DNA from: a virus
Reading direction: 5' to 3' (one strand)
Virus record (IMG/VR): IMGVR_UViG_3300044640_002221
Location: 64,001 to 128,000 of that record
Length of the DNA: 64,000 nt
Part shown: one piece after another, positions 1-64,000 of the stretch
Layout of the letters: each line of letters opens with the position of its first letter
How positions within the stretch are numbered: position 1 is the first letter of the stretch
The notes under the pieces: generated by a model
Seen by the model: the letters and a program-made list of their open reading frames with translations, nothing else
Told to the model about the DNA's origin: nothing
Databases searched by the model: none
Program-made: the position numbers and the translations under genes

Positions 1-154
1 GAGGGGCTACACAACCTTTTGATGAGAGAGTATGTAAATCGGAGTAGGGATTTACATACTCTGTACCATCTTCTAAGTAGAGCTTAGTTTTTGCTAGATA
101 ACTGTTGACCATTGTGGGGTCTTTCGACCATGCTGCGGCTGTGATTAGCTCTTG
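1..154 (-). CDS. polA: DNA polymerase I (family A), 3' exon after the group I intron; runs off the window edge
   Basis: Frame from 154 reads QELITAAAWSKDPTMVNSYLAKTKLYLEDGTEYVNPYSDLHTLSSKGC, matching the PolA segment after motif A (QxEL...D...DxHT). Not in the ORF track. Confidence 0.88.
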
Positions 155-241
155 CTTTTGTGATTACCGTGAGGCTCTTTATCCTCACCTCTTATAGTTT
201 CCTATAAGCTTCGACTATCTCTTCATCTCATGTTGTATTAA

Positions 242-1301
242 TACCCTAGACGGGGCTCGAACCCGCAGTTCCTTTCGTAAGCATAAGGGTTAGGAGAAAA
301 GGTTATAACTACCTGAGCCATTTTCTTATAGCGTTGTCACTTACACCAAACATTTTACCCACAGAAACATAACTTTTTGAAGAAACTAGAGCTAATAGTT
401 CTTCTTTACTAGGTCTGTCTTTGACTTTTCTAGTATGTAATTGATGACAAGAGGGACAGCGAGCACTCTTTCTACTCAATGTGATTTTGCCGCAGTCTTT
501 ACACTTGTTATCTTGAACTTCTTTGTTTCTGAGTTTTTCCTGTTTTAGCTTCAGTAAGTCTGCCTTTTCTTGTCTTTTAATGGTCAGTTGTTTCTGCTTT
601 TCTTCTGTAGCCTTATTACGAAGATGTCTCTCTGCCTGCTTAACTCTTAGTGTGTCTAACTTTACTGTTTCTAGTGTTATTAGCTGCATTGCCAGACTGA
701 ACTTTCTTTCTAGCTTGCTTGTAGAGTCTGCATATAATACTTGACAAACTTTTAAAGCTCGCAGCCCATTAACATTGACCTCGCAGTAGTTACCTCTATT
801 AACAGGTCTACACCTATAAGCTGGGTCTATAGACTTTACATATTCTATAAACCCTTCCACCATATTTATAGACCCACATAGACCAACTGCTCTTTTCTTT
901 TCTCCTACATAAACCCATCCATCTCCATCTATACAGCCCCGCCAAAAGTGACGCTGTAAAGAGGGTTCTATGTAAGGTGGTGATGCTATTAGAGATTTAC
1001 GAGGTACTACCCCAAGCTTTGCCAAGTCTTCTTTCATTCTTTTTGAGAATACTGATAGACAAGCAGAGTTTTTCTTCGTGTATCTAACTTTTGTGTGGGC
1101 TTCTAAATAATCTTTAAACTCTTCCAGTATAAGAAAATCATTTTTATGTACTTCTAAGGAAATATTATTTCCTTTTGTAGATACACACCCATCAGTTATT
1201 AAAAACCCAAGGAAATAGGCTTTACTTTCAGTATCAATGTTTTCAAAGAATGACTCGTTCACAGGTTTAAGCGTGCCTCTTCCGTTTTTGGCTACTAGGG
1301 C
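242..1301 (-). pseudogene. Split tRNA-Leu(UAA)-like sequence enclosing the LAGLIDADG ORF inside intron P8
   Basis: 5' half 1301-1260: GCCCUAG UA GCC AAAAACGGAAGA GGC A CG CUUAAA CCUGUG. 3' half 282-242: ...AACU GCGGG UUCGAGC CCCGU CUAGGGU A. This gives a 7-bp acceptor stem, a D arm with GG, a canonical T arm and A15/U48; the anticodon arm is shortened. Confidence 0.75.
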
Positions 1302-1418
1302 AAGATTAATATAACATAAGATGCCTGGCGTTCGTGGAGCTTTCTGCTGTTCCAGCTTATTAACTCTAGTCTGTACACCTTCCTTCCATTCCTGGAAGGC
1401 TTGGCTCGGTGTTGTCAT
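309..1418 (-). CDS. Intron-encoded double-motif LAGLIDADG homing endonuclease with C-terminal Zn finger and HTH
   Basis: Motifs YFLGFLITDGCV and FWRGCIDGDGWV; CKDC..CPSC; terminal HTH (YVSVGKMFGVSDNAIRKW). The true start is uncertain because ATG 1418 lies in the intron core. Confidence 0.9.
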   Translation of the reverse strand: MTTPSQAFQEWKEGVQTRVNKLEQQKAPRTPGILCYINLALVAKNGRGTLKPVNESFFENIDTESKAYFLGFLITDGCVSTKGNNISLEVHKNDFLILEEFKDYLEAHTKVRYTKKNSACLSVFSKRMKEDLAKLGVVPRKSLIASPPYIEPSLQRHFWRGCIDGDGWVYVGEKKRAVGLCGSINMVEGFIEYVKSIDPAYRCRPVNRGNYCEVNVNGLRALKVCQVLYADSTSKLERKFSLAMQLITLETVKLDTLRVKQAERHLRNKATEEKQKQLTIKRQEKADLLKLKQEKLRNKEVQDNKCKDCGKITLSRKSARCPSCHQLHTRKVKDRPSKEELLALVSSKSYVSVGKMFGVSDNAIRKWLR

Positions 1419-1514
1419 GCTCTAGTAGAGTTTAGAGTTCACCGAGTTAACCAGGTTTACACTACATGATTACTCGTGTAGGAGGCCAATGGTAGATGCA
1501 ACCCTGTCTTTGCC

Positions 1515-1856
1515 TTAAAGACGGTTATGCTTTTCGGTTCTTTGTACTCTTCTTGGTACTTTATTCTCATCGAGAATGTTATATAAGACAGTAGTGCCAA
1601 AACCAAACTCTTTTAGGATGTCGCCAGCTTTTGAACCAGCTTTATATTTTGATATAACCTGCTCAACAGTGGCAGAAGGCAGCTTGACTTTACTAGCGAT
1701 AGTCCTTCTTTCATAAACTTGGTTTTTATCCAATAGAGTATAAAAATTATGACTGTTAAGCTCGTATCTCAGTTTTATTCTGTGTACAGGCTCGCCATCT
1801 TTATATGCTGCTATTATTTCTGCTACTTGTTGTGGGGTTAAATCTTTATAGCTCAT
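1515..1856 (-). CDS. Intron loop-1 ORF, tandem HTH-repeat protein
   Basis: Two similar repeats (EIIAAYKDG..IKLRYEL..FYTLLDKN / QVISKYKAG..ILKEFGF..LYNILDEN) bracketed by an 11-bp stem (1866-1856 with 1501-1491). Confidence 0.75.
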   Translation of the reverse strand: MSYKDLTPQQVAEIIAAYKDGEPVHRIKLRYELNSHNFYTLLDKNQVYERRTIASKVKLPSATVEQVISKYKAGSKAGDILKEFGFGTTVLYNILDENKVPRRVQRTEKHNRL

Positions 1857-1877
1857 TGCACCTACCGGATATTTTCA

Positions 1878-1991
1878 ACCTGCGTAATCACAGCTTATAT
1901 GCACTTCTCCTGGTCTACATTCAAACCCTACTCTGGGATTACCTGGGAAGGTAATTGTTCTTGTTTCAGGTTGCCATAGAGTAATTCCCAA
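1878..1991 (-). CDS. polA: polA middle segment ending at the 5' splice site
   Basis: Frame open 2006-1878: ...TITFPGNPRVGFECRPGEVHISCDYAG, equivalent to PolA 'RxxF...G..l.s.DY'. Possible TTG start at 1991 with AAGGA 8 nt upstream; the start is a hypothesis. Confidence 0.7.
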
Positions 1992-2188
1992 ATTTCTTTT
2001 CCTTTCTTAGTTAGTTGCAGATACTGCCTCTTGATGAGCAGCTGCTTACTTTTTAAAACATTCAAAGCAAGCATCACCTCCTTGGTGGTTAGTGGAACAT
2101 CTGGAAATAGAATACCCTTTTGAGGGTCTTTAAAGCACTGGAGAACTAGCAACTCATGCTGGCTCAACTTTAAGCCCAACGGGAGCAA
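1928..2188 (-). CDS. Small winged-helix-like ORF in the +1 frame across the polA discontinuity
   Basis: LSQHELLVL...LTTKEVMLALNVLKSKQLL..RQYLQLTKKGKEIWELL resembles a wHTH ending in LTxKG. Confidence 0.5.
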   Translation of the reverse strand: MLPLGLKLSQHELLVLQCFKDPQKGILFPDVPLTTKEVMLALNVLKSKQLLIKRQYLQLTKKGKEIWELLYGNLKQEQLPSQVIPE

Positions 2189-3554
2189 ACCAGGCTTTAG
2201 ATAGTGTAAGATTGCAATGCGTTTTATTCCCTATTTGTTGGCTGTTAGGTGCTGAAGAACTGGCTCTACTTGTAGCGGCTCCAAGTTGATCATAGCGAGG
2301 ATGAACGTTACCAGTCACAGGATTAATAAACTTTCTCAAGTCCATACCTTCCTGCTTCAATAACTTCTTAAACTCAAGAATAGCTTTCACTACAGGGCTG
2401 AGAGCTATCAAGTCTGACTGTTCCATGATAGTTAGTTCCTCAAAGAGAGATTCCTCATCATCACTAATAAAGATATCATCTCCACCAGCCTCACCATCGC
2501 CCCCGCTGTCTGTCTTTTTAGAAGCATGAAGTAAGTCTACAATGTCTAGCATTCTTTTGAGAGTTTTACCTTGTACATCAGTTAGCTTATTCATGTTGAT
2601 AGCTTTCTGAAGTACATCTAGTAAGCCTGTTGAGGAGCGAAGAACCTTGAGGGCTTTCTGCGAAGGAACTTCTTTACCAGACCAATCACGTTGGGGAGTG
2701 TCAAGCTCTAGTTCTCTCGAAAGATAAACTCCAGCTTCGTCTAGTGCTTCACAAACCCCTTCTTGATAAAGTCGCATGGTTTCTTCACTGACTGGCATAC
2801 CGCCATATTCCATCTCAGCTACTATGACAGTGAAGTTTAATTCTCGTTTAAGAACTTTCTCCATTCCAAAGCCATAAACACCTGAGCTGTTACCTGTCTG
2901 TAAGATAGGGCTATCTGGTAGTGCGGCTATAATAACTTGCTCCATGATGTCATGTATCTGAAATAGATATTTAACATCTGTAGCTGCGTATAGCACCTTC
3001 TCATACCACCATTCATTATCTAGAGTTCTGGCTGATATTGCAGTTCCCCAGGTAGAAGCACGCAGGTCTTTCTTACCGGTGATGTGAACACTCAAATACT
3101 CTCGGCACAAGTCAGCGTAACTATGTCCATGACCTTTACCTACCTTTGAGCCTGTGGCATTGGATATTAACTTACCCATTACCATGATGTCTCGCACGCG
3201 CTCTGGCATATAGTCCAAGGTTGATTTCATGAACTGCATATCAAACTTGTAGTTAATACCTAGCTGATAGTCTTGTACACTTTCTAAAGTGTCTATCAGT
3301 TCTTGAGGGTTGTAACCAGCAACTTCTAGGTGAAGTAAATCAAAGACGTAGGGGATACCTTTAGGCTTCTGGGCTATTAGCAGAGAGATTCTACCTGTGT
3401 GAGGGTCAAGAGCAGAGCCACCTTTGGTTAACCACTCTGGTCTTACACAGGTTTCTGTATCTACTGCCAGCCGCTTTGCTCCATAAAGGTCTCTACAAGC
3501 TAGAGGATAGTCTTGCAGGTTGGTTATGTAGGCAAAAGGTTTAGTTTGTTTCAC
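2154..3554 (-). CDS. polA: DNA polymerase I N-terminal part (3'-5' exonuclease, thumb, start of palm); no 5'-3' exonuclease
   Basis: ExoI AVDTET, ExoII NYKFD, ExoIII YAATD; C-terminal VHPRYDQLGAATSRASSSAPNSQQI matches PolA 'H.fnQ.gtaTGRLSSs.PNlQni'. Confidence 0.92.
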   Translation of the reverse strand: MKQTKPFAYITNLQDYPLACRDLYGAKRLAVDTETCVRPEWLTKGGSALDPHTGRISLLIAQKPKGIPYVFDLLHLEVAGYNPQELIDTLESVQDYQLGINYKFDMQFMKSTLDYMPERVRDIMVMGKLISNATGSKVGKGHGHSYADLCREYLSVHITGKKDLRASTWGTAISARTLDNEWWYEKVLYAATDVKYLFQIHDIMEQVIIAALPDSPILQTGNSSGVYGFGMEKVLKRELNFTVIVAEMEYGGMPVSEETMRLYQEGVCEALDEAGVYLSRELELDTPQRDWSGKEVPSQKALKVLRSSTGLLDVLQKAINMNKLTDVQGKTLKRMLDIVDLLHASKKTDSGGDGEAGGDDIFISDDEESLFEELTIMEQSDLIALSPVVKAILEFKKLLKQEGMDLRKFINPVTGNVHPRYDQLGAATSRASSSAPNSQQIGNKTHCNLTLSKAWFAPVGLKVEPA

Positions 3555-3723
3555 TAGCCGCTAGTTCCTCATAGTCAGCTAACTCTCTAGCAGCTTTTTC
3601 TTTTATAGCTTTAGCTTGGACTAAAGTAGCTTGCGCCCTCTCAAATTCTTTCTTAGCTTGAGTTAAGTTTCTAGTTATGCGAGTTAGATAGGCTTGCTCT
3701 TGGTCTTTCTTGTCTAAGCTCAT
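3541..3723 (-). CDS. Hypothetical coiled-coil protein
   Basis: Overlaps both neighbours in the operon; helical sequence. Confidence 0.65.
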   Translation of the reverse strand: MSLDKKDQEQAYLTRITRNLTQAKKEFERAQATLVQAKAIKEKAARELADYEELAASETN

Positions 3724-4769
3724 ACAATCCCATTCTTTGTGAGAACATCCTTATAAATACGAGCATACAGCTCTGGGTTGGAATCTAGAAACTCTCCAGC
3801 TTTTTCTTCACCCTGACCGGCATTAATTTTCTCCACTCCCAACTCACCTGCATAAGCTTCATTAAACTTCATCCAAGACCCAGCTTTTTGCATTAAGCCT
3901 ACCTTTACAGCTTCTATGACTAAGGACTGTCCCAGTTGAACGACACCTTTATAGATAGGAATCTCTGTTGTTAGGTGCGGTGTAAAAGTTTTGTTCTTAA
4001 TAACCTTCAGGTGAGACTTGATCATACCAGGCTTGTCATTTTCTTTGATAGCTTGGGTAATCATCATTTCTATTGAGAAAAGATGCTTAATAGTATGACC
4101 ACCAGGTGTATCTAAACCCCCATGAGGAGATTTAATATTATCTCTAACTTGATTTACCAAAACCCAGCAAGCATCAGTAGCTGTTAGACCTGAAACTATC
4201 TTGCCCTTCAGTCTTTTAAACATAGCTGCTTGAGCCATAGCTGGTCCATTGTAGTTAGAGTCATCCTGAGTTTTATCAACAACTGCCTTTGGGTCCATAA
4301 ATGGTAAAGAATCAGTGACTATAAGTCTACACCCACTATTGGCGGCTGTGAGAGCGACATCAACGCAGTCTTCGCCATACACAGGCTTACATACAAGTAG
4401 ATTCTCCCCTAGATTGTTACCATCAAATAATTGTAAGTTTCTAGATTCCAGGTTTATTAGATGGTCTTTTGCTAAAGTTTCTTCTAAATCTTGATATACA
4501 GCTTGGTAGCCCTGATTGACTTCATGTTTACAGGACATAAGCATTATGGCAGACTTGCCCATACTTTCTTTGCCTGCCAGCTCTACAAGTCTTCCTTTTG
4601 GCCAACCTCCTCCAGTAACAACATCTAGACCCGCAATACCTGTAGAGAATCTATAAATAGGAGGGATGTTGTTTCCCATCACTACAGCACAGTCGCCATG
4701 TTTTTTCTGCATTATCTCAAATAGAGATAAATTATCCTGAGAATTATCTGGTGTTGTTTTCTTAACCAT
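3720..4769 (-). CDS. recA: RecA/UvsX-family recombinase
   Basis: STGIAGLD..TGGGWPKGRLVELAGKESMGKS (Walker A), IVTDSL, VNQVRDNI, TPGG. Confidence 0.93.
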   Translation of the reverse strand: MVKKTTPDNSQDNLSLFEIMQKKHGDCAVVMGNNIPPIYRFSTGIAGLDVVTGGGWPKGRLVELAGKESMGKSAIMLMSCKHEVNQGYQAVYQDLEETLAKDHLINLESRNLQLFDGNNLGENLLVCKPVYGEDCVDVALTAANSGCRLIVTDSLPFMDPKAVVDKTQDDSNYNGPAMAQAAMFKRLKGKIVSGLTATDACWVLVNQVRDNIKSPHGGLDTPGGHTIKHLFSIEMMITQAIKENDKPGMIKSHLKVIKNKTFTPHLTTEIPIYKGVVQLGQSLVIEAVKVGLMQKAGSWMKFNEAYAGELGVEKINAGQGEEKAGEFLDSNPELYARIYKDVLTKNGIV

Positions 4770-4781
4770 GTACGCTCCTTA

Positions 4782-5264
4782 TTACTTTCCCTGTTCTTTT
4801 TTTACCAATGCCAGCAGCAACCCCGCCATTCTTTCCTCAATCATAAACATAGTCAAAGGCTTTCCTGTTTCAGGATGAGTGATAGTGATGCCATAAACAT
4901 CAATACCCTGCCTCTGACCTTTCTCATACTCTTGAAGAGTGAGATTCCAAGACTTCCTCACACCTCTATCTTTAGTCTCCATTCTCAGAGTACCTTCAAG
5001 TAGAGAAGTGTCTCCGTCTCCCAAGGCTGCTCCTGACCTGAGAGTTGAGGTAGCGATCGCTCTTCTCTGATTACTCTCAACCTTCTTAGCTTGCAGCAGA
5101 CGTTTCTGTTTCTTGCTATCAGGTTTGTGAGGGTGTTCTGGCAACCATCCTGTTGTACTTTCATAAAACAGTTGGCTACTGTTACCGCTGCCAGCGGCGC
5201 ATACTCTACATTTGTTAAGAGCATTTGCACACTGGTTATAGTATTCATCTGGACAGTTCTTCAT
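4782..5264 (-). CDS. Probable PD-(D/E)XK Holliday-junction resolvase-like nuclease with N-terminal Cys cluster
   Basis: RSGA..GDGD....METK motif spacing; CxxxxxxCxxC; adjacent to recA. Confidence 0.55.
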   Translation of the reverse strand: MKNCPDEYYNQCANALNKCRVCAAGSGNSSQLFYESTTGWLPEHPHKPDSKKQKRLLQAKKVESNQRRAIATSTLRSGAALGDGDTSLLEGTLRMETKDRGVRKSWNLTLQEYEKGQRQGIDVYGITITHPETGKPLTMFMIEERMAGLLLALVKKEQGK

Positions 5265-5818
5265 AGTACGCGAGCGTTTTTAAGAGCTGCTATAATGCTA
5301 GTTCTAGACTCATTAGGTCTTCGTATCATAACTCTATCTATTGCTTGTTCACTGGTGGCTGCCACAATCTTTGATGGAATATTACCTTGTAGCTCATCAT
5401 CTTTACTGTAGTTACAGAGGTAGCTGGCGGCGCGTTTAATAGCTATAGGGTGTTTTAGTACCATTCCATAACTTAACTCACCTGCTTGGCGTAGAATACT
5501 TCTCCTAAACCTTGTGTCATCTATAGTAAGCCAAGCTGCAAGAACTCCTTCTTGAACAATCTGCTGACTCTCTTTGTCAAACAGAGCTGCTAGTTCTGCT
5601 GCTCCTGGGTAGGCACTAGTATTTAATATCTCCCATACTATCAACCCATTAAACTCATGGTTATAAAGAGAAACTATGTTGTCAGGGATAGACCTACAAC
5701 AGTTAAACTGTTCATAAAGCTGGTTTACTCTAGCAGTTAGGGTCTTTATAAGCTTTGTGTGCTCATAAATAATTGGGGCTTCATGTTTGTGATAAGCGTA
5801 ATCTCCTGCTGATACCAA
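5261..5818 (-). CDS. Hypothetical protein
   Basis: 185-aa ORF with ATGA-type overlap to the next gene. Confidence 0.7.
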   Translation of the reverse strand: MVSAGDYAYHKHEAPIIYEHTKLIKTLTARVNQLYEQFNCCRSIPDNIVSLYNHEFNGLIVWEILNTSAYPGAAELAALFDKESQQIVQEGVLAAWLTIDDTRFRRSILRQAGELSYGMVLKHPIAIKRAASYLCNYSKDDELQGNIPSKIVAATSEQAIDRVMIRRPNESRTSIIAALKNARVL

Positions 5819-5820
5819 AA

Positions 5821-6165
5821 TTAATCTTCTTCCACCTCTGAATTAATACCTTGGCAGAGAGCTGACAGCATTAGATATTCTATTCTGTACTCTTGAGCTA
5901 ACTGGTATACAGTCAGCTTCCACTGCTGTACAGCCTCGCAGAGTCCTTCCCAAGGGCTGTTAGGCTTGTACTTCTGCTCAAGCACGAACGCTTTTCTCTG
6001 CATTTCGTTCTTTAACTGAAGTCTATCAAATGCTGCTGTAATCTCTTGTTCTGCCTCCCACTTTTCTTTTTTCTTCTCCGCTTCTGCTAGTTGTGATTTG
6101 GAGTTTACTAGCTTGTCCAGAAGTTGTTGGCACAACTCTTTTTGTTCACTCAGCTTCATCTTCAC
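5821..6165 (-). CDS. Hypothetical coiled-coil protein
   Basis: ORF track; operon packing. Confidence 0.7.
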   Translation of the reverse strand: MKMKLSEQKELCQQLLDKLVNSKSQLAEAEKKKEKWEAEQEITAAFDRLQLKNEMQRKAFVLEQKYKPNSPWEGLCEAVQQWKLTVYQLAQEYRIEYLMLSALCQGINSEVEED

Positions 6166-6739
6166 TAGCCTCTGAAGCTTTTACAAGCGTTTGTAGAGTG
6201 TCAGCTAGTCTAGTATCTTGAGAAAACTCTCTGAACTTTGAGTTTACTTGTTTTACTATCTCAAACTCTTCTTGATGTTTCTTTAATTCTTCTACAAGCT
6301 TTTCTACTAAAGCTGCTTTTTCTATTATGAGTTCTTTGAGCTCTTGCTCTCTATGTATATTACTAACCATACTTGATGCCAGTTCAAAAAACTGGGAGTA
6401 ACTATCATTACTTACTATAGTAAGGTTTACTTCGCTTGTACTCATTACTTCACTCTCTGTTATTTTAAATTCCTTTCTCTTATCTTTTTTTTCACTTACT
6501 TCTTTTTCTTCTTTCTCTTGTTTTAACAGATTCTGGACTGCTTGTCTATCTTCTTCATTATCTAAGCAGTTTAGTAACACCAAACCTTCTTTTGTCTTCA
6601 ACACTACTTCTATGTCCGGGGTTAAGTATTGTTCAACCTGTCGTAGAGAGTCAAGGCTTATATAAGGATAATTGGGAGTAGATGCTACTTCTATAGCTTT
6701 TACTTGTCTATTGTTGAATATTACTAGAGTATTGAGCAT
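6146..6739 (-). CDS. Hypothetical protein with charged coiled-coil C-terminus
   Basis: ORF track; operon packing. Confidence 0.7.
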   Translation of the reverse strand: MLNTLVIFNNRQVKAIEVASTPNYPYISLDSLRQVEQYLTPDIEVVLKTKEGLVLLNCLDNEEDRQAVQNLLKQEKEEKEVSEKKDKRKEFKITESEVMSTSEVNLTIVSNDSYSQFFELASSMVSNIHREQELKELIIEKAALVEKLVEELKKHQEEFEIVKQVNSKFREFSQDTRLADTLQTLVKASEASEDEAE

Positions 6740-6790
6740 GGCTTATTATGCGTGTTAATGTTAAGCTGGACTTGTTACATAATTAATACT

Positions 6791-7015
6791 ATGTCTTCTA
6801 ATATTGTCACATCTAATGGTTTAAAGTTAGTTTACACAGGGGAGTTTCTTAACGACCCGGCTGCGGATACAGCAGTAGATTTAGCAACAAACTTCAATAC
6901 TAATACTGAATATCTAGATACGCTGGTTACTAGAGTAACTCTCCTAGAGCCTTTGGCACAGGTTGTGGAAGATTCTGGACTATCAGCAAAATTCTTAAAT
7001 GGTGGAAGCTTCTAA
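6791..7015 (+). CDS. Small protein upstream of the tail fibre, possibly virion-associated
   Basis: ATG at 6791 (MSSNIVTSNG) after an AT-rich divergent spacer is a more plausible start than 6752; T/N/D-rich. Confidence 0.6.
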   Translation: MSSNIVTSNGLKLVYTGEFLNDPAADTAVDLATNFNTNTEYLDTLVTRVTLLEPLAQVVEDSGLSAKFLNGGSF

Positions 7016-7063
7016 ATCTTTCAACGAACAGTTCGTCGCATAAGCAATAAATAATAAATAATC

Positions 7064-10000
7064 ATGTCTAGCCCAGCCGACTTTGACCCTACAAGAATTA
7101 TTAACAAACATTCAGCTACAGCTAACACTGTTCCTAGTCTGTCTACTCTAGAAATTGATGACCAGTTAGTTGGTTTGTATAAAGGTGAGATAGCTGTAAA
7201 TCATTACTCTAATGGCACTTTACTATCTTCTGTAGGGTTATTCATTAGAGTAGGAGCTACCACAACAGAAGAGGTTTCTGACAAATTAGTTCGCATAGGC
7301 CCTGCTTTTGTTACTAACGACTTAACTACAACTACCGCTCCTACTTTAAGTAATCTTTCTAATCCCAGCCTTAATCTTGCTGGACAACTATGGTTAAGAA
7401 CTACAGACTCAGCCGTTTTTATTCATAACTCTATAGGTTGGCAGAGAGTAACTCCTTTAGTGGCTACTGCCGCGACAGCTGGGTTAGTGAGATTAGCAAC
7501 AGAAGCCGACTTAAATGCTGAAGTTTCTGACAGAGTTCTCACACCAGCACTATTAAAGAGTTGGAGAGATAATAAGAAGCTTATAAGTGAAAAAGAATCA
7601 GCGTTCTCTTTTTATGTGGATTGTTACTCTGGTGATGATTCGGTAGAAAACGATGGTAGAGACCTTTATAGACCTTTCAAAACTATTGAGCGAGCTTTAC
7701 TTGAAGTTGCTAAAGTCAGTTATCTACCAGATGCGGGTACTGGCAGCAGAGACTATTACGCTAACTCTACTGTTTTTGTAGGCATTGGAGATTATGTAGT
7801 TGACAACAGACCAGGTTCGGCTCTAGTATCTGAAATTTTATCTTCGGCTGCTGACTCTACAGAACCAATTCAACCTATTAGTGTTGGTGCTATCACAAGC
7901 TATGATCTTACGACTCAAACTTTAGTATTAAGTGGTGGAGTAACTGAAGAGTTAACTGTTGGGACTCAGTTATTTTCTAGTGGTGGTGGAAAAGCTGTAA
8001 TAGAAGCACAACTAGAAACAGGGTACAAATTAAAATCTGTTAGCGGCTCTTGGCTGCCAACTTTAACTGTCAGAGTCTCACAACATAGAGTTTATAACAG
8101 TGTTACAGGCGGTGTTATAGTCCCAAGAGGGTGTTCTATTGTAGGAGCAGACTTAAGAAAAACCAGAATAAGACCAAAGTATGTTGGTGACTTCACTGCT
8201 TGGCAAGATGATTCTGGTTGTTTTGGCACAGGTAGAACATCAATCTTTAAGTTAACAGGCGGGTCTCACTGTACTGCTTTTACATTTACAGATAACTTAA
8301 ATATTCTCTCAACACACCATCTCTGTACTTGCGTTGAGTTTGCTTCTAGCGATGAGTTATCTAATTCAACTTCTGGTTATTACTCTAAAGTCTTTAAAGG
8401 TCTAGGAGCTACTGTTAGCCCGACTATGTTAGCTACTAACTTGGCGGCTGTACTTGAAGAGAGTAGTATTGTGTCTCCTACAATATCTTCTACAGAGTTA
8501 GATCCTAATGGCTTTACTGCTGTTAACAGTGTTGTGGGTTCCTCTCCTTACGTCTTTAACTGCTCTGTGCTTTCCAGGTTTGGTCTGTGCGGTATGTTGG
8601 TTGACGGAGCAAAGGCAACTGGCTTTAGAAGTATGGTGACAGCACAGTTTACTAATGTCTCCCTGCAAGTTGACTCTAGAGCTTTTGAGAATGATATTGC
8701 TACTCCTGGTGGTAAAAGATATAAAGAACTATGGAGACACTTCTCGTTTAAAGCTTGTAACAACGGTTATATCCAGATTGTTAGTTGCTTTGTAGTGGGC
8801 TCGGCTATTCACTATCAAACAGTAGATGGTGGAGAAATGAGTATCACAAACAGTTGCTCTAACTTTGGTGACTTGTCTCTTGTTTCTAATGGGTATAGCA
8901 CCAATATTCTTCCTCAAGATACTGGCGGTACTATTACAAAACTTATCAGCCCTAAACCTCTTTCTCTAACTCCGGTAGAGATACCAACTCTTCCTTTTGT
9001 AGCAGCTAACTCTACAACTACTAAGCTATATCTTGAAGGAGATTTAGCTGAAGAAAGAATAGCTCCTTTTACCTTTGTAGGTGGCGACACTCTTTATGTA
9101 AATGATGGTGAAGGTACAGAGTATACTGCAAAACTATCGGCTACAGCTCCTTTCTTTGCTCAAGATAGTAACGGCTGGTACTTTATCACTCAAGCAACTT
9201 CTAACGGCATCTATGCTAATAGAGCTTTGATAAACTTATTTCCTATTTCTATCAAAAGGGTGGTTGACGAGAGATCACAAGACGACAGAATCTATTGGTT
9301 AAAGCTGGAAGGATTAACCTCTGACTCTCAGCGTAGACCTTTAGAAAACTTTGTTCTTAGGTTTAACCAGACTTTAATGAGTAAGACTCTCGCAAGAAGT
9401 CTATTTGTAGCAGCAGTTAAAACTACTGATAGTGCCGGAGTTAATCTTGCTACTGGAACTTATTTAATAGCATTACTAAGTGCAGATGGTAATAATGACC
9501 TGACTGAGAATATTTATCCACCAATAGCGGTTAATGCCCCTCTTGAGAACTCTGCTACTAGCTTGACTTACAAGGCTATGCAGACTCTACTCACTGCTTT
9601 AGAGATATCACAAGCGGAGCAATCAACCTTACTGGTGGCATCTAACTCTGAAGCTACTATTCCAGTAACTATCCGTCCTGACTTTGCTAGACCCTCGTTG
9701 ATAAGATGCTCTATGCACACTTGGGAGTGGCAAGGGTACATGAACTACTCTTCTGCTTTACCTAAGTTTCAACAAAAAGTTTTATCCTTTACTGACTCAA
9801 TGAAAAGAATAAAGGTAGAAACAGAGGGAGGTCGTGTTTACTCTACTGGTATAGATCAAGACGGTAATTTTATTGTTGGTAATAAGGTTATTGACTTAAA
9901 GACTGGTAATGAAAAGGCACTTAACGGAGCTAATACAGACTCTCAAGTGTTTAAGAAGCTAACAGTGACTGAAAGGCTGTTAATGTTTCCTAACTCTACT

Positions 10001-10834
10001 TTAGATTTGAGGTCTACAAAGCTAAGTATTGATTCACGGACTAGGTTTACAAGCCCTATTACTACTAACTCTCTTACTTACGCCACAACCGAGCAGCCAG
10101 GGTTTATAGAGATTGCTAATGTTGCTGAAGTTATTGCGGGGACTAATAATAAACTAGCTGTAGTGCCTGCTACTTTAAAAGCAGTTACAGACTTGTTAGA
10201 AACAGGGATAGGAAACATACTAGACTCTTTAGTACCTATATTAGACTCTTTAGTGCCTCTAGGAACAATTATTGAGGCTTCTACTAATACTGCTCCTACT
10301 TGGGGAACATGGATGCCTGCTGATAACAGAGAAATATCTGTCGAAACTTACCCAGAGTATTATGCTGCTTTAGGAAGTCCAACCTTATCCTCTGAACCTT
10401 CATTAGCGGCTCCTTTAGGAAAGTATAGAATACCAGATAGAAGAGATAGAGTTTCTGTGGGTGCTGGAGGAAGTTATAGTTTGGGGTCTACAGGGGGAGC
10501 ACCCACTCATACTTTGACTATTAATGAGATGCCTACTCATAGTCATACTGCTGATCACACACATACTTATAATGATCCCTCTCACACTCATGTTTTAACT
10601 TTAGGAGGAACTCAACTTAGAGGATATGCTGAGGGCAATGGAGCAAAAGGAGATGGAGCAGAATTAACCACTATACCCGGGGGTTCTCTAATGTATGCAC
10701 TTAATTCTTATAGCTATACTGGGATTACTATTAATCCTACTTCTGGGCTTACAACCAGCAGTCAAGGTTTAGGGCAAGCTCACAACAATATGCAACCCTA
10801 CATAGTTCACAATCATTTTGTAAGAGTCAAGTAG
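7064..10834 (+). CDS. Long tail fibre / receptor-binding protein with C-terminal tail-collar domain
   Basis: Fibre repeats ATAGLVRLATEA and TEQPGFIEIANVAE; YVD...GDD...DG....PFKTIERAL and VIVPRGCSIVGADLRKT (cyanophage-type beta-helix); collar ending PLGTII...HNNMQPYIV. Confidence 0.85.
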   Translation: MSSPADFDPTRIINKHSATANTVPSLSTLEIDDQLVGLYKGEIAVNHYSNGTLLSSVGLFIRVGATTTEEVSDKLVRIGPAFVTNDLTTTTAPTLSNLSNPSLNLAGQLWLRTTDSAVFIHNSIGWQRVTPLVATAATAGLVRLATEADLNAEVSDRVLTPALLKSWRDNKKLISEKESAFSFYVDCYSGDDSVENDGRDLYRPFKTIERALLEVAKVSYLPDAGTGSRDYYANSTVFVGIGDYVVDNRPGSALVSEILSSAADSTEPIQPISVGAITSYDLTTQTLVLSGGVTEELTVGTQLFSSGGGKAVIEAQLETGYKLKSVSGSWLPTLTVRVSQHRVYNSVTGGVIVPRGCSIVGADLRKTRIRPKYVGDFTAWQDDSGCFGTGRTSIFKLTGGSHCTAFTFTDNLNILSTHHLCTCVEFASSDELSNSTSGYYSKVFKGLGATVSPTMLATNLAAVLEESSIVSPTISSTELDPNGFTAVNSVVGSSPYVFNCSVLSRFGLCGMLVDGAKATGFRSMVTAQFTNVSLQVDSRAFENDIATPGGKRYKELWRHFSFKACNNGYIQIVSCFVVGSAIHYQTVDGGEMSITNSCSNFGDLSLVSNGYSTNILPQDTGGTITKLISPKPLSLTPVEIPTLPFVAANSTTTKLYLEGDLAEERIAPFTFVGGDTLYVNDGEGTEYTAKLSATAPFFAQDSNGWYFITQATSNGIYANRALINLFPISIKRVVDERSQDDRIYWLKLEGLTSDSQRRPLENFVLRFNQTLMSKTLARSLFVAAVKTTDSAGVNLATGTYLIALLSADGNNDLTENIYPPIAVNAPLENSATSLTYKAMQTLLTALEISQAEQSTLLVASNSEATIPVTIRPDFARPSLIRCSMHTWEWQGYMNYSSALPKFQQKVLSFTDSMKRIKVETEGGRVYSTGIDQDGNFIVGNKVIDLKTGNEKALNGANTDSQVFKKLTVTERLLMFPNSTLDLRSTKLSIDSRTRFTSPITTNSLTYATTEQPGFIEIANVAEVIAGTNNKLAVVPATLKAVTDLLETGIGNILDSLVPILDSLVPLGTIIEASTNTAPTWGTWMPADNREISVETYPEYYAALGSPTLSSEPSLAAPLGKYRIPDRRDRVSVGAGGSYSLGSTGGAPTHTLTINEMPTHSHTADHTHTYNDPSHTHVLTLGGTQLRGYAEGNGAKGDGAELTTIPGGSLMYALNSYSYTGITINPTSGLTTSSQGLGQAHNNMQPYIVHNHFVRVK
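10217..10258 (+). repeat. 21-nt in-frame tandem duplication (ILDSLVP x2)
   Basis: ATACTAGACTCTTTAGTACCT / ATATTAGACTCTTTAGTGCCT. Confidence 0.85.
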
Positions 10835-10835
10835 C

Positions 10836-11852
10836 TTAAAGTATTTCTGGGGCGGAGAGACCTAGTTCTTGAGCTTTAGCTGCTAGTCTTTTCAGCTCCA
10901 GGTTACTAATCTGTCTTACTCTATAGTGAGTAATATTTAAAATACTTCCTATCTCTTTAGCAGTCATAGGAGCTTCACCATCCAAACCAAATCTCCAAGT
11001 CAGGATATTTCTTTCTCTATCGTTACTGTCTTCCATGAGAAGGGTTAAAGTAGCTAGATAGTCTAACTTCTCTAAGCTTGGAAGTATCTGGTCTTCTGCT
11101 TCTATTAACTCTCCTATAGTGCATTTCGAGTCAGCAAACTCTCCTGTAACAATATCTGTGGAGCAAACGCTTTGGCTCCACCTCTGCAAATTAACTATTT
11201 TTTCATAGGGTAAACACATTACTTCGGCTAACTGTGCCACTTTAGGAGTGCAGCCGCTTTGTTCTGTTAATACTTTAGTTATTCTTTTTAGCTTATTAAC
11301 CTGTTCGTGAACCATTACAGGCAGTCTTATAGTTCTACTCTGTTGAGTTATAGACCTAGTTATAGCTTGTCTAATCCAGCAAGAAGCATAGGTAGAAAAC
11401 TTAAAACCCTTGTCTGGGTCGAACTTCTCGGCGGCTCTATTCAACCCTACAGAACCTTCTTGCACTAAGTCTATTAGAGACTCTTCTTGTTTTCTGGCGT
11501 ATCCTTTTGCTAAAACTACTACTAATCTTAAATTAGCTTCTATAAGTTTTTTTCTAGCGTTACTAGCTCTTTTTAATATAGTATTTAACTCTTGTAAGCT
11601 TATTCCTATTGTTTCTGCTTGCTGTAAAGTAGCTATGGGTTTAGCGAGATTTAATTTTAGTTGAGGGTGTTGTTCTGCTAAACCCATAGCCTTTCTTACA
11701 ATCCTGCCTAAAGACTTTTCCTCCTCAGCGGTTAGCAGTTTATACCTTCCTATAGCTCGTAAAAAAGCACCAAGGCAATCTTCTTCTCTGCCGTTTGGTT
11801 CTTCTATTCTTATATCCTGTAATACTGTCGTTTTCTTCTTGTCTGTCTTCAT
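10836..11852 (-). CDS. Sigma70-family sigma factor (cyanobacterial group 1/2-like)
   Basis: FLRAIGRYKLLTAEEE (region 1.2), ANLRLVV..AK.Y, DLVQEG..GL.RA.EKFDPDKGFKFSTYA..WIRQAITR, RTIRLP, region 4 HTH. Confidence 0.93.
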   Translation of the reverse strand: MKTDKKKTTVLQDIRIEEPNGREEDCLGAFLRAIGRYKLLTAEEEKSLGRIVRKAMGLAEQHPQLKLNLAKPIATLQQAETIGISLQELNTILKRASNARKKLIEANLRLVVVLAKGYARKQEESLIDLVQEGSVGLNRAAEKFDPDKGFKFSTYASCWIRQAITRSITQQSRTIRLPVMVHEQVNKLKRITKVLTEQSGCTPKVAQLAEVMCLPYEKIVNLQRWSQSVCSTDIVTGEFADSKCTIGELIEAEDQILPSLEKLDYLATLTLLMEDSNDRERNILTWRFGLDGEAPMTAKEIGSILNITHYRVRQISNLELKRLAAKAQELGLSAPEIL

Positions 11853-11905
11853 ACGCTGTTAGTTTTAGTAGTTAGGCTTATACTAACAGTTTTGTTGCCT
11901 TGTGT

Positions 11906-13258
11906 TCAACCTACCTCTAAGAATTTTGATGCTCCACAATTAGAGGCTATATTCTTTAATGCTTCTCTGATACCAAAATGTTCCTTTGCTGAACCATAAA
12001 CGCAGTGCATTACTGTGTTATTAACTTCTACAATTGGTGTAAGAAATCTGTTTAAACACTCTTCCATGCCGTTTTCTATTTCATCATATCCTTCTACTAA
12101 TTCTGGGGCTTGGTTCTCCTCTACTTCTTTATCTAAAGTCTGTAAGTCCACAATCATCTTTCTAGGGGCGTAGTAAGGCGGCTTATAGACTAACGCAATA
12201 ATAACAGAGGCACACGTGATGTTTATGCCGACAATACTACGACTGCGACCTGTATGACGGCGCAGAACTAATAGGTGTAAAGGAGTCAGCCCGCCGGCTT
12301 CTATAATTGGGCCACAAAACATAGCTGCTTTATGTCCTATTGTTATCAAACCAAAACCACCAGGCTTGATTATATTACCCAACTGACCGCATAGTTTGAT
12401 AAAACCTTCCTCTTCATCTTTTATAAAGCTATATCTCATAGGAGCTTCTACTACTGCTACGTCAACAGACTCATAAGGTACTTTATTCAAAGCTGTTGGT
12501 GCTAAACCTTTATAAACTTTTGACTTCATTCCTCCAGTAGAAAGAGCAGCCTTTTCTTTTTGTATTTCCTCATCTTGTGTCTTTTCTTTTTCTTTTTTTA
12601 TAGATAATAAAGCTTCTTTTGTGCTCTTAAAGCCAGAGTTAGTATCTGTTACTAAAAGATTTGCTACTTCTATTTGTCTTTTAGCACTCAGTTTAGAAAG
12701 GTTCCTTAGTTCCTTTGCGTCCTCTGCTACACTACTTTCTGCTAAAACATCTATGACTTGTGGGTTTACTCCAGCCTCGGCTAGTTTTATCTTTCTGTAT
12801 ACTTTTATTAAGTCAGTTATTTCTTCTCTTGTTGGGGGTTCTTTAGATGCAGCTGCTAGTTTAAGTATTTCTTCTTTTACTTCAGGCTCTACAGTTGTTC
12901 TGGCTGTGTTATACAAAGCACTTAAGCTTAATCTAGATATTCCTTTTGAATGCTCTTCACCATGCTCTAAAACTAAGTTATAGAGGTTTATAAGATTATT
13001 GGCTGTGTCATGAGATATTTCACCTACTAACTCTGTCTCAACCCATCTTTGCCAAAGTTTGCCTTTGTTATTCTTCATGAATATCTCTCTAGCTACTTTA
13101 AGCTTTCCACCAATCTCAACCGCTACTGTCTGGCTTTGTCTTCTCCAAGAAGAACTTATTTCTAAAACTTCAGTGGCAATTGTTTTAAGCTCTTCTGAAG
13201 CTGTTTCTTCTATTTCTAGAAACTCATTAGTTAAAATTAAAGAACCGTTATTTAACAT
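11906..13258 (-). CDS. DUF3102-like domain fused to a degenerate DNA methyltransferase-like domain
   Basis: N-terminal EIGGKLKVAR..GKLWQRWVE..ISHDTANNLINLY; C-terminal VYKG..LNKVPYESVDVAVVEAPM where DPPY/NPPY would be expected. Confidence 0.6.
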   Translation of the reverse strand: MLNNGSLILTNEFLEIEETASEELKTIATEVLEISSSWRRQSQTVAVEIGGKLKVAREIFMKNNKGKLWQRWVETELVGEISHDTANNLINLYNLVLEHGEEHSKGISRLSLSALYNTARTTVEPEVKEEILKLAAASKEPPTREEITDLIKVYRKIKLAEAGVNPQVIDVLAESSVAEDAKELRNLSKLSAKRQIEVANLLVTDTNSGFKSTKEALLSIKKEKEKTQDEEIQKEKAALSTGGMKSKVYKGLAPTALNKVPYESVDVAVVEAPMRYSFIKDEEEGFIKLCGQLGNIIKPGGFGLITIGHKAAMFCGPIIEAGGLTPLHLLVLRRHTGRSRSIVGINITCASVIIALVYKPPYYAPRKMIVDLQTLDKEVEENQAPELVEGYDEIENGMEECLNRFLTPIVEVNNTVMHCVYGSAKEHFGIREALKNIASNCGASKFLEVG

Positions 13259-13377
13259 ACAGCCTTCCTGTTTTATTTTTAGGTCTCTAGATTATAACTT
13301 CTATTTTGTTATTTTGAAACCTAAAAATAAAATTTATTGTAAGGTGTATACAATTACAGCTTAATGACAGGGGGTGT

Positions 13378-13629
13378 TTAAATACAGCTTACTACGTTAG
13401 CTACGCGTGAAAGCAGGTTAAAATTGTACCCAATACTACTATATGAATTTGTTAATACTTTAACATCTTCTGGAGTTAATTTATTTTCTGCTAATTGCGG
13501 TAGAACATAATACTCTAAAAATACCTCAGCTTCTTTCTCTGTTAATGTTAAAACTCCCTCAACTATCCATCTACTAATAACTTGAGTTGGGGGTAGAGAA
13601 GATTTCTGATTATCTAAAGAAACAAGCAT
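13378..13629 (-). CDS. Hypothetical protein
   Basis: ORF track; ATG start. Confidence 0.6.
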   Translation of the reverse strand: MLVSLDNQKSSLPPTQVISRWIVEGVLTLTEKEAEVFLEYYVLPQLAENKLTPEDVKVLTNSYSSIGYNFNLLSRVANVVSCI

Positions 13630-13808
13630 AAGTGCTACTTTTTACTAGATTGCTTGACTATTATAGTTAAAAGTTAAGTTATATGCCTACTTGAAAAGAT
13701 TGATGATAAACGACAAAAGCAAGCATTTACTCTATGGAATGTAAGAGCTATTATGTGTGCAAAAAACCTTTCTTAACTCAACGAACTGTTCGTCGTTTTT
13801 TTGCTAAG

Positions 13809-14507
13809 TTAATTGGGTTGAAAGTTTTTTGCTCCTATACCATGAACGTCAACTACTATATTGCCAAACCTACCATTACACTTACCACAATCTTGACAAG
13901 TTATGGCATAGTTACTACTATCTGCTGGGCAGTAGGTTTCATCCGGCAGTACAGGTTCATGTTTTTGTTTAACTCTAAAGGTCTTCCACCCTCTTGAGTT
14001 TGCTTCTGTTTTTAGTCTTACACTTTCTACTGAAGCTTGTATATGTTGTCTCCATCTAGAGTCACAATCTCTCCATCTGTGAGTGTACCCTGTTTTGATT
14101 CTTGTCACTTTTAGTAATGCCTCCCATATTTCAAAGGGAACTGCAGTAGCTTCTCCATAAGCGGCTATTCTTAAATCTCTACCATTTAACTTGTAAGAAG
14201 TTTTAATTAAAGGATACTTATCTTCCTTATAAGCCTTGTACACCTGTCCTATAGTCATGTGGTTAACATAACAGATTCTTCCTTTACCTTTATCTCCCCT
14301 TAGAGGACAGCTACCACATACTGACTCATCTGCTCCACTCCTAATAGCTTCTGTAGGATGAATATCTTTTGGTAAAATCCAAGTCTGTAACATCCAACCT
14401 GTCTTGCGATTAGCTGAGGGTCTAGTTGTACCTGTTACCAGCAAAATAATAGAAGCTCCATTAATTAATGAAGCTCCCTCCCATATAACATTTCCGTTTG
14501 GTATCAT
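13809..14507 (-). CDS. Cys-rich conserved phage-type protein, possibly Fe-S binding
   Basis: NRKTG.M.QTWI, CGSCP....CY, R..AYGE, TGYTHRW, CPA....TCQDCGKC, VHG. Confidence 0.6.
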   Translation of the reverse strand: MIPNGNVIWEGASLINGASIILLVTGTTRPSANRKTGWMLQTWILPKDIHPTEAIRSGADESVCGSCPLRGDKGKGRICYVNHMTIGQVYKAYKEDKYPLIKTSYKLNGRDLRIAAYGEATAVPFEIWEALLKVTRIKTGYTHRWRDCDSRWRQHIQASVESVRLKTEANSRGWKTFRVKQKHEPVLPDETYCPADSSNYAITCQDCGKCNGRFGNIVVDVHGIGAKNFQPN

Positions 14508-14556
14508 CTGTTCTGGCTTATTTTAATTTCTTTCTTTCGCTCTCTCTCGTCTTTTT

Positions 14557-15105
14557 TTATTCAGACTTGAACAAGTCCTGCTCAGCTTTTCTTCTTAGGA
14601 CTAGCCCCTTTAAAATCCCTCTTCTACCTCTTCTCCATTTTGGCAGCTCGTCCGCCGCCCCGGCATAATCTCCTCTGTTCAGCTTCTTCAGTAAAGAAGA
14701 CCTTTGAAAAGCTCCGTCTCCTGTATTAAAAGTGAAAGATACTAGAGCACTAAACTGGTTATCAGTAAGAGGAACCTTTACATATTTACTAACTACAGCC
14801 TCAAATTCTTTCATATCTTGCTGTAGCAGTAGCTCTGCTTTCTCTACTGTAATAGCTCTACCTTGCCTTGCGGTTTTACCTGTATGACCCCACCCAATAC
14901 TTTTTACACCTGATGGACATAAGTAAGGTCTTAGGTACAAACCTTCAAAGTGTTTAACCAGTTTTAACCCCGCTGGGTTGATACGTCTTTCTTGTTTAAC
15001 TGGTTGTATACTGACTTCTTCTTCTTCTTCTTGCTTAAAGTCTATTAAAGGTGTATGCCACTTGAGAGTAACTGCTAATAGAAGGGATTCAAACATTTCT
15101 GTCAA
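14557..15105 (-). CDS. GH24 phage lysozyme (endolysin)
   Basis: HFEGLYLRPYLCPSGVKSIGWGHT, NQFSALVSFTFNTG, GLVLRRKAEQDLF; catalytic triad variant E-C-S. Confidence 0.92.
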   Translation of the reverse strand: MTEMFESLLLAVTLKWHTPLIDFKQEEEEEVSIQPVKQERRINPAGLKLVKHFEGLYLRPYLCPSGVKSIGWGHTGKTARQGRAITVEKAELLLQQDMKEFEAVVSKYVKVPLTDNQFSALVSFTFNTGDGAFQRSSLLKKLNRGDYAGAADELPKWRRGRRGILKGLVLRRKAEQDLFKSE

Positions 15106-15190
15106 TTGAGTTCTACATCCGCTGAAGTGCGGCTAACTATTGGTCTATCCCTATTTTCTCACTAGTTGAAGATTAATGGAATGTTATAAG

Positions 15191-15229
15191 CTAAAAGCCT
15201 CTTAAATCAATGATTTAAGAGGCTTTTAG
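15191..15229. terminator. Perfect 18-bp hairpin, bidirectional terminator-like
   Basis: CTAAAAGCCTCTTAAATC-AAT-GATTTAAGAGGCTTTTAG. Confidence 0.85.
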
Positions 15230-15519
15230 GTGCTGGCGTAACAGCCTAGAGGTTAACTATCGTTCTGAGAATAACGTATAAGACCTTGTTCTAGGGTTTT
15301 ATCGAGCGTTGACCCTTAATGGTTGAGCTTTGATAAATAAGAACTTTGAGCTTTTAGGATTGAAAGTTGAACTTTGAAGGTTGAGCTTTGAAGTCTTTTC
15401 TTCGGATGGTTCACTGACCACTAAAGAACGATACGCTTTATGTACACTTCGCCGAGTGTTGGTTAGCCTTTGCCCCAGCTAGAGGGTTCTCTGATTTAAG
15501 TTATTCGCTATGACAGCAC
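15230..15519 (-). ncRNA. Putative ~290-nt structured ncRNA with heptamer-repeat core
   Basis: Bounded by an extended -10 promoter and a terminator. The ends pair (GUGCUG/CAGCAC), with internal long-range helices and 13 UCAAAGY-like heptamers at 15391-15299. Confidence 0.75.
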
Positions 15520-15523
15520 TGTA

Positions 15524-15532
15524 ATTATAACA
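15524..15532 (-). promoter_or_regulatory. Extended -10 promoter TGtTATAAT for the ncRNA
   Basis: Consensus TGnTATAAT; predicted start at ~15519-15517 coincides with the 5' strand of the closing helix. Confidence 0.7.
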
Positions 15533-15533
15533 C

Positions 15534-16157
15534 CTAAACTTCGATTGTGGTTGTGGAGTTACTAACTGAGATAATGTCATCTACATTATTCATAAAAGCC
15601 TCTACGTCATCATGAAGTTTATTGATTAAAGTAACCAAGTTGAGCGGATCTATAGCAGTAGCTTGATTACGTTCTAAAAAAGGTGTAGCAACGGCTTTAT
15701 AGTCTGACTCTGCTATATCAGTCTTTCCTTGAAAGGTAGACTTGATTAAGTCATCTAACCTATCAGAAACTCTGTTATTTAGGGAAGTCACGGTAGATTC
15801 TACTTTCTTCAGCTGCTGCTGCATTACTTTACCAAGCTGTAGTCGGTACAGGATAGACTGTTTAGTCTCAATAGCAGCGGCTACAGTGTACTCCTTACCA
15901 GCAATAGTAACTTTGGTTGCGCCGTTACTGTTAACTATTGCTTGCTTGATTTTCTCACGATAGTCAATAAGGTCGTTAATAGCCTGGTAACTGCTCTTAA
16001 TAGCTTTTTCTAACTCTTCTTGGCTTCGGTAGCCTACTGGCAGCTGACCTGGCTTTTCCATTAAGAAGACAAAAGTAGACTCAGAAGTGAGTTTTGTGAT
16101 GCGATCGCCTAAAGTTTTGAGTTCTTTGAGGGCGCGAGTGATTGTTAAGGTTGTCAT
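15534..16157 (-). CDS. Long helical-hairpin protein (DIP1984/DUF6847-like by recollection), directly upstream of the ncRNA
   Basis: MTTLTITRALKELKTLGDRI...KIKQAIVNSNGATKVTIAGKEYTVAAAI...IISVSNSTTTIEV. The family name is tentative. Confidence 0.6.
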   Translation of the reverse strand: MTTLTITRALKELKTLGDRITKLTSESTFVFLMEKPGQLPVGYRSQEELEKAIKSSYQAINDLIDYREKIKQAIVNSNGATKVTIAGKEYTVAAAIETKQSILYRLQLGKVMQQQLKKVESTVTSLNNRVSDRLDDLIKSTFQGKTDIAESDYKAVATPFLERNQATAIDPLNLVTLINKLHDDVEAFMNNVDDIISVSNSTTTIEV

Positions 16158-16192
16158 AAAGAAGATTGATTGTTGAATGTGAATATTGTAAC

Positions 16193-16828
16193 TTAATCTG
16201 GAAGACTTGGTAGCTGTACTAGAGAAGTATCTACCTCGGTTAGCATTGCCTCTTGTGAATGTAGAATCCCCGTGTCTTTAGACCTGGGAGTGTCAAGCTG
16301 TATTTTCTTAAGTGTCTTCACTTTACTAACAACTGTTTCACTGATATTCTGCCATAAAACATTAATAGGAGTCTGAAGAATCTCTATAATAGTAAGTGGG
16401 GCTGGTGGAATAACAACAGCTTTTGATGACTGTTCCTCTACGTCTGCTGATCTTAAAGCTTTTACATTAGATTTTGCGTTAGTCACCATCGTAGTAGATT
16501 CTAGGCTGCCAAAATCAAGTTCTAACTGGATAAACTCTTTATTGAGCTTACTTTCTTCTACTATCTCTGGATTAACTTTATTCTCTACAAAGTGTGTAGC
16601 TATGTTAGATAAAAGTAATGGAAAGTAGACAGCTCCAATACAAACTGTGATCAGACTTAAAGTTATTAGCTGTAGTGCTTTCAAACTTAGCAAGATAGCT
16701 TCTTTGAGTTGTTTTAAGGATTCTTCTGTCCACAAATCATTCTTGGCGTAATGAATAACTTGCTGAGTGTACAAGTCTAAACGCTCTTCTAAAGTTGTTA
16801 AAAGTTCTTTTTGACTGGGTAAATACAT
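16193..16828 (-). CDS. Hypothetical protein with one hydrophobic segment
   Basis: LQLITLSLITVCIGAVYFPLLL. Confidence 0.6.
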   Translation of the reverse strand: MYLPSQKELLTTLEERLDLYTQQVIHYAKNDLWTEESLKQLKEAILLSLKALQLITLSLITVCIGAVYFPLLLSNIATHFVENKVNPEIVEESKLNKEFIQLELDFGSLESTTMVTNAKSNVKALRSADVEEQSSKAVVIPPAPLTIIEILQTPINVLWQNISETVVSKVKTLKKIQLDTPRSKDTGILHSQEAMLTEVDTSLVQLPSLPD

Positions 16829-16925
16829 AATTCTTTTCCTTTCTGTTAATTAAATAGTTTGGGGAGTCATAAGACCCCCCCTCTTTCTCTTTTCTTTTCT
16901 TTTCGTTTCTCTTACTTTGAGCTTA

Positions 16926-17186
16926 CTAAAACGGCTCTTGATAGCTTGGATCTAGCTTACTAAACCAATGTTTTATCCTTAAAGTTAGATAAGCCTTTAG
17001 AAGTCTTAACTGCTCTAATAAAGATGGGCTTAATTCTACACAATCAGTTTCTTCTACTATGCTGTAGTCTGTAAATACTAGAAATGTAGCACCATAACTG
17101 TTACCAGAACAGTCACCATACAACTCTAGCTCCGAAACCTTGTCTTTCAGCTTCTTGATTCCTTGATTTTTGATTAGATAGTACAT
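16926..17186 (-). CDS. Hypothetical protein
   Basis: RBS GGAGAAGAG and ATG. Confidence 0.7.
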   Translation of the reverse strand: MYYLIKNQGIKKLKDKVSELELYGDCSGNSYGATFLVFTDYSIVEETDCVELSPSLLEQLRLLKAYLTLRIKHWFSKLDPSYQEPF

Positions 17187-17226
17187 ACTACTCTTCTCCT
17201 TCCTGCTTTCTCTTTTCTTTTTTTTC

Positions 17227-17505
17227 TTACATAGCCAGCTCTGTTATGATTGGGTCTACTTCTATACCCAGTTCCTTTCTCAACAAAGTTAAGTTAGGTT
17301 TTGTGTCCTCAAAGCAAGTATTTCTTGATGTGCTGTATCTTTCTAAGATATTAGTAGTTCTGTTATAGATACCTTCTGGATATAGTGTTTCTGCATCCAG
17401 CCCTGCTTGAAGATAGAAATATGCTCCTGCGTAAGTATCCTCCTCCTGAGACCATAGAACTCCGTAACGCCAGGATAAGGCTACATAGTTATTTATCTTC
17501 TTCAT
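17227..17505 (-). CDS. Hypothetical protein
   Basis: ORF track; overlap packing. Confidence 0.7.
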   Translation of the reverse strand: MKKINNYVALSWRYGVLWSQEEDTYAGAYFYLQAGLDAETLYPEGIYNRTTNILERYSTSRNTCFEDTKPNLTLLRKELGIEVDPIITELAM

Positions 17506-17959
17506 TCAATACTCCTGTTAAACTAAAAGACTTCTCAGCTTTATCTAATGAGTTTCTTTCTATTCGCATCCAGTCACGCATCCAGCCGTCTACTTGACCG
17601 CGAACTGCATCCTCAAGAGGCTCACGAATCTTCATGGTTAACTGTCTGCCATACTCTGCTACTAGAGTGTCCACTAACTTCCTAAGATTTCTATCACCAA
17701 AGCGATCGGCTATCTCATGAATCTGCTCTTTAGTTATGCTGGCGGCTATTGCTCTGATTATTCTGTCTTCTTCTTCTAAGAGATCCTCAAGATGCTTTAT
17801 TTTTTGTTGATGCTCTTCTAACTGCTTCTCATATCTATTTAGAGAACACATTAAGTCTACTGTCTGCTCAAGTCTTGAAGAAAGACTATTTACTTTCTCT
17901 GTTAGTTTAAGAAGCTCTCTGACTCCCAAAAGACTTCTAGCAAGGTTTGTAATGTTCAT
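17489..17959 (-). CDS. Hypothetical coiled-coil protein
   Basis: ORF track; overlap packing. Confidence 0.7.
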   Translation of the reverse strand: MNITNLARSLLGVRELLKLTEKVNSLSSRLEQTVDLMCSLNRYEKQLEEHQQKIKHLEDLLEEEDRIIRAIAASITKEQIHEIADRFGDRNLRKLVDTLVAEYGRQLTMKIREPLEDAVRGQVDGWMRDWMRIERNSLDKAEKSFSLTGVLNEEDK

Positions 17960-17991
17960 AATTGTTTAGGGTAGCTTAACTCCCCATTTCA

Positions 17992-20238
17992 TTAAATCTT
18001 GACTGTTGTTTCACCTAGTACAAAAGAAACCTTTGCTTGAACTCCATCAAACTGACCTTGTAGAGTACAGTTATCGCGGCTGTCAAACTCCGGGAACCAT
18101 TGTTTACCAAGGATAACTGAGAACTTACTGCGCTGTACTTGCGATCGCAGTTCACGCTGACGTTTCTTAACTACTTCTATCTGGCACTCCAGCCAGCCTT
18201 TAATAACTTCATCCTTACAGTTCTCTATGCAAGTTTTGAAGTAGATTAAAGTATGTACCATTGCTGTAAGAGGAGTTCCAGCTTTAAGAGTGTGAGTTTC
18301 TTCCAGAGCCTCAACAGCTTTCTCAACTTTGGGTAAAGAACTCCAGCCTGCTACTTTTAGCTCAAAGGTCTTCACTTGGTATTGATCTGTTACATCTTCC
18401 TTAACTGTTGGTGGTGCAAATCCATTCTTAGTTATACCTTTAGACTGCAGGAACGCTGTCTGCTCTTTTGTGTAACCTTCAAAGGAAACTTGTTCTGGTG
18501 TTACTTCAGCCAGAAGATATTTATAAACCTTTAGCTTGGCTCCCAGAACTTCATCCTCTACTGCTAAGTTAGCTAGAGTTTGACCTGCACCAAGTTGTCT
18601 TGCTGATTCGGCGATCGCTTGATTGATGAGAGGTAGTTTATATAGTTCTGCTACTCCTTCTCTCCTGGAGCGCGTTGTTATATAAGTACCCCAATTCTCT
18701 AGCTCTTGGTTAAAGGGTTCTTGGTTGAAGATGTCAGAGATAGCTTCATCTGATAATGCTAATGGCAGTCTTGAAGTCCACAGATGACCATCTTTAATGA
18801 TTGTGTAGTTTCTCCAGGTATAGGTGCTTATAGCGGCTGTAAGCCCTACTTCATCTGCATCTGGCAGATAAACAATGCCCGGTATCCTAACCAAAGCTGA
18901 CAGACTCAACTTTGAGCTATTCCAAGTCAAGCCCGCAATATCAGAACTTGCTCCTTGGATGGGCTGGAACTCTGGATATCCTTCTGCCGTTACTGTCTTT
19001 CTACCTGTACGCTTGTACTTAAAGTCAGGATGAGAAGGTAAGAAAGAAGCATTATGTTCTAGCAGCTTATCTAACAAGTCCAAAACACAAAAAACATTTT
19101 TATCTGGCTGGGGATTTGCTTGGTAGCCAAATGGATATCTGTTACGAACAGGGTTAGGATAGCCAATTGAGTTAAGCGGAGGTATTGGTTTGAAAATGTT
19201 AGCTACTTGATTCTCAAACTCTCCATGCTCTTGTGCAGTAAAAGCTCTATTAAGTCCCTCGAATAGAAACTTATTACCAATTGCAGATGAAAGAGCGATC
19301 GCGTCAGCAGTCTTCATTCTTTGGTTGAGAACTACAGCCCCTGCTAAAGCACCATCAATTAATGAATGATAATCTGGGTCATTAAACTTCAAGTCATTGA
19401 TAACTACTTTCTTAGAGTCACCAGCTACATCATTACTAATGAAGTAAACAGAGAAAGTGTCCCCTACGCTAGGCGGAGAGACTAATACTTCCCCAAAGGC
19501 TTGCTCATAACTACAGATGCCACTGTGAAGAGTAAAGACGTTTAAAATCTCACCCATACCATCAAGCTCAACATTAACTTTCTTTACAGTAGGCATCCCT
19601 TCTATAAAGTCAGTCATTGCACGCCCATAGTCTTGTTGGTCTGAACAGTGGCGTAACTCCCCACCAACTTCAGCAGCCATTTGTGCTAATAATTCTTTGT
19701 TGTAGTAGTCACCATAACCAATAAACTGCGCGGAAGTGAGTCTAGACTCCAACTTTGATAAAGCAGAGCTGATGCTCTCTACTTCCTTTTTATAGTTATT
19801 TACTACTGGATAGCCGTCTGTGAACAACCACAGCGCAAAGTTTGTACTAATCCATGACAACTCCTCAATAACATTTAAAGAGTCTTGTAGAATCTCAGAG
19901 AAGCAAGTGAGAGACAAGGATTGTTTGTACTTGTTTAGCTCCTGATCCAGCTTGTTGTGGTCTTCTTCTGTCGTCAGCTTCAAGCCTTTAAAGACAAAGC
20001 GGTACATTCCTTCCGAGCTAAAGTATCCAAAAGATAAAGTGTCTTGTGTGTTTAACTCTCTATGGCTTGTCTTGAGGTCGTCAATTAGTCTTGGCAGTTC
20101 TCTACTCATAGAACCGCTGCGGTCTACTAACCAAATGTGGTTTACTGCCGCTCTGACCTTGCTTTCTACCCGAGACTTAACAGTAACGAACTGTTCGTTC
20201 AAGTAGAGGTCTCCAAACTTGATATGTCTGTTAGTCAT
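17992..20238 (-). CDS. von Willebrand factor A (VWA) domain protein
   Basis: MIDAS DRSGS, LFTDG, FIGYGDYYN.ELL..MA; long C-terminal region of unknown function. Confidence 0.85.
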   Translation of the reverse strand: MTNRHIKFGDLYLNEQFVTVKSRVESKVRAAVNHIWLVDRSGSMSRELPRLIDDLKTSHRELNTQDTLSFGYFSSEGMYRFVFKGLKLTTEEDHNKLDQELNKYKQSLSLTCFSEILQDSLNVIEELSWISTNFALWLFTDGYPVVNNYKKEVESISSALSKLESRLTSAQFIGYGDYYNKELLAQMAAEVGGELRHCSDQQDYGRAMTDFIEGMPTVKKVNVELDGMGEILNVFTLHSGICSYEQAFGEVLVSPPSVGDTFSVYFISNDVAGDSKKVVINDLKFNDPDYHSLIDGALAGAVVLNQRMKTADAIALSSAIGNKFLFEGLNRAFTAQEHGEFENQVANIFKPIPPLNSIGYPNPVRNRYPFGYQANPQPDKNVFCVLDLLDKLLEHNASFLPSHPDFKYKRTGRKTVTAEGYPEFQPIQGASSDIAGLTWNSSKLSLSALVRIPGIVYLPDADEVGLTAAISTYTWRNYTIIKDGHLWTSRLPLALSDEAISDIFNQEPFNQELENWGTYITTRSRREGVAELYKLPLINQAIAESARQLGAGQTLANLAVEDEVLGAKLKVYKYLLAEVTPEQVSFEGYTKEQTAFLQSKGITKNGFAPPTVKEDVTDQYQVKTFELKVAGWSSLPKVEKAVEALEETHTLKAGTPLTAMVHTLIYFKTCIENCKDEVIKGWLECQIEVVKKRQRELRSQVQRSKFSVILGKQWFPEFDSRDNCTLQGQFDGVQAKVSFVLGETTVKI

Positions 20239-20387
20239 GTTTATTGCTTTCTACTAGTAAATCAAACTTCATCTTTAGGTTGTCATACTGCTCTCTCCAG
20301 TAACAAACGTCGCATAGAGAAAGACTTTCACCTAAAGGTCTGCCACAATGTCCAGGGTTTATAGCATAGCTGCCACATACTCTACAT

Positions 20388-20810
20388 TTAGTTCTCATTC
20401 TCTTTTCTTTTTTCTTCCAGTTTTCCTAGCACAAGGCTAACAAAGCCTTGTATTTTATCTACAAACATTGGTATTGCTATATGTAGCTCTTCAGAAGAGG
20501 GTACTCCACTATCAGGTAAGTGTAGGTGCTTTGGCATTACTTCTGTCCATATAGCCGGAGAGTATTCGGTTTCCTCAATATCTTCTGAGTTAGTTACCCA
20601 AAGCCAACCTGCAGTTTCACCCAAGTCTGTTAAAACAACACCTTCGTTTTTTAGCTTGCTTATTGGGTTTACATAAACATCTATCACTGTGCCATCTGGT
20701 AACGTAAATGGAGTTGAAACTTTTATTTTGCATTTTGGTACAGGTTTATTAAGCCACTCGCAGCTATAACCCTGACCAAGCTGAAGCTGTAATTGATTAG
20801 GTGTGAGCAT
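20388..20810 (-). CDS. DUF1828-like protein
   Basis: VSTPFTLPDG..IDVYV....VVLTDLGET. Confidence 0.65.
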   Translation of the reverse strand: MLTPNQLQLQLGQGYSCEWLNKPVPKCKIKVSTPFTLPDGTVIDVYVNPISKLKNEGVVLTDLGETAGWLWVTNSEDIEETEYSPAIWTEVMPKHLHLPDSGVPSSEELHIAIPMFVDKIQGFVSLVLGKLEEKRKENEN

Positions 20811-20889
20811 GAGATAAAAAAGATAAAAAGAAAATAAAAAAATAAAAGAGGAAGATTTTTTCTGCTTCCTCTTTTTATCTTGTTGTAGC

Positions 20890-21813
20890 TTACACTAGGT
20901 CTAAGTCTTTGCTGAAAGCCTTAGTTGTGCGATCGTGTAGCTTAATCAAGTCTTTGAAACAGTCATCAACCTTCTTTTCACCTACGACTCCTATTAGCTT
21001 ACAAACCGCAACGTCTTCAGCTTCTTCCTCATCATGGGAGTAAATATCCCAATCTGAATATCTCCAAGGCTTAGGAGTGAGTCGAGCTCTAAAGGTTTCT
21101 TGGCTTCTACATAGCAGGGAGTATTTAGGGTCAGCATAGAGATTAGTCATCAGCACTTTAGTTTTTGGGCTTGATGGCGACCACTCTTTTGAAGTCTCAA
21201 TATACCGAAGACCTCCAGCAGTTCTATAGACTCTGAAGTCTCCGCCATTTTCAGCCTGCCATGCTCTAAGAGCTCCTAGAGCTTGTTTTTCACTAACTAC
21301 AGCTTCAGAATAGCCATCAGCTTTTCCCGCTATGTCCACATCAACTATCAACATTCTTTCAGCGTTAAGCACTGTAGCTTGATAGCTGTTAACTGTAGTA
21401 ATGCCCTGAAAGACCTCTTTGTAGTAATACTCATCTTCTACCTCCTCTGTAAGAACAGAGTAGCCTGCGTTATACCAGTCACGCTCTAGAAAGCTGTCAT
21501 TGTAGTTTAAGAACTCAGCTTTTGGAAATCTGTAAGGAATGACTTTCCACAGTTCTTGCTTCTCTCTAGCTGATAAACACTTATTCCATATTTCGAGGTA
21601 AGGTTTAGCCTCCGCAAAGTCATCAGTCCGGCTTAGTACCAACTCATGAATATAGGTGTTAACTTCAGCTTGTGCATCATTAAATCTTCTTCTTCTACTA
21701 GCCCAATACTTTAACTTTTTAAGCAGAGTAGGATACTTTTGTTTAAACTGTTGAAAGTTGCGTGGATGGCCTACCATCTCACTTCTGTGACTTTTATAAG
21801 CCATTTGTCTCAC
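20890..21813 (-). CDS. Conserved hypothetical protein with DxD and YRTAGG motifs
   Basis: MLIVDVD, FRVYRTAGGLRYI, DPKY..LC..QETFRARLTPKPWR, LHD. Confidence 0.65.
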   Translation of the reverse strand: MRQMAYKSHRSEMVGHPRNFQQFKQKYPTLLKKLKYWASRRRRFNDAQAEVNTYIHELVLSRTDDFAEAKPYLEIWNKCLSAREKQELWKVIPYRFPKAEFLNYNDSFLERDWYNAGYSVLTEEVEDEYYYKEVFQGITTVNSYQATVLNAERMLIVDVDIAGKADGYSEAVVSEKQALGALRAWQAENGGDFRVYRTAGGLRYIETSKEWSPSSPKTKVLMTNLYADPKYSLLCRSQETFRARLTPKPWRYSDWDIYSHDEEEAEDVAVCKLIGVVGEKKVDDCFKDLIKLHDRTTKAFSKDLDLV

Positions 21814-22105
21814 TACTCCTATTCTGTGCGGTTATGGAAGAGACTCTACAACAGTACCAATAGCTAACAGGAGTATTGCTTCTTCTATTAGTTCTTGTTA
21901 CTTCTATTAAGAATCTCTGTTGTGAAGACCTCTCAGGCTTGAACTTCCGATAGTTAGCTATATAAGGACTATACAAACTATAGAGCAGTTGTAAAGGGTC
22001 TTCACCAGCATTTACAACTGCTCTGACAATACCTATTCTTTCTACAGAGTGTTTTTTACTCCTCCAGCTCACCTGCTGATTTATCTGTACCATTGTTTCC
22101 TTCAA
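21794..22105 (-). CDS. Hypothetical protein
   Basis: ORF track; the true start may be internal (MVQINQQV). Confidence 0.6.
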   Translation of the reverse strand: MKETMVQINQQVSWRSKKHSVERIGIVRAVVNAGEDPLQLLYSLYSPYIANYRKFKPERSSQQRFLIEVTRTNRRSNTPVSYWYCCRVSSITAQNRSSETNGL

Positions 22106-22745
22106 TCTCTAATCGGTTAGTTTGAGCGATTGCTTTTAAACCTAAAGCTCTAACCTGGTCATCCATCCAAGCCGAAGCTTCTATCTTGCTGCGCGATATT
22201 GTGGCATCCATTGCTTCTTGGAAAGACTTCTCGACCCAAGGAGCTGTGTCAGTTAGATGCCTACTAACTGTTTCTGCCTTTTTTCTTAGCTCAGTCAGGT
22301 CTCCTTTGCCTGCTTTACCTTTAGAAGATAGTTCCTCAATAGCCTTCTTTAGCTCTTCTAAGGCTTCTAAGCCATCAGCTAGAGTATTCTTTAACTCTGA
22401 TTCAAATTCTGTTCTGGGTGGAGGAGGAGGGCAGTATCTTTCAACTTCTCCTTTTCCTGCTGGTGTTATCCACTCTAACGTACAGGGCGTACCAGTTCCA
22501 TTATTTAGGTTGGTTATTAACTCAGCAAACTGGTGATAAGAAAGTCTAAGAGAAATAACGCCTTTGTCCGGGTGAACATAGTTTCTACTTAATCTTCTAG
22601 TTAAGTGAGCTGTGTCAACTCTTACCTGTATATGCCCACCTAACTCTAATTCTTCTGCCATGAAGCAATTAGACTTATTACAGCCTTGTCTGGCTATAGA
22701 GATAATCCCAAAGGAAGGGTGTTCATATATTCTGTCGTTGCGCAT
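22056..22745 (-). CDS. Phage hypothetical protein
   Basis: HPSFGII..., LSYHQFAELITNLNNGTGTPCTLE, coiled-coil C-terminus. Confidence 0.7.
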   Translation of the reverse strand: MRNDRIYEHPSFGIISIARQGCNKSNCFMAEELELGGHIQVRVDTAHLTRRLSRNYVHPDKGVISLRLSYHQFAELITNLNNGTGTPCTLEWITPAGKGEVERYCPPPPPRTEFESELKNTLADGLEALEELKKAIEELSSKGKAGKGDLTELRKKAETVSRHLTDTAPWVEKSFQEAMDATISRSKIEASAWMDDQVRALGLKAIAQTNRLEIEGNNGTDKSAGELEE

Positions 22746-23269
22746 TATTGTTTTGCCTTTTTCTTTAACCAGTTATGAGCGTCTAACCACTCAATACTAT
22801 CTTTAGTAATCCAACACGCTCCACCACCATAAGCACCTGTTGTAGCTCTGTCAGCAGTATTGCTATAACAGAATCCAAAAGGAGGAATATTGTAGGTTTT
22901 TACCGCGTACTGAAGAAGAATATCTAATCCTACAGGCACTGTCTCGTCATAGTCAAATACTAGAACAGTAGGACTATGAGGGCTACCGTGTGAACAAACT
23001 AGGGTTTCAGAAGGATATCCGGCCTGGTGAAACAACATTATAGAAGCTTCAGAGTAGGAGAATTTAGTTAGAGTTTCTTGCTCATACAACTCAATAATCT
23101 TGCTATAAATTGCATGGGTAGAAACCTCTGTCAGTCTTTTTAGCTGAACACCAACTAAGTTTAGTTCAGACTGTAAAGCATCATACCCATTTAGAACTGA
23201 CTCAAACTCCTTGCGGTTCTCTTCACTTAGTAAGTCTAGCTGAAAGTATACCTTTGTGTAATAGTTCAT
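22745..23269 (-). CDS. Phage hypothetical protein
   Basis: ORF track; FCYSNTADR..GAYGGGACWIT. Confidence 0.7.
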   Translation of the reverse strand: MNYYTKVYFQLDLLSEENRKEFESVLNGYDALQSELNLVGVQLKRLTEVSTHAIYSKIIELYEQETLTKFSYSEASIMLFHQAGYPSETLVCSHGSPHSPTVLVFDYDETVPVGLDILLQYAVKTYNIPPFGFCYSNTADRATTGAYGGGACWITKDSIEWLDAHNWLKKKAKQ

Positions 23270-23328
23270 AAATTTCTTAATTGTTGAGTTGATTGGTTAG
23301 CCCTTTTACAGACTAACCGTTTAATTTA

Positions 23329-24231
23329 CTAACAGCCGCCGCGTACAGGTACTCTTACAGGCTGGCTCTCACTCATCTTATTACTTCCGGGTAACAGAGT
23401 GGTCAAATAAGCTCTTAATGATTCACCGCTATAAGGACGACGCACTACTAGACGCTCTCCAAGATTGTTTGTCTCAACATTAATGAAACAAACCTTCTCG
23501 GGTGCAGATGAACGCTCCTGCAGTTGAGATAGATATCTAAATTGAGATACTGCTAAATTAGCCGAGCGGGCGTATCTTGCTGTTTGTTCTAAGCTAACAA
23601 CATGACAAGGTTGAACTTGGATATCATAAATACCTCCTTGGTCAGGGCAAGCGCCATTAATCCAGTCAAAGTCCCCACAAGGTAAGAAACTATCACCACT
23701 AGATTGAACAAGCTTCCCAGGCTCAAAGTTACCACTCCAGTCGGTATCACGAGAAGGTCTAAAAGCTAAAGGGTTAGCTCTATCGAATGTTTCCTCTAAA
23801 GTAGAAGGCAACCAACTAGCACGGGTGTACAATACTAAGTCACCATCCCAGGTTAGGGGTATGGTTTGACTACCAGCTCTTTCAGCTAAACCAACTCTCA
23901 CGCTCTCATCTGGATGGCTTTTTAGTTTGTTCCAGAAGTTTACAAGAGGTTGATAAGGAATGCCATCATCTTGAAGCTTTCTGACTCTTGTACCGATACT
24001 GGTAGGGATAACTTCATCGTTGTAGAAATACTCTCCTGATTGATAGCGGAATGCTCCTCCTGTTGTTTCTTGGAGGTAGTTGTCTGTAGAAATCCAAGAC
24101 TCGCTAAATTCTTGATTACTTAACAACTTTGATTTAATCAAGTCAAAGTAAGAATTGCCTAAGTTGGAAATCAAGCGTGTTTGACCATTTGAGAAAACAG
24201 TAATTAAGTTATCGCTAATTAGGTACTTCAT
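23329..24231 (-). CDS. rIIB: rIIB-like protein (divergent C-terminus)
   Basis: PLVNFW.KL..HP, IPLTWDGDLVLY, V.VQPCHVVS; ATGA-coupled to rIIA. Confidence 0.6.
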   Translation of the reverse strand: MKYLISDNLITVFSNGQTRLISNLGNSYFDLIKSKLLSNQEFSESWISTDNYLQETTGGAFRYQSGEYFYNDEVIPTSIGTRVRKLQDDGIPYQPLVNFWNKLKSHPDESVRVGLAERAGSQTIPLTWDGDLVLYTRASWLPSTLEETFDRANPLAFRPSRDTDWSGNFEPGKLVQSSGDSFLPCGDFDWINGACPDQGGIYDIQVQPCHVVSLEQTARYARSANLAVSQFRYLSQLQERSSAPEKVCFINVETNNLGERLVVRRPYSGESLRAYLTTLLPGSNKMSESQPVRVPVRGGC

Positions 24232-26546
24232 GCGTCACAGTCCTTTATGTATTTTATAATTTCTGGTAACAATGCTTGTTGCTCTTTTGGTAACTCAGCA
24301 GAGTACCGAGACTTGTTGAAAGTGTAGTATCTGAGTATGTAAGTTAATAAAGGGTACTTCTCTACTAGCTTCTTGAAGATAGGTATGTTAGTCCATTGAT
24401 AACCTTGAAAGTAGTTGTTAGTGTGGTCAGCAGTGCCTTCTAACCTCCAAGATAGATTTTGTAGCCTTTCTCTTTTCTCTGTTCTTTCTGAGAGAGGCTC
24501 AAATACCTCTTTTTGCTCTAACAAACAGAATCCCTCTGCTGGATGGGAATTGATTATTAGAAACCTAGAACAAGATATATCAGCCAGCCAATTACCTTCA
24601 TCTGGTTTGTTTAATAGCTCTATAAGAACTAAAATATCTTCTCTTTTAATAGAAGAAGCTAACAATATTTCAGCCAGCGCACTTGAGGCTCTTTTATCTC
24701 CAAACAAAAAAGTCTTATTAAACCAATCTTGGTCTATTGTGTAGTTAATTAACTCTAGCCCTAGCTTATAGTAATCTGTAAGCCGGTCAAACTCTGTACT
24801 GCAGTAGTCTCTAAAGTTAATCCAGTTAGAGTCTTTTCTTAGCTCTTCAGCTATAGTGTTACTCACAAAAAACAAATCTTTTTTGGACAGAGAGGGAGGA
24901 AGATGGCAACGCTGGAAAGTATATTTAGCTTCTTCAGTCTTGATGTACACTCCTGAATCTGGAAGATCCTCTACTTTTTCTGTAGCTTCATAAATGTTGT
25001 GGATGCTCTCATCTGTTAAAGAGAGAGTTCTTGCGCCTCCTGACTTAACTAAACTTTTTAGACTAGCTTTCTTAGGTGTTAAACTAGAAGTTTTCTTTTT
25101 CTCAAAGTTTACAGTGATAACGTCGTCCATTAAAGATAGGAGTCTATGTCTTTTTACATAGTCTTCAGGCTCTTCTTCTGCTCTAATCGCTAATATGTGT
25201 TTATTAGACTCTACGTTAGCCAGTTTTCTCACTTTGTCTTTTGACATTCCTTTAGGATAAACAACCCAAGCGCAATCTAAGAGATGTTTAAGTGAATGAT
25301 TTGAACCATGAATAGTCGGTGAATCTCCTTGTGGAAGGTTTGCCCAAAATTCTTTGGTGATTTGACTGTATATAGAGTCATAAAAAGCTCCCCAAGTTAG
25401 AAAGCAAGATGAAAACAGGTCTGTGGTCAACCAAATATTTTTAGCACTACTGGCAAAAAAAGAGCATTTTGTAAGAGACACTCCCTGCCTCTCAAAATTA
25501 GAAAAAGGGTAGTCGCTATAAAAAGCTTTTAAGCAACTCCTTAGAGAAGGTAGCGTTACCAACTCAGAAAGTTTGGTTTCAACATCTGTTATTACTGACC
25601 ACACAAGAGCCTTCAGCTTATTTAGGTTCTTGTCTGTGTCTTCTATGTTTTCTCTATTAGAAGTAAGTTCCACTGACCCTACAGGTATTCTGATTATTAG
25701 GCTACTAAAGATTTTACTGTTAGCCGTTACCTCTAAGTCAAACTTAGTTAACAAACCTTTTACTTTTTGTCCTGTGATTAAGTAAGGTAGGTCTCCTATT
25801 AAAACTGTGACTTTTAGATAAGAAGTTCCGGCGTTATTAAAATACCAAGGTAAATCAATATCTCCTTGAAGCTTTTTAGCTACTCCTGTAAATTTCCAAG
25901 CTTTAGTGTCTTGAAAATATCCATACCCTTGTTTGAACACAATGGGTTGCTGCACCCACATAGTAAGTTCTCTGATATAATCAATAACTTTGAATATATC
26001 CTCTTCTTGAATAGGAATGCTTAGCTTTGTGCCATTTGGTTCATTTGTTGGCTGAGTATCTAAAGTAGCAGCGGCACAATTACCTTTTTCATTCCTGTAA
26101 AGAACATGGCTATACTTTATGCTATCGCATACACTTGTTATAGCTACTTGAGGGGCGATCGCCAGCGCACTAAATCTACCAACACCAAATCCACCCATTT
26201 GGGTATTATCTTCTCTTTTAGTAGACTCACCCCATCTCTTGTAAACCTTATCGAACCTTTCAGCACCAATACCTACACCACAATCTTCAAAAATTAGTAA
26301 AGGTTCGTCTTCTGTTGGTAATGTGATAGTAATAGGTAGATGCTGATTTCGTGCTTCTTTGTTAGCGTCTAGTGCGTTTTGTAGAGCCTCCCTGCAAGCA
26401 GCTTTTAAAGGATTTGCATATTGCTTTCTTATCAATATGTCTTGAATAATCTTTTTAGCTGTACCATCAGTTGGCAGGTCAAACTCTGACTGGTCTTCAG
26501 GTCTAAGGTTAGACAGGATAGTTCGTTCTTGTTGTGCTATTTGCAT
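24228..26546 (-). CDS. rIIA: rIIA-like protein (N-terminal GHKL/Hsp90-type ATPase)
   Basis: YANPLKAACREALQNALDA, FEDCGVGI, WGESTKR.DN..MGGFGVGRFSALA. Confidence 0.8.
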   Translation of the reverse strand: MQIAQQERTILSNLRPEDQSEFDLPTDGTAKKIIQDILIRKQYANPLKAACREALQNALDANKEARNQHLPITITLPTEDEPLLIFEDCGVGIGAERFDKVYKRWGESTKREDNTQMGGFGVGRFSALAIAPQVAITSVCDSIKYSHVLYRNEKGNCAAATLDTQPTNEPNGTKLSIPIQEEDIFKVIDYIRELTMWVQQPIVFKQGYGYFQDTKAWKFTGVAKKLQGDIDLPWYFNNAGTSYLKVTVLIGDLPYLITGQKVKGLLTKFDLEVTANSKIFSSLIIRIPVGSVELTSNRENIEDTDKNLNKLKALVWSVITDVETKLSELVTLPSLRSCLKAFYSDYPFSNFERQGVSLTKCSFFASSAKNIWLTTDLFSSCFLTWGAFYDSIYSQITKEFWANLPQGDSPTIHGSNHSLKHLLDCAWVVYPKGMSKDKVRKLANVESNKHILAIRAEEEPEDYVKRHRLLSLMDDVITVNFEKKKTSSLTPKKASLKSLVKSGGARTLSLTDESIHNIYEATEKVEDLPDSGVYIKTEEAKYTFQRCHLPPSLSKKDLFFVSNTIAEELRKDSNWINFRDYCSTEFDRLTDYYKLGLELINYTIDQDWFNKTFLFGDKRASSALAEILLASSIKREDILVLIELLNKPDEGNWLADISCSRFLIINSHPAEGFCLLEQKEVFEPLSERTEKRERLQNLSWRLEGTADHTNNYFQGYQWTNIPIFKKLVEKYPLLTYILRYYTFNKSRYSAELPKEQQALLPEIIKYIKDCDA

Positions 26547-26709
26547 ATTTAGTTTATTTTAAATTCTCTTTCCCTTTTCTTTTTTCTTACAGGAGAGCTA
26601 CTACTCTCCTAAATTTGCTACTTACTACACTTGTTGTTAACTTGCTCTTTTGATGGATTCAGGTCTGCTATCACTTTTAGCTTAACCGACAAAAGCTCCA
26701 CCAAGTTCT

Positions 26710-27144
26710 TCAAAGTTCACGTACAAACTCTTTAATTCTGTTAATTACTTGCTGTTTTATACCAACTTGCTGCTGGAGGTCGAAGAGATCATCTTCATTT
26801 ATTTCTACATAACAGCAGACATTAAATAACCAAAAAGCAGGGGGTATACCTCCTCTCTTATGACTAGGAGTTAACGCAACTTTACTTAATTGGTCTTCAG
26901 TTCTTTTTAAACTAAAGAACTGTTCTACTGCGTCCCAATAAAAGAACTGCTCTCCATCTAAGCATAGCATGGGGCTTCCACTCGGACTTAGTTTAAACCC
27001 TCTTTCAATAAACCAAGGGTGTTGGGCGGCGTGACCAATAGCACAAGCAGTTGTTAAGCAAGTCCAGCTACTAAGGTCAATTAACTCATCTGGAGTAGCT
27101 TCTAAAATCTCTACTACCTTCAACAATGCTTCTACGTTAGGCAT
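26710..27144 (-). CDS. Hypothetical protein, paralog 3 of tandem family
   Basis: VEALL.V...DLSSW..TTACAIG. Confidence 0.7.
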   Translation of the reverse strand: MPNVEALLKVVEILEATPDELIDLSSWTCLTTACAIGHAAQHPWFIERGFKLSPSGSPMLCLDGEQFFYWDAVEQFFSLKRTEDQLSKVALTPSHKRGGIPPAFWLFNVCCYVEINEDDLFDLQQQVGIKQQVINRIKEFVREL

Positions 27145-27565
27145 TTTTTGTCTTCTCTTCCGGTTTGTAATGTGCCTTAATAAATTGATCTATTACTTGA
27201 CCAAGAATCTCAGCTCTTTCTTTACTATTTTCTGCTGCTCTTGCATAGGCATTATGTAAGTCTACTGGCCAGTAATTTCTATGAAACAGATCCTCGGTAA
27301 TGTTCCACTCATCATCTGTAAAACCTAAGATTTTAGAAGCAGCTTGAGATGCATAGGCTTCTAATGCTAAGTCGTTTAGGTTAGAGTCTGCACTATTCTC
27401 CTCAATAAACTTATTAATTATCAACTGACCTGCTATACAAGAAACAGTTCCACAGGGAGTGTCACATTCTGTTTGAATCCAAACTCCCATATTTAAGCTT
27501 TCAGGTTCAGCTAGTTTTTGAGCTTTAACTTGCAATAACGCTTCTACACCTTCTTTAGTCAGCAT
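27137..27565 (-). CDS. Hypothetical protein, paralog 2 of tandem family
   Basis: GVEALLQVK.QKLAEP..CGTVSCIAGQL..DLFHR.YW. Confidence 0.75.
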   Translation of the reverse strand: MLTKEGVEALLQVKAQKLAEPESLNMGVWIQTECDTPCGTVSCIAGQLIINKFIEENSADSNLNDLALEAYASQAASKILGFTDDEWNITEDLFHRNYWPVDLHNAYARAAENSKERAEILGQVIDQFIKAHYKPEEKTKNA

Positions 27566-27574
27566 TTTGTAGTT

Positions 27575-27618
27575 CTTCCTCTTGGTAGTTTTTAGCCTTC
27601 CTCTTGGTAGTTTTTAGC
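27575..27618. repeat. 22-nt perfect tandem duplication spanning a stop codon and RBS
   Basis: CTTCCTCTTGGTAGTTTTTAGC x2 (27575-27596, 27597-27618). Confidence 0.9.
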
Positions 27619-27984
27619 TATGAATCTGTTAATTACTTCAGCTACTATTTGAGCTCTTTCATTTGCGGTAGTAGAGTTTTGCCATCTATTATATAAGTCT
27701 TTATCCCAGTAAAGTCTATGAAATAGAGAATCAGTTATCCTTTGATTATCAGGGTCTCCTTCAAATGGTATTCCCACAATAGAGCCTGCCAGCTTATGAC
27801 ACTCAAAGTCAATCTGTTCAGCTTCTTTAAGTCTCTGCATACCATACTTATTAAGTATTAACTGACCACCTATGCAAGTTGCTCCAAAATGGTCTAAATA
27901 AGTGTGCATTACTAGAGAGTCGGGGTCTGCAAGCTTTTGTTCTTTAACTTTTAATAGGGCTTCTACGCCGGCTGTTGTTAGCAT
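27592..27984 (-). CDS. Hypothetical protein, paralog 1 of tandem family
   Basis: GVEALLKVK.QKLADP..TCIGGQL..SLFHR.YW. Confidence 0.75.
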   Translation of the reverse strand: MLTTAGVEALLKVKEQKLADPDSLVMHTYLDHFGATCIGGQLILNKYGMQRLKEAEQIDFECHKLAGSIVGIPFEGDPDNQRITDSLFHRLYWDKDLYNRWQNSTTANERAQIVAEVINRFIAKNYQEEG

Positions 27985-28112
27985 AATCTGCTTTTCCTTC
28001 TTCTATTTGTAAGTTAATTAAGTGTTGGTCTAGTCCTGGTTCTTTAGCTGGGTCGCTATAAAACCCAACAATCTTGCTACTAGGAATGGTTAGCAAGCCA
28101 AGCTTAGGCTGC

Positions 28113-28598
28113 TTATCTCTCAGCCATATTTGGTGCACTGTCAGTTTGCCAGTTACCATTCTCTTTCTGAACAAACTTGAATCTGGGATAAACCAAGTTA
28201 CCCCAGCAGGGGTTGTTGTAAAGCCATTTACCACGCTCTTCTGTAGGTTCTGTAAAAGAGTGCCTAACAAAGAAAACAACGCCCTTCTTGGCAAAGAAAA
28301 AGGCGTTCTTGAGGATCTCGAAAGCTTGGTTAAAGGGTGGGTTTGTAACTACCCAATCTGTCTCTGGAAACTCTAACCAACTTCTAGAGTTAGCAGCATC
28401 ATAGTGTGAGTCAGCTTTAAGGTTAGTATTTATGTCATTAGTCCAGACCTTAGTAACGTTCTTGAAGTGAGGAAGGATAGAAGAGAGGTTGCCAGCCCCG
28501 CTGCATGGTTCTCCTACTACTCCATCAAGAGTTATGTAACTTGGTAAGTGGGTTACAAACCAACCAGGGCTGTCGTAGTGGTCTAGTAAGTTTCTCAT
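28113..28598 (-). CDS. Amino-DNA methyltransferase (NPPF), probably frameshifted near its 3' end
   Basis: EPCSGAG, WTND, DWVVTNPPF, EPT.ERG. After TDSAP the +1 frame continues IWLRDKQPKLGLLTIP. Confidence 0.75.
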   Translation of the reverse strand: MRNLLDHYDSPGWFVTHLPSYITLDGVVGEPCSGAGNLSSILPHFKNVTKVWTNDINTNLKADSHYDAANSRSWLEFPETDWVVTNPPFNQAFEILKNAFFFAKKGVVFFVRHSFTEPTEERGKWLYNNPCWGNLVYPRFKFVQKENGNWQTDSAPNMAER

Positions 28599-28632
28599 CC
28601 CCCTATTATCAGTCCTAAGTCACCATAGCTTT

Positions 28633-28833
28633 CTACTTTCTCTCTATCACAAAAGAAATGCTCCCAGCTTGTGGGCACTTGGTAGTTTCCAAGTTTAAGG
28701 GTGGGATTGGTTTGCTTGGTGGTCTGTGGTCTGTTCTGACAGGTAGAGTTTGACATTGTAATACCTTATTAATCTCTTGTTGATTCCAGCCATGCCCTGA
28801 GAGCAGCACAGCAGCTTCTTCCTTAGTTCTCAA
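28633..28833 (-). CDS. Hypothetical protein
   Basis: TTG start overlapping the upstream micro-ORF stop. Confidence 0.5.
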   Translation of the reverse strand: MRTKEEAAVLLSGHGWNQQEINKVLQCQTLPVRTDHRPPSKPIPPLNLETTKCPQAGSISFVIERK

Positions 28834-28919
28834 GGTTCTGACTCCTTTATTACAGTCAAGGCAACTGACAGAGCTAGAAGGAGAAATATTACTAACACTC
28901 TTAAGATTACAAAACTCAT
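28830..28919 (-). CDS. 29-aa single-TM micro-protein
   Basis: MSFVILRVLVIFLLLALSVALTVIKESEP; not in the ORF track. Confidence 0.55.
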   Translation of the reverse strand: MSFVILRVLVIFLLLALSVALTVIKESEP

Positions 28920-28930
28920 AATTTCTCTCT

Positions 28931-29032
28931 TCAGGGTAAGTTGAGCAAGCAGACTACGTATGTGTATGCCAAAATAGCAAGGATTGCTACTAGAGACAAT
29001 AAAATGTCTATCAAGTTCTCTTCATCTAACAT
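28931..29032 (-). CDS. 33-aa single-TM micro-protein
   Basis: MLDEENLIDILLSLVAILAILAYTYVVCLLNLP; not in the ORF track. Confidence 0.55.
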   Translation of the reverse strand: MLDEENLIDILLSLVAILAILAYTYVVCLLNLP

Positions 29033-29147
29033 TTAGTAAAACCTTGTTTAAGTTGGTAAAAAGACTAAGCCACAGCAAGTAGCTAATAGAGCTTACTATT
29101 AGTGCGGCTACTGGGAAAGCTATTAAGTTTTTAATTGTCGTCTTCAT
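29022..29147 (-). CDS. 41-aa single-TM micro-protein
   Basis: MKTTIKNLIAFPVAALIVSSISYLLWLSLFTNLNKVLLNVR; not in the ORF track. Confidence 0.55.
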   Translation of the reverse strand: MKTTIKNLIAFPVAALIVSSISYLLWLSLFTNLNKVLLNVR

Positions 29148-29153
29148 TGTTAG

Positions 29154-29375
29154 TTAGGCGTACCATCTTTCAGTTAATAATTCTTGAGAAGTCAGAATTA
29201 ACTTTGCTTTCTCCACTAAGTTATCAGTACCACCATTAGCTATGTATTCCAGAAACTCCTTGTAGAGGTCATCTTCAATTATGTGGGCAGTTTCAGTGTC
29301 TTCTTCTTCTATCTCACTTAAGGTCTCCTGAATGTACTCCAGGGACATTTCTTCTTTACCTTTGTCATTAGTCAT
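29154..29375 (-). CDS. Hypothetical acidic protein
   Basis: DTETAHIIEDDLY..FL..IA...RWYA. Confidence 0.7.
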   Translation of the reverse strand: MTNDKGKEEMSLEYIQETLSEIEEEDTETAHIIEDDLYKEFLEYIANGGTDNLVEKAKLILTSQELLTERWYA

Positions 29376-30210
29376 TCTCTATCTCCTTGTTATACTTAAT
29401 TGCAAAGTCATTAGCTGCTTCAATGTACTTATCTAAGTCAGAAGCATAAACCCCGGCGCAATGGTAAGAACCAAGCTCTGCAACTTTTAACTCAGAGTTT
29501 CCTTCCATTCTACTGGTAGTGCAGATGTCTATACTCCACATAGCAGAAGGGTACCATTTAGCAGACTTAACTATCTTTTCTACTTCTGCTATTAAACCAG
29601 AAGAATGTTGACGAATAGGCCAAACTTCTCTGTAATCTAGGCTATAGTGGCTGCCAGTGACAAACTTATCACCATACATAAAGCAGCGCCATTCATTGAC
29701 TATCTCTTGCCTTGGAGCCACCAGAACCTTAAAGTCTTTACTCTGTCTGAGATAAATACAAAGCTGTTCAAGGCACCGATAGTCTGTAAGGTTAATTACT
29801 CCGCCGTGGAACTGCTTTAAGCCGCTGTCAGGTCTGATAAACAGTTCTCCTTGAGACTGGAAGTAATCAAGAATCTCAGCTCTGCGCCGCCACAGCTCTG
29901 ATAAAGATAGGATTAGATATTTACTGTTTAAAGCATGATTTCCGAAGTGGGTGAGCCAAGTCGAGCAGTTATAGTTTGACCAGTCATCAATTCCCACCTG
30001 CTGGTCTAAACCCATTGCTCTACAGCTTCTAAAGCTTCCTCTATAGGTTGGAACTTTATCAAACTTTGCTGCTTTGAGTTTAGGAGTAAAGTCATTACGA
30101 AGCATAAAGTTCTTATCAAACTCTAGAACCTCTAAGTTATGTCTTCTTAAAGCAGCAACGAACTGTTCGTCATTGAATACACCATGCTCGTAAATCCAGG
30201 TAGGCTTCAC
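29368..30210 (-). CDS. ATP-grasp domain protein (DUF4343/R2K-like)
   Basis: LFIRPDSGLKQF.GGV, EWRCF, IDIC, KVAELG...AGVY. Confidence 0.8.
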   Translation of the reverse strand: MKPTWIYEHGVFNDEQFVAALRRHNLEVLEFDKNFMLRNDFTPKLKAAKFDKVPTYRGSFRSCRAMGLDQQVGIDDWSNYNCSTWLTHFGNHALNSKYLILSLSELWRRRAEILDYFQSQGELFIRPDSGLKQFHGGVINLTDYRCLEQLCIYLRQSKDFKVLVAPRQEIVNEWRCFMYGDKFVTGSHYSLDYREVWPIRQHSSGLIAEVEKIVKSAKWYPSAMWSIDICTTSRMEGNSELKVAELGSYHCAGVYASDLDKYIEAANDFAIKYNKEIEND

Positions 30211-30680
30211 ACTACTCCTCCCAGTCGGTCTTGAGAAATAATCTGGTCTATAAAGGGTTTGATATTAAACTCTACTGGCTTACCAAATTCTAGCCTTGCA
30301 CCTTCTTTACCACTTTCAACCTTACAAGTTTTAGAAACTCTATCTAGAGATAGTAGAAGACTCTTCTCATAAACAAAGATAACAGGGCGCCATTCAAGAG
30401 TAAATAACTCTAGTGACTCAAAGACGCTCTTTTGAAGGCAGACGGTGATTTTAGATTCATCTCTGGGTAAAATAACCCAGTTTAACAAGTCAAAGTCTTT
30501 TGGAAACCAACTAGGCTGGCAATCAACTGTAAGAAACTCACCTCTTTTTAGTAGAGGCTGAGACTTTCTAAAGAAAGAAGCCAGCCTCTCCACGTCTTTG
30601 TTTAACTCATTAGCTACTTCTTGCTCCATCAACTCAAGAAGCTTTTCTGTAGTTTCTCTAAGTCTATGATGTATGTTCAT
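30207..30680 (-). CDS. Hypothetical protein
   Basis: ORF track; ATGA-type overlaps. Confidence 0.7.
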   Translation of the reverse strand: MNIHHRLRETTEKLLELMEQEVANELNKDVERLASFFRKSQPLLKRGEFLTVDCQPSWFPKDFDLLNWVILPRDESKITVCLQKSVFESLELFTLEWRPVIFVYEKSLLLSLDRVSKTCKVESGKEGARLEFGKPVEFNIKPFIDQIISQDRLGGVV

Positions 30681-30889
30681 TGACCTACTCTCTCAAACCT
30701 CTTAACAAGTTTACCATCAACCTCCACGCTTTCATTAAATTGCTCTGGACTTCTGGTAAACAAAGGGTAGGGGCTGGGGTAAAGCGGAATGTAAACTACT
30801 CGCATTTCATCTTCATCAGCTTCTTTAGCTACGCCTATAACCTGGTAGAGGTTGCCTTTGTAATGCTTATAAGTGCCTGGTTGTATCAT
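30677..30889 (-). CDS. DUF1653-family protein
   Basis: GTYKHYKGNLYQVIGVA...VVY..LY....FTR...F. Confidence 0.85.
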   Translation of the reverse strand: MIQPGTYKHYKGNLYQVIGVAKEADEDEMRVVYIPLYPSPYPLFTRSPEQFNESVEVDGKLVKRFERVGQ

Positions 30890-30926
30890 TAGTTTTTCTT
30901 TTAGTTCCTTACTCTTTTCTTTTTTC

Positions 30927-31475
30927 TTACTTTACTTCACTAAGTTGAGGTTCTTCTGTTACTTTCTTTTTTCTGGGTTTCTTTACTGTAGGAGAGGCTA
31001 CTTTACTTTCAGCTTGCTCTATTTGCTCTGCAGCTTTTTCTAACTGTGTTGCGGCTTTTTCTATTTGCTTTTCTTCTTTTACTACTTTTACTGGAGATAA
31101 CAAAACCCAAGGCGCGGTGAGTTGTTCTTTATTGAGAGTTATAACCCAGAGTTCTTTAGGTTCTGCTTGTATTTCCCATTTGATACCTAACCAGAGTTCT
31201 TGTTGGATAGGATGGCTGCTGGGGCGCAGACCAGAGACTACGGTGAAGGAGTTACCGAGTTTCAATTGGGAGATAGTTTGTTTATCATTCACACTATGTA
31301 CATAAGCCACTCCTGGGCGGAGGGAGAGAACTTTAGTAAAGAAGAACTCAGCGCGGACGAAGCCTTCTTCTGATAGAAGTTTTGTAAGGTTCTGGGCGCA
31401 GGTAGTAGCCCAGGCTGTGAGTAGGGTATGTTTCTGTTGGTCTGGTAAAACAACTGGATGAGCGATGAGTGCCAT
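30927..31475 (-). CDS. Hypothetical protein with charged tail
   Basis: ORF track; K/E-rich C-terminus. Confidence 0.7.
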   Translation of the reverse strand: MALIAHPVVLPDQQKHTLLTAWATTCAQNLTKLLSEEGFVRAEFFFTKVLSLRPGVAYVHSVNDKQTISQLKLGNSFTVVSGLRPSSHPIQQELWLGIKWEIQAEPKELWVITLNKEQLTAPWVLLSPVKVVKEEKQIEKAATQLEKAAEQIEQAESKVASPTVKKPRKKKVTEEPQLSEVK

Positions 31476-31477
31476 AA

Positions 31478-31888
31478 TTAGTGTTGAATAATAGGTTTTT
31501 TAAGTGCTCTGCGAAGTTCTTGCCAAGTAGTTTTAGGAGGGTTTAGTAGAGGCTCGCCTATTGACCTTTCTTGAGGATTGACTGCGATTGCCTTGACTGC
31601 CTGAACACCCTGCTCAACTGCTTGACCAAGTTTCTTCATTACCCAGCTTACTACTGCTTTAACCTTAGCACCAGCTCTCATGTCTTTCTCTATTGCTCCA
31701 GCTACAGCAGTTACAAGTTCTTCTGTGTCTTTTAACGAAGCGTACTTAACTGTTTCTCTAGCTGTAATGACTGGTTTTAGAACAGATTGTGTTGAAGGGT
31801 TGTACTTACTATCAGCTCTATAAAACTTCCTGTATAGAAGTACAAGAGTGTAGGGAGGATTAATTGGTGAATGGTTTGTGATAGTCAT
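31478..31888 (-). CDS. Hypothetical protein
   Basis: ORF track; first gene after a divergent spacer. Confidence 0.7.
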   Translation of the reverse strand: MTITNHSPINPPYTLVLLYRKFYRADSKYNPSTQSVLKPVITARETVKYASLKDTEELVTAVAGAIEKDMRAGAKVKAVVSWVMKKLGQAVEQGVQAVKAIAVNPQERSIGEPLLNPPKTTWQELRRALKKPIIQH

Positions 31889-32019
31889 AGAGTCTCTCTT
31901 TTTTAGTTAAAACCTTACTGTCTGTAAGGCTATCCCTAATAGGGTGTTATGATTCTTGCTAAAGAGAGTATCACAAATTTCCTGTAAGTTTGTAGTAGTT
32001 AATCTCTACTTTTAAACTT

Positions 32020-32619
32020 ATGGCTATTGACGGTAAGAAAGTAATTGAGTATATGCGCTCCAAGAACTATCGCATACTAGCTCTCAACATTGTTTACCTT
32101 GAAGATGTAAATGCTGACACCTGGGAGCCTATCAAAGGTGAGCTTGACCGATGGGATGATGCCCGCTGTATTATCAGAAACGACGGGGAGGTTCTTTTAA
32201 GCTGTGAGGCTACCACAGAACCAGGTAGATATTACACTAGCAATCCTTTAAACGACAATGGAGCGTTTAGGATTGCTTTTGGTAACTATGAGGACTGCTG
32301 GCAGATTGGAGATCACAAAGGTCAGTTAGCCCTTGTTCAATGTGATGAAGTTGTAGGACATAGAGACTTAAACAAGGACGGTTTTCGGACTAACGATAAA
32401 ACATTCAAAGGTATGTTCGGGATAAATCAACATACTACCAGTAAAACTCCGGGTGCTGCTCCTGAGTTAGTTGGTCTTCAATCAGCGGGTTGTTGTGTGG
32501 GTAGATACTCAACTACTCATTACAACGACTTTATGCGTATTTGCAGGGCAATGGGTAGGGATAAATTTGATACAACAATCATTCCGGGGGATGAGTTTGC
32601 AGCTTGGAAAGCTGTTTAG
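32020..32619 (+). CDS. Putative YkuD/L,D-transpeptidase-like cell-wall enzyme of cyanobacterial type
   Basis: ATTEPG.YY, ALVQ, RD.NKDG.RT, FGINQH.....SAGC.V (His...SxGC). Confidence 0.6.
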   Translation: MAIDGKKVIEYMRSKNYRILALNIVYLEDVNADTWEPIKGELDRWDDARCIIRNDGEVLLSCEATTEPGRYYTSNPLNDNGAFRIAFGNYEDCWQIGDHKGQLALVQCDEVVGHRDLNKDGFRTNDKTFKGMFGINQHTTSKTPGAAPELVGLQSAGCCVGRYSTTHYNDFMRICRAMGRDKFDTTIIPGDEFAAWKAV

Positions 32620-32632
32620 AAGAAAGCCAGAG

Positions 32633-33244
32633 TTACTCCCAATCAAATGTAGGCAACTCTGGTACTTCTGCACCCCAGCTAGTCAGCCGTACATAGTCAT
32701 ACTTGCGGCTGATAGCCCAGTTCCACAGATTAATCAAGACATGGGTGTGACCTTTGACTATTAACTCTTGTTGGATTTTAGACAGGGTAATAGGGTCTTC
32801 TGAGCAGTAAGTAGTGTAGAAGATATAGCCTGCTTCCTCATCGCCTTTAGCAACAAACATAAACCAAGGATGGCTGTTTGTTGCCTCTTCAAGAAGTTGA
32901 AGGTCTTTAGGGTTAATATGGGCAGTTGAGATATTAACTAGAGACTGCACTTCTAGAGGTTCTATTGGCTGTTCTGCTTGTTCTTTCATTGTCTGTTCCT
33001 TGATTCTTTGTCTATTCCAAGAGTTATAACAGTCATCTGTGACTAATACTGCATCTAGAGCACCCCAACCTCTTTTACACAAAGAAGGCATCCTAAAAAC
33101 TTTATGAAACTCATTTATTAGCTCTTGTTTTTCAGGATTACCTAAATCTTTGTAATAATCAAAGTAAGTTTGTTGGCTAGTTATGGCGTTTGTCATAAGC
33201 AATCGCCTTTGTACTATGAAACAAGTTATTAAAGAACTGTTCAA
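32633..33244 (-). CDS. Hypothetical protein (likely start MTNAITSQ)
   Basis: C-terminal NISTAHI...AI......RL...G.EV.ELP.FDW. Confidence 0.65.
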   Translation of the reverse strand: MNSSLITCFIVQRRLLMTNAITSQQTYFDYYKDLGNPEKQELINEFHKVFRMPSLCKRGWGALDAVLVTDDCYNSWNRQRIKEQTMKEQAEQPIEPLEVQSLVNISTAHINPKDLQLLEEATNSHPWFMFVAKGDEEAGYIFYTTYCSEDPITLSKIQQELIVKGHTHVLINLWNWAISRKYDYVRLTSWGAEVPELPTFDWE

Positions 33245-33515
33245 TATCTTCTATCGTGTTGGCACGGTAAGTTATCCAAGCTGTAGAGTCATTAGGATAC
33301 TCAAAGCAAACTTTGGCATTGAACATAGCAGGCGGACTGGAGTATTGCTCAAAGTTCCAATACTCTATGACTATTTGGTAGAGTTTAATATCTTCCCATC
33401 TAGAGTATGTGTAGAACTGTTTGCTCTAGTTCTTTGTACATTTATCAATGCTTGAGACTTGAAACTCTTTATAGCCAGCGGCTAGAATCTTCTCTTCGGT
33501 TATTTGGTTGGTCAT
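33177..33515 (-). pseudogene. Frameshifted paralog of the C-terminal domain of 33537..34286
   Basis: MTNQITEEKILAAGYKE...DKCT, then the +1 frame reads RAKQFYT..MFNAKVCF..ANTIEDIEQ, versus EKLSAAGYK..FFQARVCF..ADTIEELEE. The shift is at an A-run near 33433. Confidence 0.7.
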
Positions 33516-33536
33516 TCTTCTCTTATACTCATGATG

Positions 33537-34286
33537 TTACTCATCTAATAGTAGTAGTTTATTCTCCCAGGATTTAACGTACAACTGCGAAGGAGTGCGA
33601 TATGAAGAGGTAAGGTACAGATGCCTGACCTTCTCTTCTAGCTCTTCAATGGTATCAGCATAGTGGTTTACCCAGTCAGACTTACTTCCCGAAGAGCTAT
33701 CAAAACACACTCTAGCTTGAAAGAAGGTGTTGTTTATTAAATCGAAGCTTATTCTGTAGTCTTCAAACTTACCAACTTCTGATTGGCTGTAAAAGGATTT
33801 AGTCCAAAGAGTAGGAATGATAGATTTATAGCCAGCAGCAGAGAGCTTTTCTAGTGTTACTTGACTAAATCTCTTTCTAGCCGGCATAAACTCTAGTGCA
33901 GCATCAAGCATAACTAAGGTCAAATCATCAAGCTGAGGAGTTGATGAGCAAAGCATAACTCTGATAACTGAGTCTCCTTCAACTACGCTTTTTATAGATA
34001 GTGTAGGAGTGCGCTGCACATAATCACGCTGCTCATAATCACTCAAACCTTGATGCTTTTGCAGAAAGTCACGAAGGTTAGAAGGATGGACTTTGTAAAA
34101 AACTGTTTTGGCAATTTTACTATCTTCTAAACAGAAAATTTCACCTTCTGCTTCGTGTAGGAAACAGCCTAACGTTTTCAGACTGAGAGGTTCAGTCATT
34201 AAATGTTCTTGAAAAGCTTTGTAGTAGGCTTGCTGTAAGTCAAAAGCAAGCTCTTTTACTTTATGTTTGTTGGTCATTATTCTCAA
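33537..34286 (-). CDS. Hypothetical protein
   Basis: ORF track. Confidence 0.7.
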   Translation of the reverse strand: MRIMTNKHKVKELAFDLQQAYYKAFQEHLMTEPLSLKTLGCFLHEAEGEIFCLEDSKIAKTVFYKVHPSNLRDFLQKHQGLSDYEQRDYVQRTPTLSIKSVVEGDSVIRVMLCSSTPQLDDLTLVMLDAALEFMPARKRFSQVTLEKLSAAGYKSIIPTLWTKSFYSQSEVGKFEDYRISFDLINNTFFQARVCFDSSSGSKSDWVNHYADTIEELEEKVRHLYLTSSYRTPSQLYVKSWENKLLLLDE

Positions 34287-34527
34287 AGACTTGAACTATC
34301 TCTTCATCAGTCATATCTTTTAACTTTGCAAGCTTTACTCTAGCAGCTATAGGCTCCAAGCCGTCACCAAAGGAAGTAATTAGCAAAGACAGTATTACTT
34401 CCTGAATGTCATCTGGCAGGCTATCAAAGCGCATCCAGTGGTCTCTGACGCACTGACCACCAGCGCCAGATGCTGAGTATTTCTGAAAAGGGGTCATCCA
34501 CCGACCTCTGGTAAGTAACATTTCCAA
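34261..34527 (-). CDS. Hypothetical protein
   Basis: ORF track; likely start MTPFQKY. Confidence 0.55.
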   Translation of the reverse strand: MEMLLTRGRWMTPFQKYSASGAGGQCVRDHWMRFDSLPDDIQEVILSLLITSFGDGLEPIAARVKLAKLKDMTDEEIVQVFENNDQQT

Positions 34528-34847
34528 GTGTTTAAGCTATCAGCAACATCGTATCTGTCTTCAGTTATAATCCACACTGCTCCTGGTGCAGGACTGGTTA
34601 CATTACTAGGCAACTGCCAGCTATGTTTATTCTCAAAAGGAGTTGTATGGGCTATAGTTACTTCCTGTTCGTCAAAGTAGTTAACTTTAGTAGCAAGTTT
34701 GAGACTAAGATCAAAAGTAATAATCCTGCCCTGAGCGTCTGTTTTCTCTAAGATTACGAGAGTATTATTAGGCAGATTACAAAGTTCCTGAAATGTAAGT
34801 AGTTTGCTCCTTTTCTTTGTGCTCACAATACCACCTACTGTAGTCAA
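34494..34847 (-). CDS. Hypothetical protein
   Basis: TTG start overlapping the upstream stop. Confidence 0.6.
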   Translation of the reverse strand: MTTVGGIVSTKKRSKLLTFQELCNLPNNTLVILEKTDAQGRIITFDLSLKLATKVNYFDEQEVTIAHTTPFENKHSWQLPSNVTSPAPGAVWIITEDRYDVADSLNTWKCYLPEVGG

Positions 34848-35020
34848 ATACTCATCTCTTCCAGAGCTTCTCTCACTAAGGCTTTGATGCTCTCCAGAGC
34901 TTCAGACTCAACTGGATCAAGCCAAGATAAGTTTGGAAACTGTCTGCACGTAGCAATATATTCTTGGCTTGCTGAGCACCATTTTGTAGAGAAGGTGCAA
35001 TCCTCAAACTTAATAGACAT
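34844..35020 (-). CDS. HicB-like antitoxin (58 aa, no HicA partner)
   Basis: MSIKFEDCTFSTKWCSASQEYIATCRQFPNLSWLDPVESEALESIKALVREALEEMSI; RBS GGAG; not in the ORF track. Confidence 0.65.
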   Translation of the reverse strand: MSIKFEDCTFSTKWCSASQEYIATCRQFPNLSWLDPVESEALESIKALVREALEEMSI

Positions 35021-35025
35021 AGCTC

Positions 35026-36693
35026 CTAGCTCTCTTTTACTGAATTTGTAGCTTCTTCTGTTAGCTCGACTGTAACAACACCCCGCTGCACTTTAATTAC
35101 AGCTGTGTTTCCTGAAGGTACAAGCCAGCTTATACTGTTCTCTACAGCTTCTTGTATTCTGGCTTGAACAGCCTCTTCTTGTGATAAAAGCAGACTGCGG
35201 GCTAAAGACCATACCTCACCACTGAAATACTCTGCTTGAGTATCGTAGCTATCACAGTCTCTATCATCACTTGGACTAAAGAAGCATAAGGTTAAGATAT
35301 CAACCAGCTCCTCCACCTTGATTTTGCTATCTTTGGTTAATATTACTACAACCTCATCGAGATCACAGCAATACTCCTCACGAGCCAAAACAAGGTCTGT
35401 GAGAAGAGTTAAAGTTCCTTGCACGTCATCCTGTTCTATTAACAGTTCCAGCTCTGTAGAGTCCGGTCTATCTTTGTAATCGTCCAGCAACTCTTCTAGT
35501 GACAGCTTGTTATTACCATAAGTAAATTCAGCTTTTACTTCTTCTAGCCTCGCAAGACTCTCGTACCACTGATATCCTTTATAGTCAGTGTTTTGAGATA
35601 CTAAAGTTATCTGTTCAGAATTATTTTCTAAAGCATGGTGCAGAGTATGCTCTTCATACCCTTCTTGGACAACGTTGTATACTACTGCATTGGTAGCTAC
35701 TACGCTTACCTCTTCGCTGCTAAACTCATTATGATAGTCATGAGTCTCTGGATACCACTTAATGAGCTTCTGCTCCGCTTCTGGTAGTTCTATACTAAAA
35801 GACTCTTTGGCTTCTAACCATAACTCATATCTTAAAGTATGACTACCACCGTCGTCGCAATAGTTCTTTATGTAGTTAAAGACAACTTTTTTGCATTGTT
35901 GAAAGAGTAACGGTAAGAAGTCATTGGACACAACTTCTTTTCTGCTAGGCAAGACTAGTTGTAGCTTAGGGCAATCAACAATATCTACTCTCACAAACAA
36001 GTCATCTTGACCTAATGCTCTACTAAAACTAGGTCTTCTTAGGTCGTGGCAGTTAATCTCCAAACCGTAAAAGTTTAGTTTAAACTCTGAGGTGTACCTT
36101 TGATGAAGTTTCAAAATACCAATCTTTAATCCTTCCCACTCTTCTTCATAAACAGCATCTTCTAGAAAGTCTTTGGGTTTGTTTAACTCCGCGCCATTAT
36201 ACTCTACTTGAACAGGATAGAACTTACAGGCTCTCTCTAGCTCGCACTTAAAGTAAAATTCTTCTTCAGTGTTTCTGAATGTGATTCTAGTACCTCTTGA
36301 AAAGTCTGACTTCTCAACTTCTACCTCTTTAGCACCACTAAAAGCCTCAGCATCTAATCGGACTTTCTTTCCATGTGATTCTATTACACTAGCTAAGTTA
36401 GCTAGTGAGAACAACCCACAACCTGCGGGGTCTTCTCTTTCTTGAGTCTCAGAAGACCACTCACTACCCCCAAGGTTGATAGCAACACCTTTAGAAAAGA
36501 TTCCTACACCGTTATCTTCAATAGAAACTGTGTTGGCATTGATACTTTTAAAAACCTTAACTTTAGTAGCTCCAGCTCTGCGTGAGTTTTGTAGTAGCTC
36601 ATTAAGAATGTCTTCTGTTGTTGAGTTAAAGAAGTTTCTAGCTTTATCTAGAATCTTTGGGTTTATGCCAATTTTGAATGTGTTAGTTATCAT
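35026..36693 (-). CDS. GHKL (HATPase_c/MutL-like) ATPase
   Basis: ILNELLQNSRRAGA, IEDNGVGI, EDPAGCGLFSLA, GTRITF. Confidence 0.8.
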   Translation of the reverse strand: MITNTFKIGINPKILDKARNFFNSTTEDILNELLQNSRRAGATKVKVFKSINANTVSIEDNGVGIFSKGVAINLGGSEWSSETQEREDPAGCGLFSLANLASVIESHGKKVRLDAEAFSGAKEVEVEKSDFSRGTRITFRNTEEEFYFKCELERACKFYPVQVEYNGAELNKPKDFLEDAVYEEEWEGLKIGILKLHQRYTSEFKLNFYGLEINCHDLRRPSFSRALGQDDLFVRVDIVDCPKLQLVLPSRKEVVSNDFLPLLFQQCKKVVFNYIKNYCDDGGSHTLRYELWLEAKESFSIELPEAEQKLIKWYPETHDYHNEFSSEEVSVVATNAVVYNVVQEGYEEHTLHHALENNSEQITLVSQNTDYKGYQWYESLARLEEVKAEFTYGNNKLSLEELLDDYKDRPDSTELELLIEQDDVQGTLTLLTDLVLAREEYCCDLDEVVVILTKDSKIKVEELVDILTLCFFSPSDDRDCDSYDTQAEYFSGEVWSLARSLLLSQEEAVQARIQEAVENSISWLVPSGNTAVIKVQRGVVTVELTEEATNSVKES

Positions 36694-36833
36694 TATTTCT
36701 ACTTTCTTGCGTTGTTTAGTCTGTAGTTATACAGCCCTTATATTCCACTGATAAAGAGAGAAGTTTAGTCCTTCTGCACCTTTTGGCTTTAGGTTAGCCC
36801 TAATGTAATCAATCATCATTTAAGCCCTTATAG

Positions 36834-37430
36834 TTAAAGAACAATATCCCAATCATCTGGTAAAGCGTTTAAGTCTGCTTGCAATCCAGTTCTTTTATCA
36901 ATCCATCTGCTGCATATCCAATCTGGGATGCCCTCTGGATACATCTTCTTTAAGTCACCAACAACAAACCCTACCACACCAGCAGAAGGACTTTTAGCCA
37001 CATCTATGCCCGCTCTCAAACAGCAATGCACAGGTGAAGACCACCTTTCAACTATTTGGTTTCTGAGGTTATCATAGGCTTCAAGCCGTTTGTCCTTGCC
37101 ACGCTGCTCCCATAACTTCTCTAGCACCTTTAACTCTTTTTCTGTAGAGTGTCTATGGATTCTGGCGTATATCTCATTCTCTATACCTTCAGAGATTAAA
37201 CTGCTCAATAGCAAGGGCTTATTTCTAGAGTCAAAATACTTGTGGTCTTCTGCGTAAGGTTCAGTTTCATCCCAGCTTGTGTAAAGAGATAAGTCATCTT
37301 TTATCTCTGTGAATATGCAATCTAAGCTATCCAAAATCCACTCAAGACTAGGTTCTTCACTATCTACATAACAAGCTTTTGCCATTCTGGTTGAGAAGTC
37401 TATCCAACGTTCATTAGCTATTTGCGTCAT
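36834..37430 (-). CDS. Hypothetical protein
   Basis: ORF track; CCLRAGIDVA..PSAGVVGF. Confidence 0.7.
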   Translation of the reverse strand: MTQIANERWIDFSTRMAKACYVDSEEPSLEWILDSLDCIFTEIKDDLSLYTSWDETEPYAEDHKYFDSRNKPLLLSSLISEGIENEIYARIHRHSTEKELKVLEKLWEQRGKDKRLEAYDNLRNQIVERWSSPVHCCLRAGIDVAKSPSAGVVGFVVGDLKKMYPEGIPDWICSRWIDKRTGLQADLNALPDDWDIVL

Positions 37431-37548
37431 TACTAACCCACTTATACGTTATGTCATCTTCTGTACTTACAAGACCAAGAGCTTCAAGAACTTTAAGAGT
37501 TTGTTCCCCAGCACTCATGAAGTCGTGAGTCATCCAACTTTCACTTCC

Positions 37549-37590
37549 TTGACACTCTCAGGTCTAAAGACACTGAGCTTTACGCTTACC
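37549..37590 (-). mobile_element. 42-nt IS200/IS605 right-end-like mini-element, copy 1
   Basis: GGTAAGCGTAAAGCTCAGTGTCTTTAGACCTGAGAGTGTCAA; 38/42 identical to copy 2; hairpin plus TCAA end. Confidence 0.6.
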
Positions 37591-37921
37591 GGATATTGCT
37601 GTAAGTTAGATACTCTTTAGACATATTTACTAAAGCTGTCACTACTTCTTGTTTAGTAACTGCTGCTGGTAGCTCTATAACTAAGAACTTATCCGAGTCT
37701 AAAGTAGAGTTTGAACCATAATATTCTGAAGATTTAGACCAGGTGTATCTGCCCTCACATAGCTTTTCTACCTTCCCTAACTTTTCAAGAGTATCCAAGC
37801 ACAGCCAGTCAGTTTCTGTATCTGCTTCAAGATAAACTGCGTCTAAGTCAGAAAGGTACTGTAAAGCCATCCCTTCTAAAGTTTCTACTAGTTCTGGTAT
37901 GGTATTAACTGTCTTTTTCAC
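37586..37921 (-). CDS. Hypothetical protein
   Basis: Stop codon supplied by the 42-nt element. Confidence 0.7.
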   Translation of the reverse strand: MKKTVNTIPELVETLEGMALQYLSDLDAVYLEADTETDWLCLDTLEKLGKVEKLCEGRYTWSKSSEYYGSNSTLDSDKFLVIELPAAVTKQEVVTALVNMSKEYLTYSNIR

Positions 37922-38393
37922 CTTTCAAAAACTCCTCAAATATTTTAGTAACTACTACCTGCGGCAGTTCATCATCACTATCAAAGCAAATAGACACCCA
38001 TATAGGTTCTTCTGAGGTTCCAATTCTTGAGTCTCTTACGCAGTGATGCCACTCGCAGTTGTTTAAGATAATAATTGTTCCAGCCTCTTGGGGATTAAAG
38101 TTGTTTTCCTGGTCAACACCTTTAGCTATTAGACCTGTATTGATCAGAACCAAGTGATAAGCATACTGTGAGAACTCATCATCTGTATGACTAGCCACTC
38201 CGCCTGTAGCTATAAAATAAGCATCACCAAGAGAGTAACTATCTGTTACTAAGGAAGGGTCAAAAGAAGTAAACTCTTGATGTACGTCTCCTTCAGCTAT
38301 TAATTCGCCAGCGAAGGTTGTCTCAACTTGGTTTAGAGGATAAACTTGTCTAACTTGCTCTTCAGTAAACTGTTTCCATTGGTTAAGCAGCAT
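37905..38393 (-). CDS. 2OG-Fe(II) oxygenase / cupin-like protein
   Basis: VASHTDD (HxD), AGTIIILNN..WH. Confidence 0.6.
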   Translation of the reverse strand: MLLNQWKQFTEEQVRQVYPLNQVETTFAGELIAEGDVHQEFTSFDPSLVTDSYSLGDAYFIATGGVASHTDDEFSQYAYHLVLINTGLIAKGVDQENNFNPQEAGTIIILNNCEWHHCVRDSRIGTSEEPIWVSICFDSDDELPQVVVTKIFEEFLKGEKDS

Positions 38394-38443
38394 AAAGTTT
38401 TTATTTTTATTCTTTCTCTATTCTTTTTTCTTATTATTTTAAG

Positions 38444-38517
38444 TGCCCTCTGGTGAACTCGAATCACCAACCGATTCCTTAGAAGGGAATTGCTCTGTCC
38501 AATTGAGCTAAGAGAGC
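38444..38517 (-). tRNA. trnR: tRNA-Arg(TCT)
   Basis: GCTCTCT/AGAGGGC acceptor, ATTCC-CTTCTAA-GGAAT anticodon arm, GGTGA-TTCGAGT-TCACC T arm; CCA not encoded. Confidence 0.95.
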
Positions 38518-38521
38518 TTGA

Positions 38522-38592
38522 AGCTGGTAATAGGATTTGAACCTATGTCTTTCCTTTACAAGAGGATTGCACTGCCATTATGCTACACCAGC
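38522..38592 (-). tRNA. trnT: tRNA-Thr(TGT)
   Basis: GCTGGTG/TACCAGC acceptor, loop CTTGTAA, TAGG-TTCAAAT-CCTA; one mismatch in the anticodon stem. Confidence 0.92.
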
Positions 38593-38596
38593 AAAG

Positions 38597-38669
38597 GTAG
38601 CATGAAGAGACTTGAACTCTCAACCTGCTGCGCCACAAGCAGCCGCTCCACCTTTGAGCTACATACTAC
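38597..38669 (-). tRNA. trnH: tRNA-His(GTG) with encoded G-1:C73
   Basis: G-TAGTATG/CATGCTA-C, GCTGC-TTGTGGC-GCAGC, GAGAG-TTCAAGT-CTCTT. Confidence 0.93.
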
Positions 38670-38680
38670 ATCTTTTTTTT

Positions 38681-38689
38681 ACTATACCA
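38681..38689 (-). promoter_or_regulatory. Putative extended -10 promoter for the tRNA cluster
   Basis: TGgTATAGT ending 12 nt upstream of tRNA-His. Confidence 0.5.
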
Positions 38690-38696
38690 CAGCTTG

Positions 38697-39113
38697 CTAT
38701 GAATTTCTAAACCTATCATAATAAGTTGTGATTCCGCACACTACTGTGCCTTTCTCTAGCTTCAAAGGAGCAGCAAGAATGTTATCTGGGTTAATTCCTA
38801 ACTCAACTGCCATCTTTCTTGCTCTGACAGCTAATAATTCACTCTTCTGGGCGTTGAACCCCTCAAGACATACTTTATACTCTTGAGCCGCAAATAAAGC
38901 TGCTAACAGAATCTCTGTAGTAGAACCAAACCCTCTGCTATTTTTTATCCAATCAGCTTTTTGATAAGTAGTGAGCTTATTATTATCTAGTACGTCTTTT
39001 ACTACCTTAACAATGTAGTCCCAAGGTTCTAAAAGCCCTAAAGCTTGTCTTATGTCTTCTACAGATTTGTACTTTAACTCTGTCTGTAACGAACTGTTTG
39101 TTCCTGTAATCAT
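38697..39113 (-). CDS. Hypothetical protein
   Basis: ORF track; RGFGSTTEILL. Confidence 0.65.
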   Translation of the reverse strand: MITGTNSSLQTELKYKSVEDIRQALGLLEPWDYIVKVVKDVLDNNKLTTYQKADWIKNSRGFGSTTEILLAALFAAQEYKVCLEGFNAQKSELLAVRARKMAVELGINPDNILAAPLKLEKGTVVCGITTYYDRFRNS

Positions 39114-39182
39114 CTAAACCTCCATTTTAAAAGCCTACAAGATTACCTTGTAGGCTTACTCACACCACACTTCACTTGATCT

Positions 39183-39704
39183 TCACACAGCTAAGACTTC
39201 TTGCATAGCTTCTGCCTCTGAGTCTAAATCACGGTTCACACTCAAGTCACTATCAAACTTATCAGGGTAACGAGCACGAAGTTTAGCAATATTAGCCTCC
39301 ATAGCTCTGTTAACATCTACACCTCTTGTGGAAGTGAAGAGAGCTAGAAACCATAGTAAGTCTCCAGTTTCCTCAAACTCGTTAAGCTCTCCTGTTTCAT
39401 CAATAAAACCTAACAAAGCTTCTATTGACTCACCAACAATACCTAACAAGCTATGCAAAGTATCGAAGCCTTGCTTACCATATACCATTGGGTAAGTTTC
39501 TGTAACTTTATATTCTTCTTCCGAAGCAGTTAACTCCTCTTGAGGCTTACCATAGAATAAAGCTCTTTTCAGCTTAGTAATTTTTTCTTCTGCTGCTCGG
39601 AGCATTAGGATAAGTTCTGCTAAGGCTGAGGCTTTTACTGTATCTCCATAAAAGTTAGGAGAGAGAGTTCTTAACGCTTGTGGTGTGTAATCTTGAAATT
39701 CCAT
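39183..39704 (-). CDS. MazG-like nucleotide pyrophosphohydrolase
   Basis: HSLLGIVGESIE, EETGDLLWFLA, NIAKLRARYPDKF. Confidence 0.85.
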   Translation of the reverse strand: MEFQDYTPQALRTLSPNFYGDTVKASALAELILMLRAAEEKITKLKRALFYGKPQEELTASEEEYKVTETYPMVYGKQGFDTLHSLLGIVGESIEALLGFIDETGELNEFEETGDLLWFLALFTSTRGVDVNRAMEANIAKLRARYPDKFDSDLSVNRDLDSEAEAMQEVLAV

Positions 39705-39849
39705 GCTACTATTGCTACTCTATTAAGCAGCTTTAATGTTTTCTTCTGTTTTTACTACTATTCTCAAAGGCTAGTGTATCTACCAGGAAACCATACCTGA
39801 TTTGTTATAGAAACTACAAAGTTTTCATGAACTGGTGTTATTTTTATGC

Positions 39850-40647
39850 TCATTTTAGCTGCCCTAACTTTCTAAAATGTCTTTCATAGTCCTCAAATCT
39901 TATCTTGGTGATGAATGAGCGATCGCCATTTCTCACAATAATACCTTCTGGATTTCCTGTTGCTTCCTTTGACAGTTTGCACTGCGTAGAGTCAATCAAT
40001 CTCTTCAGAAAGTTGTAGGTTTCTTCTATTCCGGTTGGTAAAACTACTGGCTGACTCTTATTTAGCATTGGTACCAAGTCTAAGTAATTACTTTCTGCAA
40101 ATGCCTCTAAGAACACACAATTAAAGAACTCTTGCCCACCATTATCTCTCCAAGAGGCTATAGCAGGCAAACTATCGTCTAGTCTAGACAAGGAAACCCT
40201 TGATATATCAAACAACCTGTAACCAACTTCTCCAGTAGAGTAATTTTTAAAGTTAGGTTGTGTGGACTCTCCATAGACTTCAAAGTAGAGAGTGGTAATC
40301 ATATCCTCTAGATAATTAAAGGCTTTACTACATAGTTCTTCTGCTAGAGGTTTTAGAGTTTCTACAATATTTTGGGTGTACACCTGTAAGAAATCTCCCT
40401 TGCTATACAACAACTCCTCTCTGCTTCCTATTACGTATCTCCACTTGTTATTGTGCATAAAGAGGCTAATCCTAGAGTTACAGCCATCCACCTTTTCTGT
40501 GGAGTATAGAACACTCTGCATAGGATTCTTATTAGCTGGAGGAGTTACGTTTAGTTCCTCTGTCAATAGCCCTTTCTGCCCATGCTTATGGTATGACAGG
40601 ATGGAAGGGTACTTTGTTGCACTGTTTAGTGCTGTGATGTTGACCAT
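39850..40647 (-). CDS. ATP-dependent RNA ligase (Rnl2-like nucleotidyltransferase)
   Basis: TKYPSI, motif I EKVDGCNSRI, YFEVYG, LFDI, EGIIVR, KIR. Confidence 0.8.
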   Translation of the reverse strand: MVNITALNSATKYPSILSYHKHGQKGLLTEELNVTPPANKNPMQSVLYSTEKVDGCNSRISLFMHNNKWRYVIGSREELLYSKGDFLQVYTQNIVETLKPLAEELCSKAFNYLEDMITTLYFEVYGESTQPNFKNYSTGEVGYRLFDISRVSLSRLDDSLPAIASWRDNGGQEFFNCVFLEAFAESNYLDLVPMLNKSQPVVLPTGIEETYNFLKRLIDSTQCKLSKEATGNPEGIIVRNGDRSFITKIRFEDYERHFRKLGQLK

Positions 40648-40942
40648 TTAATCTCCTCTCTATTTCTTTTGATTTCATTAGTTCTGCGATCGCTTCTTTT
40701 AGACTCTCAGCAGCAGCCTCAGCAACTTCATAGCTGCCATTAATCTCACCATCTACCTGAATAATGTAGTTAGTAATGACGGCTCTCCACTGCTTTTCTT
40801 TAGACTCATAAATTAGAAAAAATTCATGAGTCCAACACTGCTCTCCCATTTTAATCCTGCTCTTAGCGTTCAGAGCCTCACAGAGGACTACTATTTCTTG
40901 AATTGGAAGCATTTTTATTCTATTGATTTCATAAGCGACCAC
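40586..40942 (-). CDS. Hypothetical protein (likely start MLPIQE)
   Basis: ORF track. Confidence 0.6.
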   Translation of the reverse strand: MVAYEINRIKMLPIQEIVVLCEALNAKSRIKMGEQCWTHEFFLIYESKEKQWRAVITNYIIQVDGEINGSYEVAEAAAESLKEAIAELMKSKEIERRLNGQHHSTKQCNKVPFHPVIP

Positions 40943-41103
40943 AGCACCTCTTCCGGGTTCTCAGCGGTAGCACTGGCAATTATTTGACCACCGACTTTGT
41001 AGATAGATGCTACCCACTTTGCCTCGGCGTTGTTGTAAGTAAGAGAAAAGTCTGCATTTAGCTTTTTGCAGGTGTTAGTTACTGTTCTATTAGGGTCTAG
41101 CAT
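40915..41103 (-). CDS. Hypothetical protein
   Basis: RBS AGGAGAGG. Confidence 0.65.
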   Translation of the reverse strand: MLDPNRTVTNTCKKLNADFSLTYNNAEAKWVASIYKVGGQIIASATAENPEEVLWSLMKSIE

Positions 41104-41120
41104 TTAAACAACCTCTCCTA

Positions 41121-41417
41121 TTAAGTAATAAGAAACATCAAGTTATCTAACACGGCGGCTATTAACTCAAGGTTTTTTGCTTCTAGCCTTATCTTCTTAC
41201 CTTCTTCATAGCCTAATCAAGCGGTTGTATTCGGCAGAATATGAAAGTTGTCTGGATGGTACTCAAACTTTATACCCACAGAGTCATCGCTTTCACTAAA
41301 AAACCAAGTTCCCGGATGGACTAAATGAAAGTTATTAAGCTCAAGAGTCTTTTCAATAAGCTGAAAAGCTTTTAGTACAACTTCTGTCTTAGTTTTTGGG
41401 TAGTATTCTTCTTCCAT
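41121..41417 (-). pseudogene. Hypothetical gene with an internal in-frame TGA (41219-41217)
   Basis: The frame stays open for 31 codons after TGA (TTA*LGYEEGKKIRLEAKNLELIAAVLDNL...) and ends at the next gene's RBS. Confidence 0.55.
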
Positions 41418-41421
41418 TATT

Positions 41422-42222
41422 TCAAACCTTGACGAACTGTTCGCTGCGTATCTCCTTACTACAAGCTACCAAGGCTAACAAACTATCTTCTAGTTCATCT
41501 AGCCCCCGCTCATTTAACAAAACAATATCAGCTAACTCTTTAAACCTTGCTGTATCTTCACTAGCATGAGCGTCGGCAGCTTCAATTGCTCTATCTACAT
41601 AAATCAGCAAAGCGCCTTGCTGCCGAGCCCATAAAGCTTCATTCTCAAAGCGACCATCTGTAACTACAATTTTACAGTTAGGGTCTTGCTTTCTTAACTC
41701 TTCTATCTGCACTTGCAAGGCTAAACACCAGGTATCAGGATGGATAGACCTGAATACTTCTGTTCCTAAGATTTGAAGAGCTTGGCGAGGAGATAGATCG
41801 TAAGGGTAGATGTACTTCTGTAACAGTGAACTAACCAGTCCTACAGCTTGTAAATAGCTTAAGCCATTAAACTTATAGTTTGGAACATTATTAGGCTTTT
41901 GGTAGCCATAAATCATTTCTAGAACTGTTGGTAACTTAGCAGTCCACAAATACTCATGTGTATTTCTGAATCCAGAGATAACAGCATCTTTATGGTACTC
42001 CCGGCCTGTTCTCAAGTCAGGATGTGGATACTCCCTCCATGCTCTATCTTCTTCTGTCAGCCCATCTAACCTGTCCCTTGGTAAATCATATACCCAAGCC
42101 ACAATGTCCTTTAGACGGCTGGCAAAGCTCATCTGGTGATAGCCGTAGTTCTTCATAAGAAATCTACCACAAGTGGACTTACCGCTTCCTTTTGGTCCGC
42201 TCAGAATGATTAGATTATTCAT
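41422..42222 (-). CDS. Deoxynucleoside monophosphate kinase (T4 gp1-like)
   Basis: SGPKGSGKST, SFASRLKD, RQALQILGTEVFR, VTDGRFENEA. Confidence 0.88.
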   Translation of the reverse strand: MNNLIILSGPKGSGKSTCGRFLMKNYGYHQMSFASRLKDIVAWVYDLPRDRLDGLTEEDRAWREYPHPDLRTGREYHKDAVISGFRNTHEYLWTAKLPTVLEMIYGYQKPNNVPNYKFNGLSYLQAVGLVSSLLQKYIYPYDLSPRQALQILGTEVFRSIHPDTWCLALQVQIEELRKQDPNCKIVVTDGRFENEALWARQQGALLIYVDRAIEAADAHASEDTARFKELADIVLLNERGLDELEDSLLALVACSKEIRSEQFVKV

Positions 42223-42492
42223 AGAACTTTTTCAATGATTGATACATAAGCTGAATCTTTGAACTCATTAATACCAACGCTGTCAATATCAACTAACGCG
42301 CAGTTTAGTAAAGCTGCTTTTAGTGCGTCTTGCTGTTGATTTGTTCTTTCTTGAGCAGGTACTGTTAAGGCTTGTTTGAGTAAGCCTTCCAAGTATCTAT
42401 ACCAGCACGTCTAGCTAAAACTGGCATACTACTTATATACCGCTTCGCCCATGCTGGTAAGTCTAAGCTGTATACGTCTGTTAAATTACTCA

Positions 42493-42678
42493 TTAGTCTG
42501 GTAGTTTACTTTCTACTAGGTTTGCTAAACTCTGAATGACCTCTTCAACTTGCTCTTGGTTATCAAGTCTAATCTTTAGATAGTCCCACATGAGATTGAT
42601 AACGGCTTCAAGAGTGTCTATTTGGTCACGGTGGGACTTACTCTGTTCAGCAAGCATTATTACGTCTTCAATGTCCAT
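42493..42678 (-). CDS. Hypothetical protein
   Basis: ORF track; abuts the upstream gene. Confidence 0.6.
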   Translation of the reverse strand: MDIEDVIMLAEQSKSHRDQIDTLEAVINLMWDYLKIRLDNQEQVEEVIQSLANLVESKLPD

Positions 42679-43191
42679 TTAATCTCTAACCCATAAGATG
42701 CCGTTGTTTAATCTTCTAGTAATGTCTTGTTCAAGCACAAAAAGCTTCTCTTCTAACCCATTAAGAAGAGAAAACCAATGTTGGTAAGCAAACAAGCCAA
42801 TATACTTAAGCGGTAAAGATGCTGAGTCTAAAGAAAACCTGTAAACCCTGTCCCGCTCAAGTTCAGTAGCCACACGATAATCACCATCTACACACCTTTC
42901 CACCTTTCCTTTATAGAAAATAGGCTTAGAGATATCTTCTACACTCTGTAAAGGCTGTCTTTGGTAGTAATCTTCTAAAGCTGCTAAAGCCACAGTCGCG
43001 ACTTGAATTAACTCTTCTGCATAGTTGTCTGAATCTCCTTCTCTCACTGCTCTGGCTACTTCACCAAACTCTTCACCAAGAATAGTTAGCCACGCAGTTG
43101 CGTTAAGGCTCTCACCTTTACTACCAAACTTTTTTATCTGGCGATCACGCTCGGCAAGAATAGCATCAAAAAAGTCTGTTGTTGTTTTCAT
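42679..43191 (-). CDS. MazG-like domain protein (second)
   Basis: AERDRQ..KFG, ILGEEFGEVARA, EELIQVA.VA.A.LE. Confidence 0.75.
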   Translation of the reverse strand: MKTTTDFFDAILAERDRQIKKFGSKGESLNATAWLTILGEEFGEVARAVREGDSDNYAEELIQVATVALAALEDYYQRQPLQSVEDISKPIFYKGKVERCVDGDYRVATELERDRVYRFSLDSASLPLKYIGLFAYQHWFSLLNGLEEKLFVLEQDITRRLNNGILWVRD

Positions 43192-43195
43192 GGTT

Positions 43196-43660
43196 TTACT
43201 CTCTAACGTGACAAAATACCTGCGGCTCTTTGATGTCTAACTCTTTTACTTCCAGCAAATCTGGTAAAAACTTTTGAGTTTCTTCACACGCTAAACTAGG
43301 AAAATCTTCGTTAGCTACCACCCAGCCCTCTTCTTTTAAAGCTAGTTCTAAGGCTTGTTCTTTAGAGTATGCAGACACTATCGTTTCTATAGGTGTACTG
43401 CTATAAGCAGATGAAGGGTCACTATAACCAACTGAGTAGATGTTTAAAGCCGCTTTTTCGATGTCTAACAAATCTACTTCTCTTAAACGCCAGTAGATAG
43501 ATAACCAGTTAAGACCTTCACCTTGCTCTCTTTTTATCTTCTGCAGTAATTGTTCTGCAAATTCTTCACTTGTCCCTAAAGGTAAAGAAAACATTGGGGA
43601 GTCATTCTTACAAATTACAAACTGTTTAGTCATAATGTGGGTTGGTTTATTGTTAAGCAC
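43196..43660 (-). CDS. Hypothetical protein
   Basis: ORF track. Confidence 0.65.
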   Translation of the reverse strand: MLNNKPTHIMTKQFVICKNDSPMFSLPLGTSEEFAEQLLQKIKREQGEGLNWLSIYWRLREVDLLDIEKAALNIYSVGYSDPSSAYSSTPIETIVSAYSKEQALELALKEEGWVVANEDFPSLACEETQKFLPDLLEVKELDIKEPQVFCHVRE

Positions 43661-43970
43661 TTACAGACCACTACCGTCGGTTTGGGGGTGGTTTAATCGG
43701 AGGACTATCTGAGTCTTTCTTTTGTGGTTTTTCTTCTTTATCTTTTGCCATAACTAGTCTCCTTTGTGATTTTGCCTTACTCTTTTCTTTTTGAGCTATT
43801 ACTAGCTCTTGTAGTTCTGGATTTAATAAGAAACAGCAGAAGTTTCGCATCTCGCTCTTAAGAGTGAGTGTGTGGAGTATGTCATTGCTCTCTAGCTAAG
43901 AACTCTTTAATTCTTGATATGACCTCTTGCTTAGTAGTGAACCCTTTTAGTCTGTAGAAGTCAGCATTAA

Positions 43971-44012
43971 TTGACACTCTCAGGGCTAAAGCCGCTGAGT
44001 TTTACGCTTACC
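43971..44012 (-). mobile_element. 42-nt IS200/IS605 right-end-like mini-element, copy 2
   Basis: GGTAAGCGTAAAACTCAGCGGCTTTAGCCCTGAGAGTGTCAA; removing it restores a 37-aa ORF. Confidence 0.6.
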
Positions 44013-44033
44013 GCGAGGTCTTATAAAAACATC

Positions 44034-44363
44034 TCACACCTCTATAGTTTCTGTTTGGTAGTCTTCTAGCTGTCTAATAACGTTCTGGGCTGATAAAGTG
44101 TTTATAAACCTATTAACTGTTGCTCTTTCTAGTAGAAGAGCCCAAACTACAAACTCTTTGTACTTTTCACAGTCTTGCTCTAACAAAGCCAGAAGACTCT
44201 CGACGCGAATCTCCCCCGCATCTACACGGTGATATTGACCTACAGTTAGAAATAGTTGGTCAACAAAGGTATGCTCTTTTCTTGTAAGATAACCTTCTAT
44301 CTTTGAACCTTGTCCATTCTCTATTAAGTCTTTGACCCTTGACTCTTTCTGTTCACACCACAA
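44034..44363 (-). CDS. Hypothetical protein
   Basis: ORF track. Confidence 0.65.
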   Translation of the reverse strand: MWCEQKESRVKDLIENGQGSKIEGYLTRKEHTFVDQLFLTVGQYHRVDAGEIRVESLLALLEQDCEKYKEFVVWALLLERATVNRFINTLSAQNVIRQLEDYQTETIEV

Positions 44364-44396
44364 TGCTAATTTAACGCCACTCTTTTTACCTTGCTC

Positions 44397-44627
44397 TTAT
44401 CTTTTTTTCTTCAATAAGGGATTGTTGTTATAACTCGCCGCATTGTTGTTTGCAAAAGCTAAATATTTTTCAACTTCTGTTATAAAGTTTTTCCTTAGCT
44501 CCTCCTCTGTTTGTCCTTTAAACACTACAACACCATCAGGCGAACAACCTATTACTTTTCCTACCCACTTCCCTTCTTCTTCACTAGCTTCTCCTATGTA
44601 TCGATCATGCTTTAAGTAAACTACCAT
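44397..44627 (-). CDS. HicB-like antitoxin (no HicA partner recognised)
   Basis: YIGE.SEEEGKWVGKVIG...VVFKGQT.EELRKNF..EVEKYL. Confidence 0.7.
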   Translation of the reverse strand: MVVYLKHDRYIGEASEEEGKWVGKVIGCSPDGVVVFKGQTEEELRKNFITEVEKYLAFANNNAASYNNNPLLKKKR

Positions 44628-44640
44628 TCTTCTAACTCTC

Positions 44641-44916
44641 TCACAAACCTAATAACCAATTCCACAACTTCACCAGCTCTGCTACCTCTTTGCAAACTCC
44701 ATCTTCCATCTCACCCGCTCCCCAAACCTTTATATAAGTAACTCCCTCGTCCCCTCTATATAAAGTCAACTTTCTCCTTTCATGCCACCACTCATATACA
44801 TAATCACTGCCATGAGTTCTATTCTCTAAAGGACTCCAGTATTGCAGCCCAAGCCCTCGCACTCTTCCTATAAATCCTCTCAGTAATAGGTTACTCACTA
44901 GCTGTGACTCCTTCAA
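44641..44916 (-). CDS. Hypothetical protein
   Basis: ORF track. Confidence 0.6.
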   Translation of the reverse strand: MKESQLVSNLLLRGFIGRVRGLGLQYWSPLENRTHGSDYVYEWWHERRKLTLYRGDEGVTYIKVWGAGEMEDGVCKEVAELVKLWNWLLGL

Positions 44917-45070
44917 TAATTAAAACTCTTAAAAATAACTCTGGCTCAATCTTTAACAAGAAGTCCTTAAACTCATTAAGGGTCATTGCCTCTCCGTCGG
45001 CAAGACTGAATGATCTTCCTAAGTTAGTCTTAAACACTCTATACTTTGGTTCTGTTCCTTTCATTATTTT

Positions 45071-45253
45071 CTACTCCTTTAATAAAGCTAACAATGGAGC
45101 CACACGCAGCTTATACTCCGCGCCAGCCCCTCCTATTACACAAGAAATATACAACTCATCACTGTCTACCTCTAACCTGTCCACCTTTAAATGAACTACC
45201 TCTGACCTTTCGGTTCCATAGGGTACTGGCGTTAAAGGAGGATAATGTTTCAT
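45071..45253 (-). CDS. Hypothetical protein
   Basis: First ORF downstream of the strong promoter. Confidence 0.55.
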   Translation of the reverse strand: MKHYPPLTPVPYGTERSEVVHLKVDRLEVDSDELYISCVIGGAGAEYKLRVAPLLALLKE

Positions 45254-45568
45254 TGGTATTTCATAATTTACCCACAGCCCGCCTCGCTCCTACTCTTTTA
45301 TTCTACTCTTACCTTTTTTCTCATTATTAACCACTTACAAACACCACAAAACACCCCACAAATGGCTATATAGCTTGCAAGGGTGCTATGTTGGGGTTAA
45401 AGTACCTAATTATTAGAATCCCTCGTGAGCTTGCGCTCCGAGGGACTTTGAAGTGTTAATTGGTAAGAATAGTTATTGCAAAATAATGAAGGCAGAAAAG
45501 GTGGGGGATTGATTGTATCACAGCTCACAACTGTACTGAGATAACAACTTAAACTTTCCCTTATTACC

Positions 45569-45597
45569 AGTATACAACCTTATTACAACCCTGTCAA
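45569..45597 (-). promoter_or_regulatory. Near-consensus sigma70 promoter
   Basis: TTGACA (45597-45592), 17-nt spacer, TATACT (45574-45569). Confidence 0.8.
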
Positions 45598-45993
45598 GGG
45601 GTAAAACAAAGAAATATTGTTAAGAAATAATAAAGATTTTGACAAGAATTGTTAAGTGCGGCTGTAGTACAAGAAAAAAGGATTAAAAGATAAGAATAAG
45701 GATAGACACAACAAAACTCACTTATACCGCAGTAGGGTTAAGAGAAATTAAGGTGAGCTACTAAGGACTTCACCGGGCGGTCTATTTGGTTCGTATCTGT
45801 GAGATTGAGGGAGGTTCTCTGCACTTCTGTTATCTTTTAGGACCTGTCATGCCCAATCTATTTGACCAGGAGATGTTAAGGGGACTAGACTCAGGAAATG
45901 AATTGAACTGCGATCGCTCTCGGTTTGGTTCTTGACGCTACCAGGAACCTGACTTATCGCTACTTGCTTTCTCAAGGCAGTAATGCGGCTGTC

Positions 45994-46042
45994 CTTTCTA
46001 CTTCTATAACTATCATATAACAATAGTTATAGAAGTAGAAAG
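45994..46042. repeat. Perfect 20-bp inverted repeat with 9-nt spacer
   Basis: CTTTCTACTTCTATAACTAT-CATATAACA-ATAGTTATAGAAGTAGAAAG. Confidence 0.9.
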
Positions 46043-46318
46043 AATTTTGGAAATATTTTTTAAATCTTTTTCTTTGAGATTTGGTTGTTTATTGCGGCTG
46101 TACCGAAAAAAGAAGAAGCTAGAAATCCTAACTCCCGGCTGCTTTAAAGCTCTGATAGTTTACAAATCAATCTACCATTACCTAATCTATCTAAAGCTAC
46201 TAACTCATCCTCTGTTAGAGGGGGGGGGCAGTTGAACGAAGTAAACACATCCACTACTTTCTCTGATTCAGTTCTTGGTCATTCTTGATAGCTTTAGTTA
46301 TTCTGCTTGCTACATCAT

Positions 46319-46741
46319 TCATCTTGAATACTCCGCTGCTAGTTTGTCTACCTTTCTATTGAGATAAGCTGAGCTGCTATTACTATTCTGATGCCCGCGC
46401 ACCCACTTTGCTTTCAGCTCTACCTCATCACCTACAGTATCTCTCAGAGCCTGTTGAATCTCTTTCAGGTCTGAACGTCTACTAAATCTTTCTTCTACAG
46501 CGTTAATTGCCAGTTTGAGAGCTTGTTGAGAGTCTGACCTTACTAACACTCCTTCTATCTTTCTCCACTTCTCCACGCACTCTCTGATGCCCTGGACTAT
46601 GGCAAACAGCTCACAGGCTATAGAATCTCTATAACTACACTTTCCTCCACGTTCTAGCTTACCGTAGCTAGAAACTCCATATATACCATAACCACCTAGC
46701 CCGCTGGCATCGGTGTATAACGTCACCCAGTTGCTTTCCAT
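46319..46741 (-). CDS. rnhA: Ribonuclease HI
   Basis: LYTDAS, CELFAI, RSDSQ, WVRGH, N..VDKLA (D-E-D-D tetrad). Confidence 0.88.
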   Translation of the reverse strand: MESNWVTLYTDASGLGGYGIYGVSSYGKLERGGKCSYRDSIACELFAIVQGIRECVEKWRKIEGVLVRSDSQQALKLAINAVEERFSRRSDLKEIQQALRDTVGDEVELKAKWVRGHQNSNSSSAYLNRKVDKLAAEYSR

Positions 46742-46849
46742 CTCTGATAACTCTGATAATCATAATTTGTTTTAGAAGTCCTGCGTGTAGTTGTTGTTGA
46801 CGAAGTAATTACCACTGTCTTGTACCTGTGTAGTGTATGTGGACAATAA

Positions 46850-46905
46850 GACCACCGCCCATTCGATGGGCAGCCCTCCCAGTTGGGAATCAGGCTTGGA
46901 TGGTC
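46850..46905. ncRNA. Possible compact three-way-junction RNA
   Basis: GACCA/TGGTC encloses GCCCA-TTCGA-TGGGC and AGCC..TCCC-AGTT-GGGA..GGCT; strand unknown. Confidence 0.4.
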
Positions 46906-46914
46906 TAGTTAGCT

Positions 46915-47109
46915 TTAAGTCATGTAGTGTATGTTAGTAATCCAATGAATGATTACTGCTTTACCATTCTTGCCATTATATTCATTGTTTAGTGCTGTAG
47001 CCCAACTCATTGCGTTACTTTTAGTTGTTGGACTTTCTGATTTACCACTAGCGCCTGTGGTTTCATTAAACCAGCAAACAACGTACTGCTTTTCTTCTTT
47101 ACTGGGCAT
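46915..47109 (-). CDS. Hypothetical protein
   Basis: RBS AGAGGA; YVVCWFNE.TG. Confidence 0.65.
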   Translation of the reverse strand: MPSKEEKQYVVCWFNETTGASGKSESPTTKSNAMSWATALNNEYNGKNGKAVIIHWITNIHYMT

Positions 47110-47256
47110 AGAATCCTCTTTTGTTTAAACTGTGTCTGAGTCTGGTAGGGAGTGGAAATTAGTTATAGAGTTAATTTCACTCTTTAGCTTCAAAGCTTCC
47201 TGCCAGACTGAATACTCTTGCTTCTTCTTGTTCATTTAATTTAAAGGTTAGTCTCT

Positions 47257-48369
47257 TCAACTAACCCACATTGGAGCCATTATCACCAGCGATCGCACTT
47301 CGGGTGCTTCTGGCATTAATGACCTTTGTAATAATGCTAATCCTAGCCCCACTGGAATGATAACTACCGCTATCAGCCCGGTAGAGGCGAAGGCTTGAAT
47401 AATCATTATAAAGATGATTACAGTCGGGTCTGGTTCTATCCTTTCAGTTGACATCCAGTACACCACAATAGCTGGTAGCACTCCTAATAAAAACACAGCT
47501 ACTAAGGGATAAAACCCTAAACCTTGACCATCTAAGGCTGGTGATTGAGTAAGTTTGTTAGTAGTGAGGAGTAAATCAGCAAGTGGTGTTTTGCTTGCAC
47601 TACCCCCACCTCTGATAATCAATCCCAGATTCCATGCTTCTAAAGCCACACTCACGAGATTAGCTATTAATACTCTATATACTCCAGGAGCTATTAGAGC
47701 ATTAGTAGCCGCAGAGAGTGATAAGCCCGGTGTTATCCAGGCTAAACCAAACACATACAATACCAAACTCACTCCAGGCGGTTGGTCTATCCCTCTTTCT
47801 GCTAGACTCTTGCCGGGATACTGCGGGTCTATAAGATTAGGTATTGCTAACCCTGCTAGTAGGGGAAGCATTGGCGTGTTTACTAACCAGAACATCTTGA
47901 GTAACCAAAACACTACCGCCGCTATTCCTACACTCATTGCAGTGAGTGTCAAGAAGCCGAGGTAAGTGCCTCTATGCCATACATCTTTATTGAGGTATAT
48001 GAGTGAGCCTACTATTAGCAAGGCTACTACTCCAGTTAAATAACCTGGTGGTTTTGGTATTGGAAGCCAGAGGAATGCGACCAGCGTTATCACTCTTGCT
48101 ACTTTCATCCACCCTGCACCAGATAACTCAACTGCTGACTCCTCCCCGCGTGCTAGTAATTGGTTAACGTCTACATCTTCATTAAGTAGATAAACCAATA
48201 AGTAAGCCAGCACCACTGCTATCACTTTGGCAGGTGGACTGGCTTGTAAGTAATGTGAGATTGTGAGAGTTGCCGCCCCTGCTATATAAGGACTGGTTAA
48301 GGAATATTTTGCTAAGGCAGTCGTTGTCCATAAGAACAGGAGCAGTGCGATAGCTAAAGTGAGATTCAT
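47257..48369 (-). CDS. Multi-pass integral membrane protein
   Basis: About ten hydrophobic segments; family not recognised. Confidence 0.75.
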   Translation of the reverse strand: MNLTLAIALLLFLWTTTALAKYSLTSPYIAGAATLTISHYLQASPPAKVIAVVLAYLLVYLLNEDVDVNQLLARGEESAVELSGAGWMKVARVITLVAFLWLPIPKPPGYLTGVVALLIVGSLIYLNKDVWHRGTYLGFLTLTAMSVGIAAVVFWLLKMFWLVNTPMLPLLAGLAIPNLIDPQYPGKSLAERGIDQPPGVSLVLYVFGLAWITPGLSLSAATNALIAPGVYRVLIANLVSVALEAWNLGLIIRGGGSASKTPLADLLLTTNKLTQSPALDGQGLGFYPLVAVFLLGVLPAIVVYWMSTERIEPDPTVIIFIMIIQAFASTGLIAVVIIPVGLGLALLQRSLMPEAPEVRSLVIMAPMWVS

Positions 48370-48456
48370 ATAGTGGTGAAAGTGGTACTAATTCCTTACT
48401 CTATTCTTTTTTCTGGCAGCCTAATATCCTTTCTACTTAGTTGATATAAGGGTCAA

Positions 48457-48885
48457 TCATTTCTTACACTCCACAGTTTCATAAGTTCCATTAGGCTTGC
48501 CGAACCTATCGGTAATCTCTTGATAGCCTACAACTCTTGCACCTGACTGGCTTATGCGAACTGCCTCTCGGCAAGCAGTCCGTACACCTTTATGCAAGGT
48601 ATTTTGCTCTAACTCCCGGTCTTTGTTCACCACTACATCAATCCATTCACTACCAATAGCTAACGCCGCCCTAACTTCTATTTCCCCTCTTTCAGTTGAA
48701 AGGATTATAGTGTCGTTAAAACGACCTGTCCTAGTTACTATTGCTTCTTTATACAATCCGGTAGATTCATTTCTCCAAGGTGAGGCTGGTGCTGCTGATA
48801 TAGGTAAAGAACGATAGGAGTCTAACCCTGCGACTGCTAATAGTACAAACACTAACACTTGTAGGAAGTTTTTCATTGCTTCCAA
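48457..48885 (-). CDS. Secreted or membrane-anchored hypothetical protein
   Basis: N-terminal hydrophobic signal (FLQVLVFVLLAVAG). Confidence 0.7.
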   Translation of the reverse strand: MEAMKNFLQVLVFVLLAVAGLDSYRSLPISAAPASPWRNESTGLYKEAIVTRTGRFNDTIILSTERGEIEVRAALAIGSEWIDVVVNKDRELEQNTLHKGVRTACREAVRISQSGARVVGYQEITDRFGKPNGTYETVECKK

Positions 48886-49184
48886 CCTACAAGTGTTGGA
48901 CGGTTATAACCATCTACAGATAGTCTTGCTGTACCATTACCTAATACCTTCACAGCTTGGCGTGTGTCTTCAACTCTCATTCTCTTGCCATCAAACAGCA
49001 GAACTACACAGGTAACACTACAAAAGCCCCGCACCTCAGCCTTTACACTATAAGTCCCTGGAGCTGGATAAACAGAATACTTTAACTCTGGATACTCTCC
49101 ACTTGCAGGACTGACAGCGAGCCCAGCTAACCCTAAACACCCAAGGCTGCTGATGAGCAGCCATACAATCTTCACTCTTTCCAT
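48873..49184 (-). CDS. Secreted hypothetical protein
   Basis: N-terminal signal-like segment. Confidence 0.7.
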   Translation of the reverse strand: MERVKIVWLLISSLGCLGLAGLAVSPASGEYPELKYSVYPAPGTYSVKAEVRGFCSVTCVVLLFDGKRMRVEDTRQAVKVLGNGTARLSVDGYNRPTLVGWKQ

Positions 49185-49310
49185 TGGTACTTTTACAGTA
49201 ATGATTATTGAATCATAGTCTGAAAGTGTTTGATAGGGTTTGAGAGTTTATGAAAGAGTTTGTTGGAAATGTGTCCAGTAAAATGGACACATTTAGGAGT
49301 GAGGATTGCT

Positions 49311-49901
49311 TTAGACGTAGGTTAAGCTGGTGAGCTTTGTAGACTCTCTTAGATTAAGTTCATACTCTGCCAAGCTAGGACGTTCAGGACGTTTGATAGG
49401 TACATCAACTCTAATACCCTTGCTCACAGGTTGTTCAAGGATAGAGACTAGTAAAACTTCACCTTGAGGAAAGAATAGGATGCGACCACCCGCTTCAGGT
49501 TTAGCAGAACGAAGGTAATCACCCCCGTCCTGCTTCTTAAATAGCAAGTCATCATTGTCATGCTCAATGGTTAGTTCAGTTGGACTGGTGGATAACTCTA
49601 CCTCACCATTAGGGAATAGAACAGTCCAGCAACCGCTAGCTGGTTTGTTCACAAAGGGAACTACTAGCTCCATAGTCACATTGTTGAAGCTTGACTCTAG
49701 CTTCTCGTCCCAAAACTCATGGGTTCTTTCGTATATTAATGAGTCAGTCGTGCGGAACCACTCTGCCCGCAATAGGATAGCCAATACTCCGCTTACATGG
49801 TGTTCAGGAAACTTTGAGCCTACAGCTTTGATAACTATCTTGGCTCGAACTTCAGATACTCTCTGAACAGTTCCTCTGTGTAAGATTCTTTCTGCAGTCA
49901 T
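49311..49901 (-). CDS. Hypothetical protein
   Basis: ORF track. Confidence 0.65.
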   Translation of the reverse strand: MTAERILHRGTVQRVSEVRAKIVIKAVGSKFPEHHVSGVLAILLRAEWFRTTDSLIYERTHEFWDEKLESSFNNVTMELVVPFVNKPASGCWTVLFPNGEVELSTSPTELTIEHDNDDLLFKKQDGGDYLRSAKPEAGGRILFFPQGEVLLVSILEQPVSKGIRVDVPIKRPERPSLAEYELNLRESTKLTSLTYV

Positions 49902-49983
49902 GATACTATGCTCCGATACTATAAGCGATGTGACTATTAGAAAACAAGCTTGCGGCTTATTTACCTTGCTCTTTTCTTTTTTC

Positions 49984-50187
49984 TTACTTTAAAACTCTCT
50001 GTGGTTCATCACCCTCAGCTTCCTCACAGTTTCTATGAACCATTCCTACAGGCTTCAAGCTGTAAGGTGGATATAACCAATAAGGTCTATTACTGTATCT
50101 GAAGGTAATCTTGCCTCCGCAGAGCCAGCAGTAGTTCCCTGGTGGACTGTTATTGTAAGGTGGTTGATTTATGTTGTCGTAGTTCAT
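49984..50187 (-). CDS. Hypothetical Zn-finger-like protein
   Basis: CWLC...HRNC. Confidence 0.55.
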   Translation of the reverse strand: MNYDNINQPPYNNSPPGNYCWLCGGKITFRYSNRPYWLYPPYSLKPVGMVHRNCEEAEGDEPQRVLK

Positions 50188-50264
50188 AGCTTATATAGAA
50201 AAGAAAGAATAAAGAAGATAGAAAGATAAATAAAAGAAGAAAGGGCGGCTGCGCCCTCTATTCT

Positions 50265-50723
50265 CTAATTAGTAATGTAGTCTTTAATCCAGTAGATTAA
50301 CTCCTGTAAGAAATCATCAGAGTCTCTGCTGAGGTCTCTTGGAGCTTCTGCTACCATTGTGGAGATTCTAACCATCTGCTCTGCAAGCACATTTATCGTA
50401 TGACAGGCTAATGGGCTTATCTCCTGTAAGGCTTTACCTAAGTCACTCTCCGATTCTATAATTCACTGCAGAAGCTCGCAGGGAACACTTTCTCTAGAGT
50501 AGTGGGCTGCTGGATTCTGAGTAGCCCATAGTTGTCTGAGATGGTCTACAGGTATATAAGCTTCTACTCTGCTCATCTCTCTACCATCACAATCTTCTAC
50601 GGTTACACCAGATAAATCATGCCTTAACCTACTGACGTTGATATAGTTCTGTTTAACAGCCAGCACTTCATCTTCCGGCAGGTCACTGTTAGCGTCTACC
50701 AGAATCCATTTGATATCTGTCAT
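50265..50723 (-). pseudogene. Paralog of 50776..51372 with an internal TGA at a Trp position
   Basis: CELLQ*IIE aligns with YEIILWHQ; the frame stays open 65 codons to ELIYWIKDYITN (paralog: ELVYWLKEYIAG). Confidence 0.75.
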
Positions 50724-50775
50724 TACTCTTTCTCCCTTTTGTTTTAATAGGAAAGAGGGTTGCCCCTCTCTCAAT

Positions 50776-51372
50776 TTACTCTTGACCAGCAATATATTCC
50801 TTGAGCCAATAAACAAGCTCATCCATTACTACTGTGTCAGCAATCATCTGTTCTGCACGCTTCTCCTGATAAGTTTCCTTAACCATTCCCTCGGCTATAA
50901 ATCTTATTAGCTTGGTACAGTCTAAAGGACACTCTTTTAAAGCAGAGTGGAGAGGTTCTTTTAAGACCTGCTCGCCATCTTTTTGGTGCCAGAGTATGAT
51001 TTCATAAGCCTGACTCTCTTTAGAGTACCTAGCTGCTGGGTTCTGTTCATCCCACAGTTGCCTGAGTTCTTCCAGAGGTATGTAACCAGCCCCAACCACA
51101 AAAGTAGGGCTTTTATCTTCATTAATGATTGGTACATCTGAAACAAGCCTTAAGGAGGACAAGTACATCATCCCCTCTTTACTGATAGCCAGCACCACAC
51201 CTTCCGGTAAGTTCTCAGCATCTATGGGAATCCATTTAACCTGATTGCTTGTAGAATCTGTCATTGTTTGGGACTCCTCTTCGGTTTCTGTCATTCTTGT
51301 TGTTGCCTCATTAATAAAGCTAACGTTGGAATCATGAACAAGCATACTATCACTGCCTGCAAGCTTCCCCAA
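50776..51372 (-). CDS. Hypothetical protein (true start likely internal)
   Basis: KWI.....LPE..VLA...YIP...LRQLW..QNPAA.YS.ES is shared with the neighbouring gene. Confidence 0.7.
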   Translation of the reverse strand: MGKLAGSDSMLVHDSNVSFINEATTRMTETEEESQTMTDSTSNQVKWIPIDAENLPEGVVLAISKEGMMYLSSLRLVSDVPIINEDKSPTFVVGAGYIPLEELRQLWDEQNPAARYSKESQAYEIILWHQKDGEQVLKEPLHSALKECPLDCTKLIRFIAEGMVKETYQEKRAEQMIADTVVMDELVYWLKEYIAGQE

Positions 51373-51584
51373 TCAGAGAACAGCTCTTGGACACCAAACA
51401 CTATCATGATTGGCAGTAAGCAGGCTGTGGCTACACAGAAGTGATATAACCAGAAGGTCTGGTCATCAAGAAACATCAGAAAGTATCTGAGATTGTAGTT
51501 GAGTAAGAGGACAGACATTGCTGTCAGCACTCCTATAGATACTTTTAGCAGGGCTGTTAATGGTTCAAATAACATCTGTTCCAT
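51291..51584 (-). CDS. Small membrane protein
   Basis: Three hydrophobic segments. Confidence 0.6.
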   Translation of the reverse strand: MEQMLFEPLTALLKVSIGVLTAMSVLLLNYNLRYFLMFLDDQTFWLYHFCVATACLLPIMIVFGVQELFSDWGSLQAVIVCLFMIPTLALLMRQQQE

Positions 51585-51820
51585 TAATCTTCCTTCTGTC
51601 CTTGTACCACTCCAGCAGCAACCAGTGGGGCTGTGCTGACTAAAGCTGTGGTTTCTGATTTATTTACAGCAGCACTTACAAAACCACCGACTGCTACTAC
51701 TGCTAACGCCGCTGAGGCAATACTAGCTAAATCATTCTTGGCTTCACGTTTAGACATTTTTTTCAGCTTTCTGTATTGTTGATTGAGGGACATCGCGGCT
51801 GCTTTGCCCCTCTCTATCAT
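51584..51820 (-). CDS. Small membrane protein
   Basis: AALAVVAVGGFVSAAV. Confidence 0.55.
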   Translation of the reverse strand: MIERGKAAAMSLNQQYRKLKKMSKREAKNDLASIASAALAVVAVGGFVSAAVNKSETTALVSTAPLVAAGVVQGQKED

Positions 51821-52804
51821 CTATGGACGTTTGTAAACCCAGTTACCAGAAGACACCTTGCTAGGAGCTTCTATAGAGCCACCACTGCGAGAGTCAATGC
51901 TCACAGTGTCACTGGCTTTACCAATGAGTTTGAAAGCGCCGGGAGTCCAGCCTTTTAGAATTATGCCAATAGACTCCCGTTCTTTATCGAAGTCAGATTC
52001 TTCATAAGGAAGACCCGTTGCTGGGTTGATTGAAGCAGCTGCAATCTTAATCTTCTCATCGCCTGAAAGAGGACGCATACGAACGTCGCAGAGAAATAGG
52101 AAGTTGCCCTCCTTACCATCCACGTTGGTAAGGTAAGGTCTTATGTTTGTATACTCCTTGTCCTTGGAGTAATTCTCATTTCCAACTTCTTGGTAGAACT
52201 CAGCGTGAGTGTGAAGATAACCAATTTCTTTCTGGGTCAAAAGACCCGCTTCAACAACATCGTCTCCAAGATCTAGAGACAGGGAGCGGAAGCCAGTTAA
52301 CCAAGGAACTTTTTCACCTGGTTTTAAATTAGTCTTTGCCTTATTGTCTTTGGACAGTGAAATAAACTGAAAGCTTGTGCGGTCAACAACAGCAGAGAGT
52401 CTGAACTTGGTGCTGACTACACCAACACTTGATACACCATCTTCATCCTCAACTTGAGGACTGACGGTTACTGCCTGCTCTAGGACGATGTTCAAAAATC
52501 TATCTTTTATCATTTGTGTTGGAATGATAAAGTGACTAGCACCTTGTTCAGCTTGCTGCCAGAAGAACTCCGGCATTAACTTGGCTAGGTGTTCGCGTGA
52601 CCCACCTTCTTGAAGCATATCAATGAACTCTTGAGGTGTTAACTCAGAAGATGAACGAGTAACTTGAGACTGAGATTCTGTTTGGTTATTGTTTGGACGT
52701 GGCATGATAGTTTTCCTTTTAGTGGTTTGATAGTTTGCTGAGAGTGTTTGATTTGTGGTCTGTCTCTCATTCCCTTTTCTTTTTTCTTCATTTAAAAAGA
52801 CCAC
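51821..52804 (-). CDS. Hypothetical protein (likely start MPRPNNN)
   Basis: ORF track. Confidence 0.7.
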   Translation of the reverse strand: MVFLNEEKRKGNERQTTNQTLSANYQTTKRKTIMPRPNNNQTESQSQVTRSSSELTPQEFIDMLQEGGSREHLAKLMPEFFWQQAEQGASHFIIPTQMIKDRFLNIVLEQAVTVSPQVEDEDGVSSVGVVSTKFRLSAVVDRTSFQFISLSKDNKAKTNLKPGEKVPWLTGFRSLSLDLGDDVVEAGLLTQKEIGYLHTHAEFYQEVGNENYSKDKEYTNIRPYLTNVDGKEGNFLFLCDVRMRPLSGDEKIKIAAASINPATGLPYEESDFDKERESIGIILKGWTPGAFKLIGKASDTVSIDSRSGGSIEAPSKVSSGNWVYKRP

Positions 52805-52980
52805 AGTTGCTCCCAGAGCTGGGTAGGCTTTAGGGAAACTGCAGTCTTTTTGTGAGGATAAAGCTCGGCTTTCGGGGTGTGGAAGAAACCACAGTTATCT
52901 ACTAGCACGGCCTTGTTCCATTCCCTTTTCTTTTTTCTTAAATTAAAAAGGCAGAGAGGTTAATACTCTCTGCCTATTAC

Positions 52981-53793
52981 TCAAAACCCGTAGGCTTCTG
53001 TTTCGCTCTCTACGACGCTGTAAATGCGTCCTGAACCCCGCTTGTTATAAACAGTAACCATTTTCAGCTTTTGAAGAAGGTTGAGGTCGTAAGACACAGT
53101 GGAAGCAGCACAAGGAAAACCTTGCTCAGATAGAGCTTGTGCAATCTGGACTTGCTGTAGTCCTTCTTGTCCACGCTCTCTGATCAATCTTATTAATGCT
53201 TCCCGGCGTTCTATGGTTTTAAGAGTCGCGTTCTCTCTTGGTGAGAGAACTATATGTAAAGGTTGAAATATCTCTTCCTTTATTTCTTCTGGTAGTTCTT
53301 TAACCAGCTTTGGACGTGAGTAAACCACCGGAGTAGGCATAGGCTCTTCAACCTCTTCAACCTCTACAGGTTCTTCAACTTTGAAGTTAGTAAACTCACA
53401 GCTTGTAAGCTTACCTTCTTTGGTAAGCTCCAGCTTTAAATCTCTAGTTTGGATAACTAGACTATCTTTGTCGTCTAATGCTTCCTGAATCAGTAAAGCT
53501 ATTGATTCAGGAATTGAGATGATTAAATTTGCCATTGATGTTTCCTTCACCACTGTGTTTGGTTTAATTTCGCTATCTGTGAACAGTTCCTCTAATAACA
53601 GAGCTTCTAGAAAGCTCCTCCTCTGCTTTGTAGTCCAGAATCCTTTTTCTTCTCTCCAAAATAGGAGTCTAGATATAAAGTGCTCTGCTGGTAGATTTAA
53701 AGCTTGCCCACGCTTTACCAGCTCTTGCTCGGATGTGAAACTTTCACATCTGGAGCTTGAAGAAGTATTTAGGTGTGAAGACAATTCACTCAT
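52981..53793 (-). CDS. Protein with C-terminal winged-helix (ArgR/DeoR-like) domain
   Basis: RREALIRLIRE...Q.QIAQAL.EQGF...STVSYDL..L. Confidence 0.65.
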   Translation of the reverse strand: MSELSSHLNTSSSSRCESFTSEQELVKRGQALNLPAEHFISRLLFWREEKGFWTTKQRRSFLEALLLEELFTDSEIKPNTVVKETSMANLIISIPESIALLIQEALDDKDSLVIQTRDLKLELTKEGKLTSCEFTNFKVEEPVEVEEVEEPMPTPVVYSRPKLVKELPEEIKEEIFQPLHIVLSPRENATLKTIERREALIRLIRERGQEGLQQVQIAQALSEQGFPCAASTVSYDLNLLQKLKMVTVYNKRGSGRIYSVVESETEAYGF

Positions 53794-53890
53794 TACAAAC
53801 TCTTATAAGTTATCAAACTCTTTTCTTTTTTTCTTTTAAGGGGCTTAAAGCCCCAACGAACTGTTCGTTGCTCAAGTTGAGCACGGCGGC

Positions 53891-54157
53891 TCACCCTTTC
53901 ACAACTTCCACACTGTCAGGGTCAACCCCCCAGCGCAGACTGTACTGTAGCCTGAGATTAGCTATCGTAGCATGAAGACCTTTCATGCCACTTACTTTAC
54001 TCTGTACCACTGTCTTGACGTTATGATACGCCTTGGCTGCTAAAGACACCTGGATGTAGTAGGTTTTGCTGGGGTTCAGCTTTATAGCCTTATGTAACCC
54101 CTCTTCTATATTGTACTCCCCAACTATGGGACATTTACGGTACGGGTTTGTAGTCAT
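53891..54157 (-). CDS. Hypothetical protein
   Basis: ORF track. Confidence 0.65.
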   Translation of the reverse strand: MTTNPYRKCPIVGEYNIEEGLHKAIKLNPSKTYYIQVSLAAKAYHNVKTVVQSKVSGMKGLHATIANLRLQYSLRWGVDPDSVEVVKG

Positions 54158-54160
54158 AGC

Positions 54161-54406
54161 TTATGAAAAGAAGTTAGCTAATAAGTCAGCAAAAAACAAA
54201 GGATCACAGTGACAGTTAATAATTCCTCCTGTAGGAAGTTTAACTAAGGTATTTTTGATGGCTGAATAATAACGTACTATTCCACTGGAGAACGTAAGAA
54301 CAATTACGTCCCCTTTTACCTTTGCCAACTTCACTTCTCCTTCTGTTCTTAGAAAAACTTCCCCTTCATAGAAAGAAGCTTCTGCATAATCAAGCGTAAA
54401 CACCAA
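54161..54406 (-). CDS. Hypothetical protein
   Basis: ORF track. Confidence 0.55.
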   Translation of the reverse strand: MVFTLDYAEASFYEGEVFLRTEGEVKLAKVKGDVIVLTFSSGIVRYYSAIKNTLVKLPTGGIINCHCDPLFFADLLANFFS

Positions 54407-54623
54407 CTAGAGAATCTTCTTCTTTTAACTCTCCGCCGTCAGCTCCACTCCACAGCTCACACCTAAAGTGGTTAAACCCATCATTATCCTCAAGGAACTC
54501 CTTCTTAAGTTCCTCCCACGCCTGTCTTGCACTCTCATTTGCAAATCCCAGATACTTTGGCTCGTCATCAGTCTTACATTCAATGATTAATATCATCCGT
54601 AGGCTCCTTAATAAACCAATCAC
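54390..54623 (-). CDS. Hypothetical acidic protein
   Basis: ORF track; likely start MILIIEC. Confidence 0.6.
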   Translation of the reverse strand: MIGLLRSLRMILIIECKTDDEPKYLGFANESARQAWEELKKEFLEDNDGFNHFRCELWSGADGGELKEEDSLVGVYA

Positions 54624-54674
54624 TTATCTTTTTTCTAAAGAAATAAGAGCCAGCACCACGCCAGCTCCACCTCC

Positions 54675-55012
54675 TCAAGTCACAATCTCTTCCACAGTGC
54701 CTTGGACAAATACAGGCTCACCCTTCTGGAAAACCAGACTGTCTGCGTTTAATATGTCTGACAGCCAAGAGGTGTATTCACTCTCTAAGGTCTGACTGTT
54801 TAGTATAGTTGCTAGAGGGTATCTGATATATGCTCTTCTACCCTCCCAATCTAGGGGACTTAACTCTCCCAGACCTTTGTACAACTTGCCCCAGAACCAA
54901 GCCCCGTTCTCTTTACCTTCAGCTACCAGCCGTTCGGCATCTGTCCACTCATTTGAATGAGGAACTCAGCTTGAAGGTTATGATTCACAAGCTTAATAGT
55001 TTTAGATTCCAT
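54675..55012 (-). pseudogene. Hypothetical gene with one frameshift near 54955
   Basis: MESKTIKLVNHNLQAEF, then the -1 frame reads HSNEWTDAERLVAEGKENGAWFWGKLYKG..., continuous with ORF 54675..54884. Confidence 0.6.
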
Positions 55013-55091
55013 GACTTACTCTCTAAGGAACAAATACCCTGCACTCTTCTTTTTTTCTTTTAAAGAGAAAAGGGGCATCAAGCCCCTCATT

Positions 55092-55418
55092 CTAACCTTC
55101 TATAATTACCTTCTCTCTTGTTAGTTCTACATTCTCGTTAAAGCTATTAACTAGCTCAGTTAATGAGCTAGTTGGGTGTAAAGAGATAGTTCCATCTTTA
55201 TGTCCTACAATACTACCAAGAGTTGGGTGGAAAGCTTCAAACAGTCCCGCATCATAGTCAATATACTCAATCGTCCAGTGAAATCCTTCTGGAGTAGGAA
55301 AACTCCACTGTATCCGCTCCCGTTCTAAAACCACACCGTTTGGGTGCTTTGGAGTCTTTACAAGCTCCCACGCTTCCGCCTTTCTGTTTGTAGTGGTGTC
55401 TATAACTTTAATCTCCAT
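55092..55418 (-). CDS. Hypothetical protein
   Basis: RBS AGGAG and ATG. Confidence 0.7.
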   Translation of the reverse strand: MEIKVIDTTTNRKAEAWELVKTPKHPNGVVLERERIQWSFPTPEGFHWTIEYIDYDAGLFEAFHPTLGSIVGHKDGTISLHPTSSLTELVNSFNENVELTREKVIIEG

Positions 55419-55521
55419 GACTGTCTCCTAGAAATAATGAAAGAACATATACCCTTCACTCTTCTTTTTTTCTTTAACATAGTGCTTGCACACACTTCTG
55501 TTAATAAGCTGCTACTATAGA

Positions 55522-55551
55522 AATAGGTGTCTAATATATTAGACACCTATT
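55522..55551. repeat. Perfect 30-bp palindrome in a divergent promoter region
   Basis: AATAGGTGTCTAATA|TATTAGACACCTATT. Confidence 0.9.
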
Positions 55552-55575
55552 CAAGTTCACATCATTTAATTAATT

Positions 55576-56247
55576 ATGACAGACCAGAGCGCTTACGTCA
55601 TCGAAGAGTTAGAATTTATAGATGAGCAAATGCCGTCTGTATACCTACTATCTTATCACACTGCCAGTATGAATGAACTCTCTATAGCTAAAGAAGCTTA
55701 TGACACCTCTCAGCAATACCGCTTTAAGAGTCTCACTCACTATAAGAACTCTGGCGAGTTTCTGATAAAGATAAGAGAAGCTCTGCGGGGTGCAACAAGA
55801 GAAAAGCCTATTGTCTCTGATATAGGAACATTTAACTCCTTTGAGCACTATATGCAGACCTTCTTTGGTAAGGAGACTACAACAGGCTTAAAAAGAGCTC
55901 AAGCTAGAAACTACATGAGGCTGGCAGAAAACTGGGATGTCGTAGAAGACTTAAAGCTAAACGAAAGCGAAGCTTGTTACAGGTTAGTAGCAACCTTAAA
56001 GATTATCTCTTGGGGTCTCAAGAAGAGAGAGGCTGGCTATAACCTTAAAGAGTTAGACCACCACCTCTACTGGGATGAGAGAGACGAACTAGCCGCTCAA
56101 CAGGAACGGACTGGTGAACTATCAAAGCCTCAACTAAAAGCTCTTGTTAAAGAACTAAATAAGAAGGTAGAAGACTTAACACAAGAGCTATTGGTCTACA
56201 AGCGACGGTTTAGTGTTGACATTCTAGAAGAGAGCTTCGCCCGGTAA
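55576..56247 (+). CDS. DUF3102-like protein
   Basis: GEFLIKIRE..FEHYMQ..F....RAQARNYMRLAENW. Confidence 0.65.
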   Translation: MTDQSAYVIEELEFIDEQMPSVYLLSYHTASMNELSIAKEAYDTSQQYRFKSLTHYKNSGEFLIKIREALRGATREKPIVSDIGTFNSFEHYMQTFFGKETTTGLKRAQARNYMRLAENWDVVEDLKLNESEACYRLVATLKIISWGLKKREAGYNLKELDHHLYWDERDELAAQQERTGELSKPQLKALVKELNKKVEDLTQELLVYKRRFSVDILEESFAR

Positions 56248-56270
56248 ACTACTCTCTACTTTTTTCAATT

Positions 56271-56309
56271 AAAAGACTGGTAAACCTAATGAGGGCTCGC
56301 CAGTCTTTT
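56271..56309. terminator. Bidirectional terminator between convergent genes
   Basis: AAAAGACTGG...CCAGTCTTTT. Confidence 0.65.
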
Positions 56310-56581
56310 TAGTTTGTAGGGTTGCTTTTCTTAAACCCTAACTTCTGCATAGTCTGTTGAGAAGAGTGCAGCGTTCCGCTCTCCAACTCAACCACTATGT
56401 CATTCCTTTCATGAGAAACTACCACACCATTGTCGGTGGGCAGCTCTCCTTCAATAGGGTCTCCAACAACCCACCTATCAGACCCTGTTGGGTCATCAGG
56501 AAAGTTGTTGGGGTCTACTGGCTTGGGTCGGGACACTCTAGCCACGCGCCTGCTCCTTAACGTAAGCCTCCACTTCCTCAA
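56309..56581 (-). CDS. Hypothetical protein
   Basis: ORF track; start uncertain. Confidence 0.5.
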   Translation of the reverse strand: MRKWRLTLRSRRVARVSRPKPVDPNNFPDDPTGSDRWVVGDPIEGELPTDNGVVVSHERNDIVVELESGTLHSSQQTMQKLGFKKSNPTN

Positions 56582-56960
56582 CAGAGGCGAACTTCTGAAT
56601 CTCTGTCAAGTCTCCATCTGTATAACCCTCATCAGAGCTATACAGAACAATGTCGCCATTGTCTTCTTGCCAGATGACGTGGGAGACAGGCAAGGCTTCA
56701 AAGAGTGGACCACAAGCATAGGCATCCCAGCCTATCATTTCTTCGAGTTCCCTAATGGGAACTATGTACTGGTCTGTAGGCGACCAGCATCCCTCAGTGG
56801 TCATTACAACCTCTGGTTTAGTAGAGTAGATATCTCGCACCTCATTTAGAGGAACGAGAGTATGTTTCCATAGACAGTTAGGCATCTGTCCCGTCTCCCA
56901 TATCTTCAAGTTGGGCAAGGCTGTATAAACAGCCATTTCTTGCTGCTTCTTGTAGCTCAA
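56538..56960 (-). CDS. Hypothetical acidic protein (N-terminus possibly frameshifted)
   Basis: An alternative upstream frame MEFITLEMIVELQEAA follows the intergenic module. Confidence 0.55.
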   Translation of the reverse strand: MSYKKQQEMAVYTALPNLKIWETGQMPNCLWKHTLVPLNEVRDIYSTKPEVVMTTEGCWSPTDQYIVPIRELEEMIGWDAYACGPLFEALPVSHVIWQEDNGDIVLYSSDEGYTDGDLTEIQKFASVEEVEAYVKEQARG

Positions 56961-57053
56961 CTATCATCTCTAATGTTATAAATTCCATAAATCTAGGATT
57001 AAAGATACCCTTCACTTTACTTTTTTCTAAAAGGGAGATTGCTCCCCAAATAA

Positions 57054-57323
57054 CTACCAAGGCAAAGCACCTTTACGCTCCTTGGTTTTATAAGGTCTTT
57101 TGTCACATAGAGGCAAGTGACTAGCTATGAAGCTCAAGGCTTCTTTGTGCCCTTGTGGAGTACAAGGAAAGTATGCGTTGTATTCATCCTGTGGGTCTTC
57201 TGGCAATGCGTACCCCACAACGTAGCAGTCTACCAACTGCTGTTTCTCTCTTCTGGCATTTTCCTTATGCCACTCAGAAGGACGTTCTAAAGCTTTTGAC
57301 ATAAAACTCCTATAAATTACCAT
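57054..57323 (-). CDS. Hypothetical protein (likely start MSKALE)
   Basis: RBS AGGAG. Confidence 0.65.
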   Translation of the reverse strand: MVIYRSFMSKALERPSEWHKENARREKQQLVDCYVVGYALPEDPQDEYNAYFPCTPQGHKEALSFIASHLPLCDKRPYKTKERKGALPW

Positions 57324-57378
57324 TCACTTTACTTTTTTCTTTAAAAGAAAGTGAGAGCGTGATCGCTCCCAACAGTCT

Positions 57379-57849
57379 TTATAGAGCACTACGCTCGGCG
57401 TGCTTCTGTTCCACTGATACAGCAGCCCCAGCCCACTGCTCAGAGACTACTTCAATCTTCTTGATATGAAGTAGCCCCGCATAATTGAAGACAACAGATT
57501 TGTCTTCTAATACTACACGATTGTGTTGGGGAACCAAGAAGGTCTTTACACCTGCCTTTAGCCAGTCAATCTGGAGGGGTAAAGGAGCCACAGCAACAAC
57601 TATAGAATATGCAGGAATAGCCCACTTCACATCTGCAGGAGTTACACCTGCCTCTTGTTCCTCCTTTGTAGGAAGAGGAGATTCTGTAAATGTAATCTGG
57701 TCACCATTTGCTCTAATGTCCTTGATAGAACCTTTGAATTGTTCTGTAATGCCACCCAAGTCAGCAACCATTTCAGGAGTAGCTGTGTGGCGGGAGAAGA
57801 AGTATATGTTAGCCATGAGAAAGAGTTCCTTTAATAGTAATAATTCCAT
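57379..57849 (-). CDS. Hypothetical protein (likely start MANIYFFSRH)
   Basis: ORF track; FFSRH.....M..DL. Confidence 0.7.
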   Translation of the reverse strand: MELLLLKELFLMANIYFFSRHTATPEMVADLGGITEQFKGSIKDIRANGDQITFTESPLPTKEEQEAGVTPADVKWAIPAYSIVVAVAPLPLQIDWLKAGVKTFLVPQHNRVVLEDKSVVFNYAGLLHIKKIEVVSEQWAGAAVSVEQKHAERSAL

Positions 57850-57886
57850 TCCCTCTTCTTTTTTTCTAAGAAAAGAGTGGAAGCAA

Positions 57887-58150
57887 TTAAGCTTCCTTCT
57901 GTTGAACTAACCAGTCAGCTCCTTCAGGAGTTATTTTATACTGTCCATCGGTCTTCTGAATAAGACCTTCCTGTTTCAACTTGGTCATTACTGACCTTGA
58001 GGAGACAACCTGCAGTTCTTCACTGCTGGCTGCTCCTGTCTCCAGGTACTCTAAAGCACGGGCCTTAGAGTTGGAGTTTTTAAGAGCCCCGCGCTGGCGA
58101 GACTCATCTAGAGTTTGGTCGTCGTAATGACGACCGTTTCTGTCTATCAA
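57887..58150 (-). CDS. Winged-helix-like protein
   Basis: KLKQEGLIQKTDGQYKITPEGADWL. Confidence 0.65.
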   Translation of the reverse strand: MIDRNGRHYDDQTLDESRQRGALKNSNSKARALEYLETGAASSEELQVVSSRSVMTKLKQEGLIQKTDGQYKITPEGADWLVQQKEA

Positions 58151-58656
58151 GCAGACACCTCCTCTAGAGCTGGAAACTCTATGGTTTCTATACCGTCGAA
58201 TATCTCTTTCAGCTCTCCTGGTGAGAGTCTACCAAGGTCATAGTGATGCAACAAGAGGCGACTGTACCATTCACCCCACTTAGTGTTTGAGCCATACTTC
58301 ATTGCCTCAAAAGCTTTTCCTTTGTCGAAGAAGCTTGTAGATTGCAAGACCAAGAAAGTATGCTCTACCAAGTCATGGTCAGGTTTATCCATTCTCCACT
58401 CTCTACCTTCTTGTAGTAAAGCAAGAACCTTGTCTACTGCGTCTTTGTAGACGACTAACTCAAGCGTTCTTTTCTTGAAAGGACGTGCGCCATTAACTGT
58501 TACTAGTTTAAATACGGACATGGTAACTCTCCTTAAAGAAATAAAAATTCCATTCCCTCTTCTTTTTTCTAAAACAGATTTGCTGTCCATTCTAGATTGA
58601 AAGCTTGAGAGAGTGGTGCTCATCACCTCCTTCATAGAAGTACAAACGGCTCCCAC
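58147..58656 (-). CDS. Hypothetical protein (likely start MSVFKLV, 58520)
   Basis: RBS AAGGAG before MSVF; the upstream extension spans the intergenic module. Confidence 0.65.
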   Translation of the reverse strand: MGAVCTSMKEVMSTTLSSFQSRMDSKSVLEKRRGNGIFISLRRVTMSVFKLVTVNGARPFKKRTLELVVYKDAVDKVLALLQEGREWRMDKPDHDLVEHTFLVLQSTSFFDKGKAFEAMKYGSNTKWGEWYSRLLLHHYDLGRLSPGELKEIFDGIETIEFPALEEVSA

Positions 58657-58927
58657 TAAACACTCTCTCTAACGACTCAAGCAAAGCCGAGAACGTCCGT
58701 GTTCCACGCGCATTAGTTAGTATAGCTGTTAATTCAGCACTGCTCCTACTCACTTGTTGATTCCTTAGACTTCATCACCTCCCTCTGTTGAGGTTCAAAC
58801 GGCTCCATCCTTTGGACAAGCTTCGGACATTACAGCACAGTTACCTGTGTATCTAACTAATGTTCCTTGCTCTTTTCTTTTTTTCTTAAAGAGAATAGCA
58901 TGACACTGTTATCATGCTACCCAAAAA

Positions 58928-59119
58928 TCATCCTTCAACTCTGTTATAAACATCAATAGCATCCTGTAGCTTCCCACCTTGGAAGCGGAATGCACCCTTG
59001 TCATAGACCAAGTATGCTACCTGGCTCTCAGGAAGCCACAGCTCTGCAAGGAGAGATTTTTCCCCTTCAGTAACTAGGACAACCCTCGTCCTGTCTTCTA
59101 ACTGTTCTACTGTCAGCAT
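58928..59119 (-). CDS. Hypothetical protein
   Basis: ORF track. Confidence 0.65.
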   Translation of the reverse strand: MLTVEQLEDRTRVVLVTEGEKSLLAELWLPESQVAYLVYDKGAFRFQGGKLQDAIDVYNRVEG

Positions 59120-59291
59120 AAATTAATAAAATAATAAAAAATCCGCCCTCTCTTCTTTTTTTTTCTTAAACAGCGATCGCCTACTGTACCAACCTGTCCT
59201 GTTGTCATAAAGAAACAAACCAACTGGCGGCGGCTGCTTTTTTATTAAAAGAAGTATAGCAGCTAACCCGGATGGATTAACTGCTATAGGA

Positions 59292-60062
59292 TTAGACGTT
59301 AGCTGCAAGTACAGATTGGTCTACCTTTGGCGGAACTTCTGGAGGCGTACTTCCTGCTCTAACGCGAGTTTTTGGAGCCTCTGAAGGTGAAACTGCTTTA
59401 GGAGCAGGTGGAGCTTCTGGAATATCTCTTGTGGTTACACTAATAGGAGCCCCAGTTTCAACCTTCTTAGGTTGGGGCTTGCCGTTACGGAAGTAATCAT
59501 TTAATTCCACTTTTCTACCCCTAATACCATCCCCATGCCACTCCAAGTTTCTATAAGCCCAACCACTAAAGCTGAGCTGACCCTCCTTATTAATTTTTGG
59601 TAATAGCTGCAATCCAGCATCACCATCTTGGGGCTCAAACCAAAGATTTGGGCAGTCTTTATAGTTTGGTTTAGAACCAGACTTAAGAATCTCGCCGGCT
59701 TCTCCAGTCCATTCTAGAAGTACATTTAGAGCAGCAACTACCTCTGGTTCTAAATCTTCTTCATGCAGAACTACATAACCGCCGATTTCCCATAATGAAT
59801 TATCGCCAGCAGCTTTAGCCGCAGCGATATCTTTTGGTAAAGGTACAAGCTGCCAACCGTCTTCTGAAGAGCTAGTGCGACCTTGAATCTTTAACTGCAG
59901 GCTGAACCTGCCTGGAGTGTCTTGATAAACACCCCAAACGCGGGGTTTAACCAACTCTAACTCTTCGCTCCACATTGTGATGCGCTGACCAGCTTGTAGC
60001 TGCTCACAGAATAGAGCGGGTAGATTTAGGTCTTCAGCTAACTTTAATAAATCTTGAGACAT
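59292..60062 (-). CDS. Hypothetical protein with Pro-rich tail
   Basis: RBS AAAGGA and ATG. Confidence 0.75.
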   Translation of the reverse strand: MSQDLLKLAEDLNLPALFCEQLQAGQRITMWSEELELVKPRVWGVYQDTPGRFSLQLKIQGRTSSSEDGWQLVPLPKDIAAAKAAGDNSLWEIGGYVVLHEEDLEPEVVAALNVLLEWTGEAGEILKSGSKPNYKDCPNLWFEPQDGDAGLQLLPKINKEGQLSFSGWAYRNLEWHGDGIRGRKVELNDYFRNGKPQPKKVETGAPISVTTRDIPEAPPAPKAVSPSEAPKTRVRAGSTPPEVPPKVDQSVLAANV

Positions 60063-60528
60063 GATAAATATCCTTTAAAGTTGAATGATTCAGTCCCTAA
60101 TCTTTTTTTTCTTAAAAAAATAGACCCCACCTGCTTACAACAAGTGGGGTCTTGAGATTAGGAATCCATGCTCTATTCTTTTTTTCTAAGAAGAAAGTGG
60201 GGAACTATAATTCCCCAAAAATCTACCAAGAGATATTTAAAAAAATATCTCCACACATACCACTAACACAACTATCTGTGACAAAGCCCGCCTCAAACGC
60301 GGGGTACTTACTATTTACCAACTCAACTACTTCATCTTCTGAAGCAACAATGATTTGGAAATGATTTCTCGAAACTTCTTTAATAGACATAACAAACCCC
60401 TAGAGATGAACAACATTCACTCATCTTTTTTTATAAGAAAAAGAAGCAAACCATTATCAACCAGAGTGTTAAGGCACCCCAGTCAGTTTGCTCCTTGGAA
60501 GATTTATGTCATCCATTCCCTTTTCTTT

Positions 60529-60568
60529 TTTTTCTTAGAGGGTATCAGATATTGGGACTTTCTGTCAA
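60529..60568 (-). promoter_or_regulatory. Putative sigma70 promoter running into the A-tract module
   Basis: TTGACA, 18-nt spacer ending TGa, TACCCT, then CTAAGAAAAAAAAG. Confidence 0.45.
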
Positions 60569-60612
60569 TAGGGATGAGAAGTTTTAGAGGGGCTTCTCAC
60601 CCCTATTGAAGG

Positions 60613-63600
60613 TTAGCAAACAGCTTGTTCTTTAAGCCAGTTGATAACATGAAGGTTGGTTCTATAAGAGTTAAACATCAACCTTCTATAGGTACTAGCT
60701 CGGTAGTTTCTTTGTTCTTTAGTCTCTGTGACTAAATCAACAGTATCGCAGCCAGTGTAGAAGTACAGGTCTTCTAGTTTTCTAACGCGGCTAGAGCCAA
60801 CGTAGAAGGCATTGTTTTGGAACATAGGTCTCTTTGCACCATACTCCGTTCCGTTCAACACTACATCTACTGTTTGACCGTCATTAGGACGGACTCTCTT
60901 ACGGGTGTAAGCGTGGGCAACTACTTTATCCTCTGTCATACCTTGACAGCCGTGAAAGGTTATCGCCCATGCTAAGACAATAGGAATCTGGTTGAATCTT
61001 CCAACTGGGATTTGATTCTCATCTAATGGAGCATGGAGGTCTACTCTACCAATCTCAATGATGTTGCCATTACGAAGCTTGACATCAACTGAGTCATCAT
61101 TAAGAGCTACAATAACTCCACGACTACCTTTAGCTGCTAATGGTAGTTTATTAGAGTCGCTAGGGTCTTTAATCTCCTGCTTAACTCTAATTGGAGCCCC
61201 AACTACTAACTCCAAGTTTTCTTCTACAGGCTTAAAGTTCTCTATGAAAGATGCCCTAGTGTAGCTTCTGTCATTAACAGAGATATTAGCTGAGTAGACT
61301 TTACTCCTGTTACCTTTAGCTTTGAGTTTAGTTAGTTCTTGACGGTTCCATTCAATTAGTTCGTCATTTAGTGCAAACACATGAAGAGCATCTTCTGGCA
61401 TTTCATCCAGGGAAGCTTTCAACCGACCTTTAATCAAAGGACAGTTTTCTAGCTCTCTGTGTTTACCGTGTCCTTCACCAAGAGCTAGTAGGTTCAGCTC
61501 TTGGGCAAACTCAGAGCCTTCAGCCTGTCTCATCTGCTGCTTGAGGTTGATGAGTTTCATGTCTAGCTTGTCCATTAAGGAGGCTTTTATTACTTCCTCA
61601 CCCTTGTGGTTGAAGACAGCTCTATTCATAATCATCTCACCACCAACAGGCTCTAGTTGTTTGAAATCACCGACACAGAGCCATTGGATAGGAGTCTTGC
61701 GAGCCTTGTTTGCAGCAGCTTCATCGCGTTGGTTAATTTCTAATCCTTCAGAGATTACATAACCAAGGCAGGTGTCTAGCATAGATACTTCATCTATCAG
61801 AAAGATGACACCTTTATACTTTCTGCCTTTCTGTACTTCAGAAAAGCGTTTCTTGGTTTTATCAGAGGTTACACCACCAACCATCTTCTGAGCTGCTGAC
61901 CACTCTCTAGCTCCGTTATCAAAGCCTTTACCAACACCTGTAGCTCGGTTGATAGTACCTTGAGAGTCTTGCAGGTTCATGGAAGCTAAACCAGTTGTTG
62001 CTACAGGAACAATCCAGTAGCCCAACAGTTTAAGTATCTTAACTGCAACTGAAGAAAGGTGAGATTTACCCGTCCCGGCATTACCTGTTAGGACATAGTT
62101 ACCTCCTAACAGGATTAAGCGGAGTGCTTGCTGTTGTTCGGGGTTTAGTCCTTTTACAAGGGCTGTAACCTCATTAGCAGTCCAAGTTTCCAGTTTTTCT
62201 ATGTAAGGAGTTAACCAAGCTAATGGATCTAACTTAACAACACTTCTGGCTCTTCCAGTAACTTTAGGAGCAGCGGGAGTTAGTAACCAGTAGCCTTTAT
62301 AGCTGCAAGCAACCCACTCGGCTGAGTAGTTCTTACTCTCAACATAACTCTTGAGCAACTCATCAACGCCGCTGCATCCTCCGACAACAAACTTACTGCT
62401 TGCTGCGATAGCTTTATTTACTAAAGGAATGTAACGCTCGTTGAATACTTTTGCGGCATCAGCTTCTGTAATGCCACTGCTTTTGAAGACACCAGAGCCA
62501 GATACCATTACTACATCATTAGCAGTGTAGACACCTATGTTGGCTCTAGCACCCCAAGCTATACGATAGTTTTCTGTACTGCTTGCTACTCCAGGTTTAG
62601 CTGGGAAGCCGATGAATTGAGTGGCTACAGCAGCCATTGCATCATCTTTGATTTTGTTTCTTTCTGCACCAGGTACAGAGGGTAAACCATCAAGAGGGTG
62701 TTTAGCAACGAACTGTTCGTCAACGGTAGTCGCACTCTCTGAGGACTTGTATTCCACAATTACAGCGTGAGGAATAACTTGTGCAAGAATATTCTGAACT
62801 TCTGTCCAAGTTGCTGTTTTAGAAGCTTCAGTTGGTCCCCCTGCTAAACCCGAACCTAGCCTGTGAGGAACATAAACAGTAAGATTCTGCTCCTCAGCAA
62901 ATCTTCTTACTTCCTGCAAGCCTTTTGCTAAAGCATCAAAGTCAGTTTGTCTAGACCTTGTACTATAGTAATGCTGTCCCGCAACGTTGGCAACGTACAG
63001 TTTGTCTGCCACTTTGACAAACTGAACATCTCCCAACTTCCATTCTTTAGCTTTATACTCTTTGTCTACTAAAGGCCATTTCTGACCTATGGCTAAAGCT
63101 AGACCAGCGCCACTAACATTACAGCAGTTTACTTGTTGCACTATCACACCACAAGTAACATCTAAAATGTTGGTTAAGTTAGTTTGCGGCTTGGCTAAAG
63201 GTTCACTAGCAGGTGCAACGGAGTTTGCTTCAGGAGTTTCTACTGCTATGCCACCGCCATTACTATTAGGTCTTGGTCTTCTATTTATCACAGGGATGCC
63301 ACCTTGTTCATCTTTCTGCTCAGTAAAGAGAGCTATAGATAAAGGTGCTTGCTTTTCTTCTTCTTCTACAACTGGAGGTACTTCAGGTAAAACTATTGAT
63401 CTTCTACTTAAAGGTGTAGCAGGTGGCTTAGCCCGCTCTGGTTTCTTAAGGCTGTTATCCCAAGCAACTACAGTAGCCTCTTGAGCATCTACTTCATTTT
63501 GCTCTGCTTCTGTTAGTTCAGGAACGGTAATTGGTTCTTCAACTACTGTTGGAGCAACATAAATGCTTGCTTCCCAAACTGCACGGCTGCCAGCTTTTTC

Positions 63601-63972
63601 TAAGTCACCTTTTACAACATCAAGATGACACTGTTTAGGACTGCACCAGCATTTAACTTCTACAAAGCCATATTCTTCAACCTTGTTCCATAGTTGAGCT
63701 ATAGCAGAAAGAAAGTTAACTCTTGTAGGTTTCTTCCAAACTCTAGCTATATGGAAGTTATTATCTAAACCTCTCAAAACTGTCTGAGCAGCTCTTACTG
63801 GCTCAACACCTTGGTAAACTACAAGATTGTAGTAGTTACCATAAGCAGCCACAGATATAGCTCGGAGAGCTTCCTTGCGGTAGTCATGCTTGAAAGGATT
63901 ACCTAACAGACTTTCTCTGTCTCCATCAACTCTTACCTCTTCTGGAGAGTCGTAAGCGTGCTTTTTATTCAC
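60613..63972 (-). CDS. Polyvalent protein: DUF4326-like, macrodomain, SLOG-like and Pif1/RecD-type SF1B helicase
   Basis: LGNPF..CWC.PK.CH.D; IVQQVNC....GAGLA.AI..KWP..RLGSGLAGG; VVGGCSGVD; TGNAGTGKS, IDEVSM, GDFKQLEPV, QMRQ, AWAITFHGCQGMT, YVGSSRVR. Confidence 0.85.
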   Translation of the reverse strand: MNKKHAYDSPEEVRVDGDRESLLGNPFKHDYRKEALRAISVAAYGNYYNLVVYQGVEPVRAAQTVLRGLDNNFHIARVWKKPTRVNFLSAIAQLWNKVEEYGFVEVKCWCSPKQCHLDVVKGDLEKAGSRAVWEASIYVAPTVVEEPITVPELTEAEQNEVDAQEATVVAWDNSLKKPERAKPPATPLSRRSIVLPEVPPVVEEEEKQAPLSIALFTEQKDEQGGIPVINRRPRPNSNGGGIAVETPEANSVAPASEPLAKPQTNLTNILDVTCGVIVQQVNCCNVSGAGLALAIGQKWPLVDKEYKAKEWKLGDVQFVKVADKLYVANVAGQHYYSTRSRQTDFDALAKGLQEVRRFAEEQNLTVYVPHRLGSGLAGGPTEASKTATWTEVQNILAQVIPHAVIVEYKSSESATTVDEQFVAKHPLDGLPSVPGAERNKIKDDAMAAVATQFIGFPAKPGVASSTENYRIAWGARANIGVYTANDVVMVSGSGVFKSSGITEADAAKVFNERYIPLVNKAIAASSKFVVGGCSGVDELLKSYVESKNYSAEWVACSYKGYWLLTPAAPKVTGRARSVVKLDPLAWLTPYIEKLETWTANEVTALVKGLNPEQQQALRLILLGGNYVLTGNAGTGKSHLSSVAVKILKLLGYWIVPVATTGLASMNLQDSQGTINRATGVGKGFDNGAREWSAAQKMVGGVTSDKTKKRFSEVQKGRKYKGVIFLIDEVSMLDTCLGYVISEGLEINQRDEAAANKARKTPIQWLCVGDFKQLEPVGGEMIMNRAVFNHKGEEVIKASLMDKLDMKLINLKQQMRQAEGSEFAQELNLLALGEGHGKHRELENCPLIKGRLKASLDEMPEDALHVFALNDELIEWNRQELTKLKAKGNRSKVYSANISVNDRSYTRASFIENFKPVEENLELVVGAPIRVKQEIKDPSDSNKLPLAAKGSRGVIVALNDDSVDVKLRNGNIIEIGRVDLHAPLDENQIPVGRFNQIPIVLAWAITFHGCQGMTEDKVVAHAYTRKRVRPNDGQTVDVVLNGTEYGAKRPMFQNNAFYVGSSRVRKLEDLYFYTGCDTVDLVTETKEQRNYRASTYRRLMFNSYRTNLHVINWLKEQAVC

Positions 63973-64000
63973 AACGCTAACAAGACTCTGAATTAGAGAG

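Follow-up and report, generated by a model that had tools for sequence, protein, structure and literature searches.

An intron in a viral DNA polymerase gene (polA) carries an intact LAGLIDADG homing endonuclease gene within the loop of its P8 helix, and two tRNA-like parts, called the shell here, bracket this gene. The shell is no longer a tRNA, and its likeness to one exceeds chance. The reading favoured here, at slightly better than even confidence, is that the shell is the decayed remainder of a class-II-type tRNA, perhaps Leu(UAA)-like, interrupted by the endonuclease gene and at present acting as a clamp on P8. The window, the whole stretch of DNA analysed, is 64,000 nucleotides long and covers positions 64001-128000 in a virus record of 136,923 bases, a genome of about 137 kb. 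All features of the shell, of intron 1 and of the polA exons lie on the minus strand of the window (Table 1).

Table 1. Positions in the window of the polA exons, intron 1, the shell and the genes associated with them.
Feature	Position	Strand	Basis or remark
First polA gene	2154-3554	-	3'-5' exonuclease and start of DNA_pol_A (Pfam); the second polA gene, in pieces, comes after it
polA exon, first half of motif A (...HISCDYAG), up to the 5' splice site	1878..1991	-	Translation
Intron 1 (group I, 1723 nt) of the second polA gene	155..1877	-	Rfam RF00028, exon junctions
Tandem-HTH ORF, 113 aa, in the P1 region of intron 1	1515..1856	-	ORF list; weak Pfam HTH_7 match
Ribozyme 5' core, P2 to P3 3' strand	1324..1509	-	cmscan alignment; about 80% identical to L004
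LAGLIDADG homing endonuclease ORF, 369 aa from AUG 1418	309..1418	-	Pfam LAGLIDADG_3, homologues
P8 5' strand	1305..1323	-	Inverted repeat; aligns to P8 of RF00028
Bulge CUU, 3 nt, between P8 and acceptor-like helix; U1302 would be position -1	1302..1304	-	Sequence
Acceptor-like 5' strand GCCCUAG	1295..1301	-	Pairs with 243-249
U8-A9 and class-II-type D arm (GCC, 12 nt with GG, GGC)	1275..1294	-	Sequence, ARAGORN drawing, randomisation test
Anticodon-arm stub CACG / CUUAAACC / UGUG	1260..1275	-	Sequence; ARAGORN models, anticodon taa or taaa
Hairpin CCUU(10 nt)AAGG, 4 nt before the T arm	271..288	-	Minimum-energy folds; ARAGORN variable arm
T arm GCGGG-UUCGAGC-CCCGU	250..266	-	Rfam tRNA model, pattern census
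Acceptor-like 3' strand CUAGGGU; A242 next to it as discriminator	243..249	-	Sequence, fold
P8 3' strand	224..242	-	RF00028 alignment; inverted repeat
J8/7, P7 3' strand, P9 and P9-type hairpins, terminal G155	155..223	-	cmscan alignment
Next polA exon (QELITAAAWSKDPTMVNSYL...DLHT), extends beyond the window start	2..154	-	Translation

Intron 1 opens with a UGA stop codon (1877-1875) and has the borders GGU/UGA at 1878/1877, with a U preceding the 5' splice site, and G155 as its terminal base. The predicted splice would join the flanking exons in frame to SCDYAG-QELITAAAW, which is polA motif A (DYAG/QELI), and the downstream exon continues into motif B in L001, where it has a Pfam DNA_pol_A match. 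The conserved group I core, comprising P3-P9, J8/7 and the G-binding P7, was recovered with the Rfam model RF00028 in two parts, of which the 5' part (1509-1276) scores 43.7 bits and the 3' part, extending to 191, scores 28.4 bits. Both values fall below the 50-bit cut-off because the insert splits the model.

With polA-N and with exon 2 as queries, the scans recovered the same single contig, IMGVR_UViG_3300046777_002658 (L004), which is 73% identical in polA-N and is the sole relative found; a tblastn search of GenBank phages with the host polA gene gave distant mycobacteriophage polymerases only. The intron of L004 has the same junctions as that in the window (GATTACGCGGGT/TAA... and ...ACAAG/CAAGAGCTAATCACAGC), the end of the upstream exon being identical. 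Its core is uninterrupted and reaches 81.8 bits with RF00028. The presence of the same intron at the same junctions in L004 establishes that the P8 in question belongs to an intron inside polA. Additionally, the segment from J8/7 to the end of the intron is conserved with L004 13231-13305, and an ORF 31% identical to the 113-residue HTH ORF occupies the equivalent position in L004.

P8 is the longest inverted repeat in the region of intron 1. Its strands C1323-U1305 and A242-G224 form 18 of 19 possible pairs, one of them G.U, with a single A1312.C235 mismatch, and the helix surrounds about 1.07 kb. In L004, P8 is a hairpin of 6 bp (GUCUUG-UAACC-CAAGAU) with neither an endonuclease gene nor a shell. 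The base of the stem (AUCUUAUG / CAUGAGAU) is common to both introns, and the version in the window is extended to 19 positions. Since L004, the only homologous intron found, has neither element, the endonuclease gene and the shell form one insertion-linked unit that is not part of the intron family.

Beyond the bulge that follows P8, the acceptor-like helix pairs 1301-1295 with 249-243 at seven of seven positions, including G1.U72, across a span of 1045 nt, with pair probabilities of 0.95-0.998 in a two-piece fold. This helix adjoins both P8 and the T arm, and it has the 7 bp and the discriminator base of the acceptor stem described by the Rfam tRNA model (RF00005). A242 has a double role, both as the 'A73' of the shell and as a partner in the last pair of P8.

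The inner elements of the two halves differ in how well they are preserved. On the 5' side, U1294 and A1293 are followed by GCC (1292-1290), 12 nt containing GG, GGC (1277-1275) and A1274; a D arm with a stem of 3 bp and a 12-nt loop with GG is acceptable for a class II tRNA. The anticodon-like arm consists of CACG paired with UGUG (1275-1272 / 1263-1260), or alternatively of 3 bp (CGC/GUG). A tRNA has a 5-bp anticodon stem and a 7-nt loop, whereas here the stem has 3-4 bp, the loop has 8 nt, and C1275 is common to this stub and the D stem, so that the two compete. The 3' strand of the stub also contains an in-frame GUG (1262-1260). On the 3' side, reading inward, A242 and the acceptor strand 249-243 are followed by the T arm (CCCGU-CGAGCUU-GGGCG), 4 nt and the hairpin 288-271, which may be what is left of a long variable arm. 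The T arm is canonical throughout (G53-C61, U54, U55, C56, R57, A58 and Y60), agrees with the T arm of RF00005 and meets the 3' acceptor strand with zero spacing.

The gene between the halves matches Pfam LAGLIDADG_3 with 31.3 bits, above the cut-off of 22.5. It has two LAGLIDADG motifs, YFLGFLITDGCV and HFWRGCIDGDGWV, with D76, G77 and D164-G167 invariant in an alignment of 15 sequences. The two motifs with their acidic residues in one chain are those expected of a putative LAGLIDADG enzyme, and the C-terminus carries a zinc ribbon and an HTH. The only ordinary in-frame start codons of the ORF are AUG 1418 and GUG 1262. Homologues are 30-45% identical, and the conserved part starts (...NESFF) exactly at GUG 1262, while the 52 codons upstream of it, encoded by the stretch from P5/P6 to P8 and by the tRNA-like 5' part, are without counterpart in the homologues. 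A search for an internal promoter or terminator gave nothing beyond shuffled expectation. A 'variable-arm' helix closing the ORF was also considered and rejected, the best duplex between the ORF ends being no better than that of shuffled or genomic controls (p = 0.3-0.6).

The anatomy described in the sequence-only reading of this DNA is thereby borne out. That reading had placed about 1 kb of LAGLIDADG coding sequence between two tRNA halves complementary across 1 kb, the 5' half with a shortened anticodon arm and the 3' half with the T arm, CUAGGGU and A73, and had nested all of this inside a 19-bp P8 with one mismatch, in an intron of polA; each of these elements is present where it had been located.

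The T arm provides a first measure of tRNA-likeness. A search of both strands of the 137-kb genome for a strict pattern (5 pairs, G53-C61 and TTCRANY) gave four matches, three in tRNAs called by ARAGORN and one at the shell, against 0.3 occurrences per genome expected by chance from Markov shuffles. GGTTCGANNCC has a single occurrence, which is at the shell. In their genomic context the halves drew no tRNA call from ARAGORN at default settings. When introns were allowed and the threshold was set to 95%, a split tRNA was called at 1302-241; this setting is noisy, giving two further weak split calls in the 64-kb window and nine in 358 kb of unrelated loci. After the halves were joined, 27 of 560 junction choices gave a call at the default threshold, and one joined construct was called tRNA-Leu(UAA). 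With the acceptor and the 3' part held fixed and random genomic 46-mers used as the 5' inner part, 35 of 800 trials gave any call and five of 800 gave at least 27 calls. For shuffled 5' inner parts the corresponding numbers were 7/200 and 0/200, and randomising the T region abolished the calls (0/300). Ranked by how many junction choices are called, the real 5' part stands above 99% of the random parts. From the T-arm census and these controls, it follows that the joined halves score better than shuffled sequence, contrary to the outcome that would have refuted the sequence-only reading.

The Rfam tRNA model gives a different picture of the two halves. It scores the 3' half alone at 11.4 bits and has no match to the 5' half alone, while the 5' half of the genuine tRNA-Arg of this phage reaches 29.2 bits in the same test. 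Neither this model at its gathering score nor ARAGORN at default settings reports the locus in the genome, and it is only artificially joined constructs that ARAGORN calls. Among viral sequences, 56 contigs carry real tRNAs that share the acceptor sequence of the shell, and one group of these (L017 and relatives) also has the D arm of the shell, GCC..AA..GGAA.GAGGC.

Other introns of the same gene indicate how a tRNA might have come to lie in P8. An intact 82-nt class II tRNA(CAU) is present at G000 56274-56355, with a homologue at L004 18563-18644, and by the group I-type J8/7-P9 sequence downstream it appears to lie inside the last polA intron. This tRNA forms the tip of an AU-rich helix, to which it is joined by linkers of 4 and 2 nt, and thus offers a local precedent for tRNA cargo at a hairpin tip. 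In intron 2, a perfect 19-bp P8 closes 3.5 kb of cargo without tRNA features, which indicates that closure by a long helix is general in this gene.

Under the favoured reading, the insert would comprise a 5' part made of an acceptor strand, a D arm and an anticodon-arm stub, and a 3' part made of a variable-arm-like hairpin, a canonical T arm, an acceptor strand and A73, so that the break in the former tRNA would fall after the anticodon arm and ahead of the variable/T region. The polA introns seem to take up cargo at the ends of their hairpins, and a tRNA carried in this way by P8 may later have been split by the endonuclease gene. The acceptor pairing is predicted to stack on the 19-bp P8 across the 3-nt bulge, giving a clamp of 26 bp that would bring the ends of the insert together and allow P8 and the ribozyme core to form; further pairing of the halves may extend this clamp into a rod. 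The proposal in the sequence-only reading that an endonuclease invaded a tRNA-Leu(UAA) agrees with the score of the joined halves above the controls, the class II D arm, the joined construct called tRNA-Leu(UAA) and the tRNA in the sister intron, and is retained here with the leucine identity as a possibility. Alternatively, the endonuclease gene may have come in with its tRNA flanks. None of 80 IMG/VR loci with homologous endonucleases has a tRNA or split tRNA call spanning the endonuclease gene, so that such an arrival lacks precedent in this endonuclease family.

Several observations weigh against a split relic. The unit is carried by one genome only, and the 5' half depends on one program, with p of about 0.006-0.04, while Rfam is blind to it. 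That the T arm is perfect while the D and anticodon arms have decayed may reflect selection on the T arm, which would be a function that a relic does not capture. In addition, no uninterrupted copy of the shell tRNA was found in the 197-kb L004 record, whose tRNAs are unrelated to it, or with exact 21-23-mers in IMG/VR and 185,579 species genomes; exact 23-mers and patterns from the T loop to J8/7 were without match in IMG/VR, as was an exact 21-mer across the species genomes. The tRNAs of the phage itself are likewise unrelated to the shell. As for the unit itself, peptide-pattern scans of IMG/VR and JGI metagenomes revealed no close relatives of endonuclease and shell together, blastn hits in GenBank phages were confined to the LAGLIDADG motif and the P7-P9 core, and a search of the genome for a duplicated cassette with terminal repeats gave no other copy.

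The shell could instead be working tRNA-like punctuation, in which host RNase P cuts before G1301 and RNase Z after A242, an unlikely reading that nevertheless has the canonical parts of the shell on its side. The substrate would be the precursor or the excised intron, recognised through the acceptor helix and T arm as the 'top half' of a tRNA. Cleavage would free the endonuclease mRNA with its ends still paired, and P8 would keep the two pieces of the ribozyme together. The acceptor, the T arm, the U at position -1 and A73 are all canonical, the GG of the D-like loop could make an elbow with the T loop, and the start of the conserved endonuclease domain at the GUG after the tRNA-like 5' part would leave that part as a possible 5' UTR. 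Furthermore, the intact tRNA of the last polA intron must itself be processed from intron RNA, and the t-elements of plant mitochondria are a precedent for mRNA end formation by tRNA-like structures (PMC1920247).

Predicted folding, however, argues against such processing. By nearest-neighbour folding, the 5' inner part is paired with the T region in a rod of -28.2 kcal/mol, which is better by 7.3 kcal/mol than the cloverleaf (-20.9). P8 and the acceptor helix form with probabilities of about 0.95-1.0, whereas the T stem has a probability of only 0.008; the intact class II tRNA of the phage, folded likewise, gives a cloverleaf. The cleavage site would fall in the 3-nt bulge with two stacked helices around it. 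Pairing between leader and trailer impairs RNase P, and a helix of 19 bp would be expected to hinder it. The ORF is open from AUG 1418 across the supposed site, the Rfam model does not recognise the 5' half as a tRNA, and the homologous intron as well as the 80 homologous endonuclease genes do without a shell. The suggestion that the fold is kept for release of the endonuclease mRNA by RNase P and 3' processing thus finds no support here, and the Rfam-negative 5' half and the favoured rod are among the evidence against it.

The rod also raises the possibility, to be regarded as improbable, that nothing in the shell derives from a tRNA. The seven acceptor-like pairs would then simply extend P8, the hairpin resembling a T arm would have converged on a T-loop motif or belong to the rod, and the resemblances to a D arm and an anticodon would be chance, with the hairpin or rod stabilising the closed insert. 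This is consistent with the rod being the minimum-energy fold, with its additional complementarity, which exceeds that of shuffles only marginally (p of about 0.065), with the missing Rfam match of the 5' half and with the similar weak split calls that relaxed ARAGORN settings give elsewhere. It does not account for a T arm that fits every conserved tRNA position and directly abuts the acceptor strand where so few are expected by chance, for U8-A9, GCC..GG..GGC-A26 and A73 all in register, or for the rank of the real 5' part among random ones.

Least probable, and by a long way improbable in itself, is a contiguous pseudo-tRNA at 318-242, formed by the endonuclease 3' end and the UTR with the endonuclease gene upstream of it and the distant GCCCUAG simply pairing better with its 3' strand: Rfam aligns this stretch end to end with 6/7 acceptor pairs, and its local 5' end GCUCAGGUAGUU is similar to the distant GCCCUAGUAGCC, but the alignment, the best contiguous one, reaches 17.7 bits against a gathering score of 29, the D loop has 15 nt without GG, the anticodon loop has 10 nt, three acceptor pairs are G.U, ARAGORN needs a threshold of 70% for local contiguous models compared with 95% for the split model, and the UAG of the local copy is the stop codon of the endonuclease.

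Taken as a tRNA relic that clamps P8, the shell has partial counterparts in several known systems. Like T4 td/I-TevI, the SPO1 DNA polymerase/I-HmuI and the cyanophage Pf-WMP3 DNA polymerase/I-PfoP3I (PMC3428280), intron 1 lies in an essential phage replication gene, and as in those introns the endonuclease ORF is looped out from a peripheral helix and closed by long-range pairing. Unlike them, the ORF here is bracketed by tRNA-like halves, and an extra HTH-only ORF is present. The terms 'tRNA-like' and 'RNase P' are both absent from a review on group I introns of bacteria (PMC3984707). The closest parallel within the gene itself is the intact tRNA of the last polA intron in this phage and in L004, also at the tip of an intron hairpin and with its acceptor stem after a closing helix (AU-rich in that case) and a few unpaired bases. 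That tRNA, however, is whole, folds as a cloverleaf and scores 50.8 bits with Rfam in L004, whereas the shell is degenerate and interrupted by 1 kb.

A tRNA-like fold beside an mRNA is shared with t-elements, with the tRNA punctuation of animal mitochondria and with MALAT1 mascRNA. In plant mitochondria, t-elements are tRNA-like folds by mRNAs at which cuts by RNase P and RNase Z make the mRNA ends (PMC1920247). In all of these systems the fold is contiguous, is cut by the same two enzymes to make mRNA ends and has mapped RNA ends, while in the present case the halves are 1 kb apart around an ORF and inside a ribozyme helix.

Second structured RNAs nested in a group I intron beside an endonuclease gene are found in the twin-ribozyme introns of Didymium and Naegleria, where the GIR1 lariat-capping ribozyme, shown to cleave, matures the endonuclease mRNA. 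In contrast to GIR1, the nested RNA described here is tRNA-like, would need host enzymes and is known from its sequence alone. The tRNA-Leu(UAA) genes with a group I intron in cyanobacteria and phages likewise combine a tRNA-Leu-like sequence, an intron and an endonuclease gene. Their nesting is the inverse, as the intron lies in the anticodon loop there and the tRNA-like element lies in the intron P8 here, with the anticodon-like loop CUUAAACC uninterrupted, unlike that of the intron-split tRNA-Leu(UAA). The literature searched gave no account of tRNA halves that flank an endonuclease gene within a helix of an intron. The shell appears, judging from the one genome that carries it, to be an unusual anatomical variant of phage group I introns with an ORF and of tRNAs carried in introns.

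If the favoured reading holds, the locus would record a layered build-up, in which the tip of a ribozyme hairpin takes up a tRNA as cargo and that cargo in turn takes up a homing endonuclease gene, with the leftover tRNA pairing then re-used so that the ribozyme stays foldable. Were RNase P and RNase Z to cut the shell after all, an endonuclease mRNA with tRNA punctuation would be known from a group I intron for the first time. Such an arrangement would parallel the tRNA punctuation of mitochondria, but in a phage and within a ribozyme, and would let the intron uncouple endonuclease expression from splicing in a novel way.

The last polA intron appears to be the site of an intact class II tRNA in both phages, that is, in the window phage and in L004 (IMGVR_UViG_3300046777_002658), a relative with the same polA intron 1. 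An AU-rich helix (GUGC..UAUAA / UUAUAGCAC) carries this tRNA at its tip, and small ORFs lie upstream of the tRNA. Intron 2 is closed by a perfect 19-bp P8 that encloses ~3.5 kb of cargo, with a GNAT-like ORF beginning directly at the end of the helix, and no tRNA-like features were found at this P8. With introns allowed and thresholds relaxed, ARAGORN returned three further weak "split tRNA" calls, which were taken as background noise.

Features in the window phage and its relative L004 (a slash within a motif marks an intron or insert border)
Feature	Sequence	Position	Strand	Detail
Intact tRNA, 82 nt	G000:C1 (whole record)	56274-56355		Anticodon CAU; 8 kb before window start
Intact tRNA, 82 nt	L004	18563-18644		Anticodon CAU
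Intron 2 P8	G000:C1	62887-62905 with 59351-59369
Weak split-tRNA call	Window	55063-56257
Weak split-tRNA call	Window	59657-59799
Weak split-tRNA call	G000	29912-31822
polA genes	L004	9983-12391, 13251-15095
Intein-like insert 1	L004			Interrupts ...SRS/C...HN/SSS
Intein-like insert 2	L004			Interrupts motif B at RKSAK/C.../SLNFG
Overlapping ORF, 86 aa	Window	1928-2188
Counterpart ORF, 93 aa	L004	12330-12611
Endonuclease tail	Window	309-500
Stop at intron border	Window	1875-1877	(-)	GGU/UGA
Stop at intron border	L004	12663-12665		GGU/UAA
Alternative pairing	Window	1415-1428 with 1292-1305	(-)

The polA genes of L004 contain long in-frame inserts that look intein-like, neither of which is present in the polA of the window. 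The first polA gene in the window shares its end with an ORF read in a different frame, and L004 encodes a counterpart of this ORF.

The C-terminal ~60 aa of the LAGLIDADG endonuclease form a zinc-ribbon and HTH tail. It shares 49-68% identity with the corresponding tails of proteins in which a GIY-YIG (PF01541) or HNH (PF01844) domain takes the place of LAGLIDADG. The tail appears to be a DNA-binding module common to different nuclease families.

In both phages, the 5' splice site of polA intron 1 is directly followed by a stop codon, so ribosomes arriving from the exon would halt at the intron border. Additionally, an inverted-repeat search of the region revealed an alternative 14-nt pairing (12/14 matched) between the P5 region containing AUG 1418, a candidate start of the endonuclease, and the bulge with the acceptor-like 5' strand of the tRNA-like shell. 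This pairing would compete with folding of the ribozyme as well as with the acceptor helix and, if formed, would bury AUG 1418.

What the first reader, a model, noticed from the sequence alone, without database searches (positions are those of the whole stretch)
1878..2235. polA is also broken upstream of the intron, with four in-frame stops bridged by a +1-frame winged-helix ORF
Seen: the N-terminal ORF (…PNSQQIGNK…VEPA*) and the motif-A segment (…PGNPRVGF…DYAG) are in the same frame but separated by TGA (2156-2154) and three TAA codons (last at 2009-2007). The +1 frame is open over the whole gap and encodes a wHTH-like sequence. I find no group I core or intein motifs there. Three models: (a) a naturally split family-A polymerase whose second subunit starts at TTG 1991 (AAGGA 8 nt upstream), with a small gene between; (b) one protein with a wHTH insertion made by programmed +1/-1 shifts; (c) two compensating indels (assembly error or decay), for example in GGG at ~2232 and CCC at ~1944. 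Split family-B T4-like gp43 is known; I do not recall a split family-A case.
Basis: partly seen in the sequence, partly recalled or inferred. Interest (0 to 1): 0.7.

Follow-up and report, generated by a model that had tools for sequence, protein, structure and literature searches.

The report
Naturally split cyanophage DNA polymerase gene
The break is real. This lake-water cyanophage and its relatives, including Microcystis phage Ma-LMM01, encode their family-A DNA polymerase as two separate genes cut inside the catalytic domain, here with a small, conserved winged-helix gene between the halves.

Summary
On the minus strand, polA stops at TGA 2156-2154. Three TAA codons follow in the same frame. 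The +1 frame is open from 2230 to 1931.

It is not an assembly error. Contigs from four other sequencing runs cover the stretch with substitutions only and no indels.

It is not a frameshifted single protein either. The same break, just after the N-x-Q-Q-I motif (Taq loop about 586-592), occurs in at least 13 lineages that are 26-75% identical, including cultured Ma-LMM01 (gp180/gp178). The relative frames of the pieces differ between lineages. In some lineages other genes sit in the gap. The downstream half has a start codon of its own in every lineage inspected; here it is TTG 1991, with AAGGA 8 nt upstream.

The +1-frame ORF (2188-1928, 86 aa) is a real gene. dN/dS is 0.09-0.38. The predicted fold is a MarR-like winged helix (pLDDT 83, Z up to 9.8). 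It has 79 cluster-level relatives, nearly all stand-alone and 62-118 aa long. In ten lineages it lies between the two halves. Its function is unknown.

[quoted passage not shown] A split inside the palm with a conserved small partner gene is a new variant.

The parts
2154..3554 (-). polA N-part gene (466 aa). It holds the 3'-5' exonuclease domain, the thumb and the first part of the palm up to the PN-x-QQI motif, then a 25-residue lineage-specific tail and stop TGA 2156-2154.
   Evidence: ORF list. Pfam DNA_pol_A_exo1 E 3.9e-15 and DNA_pol_A positions 72-147 of 381. A profile of the N-parts aligns to Taq 522-589 and Klenow chain positions 298-360 and stops there.
2157..2231 (-). Tail of the N-part after QQI. 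It has no counterpart in unsplit polymerases and overlaps the start of the wHTH gene in another frame.
   Evidence: Tails of 18-35 residues follow the same motif in all split relatives; their sequences are lineage-specific. The window and L009 tails are alike.
1928..2188 (-). Small winged-helix gene (86 aa, TTG start, stop TAG 1930-1928), +1 frame relative to both polymerase halves. It overlaps the N-part end by 35 nt and the C-part start by 64 nt.
   Evidence: Homologues at 83-95% identity in other assemblies, two of them with an ATG ten codons upstream. Homologous ORFs lie in the same gap in ten lineages. dN/dS is 0.09 and 0.38. AF2 pLDDT 82.9. Best fold matches are MarR, TubR and Rio2 winged helices, Z 9.8-8. 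Foldseek returns only winged-helix proteins.
2000..2004 (-). Shine-Dalgarno-like AAGGA, 8 nt upstream of the C-part start.
   Evidence: Read from the sequence. L009 has GAGGA 11 nt before an ATG one codon downstream. L013 has AAGGAG 7 nt before a GTG.
1878..1991 (-). First exon of the polA C-part gene (38 codons, TTG start). It holds the strand leading into motif A and ends at D-Y-A-G; the group I intron follows at 1877.
   Evidence: ORF 1875..1991. The C-part profile aligns from Klentaq chain position 301, about Taq R593, onward. Later exons were found by tblastn at contig 64154-63714, 59273-, 56905- and 56138-55875.

Best explanation
The phage's family-A replicative polymerase is made from two separately translated genes. 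The N-part (exonuclease, thumb, and palm motifs up to PN-x-QQI) ends at 2154. The C-part (palm motif A, fingers motif B, palm motif C) starts at TTG 1991 with its own ribosome-binding site and is itself interrupted further downstream by group I introns. The cut lies in the surface loop that in Taq is about residues 586-592 and in Klenow about 681-687. The catalytic palm must therefore be rebuilt by non-covalent association of the two polypeptides, probably helped by the extra tail of the N-part and the extra head of the C-part (inferred, not shown). The +1-frame ORF between them is an independent, selected gene for an 86-aa MarR-like winged-helix protein. It overlaps both polymerase genes, so its translation is probably coupled to theirs. 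I infer that it acts with the polymerase, either as a DNA-binding or assembly accessory or as a regulator of the operon. That role is not shown.
For: (1) The break is real. Contigs from four other runs show no indels over 1799-2383.
(2) The break is old and conserved. It follows the same motif in L009 (73% identity), L011, L012, L013, L014, L015, L016, the Ma-LMM01 group, L027, L028, L029 and L036.
(3) Frame relations (N, wHTH, C) differ: 2,0,2 here; 2,0,1 in L011, L012 and L015; 2,1,2 in L013; all one frame in L014.
(4) The gap behaves as an ordinary intergenic space. It is 2 nt in L016 and 119 nt in the Ma-LMM01 type. In L015 about 1.4 kb, including a DPPY-motif, methyltransferase-like ORF, separates the N-part from the wHTH gene. 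L027 and L028 carry an extra tandem-HTH ORF there.
(5) Every C-part inspected has a start codon just after the last upstream stop. It is ATG in L009, L011, L012, L015, L016 and L017, and TTG or GTG with an SD-like sequence here, in L013 and in L014.
(6) Catalytic motifs A, B and C are intact in the window's exons.
(7) The wHTH ORF is under purifying selection: dN/dS 0.09 for L011 vs L012, against 0.06 for the N-part and 0.16 for the C-part. It folds confidently as a winged helix.
(8) Precedent: split 43A/43B family-B polymerase subunits co-purify and are active (PMC2988022). Split exo/pol family-A polymerases are described (PMC10201439).
Against: No protein or RNA data were available, so neither separate translation nor association of the halves nor polymerase activity has been observed. 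The start here is TTG, and the SD argument is weak in L011 and L012, where no SD-like sequence precedes the ATG. The role of the wHTH protein rests only on position and conservation. Ma-LMM01-type phages and L016 lack it, so the split enzyme does not need it in general. The genomic context of the other 70-odd family representatives could not be checked.
Confidence: 0.85

Rival explanations
1. One polypeptide made by programmed ribosomal frameshifting: +1 near 2232 into the wHTH frame and -1 near 1944 back. This would give a polymerase with a winged-helix domain inserted between motif 2 and motif A.
For: In the window and in L009 the +1 frame opens exactly after QQI and closes just before the conserved P-R-V-G-F, and the two halves share a frame.
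Against: The frame relations are not conserved. L011, L012 and L015 would need two +1 shifts; L013 a -1 then a +1. In L015 about 1.4 kb with other ORFs lies between the N-part and the wHTH gene. In L027 and L028 a 130-150-aa ORF lies between the wHTH gene and the C-part. Seven of the ten aligned wHTH ORFs have their own ATG, and family members elsewhere begin with Met directly before the G-F motif. No slippery motif is conserved between the window and L009 at either junction.
Confidence: 0.04
2. Artefact or decay: two compensating indels from assembly error, or a polymerase pseudogene in a defective phage.
For: Short homopolymers (GGG, CCC) sit near both frame changes. The source is a metagenome contig, estimated 71% complete.
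Against: Four other runs from four studies give the same frames with 0 gaps, including a strain with 6 substitutions. The substitutions are conservative or synonymous in the frames proposed as coding (my reading, table 3). Relatives down to 26% identity share the split. The cultured, infective phage Ma-LMM01 has it. All pieces are under purifying selection.
Confidence: 0.01
3. The gap is an intervening element removed after transcription or translation: an unrecognised intron, a split or atypical intein, or translational bypassing. The mature polymerase would then be one chain.
For: The same gene is full of mobile elements: group I introns, and inteins in L009 and L016. Fractured genes with split inteins flanking a free-standing endonuclease gene are known from metagenomes (PMC2677866).
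Against: Rfam finds no intron model in the gap at E<=1. The N tails (18-35 aa) and the C heads (19-42 aa, most of which correspond to the strand that leads into motif A) are too short for a conventional intein, by my knowledge of intein sizes. They also lack conserved Cys/Ser ... His-Asn-Cys/Ser/Thr junctions: the first tail residue is G, S or T. Gap length ranges from 2 nt to about 1.6 kb with unrelated content. The C-part keeps its own start codon.
Confidence: 0.05
4. The wHTH gene is only a passenger, the DNA-binding remnant of a mobile element such as a degenerate free-standing homing endonuclease that originally split the gene. It would have no role in replication.
For: Free-standing endonuclease insertions are the documented way phage genes become split (mobE in nrdA, a seg-like gene in gene 43; PMC2988022). 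The gap also hosts other HTH ORFs. L016 and the Ma-LMM01 type work without it.
Against: It is kept in ten lineages whose N-parts are 35-75% identical, with dN/dS as low as the polymerase itself. No nuclease domain or remnant is seen in any member. Family members are uniformly 62-118 aa apart from three longer proteins.
Confidence: 0.25

Closest known systems
Microcystis phage Ma-LMM01 gp180 / gp179 / gp178 (and MaMV-DC, MaMV-DH01 and others)
   Same: Same polymerase clade (27% identity to the N-part). Same cut directly after the N-x-QQI motif, with an N-part tail of 18 aa and a C-part with its own ATG.
   Different: The GenBank record calls the halves '3'-5' exonuclease' and 'DNA polymerase', and I found no paper that describes this as a split catalytic domain. 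Its 51-aa gap ORF gp179 is not related to the wHTH family (hhalign probability 0.1).
Split exo/pol family-A polymerase of T7-like cyanophages (S-SBP1, S-TIP37; Czernecki et al. 2023, PMC10201439; PMC12695635)
   Same: Gene fission of a phage family-A polymerase into two adjacent genes. Frameshifting was dismissed there on comparative grounds too.
   Different: There the cut lies between the exonuclease and polymerase domains, so each domain stays whole. Here it lies inside the polymerase domain between motif 2 and motif A, so the palm is shared by two chains. Here a conserved small gene also sits in the cut.
Split family-B polymerase genes 43A/43B of Aeromonas phages 25 and 44RR; mobE-split nrdA of Aeh1 (review PMC2988022)
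   Same: A replication enzyme is cut within a functionally critical region, with either an untranslated spacer or a small free-standing gene in the gap. The pieces reassemble into active enzyme.
   Different: A different polymerase family. The gap gene there is a homing endonuclease; here it is a nuclease-free winged-helix protein conserved over long distances.
Split DNA polymerases of OM43 phages MEP401/MEP402 (PMC10580990)
   Same: Reported as a polymerase gene split in two with a small ORF of unknown function inserted.
   Different: An unrelated phage group. I did not examine the position of the cut or the nature of that ORF.
Fractured genes with split inteins (Dassa et al. 2009, PMC2677866)
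   Same: The order is N-half, small free-standing ORF, C-half, in phage-like replication genes.
   Different: No intein halves flank the cut here, so no protein trans-splicing is expected.

Membership tests
Family A DNA polymerase (Pol I / T7 type) | 3'-5' exonuclease domain followed by the polymerase domain with motif 2 (PN-L-Q-N-I-P type) | tested here: met
   Pfam DNA_pol_A_exo1 E 3.9e-15 and DNA_pol_A E 7.3e-9 on the N-part. The profile matches Taq, Klenow and Bst chains.
Family A DNA polymerase (Pol I / T7 type) | Catalytic motifs A (D-Y-x-x-x-E), B (R-x-x-x-K-x-x-N-F-G-x-x-Y) and C (H-D-E) | tested here: met
   Motif A spans exon 1 (1878) and the next exon. Motif B is in the exon at contig 64154-63714. 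V-H-D ends the exon at contig 56905-56816. The C-part profile matches Klentaq at E 3.5e-32.
Family A DNA polymerase (Pol I / T7 type) | Single polypeptide carrying the whole polymerase domain | tested here: not met
   Four in-frame stops and an independent restart, conserved in at least 13 lineages.
Winged helix-turn-helix, MarR-like fold (the gap protein) | Order H1-strand-H2-H3-beta-hairpin wing; structural similarity to solved winged-helix proteins | tested here: met
   AF2 pLDDT 82.9, pTM 0.70, with helices 10-17 and 35-47, a hairpin at 51-59 and helix 61-71. VIA-align Z 9.8-8.0 to SarZ, MarR, TubR and Rio2 N-domain over 73-82 residues. All top Foldseek rows are winged helices, but E is only 0.02-0.1. 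H2 is not modelled as a helix.
MarR / PadR transcription-factor families (sequence membership) | Significant match to the Pfam family model; dimerisation helices flanking the wHTH | tested here: not met
   No Pfam family reaches its cut-off. The best is wHTH-PRTase_assc in 7 of 10 members at E 0.004. At 86 aa the protein lacks the N- and C-terminal dimerisation helices of MarR proteins.
Group I intron | P3-P7 catalytic core recognisable by the Rfam model RF00028 | tested here: not met
   No hit in 1878-2235 at E<=1. The same search finds the neighbouring introns.
Split intein / fractured gene | Intein N- and C-halves at the cut, with a Cys/Ser first residue and a His-Asn plus Cys/Ser/Thr junction | tested here: not met
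   Tails are 18-35 aa and begin with G, S or T. Heads are 19-42 aa, with no H-N junction. True inteins in L009 and L016 show these motifs elsewhere in the gene.
Programmed ribosomal frameshift gene | Conserved shift direction and slippery site at the frame junction | tested here: not met
   The shift that would be needed differs between lineages, and the pieces are not always adjacent.

The most novel reading that the evidence does not exclude
The small winged-helix protein is an obligatory third subunit of a heterotrimeric family-A replicase. It would clamp the two halves of the palm together or tether them to primer-template DNA, as thioredoxin does for the T7 polymerase. The arrangement would define a previously unrecognised multi-subunit form of Pol A, widespread in freshwater cyanophages.
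Probability: 0.2. Interest if true: 0.75.

Novelty: new variant of a known kind. Interest (0 to 1): 0.5.

Why it matters
Family-A polymerases are the textbook single-chain polymerases. The only published fission I found separates the exonuclease domain from the polymerase domain. Here the cut passes through the catalytic palm, between the primer-binding motif 2 and the metal-binding Asp of motif A. It is nonetheless kept across a large clade of bloom-associated cyanophages, one of them cultured. That gives a natural system for asking how a polymerase active site can be assembled from two chains, which is useful for split-polymerase engineering. It also corrects current annotation, where these genes are labelled 'exonuclease' plus 'polymerase', and where gene-callers and marker-gene surveys that use polA will miscount them. 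Finally, it adds a conserved small DNA-binding-fold protein of unknown role to the replication module.

Tried and rejected
- Complex prediction on the L013 N-part, C-part and wHTH gave no answer (score 0.00). It is not evidence either way.
The genomic context of P0001-P0003 and of the 79 family representatives could not be fetched.
- The look-up of sequencing runs listed no RNA holder, so expression is untested.
- Viral-contig scans with P0011 and P0008 found nothing. The scan with A4 found only L009's contig.
- Megablast of 6 kb against the phage records found no match.
- The first AF2 model, from 5 sequences, was poor (pLDDT 66.5). It was replaced by the 10-sequence model.
- PHROGs gave only a 0.09 hit. 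The ESM Atlas gave unnamed clusters and sub-0.9 winged-helix leads.
- The Rfam alpha_tmRNA hit at 1993-2121 on the plus strand is 16.9 bits against a 50-bit cut-off, with no structure. I treat it as chance.
- The promoter and terminator scan was not above shuffled expectation.
- Ma-LMM01 gp179 is not related to the wHTH family. Whether it is a real gene was not resolved.
- The Ma-LMM01 genome paper (PMC2258655) is not held.

Full report
WHAT IS THERE

The window is bases 64001-128000 of a 136.9-kb IMG/VR virus record. Its nearest cultured relatives are Microcystis phages of the Ma-LMM01 group and Pseudanabaena phages. polA lies on the minus strand at the window's left edge.

- ORF 3554..2154 (466 aa) carries the 3'-5' exonuclease domain and Pfam DNA_pol_A positions 72-147. 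It runs through the motif P-N-S-Q-Q-I, adds 25 further residues and stops at TGA 2156-2154.
- The same frame then has three TAA codons, the last at 2009-2007. It reopens and reads from TTG 1991 to D-Y-A-G at 1878, where a group I intron begins.
- The +1 frame is open from 2230 to 1931.
- AAGGA lies 8 nt before TTG 1991.

NOT AN ERROR

Logan contigs from four other runs (four samples, four studies) cover 1799-2383 without any gap. One contig differs by 6 substitutions, so it is a different strain. By my reading of that table the changes are as follows.
- The TGA after D-Y-A-G becomes TAA.
- One change is synonymous in the C-part.
- One R-to-K change matches the residue found in L009.
- One change is synonymous in the wHTH frame.
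- One T-to-A change falls in the N-part tail.

Three homologues of the +1-frame protein at 83-95% identity come from further assemblies.

THE SPLIT IS CONSERVED AND OLD

A 197-kb IMG/VR contig (L009, 73% identical N-part) has the same layout.
- The N-part ends about 24 residues after Q-Q-I with a similar tail.
- A homologous 93-aa ORF lies in the +1 frame.
- The downstream half restarts at an ATG one codon from the position of the window's TTG.

Profile scans of IMG/VR and JGI/ENA metagenomes brought further lineages at 26-55% identity. HMMs of the three pieces were run on all open frames of these loci, and the loci were read by eye. The results:
- Split with the wHTH gene in the gap: the window, L009, L011, L012, L013, L014, L015, L027, L028, L029 (L031 is the same type).
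- Split without it: L016 (2-nt spacer), the Ma-LMM01 type (L005, L017-L023, L032, L033, L038; 119-nt spacer holding the unrelated 51-56-aa gp179 ORF) and L036.
- Unsplit: only more distant polymerases, namely Pam2, PA-SR01, L034/L035 and L039.

The cut is always directly after the N-x-Q-Q-I motif. The N-part profile aligns to Taq 522-589 and then stops. The C-part profile begins at Klentaq chain position 301. With the residue numbering as I recall it, this puts the cut in the Taq loop V586-Q592 (Klenow V681-R687). That loop lies between the primer-contacting motif 2 and the strand that carries the motif A aspartate (D610 in Taq, D705 in Klenow).

WHY IT IS TWO GENES AND NOT ONE FRAMESHIFTED PROTEIN

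- The relative frames of N-part, wHTH and C-part are 2,0,2 in the window and the equivalent pattern in L009. They are 2,0,1 in L011, L012 and L015, 2,1,2 in L013, and all one frame in L014, where stops and a further small ORF separate the pieces.
- In L015 about 1.4 kb, including a DPPY-motif, methyltransferase-like ORF, separates the N-part from the wHTH gene.
- In L027 and L028 a 130-150-aa tandem-HTH ORF separates the wHTH gene from the C-part.
- Every C-part inspected has a start codon within a few codons of the last upstream stop. It is ATG in six lineages. It is TTG or GTG preceded by AAGGA, AAGGAG or GGAGGA in the window, L013 and L014.
- Seven of the ten aligned wHTH ORFs start with ATG.
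- No intron model fits the gap. The tails and heads are too short for intein halves and lack their junction residues.

The catalytic motifs are intact. The remaining exons were located by tblastn at contig 64154-63714, 59273-, 56905- and 56138-55875. This agrees with the first-stage notes on the introns.

THE GAP GENE

The 86-aa ORF (2188..1928) is under purifying selection. dN/dS is 0.09 for L011 vs L012, against 0.06 for the N-part and 0.16 for the C-part of the same pair. It is 0.38 for the window vs L009, where dS is near saturation.

With a 10-sequence alignment AlphaFold2 gives pLDDT 82.9 and pTM 0.70. The model has helix 10-17, helix 35-47, a beta-hairpin at 51-59 and helix 61-71. VIA-align finds MarR-type, TubR and Rio2 winged helices at Z 9.8-8 over 73-82 residues. 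Foldseek lists only winged-helix proteins, at weak E-values. A sequence profile gives weak winged-helix matches in PDB and Pfam.

An exhaustive profile search finds 79 cluster representatives at E<=1e-3. Of these, 76 are 62-118 aa, and the ones read begin with Met directly before a conserved G-F motif. This fits the TTG start proposed here. No fusion to a polymerase was seen. The single 239-aa member has an unrelated C-terminal extension.

HOW IT MOST LIKELY WORKS

Shown: there are two polymerase genes and one small gene, each conserved and each with its own start.

Inferred: the N-part and C-part associate non-covalently to rebuild the palm. This is what happens for the split family-B 43A/43B polymerase and the mobE-split NrdA of T4-like phages (PMC2988022). 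It was also modelled for exo/pol-split family-A enzymes (PMC10201439). The lineage-specific N tail and C head are the obvious candidates for the new interface.

The wHTH gene overlaps the N-part stop by 35 nt and the C-part start by 64 nt. Its translation is therefore probably coupled with theirs, which would keep the stoichiometry fixed.

Whether the protein is a subunit, a DNA tether, an operon regulator or a domesticated remnant of the element that split the gene cannot be decided here. The complex prediction returned no verdict, and the contexts of distant family members could not be fetched.

COMPARISON WITH WHAT IS KNOWN

[quoted passage not shown] OM43 phages are reported with a polymerase split by a small unknown ORF (PMC10580990). 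Ma-LMM01's pieces are annotated in GenBank as exonuclease, hypothetical protein and polymerase. The surveys of viral replicases that I could read treat it simply as a Pol A phage (PMC3201878).

I found no description of a split within the polymerase domain at this loop, nor of the conserved winged-helix gap gene. I therefore rate it a new variant of a known kind. It is well supported as a feature and of moderate interest. The interest would rise if the small protein proves to be part of the enzyme.

Noticed in passing
L009:7290-8290 and L009:9550-10850: The 73%-identical relative carries two inteins in polA that the window lacks. One holds an HNH-like region and is inserted just before S-S-S-N-P-N (motif 2). 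The other is a LAGLIDADG-type intein inserted in motif B before N-F-G. The same gene is therefore invaded at different sites in close relatives.
   Followed up: partly
L016:6380-7690: In L016 the C-part is a 787-codon open frame because an intein (C-L-A... to ...V-H-N-C) sits exactly at the motif A aspartate. The split itself has only a 2-nt spacer and no gap gene.
   Followed up: partly
window 1515-1856 (-); L027:1594-2046; L028:6563-6958: The 113-aa tandem-HTH ORF lies inside the first group I intron in the window. It has look-alike tandem-HTH ORFs that sit in the split gap between the wHTH gene and the C-part in L027 and L028. It appears to be a free-moving gene that uses either site. The likeness was judged by eye only.
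   Followed up: no
L014:6377-6541; L029:6578-6745; L015:6166-6498: A further small conserved ORF of about 55 aa, helical by its sequence pattern, lies between the N-part and the wHTH gene in the L014/L015/L029 subclade. L015 additionally holds a DPPY-motif, methyltransferase-like ORF (6690-7559) in the gap.
   Followed up: no
L014:6507-6750: In L014 the wHTH ORF and the C-part are in the same frame, separated by a single TAA. A TTG with GGAGGA upstream follows 15 nt later. Stop-codon read-through would fuse the two proteins there.
   Followed up: no
G000:C1 63714-59273 (left of the window; L002:1273-5714): The polA exon ending R-W-V and the next exon (D-E-E-N-A-K-G...) are 4.4 kb apart. Nine ORFs on the same strand lie between them, including a LAGLIDADG protein and a GNAT acetyltransferase. 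L009 has a similar arrangement. First-stage notes already flag this as a giant or split group I intron.
   Followed up: partly
L034 and L035: 3-8213: A distant unsplit relative of this polymerase is embedded in a single open frame of more than 2700 codons. This suggests a giant fusion protein or several inteins.
   Followed up: no
L020:6391-6890 and L019, L033: Some Ma-LMM01-type contigs carry an insertion of about 500 nt right after D-F-S-S of motif A that Ma-LMM01 itself lacks. The position is the same as the window's first group I intron.
   Followed up: no
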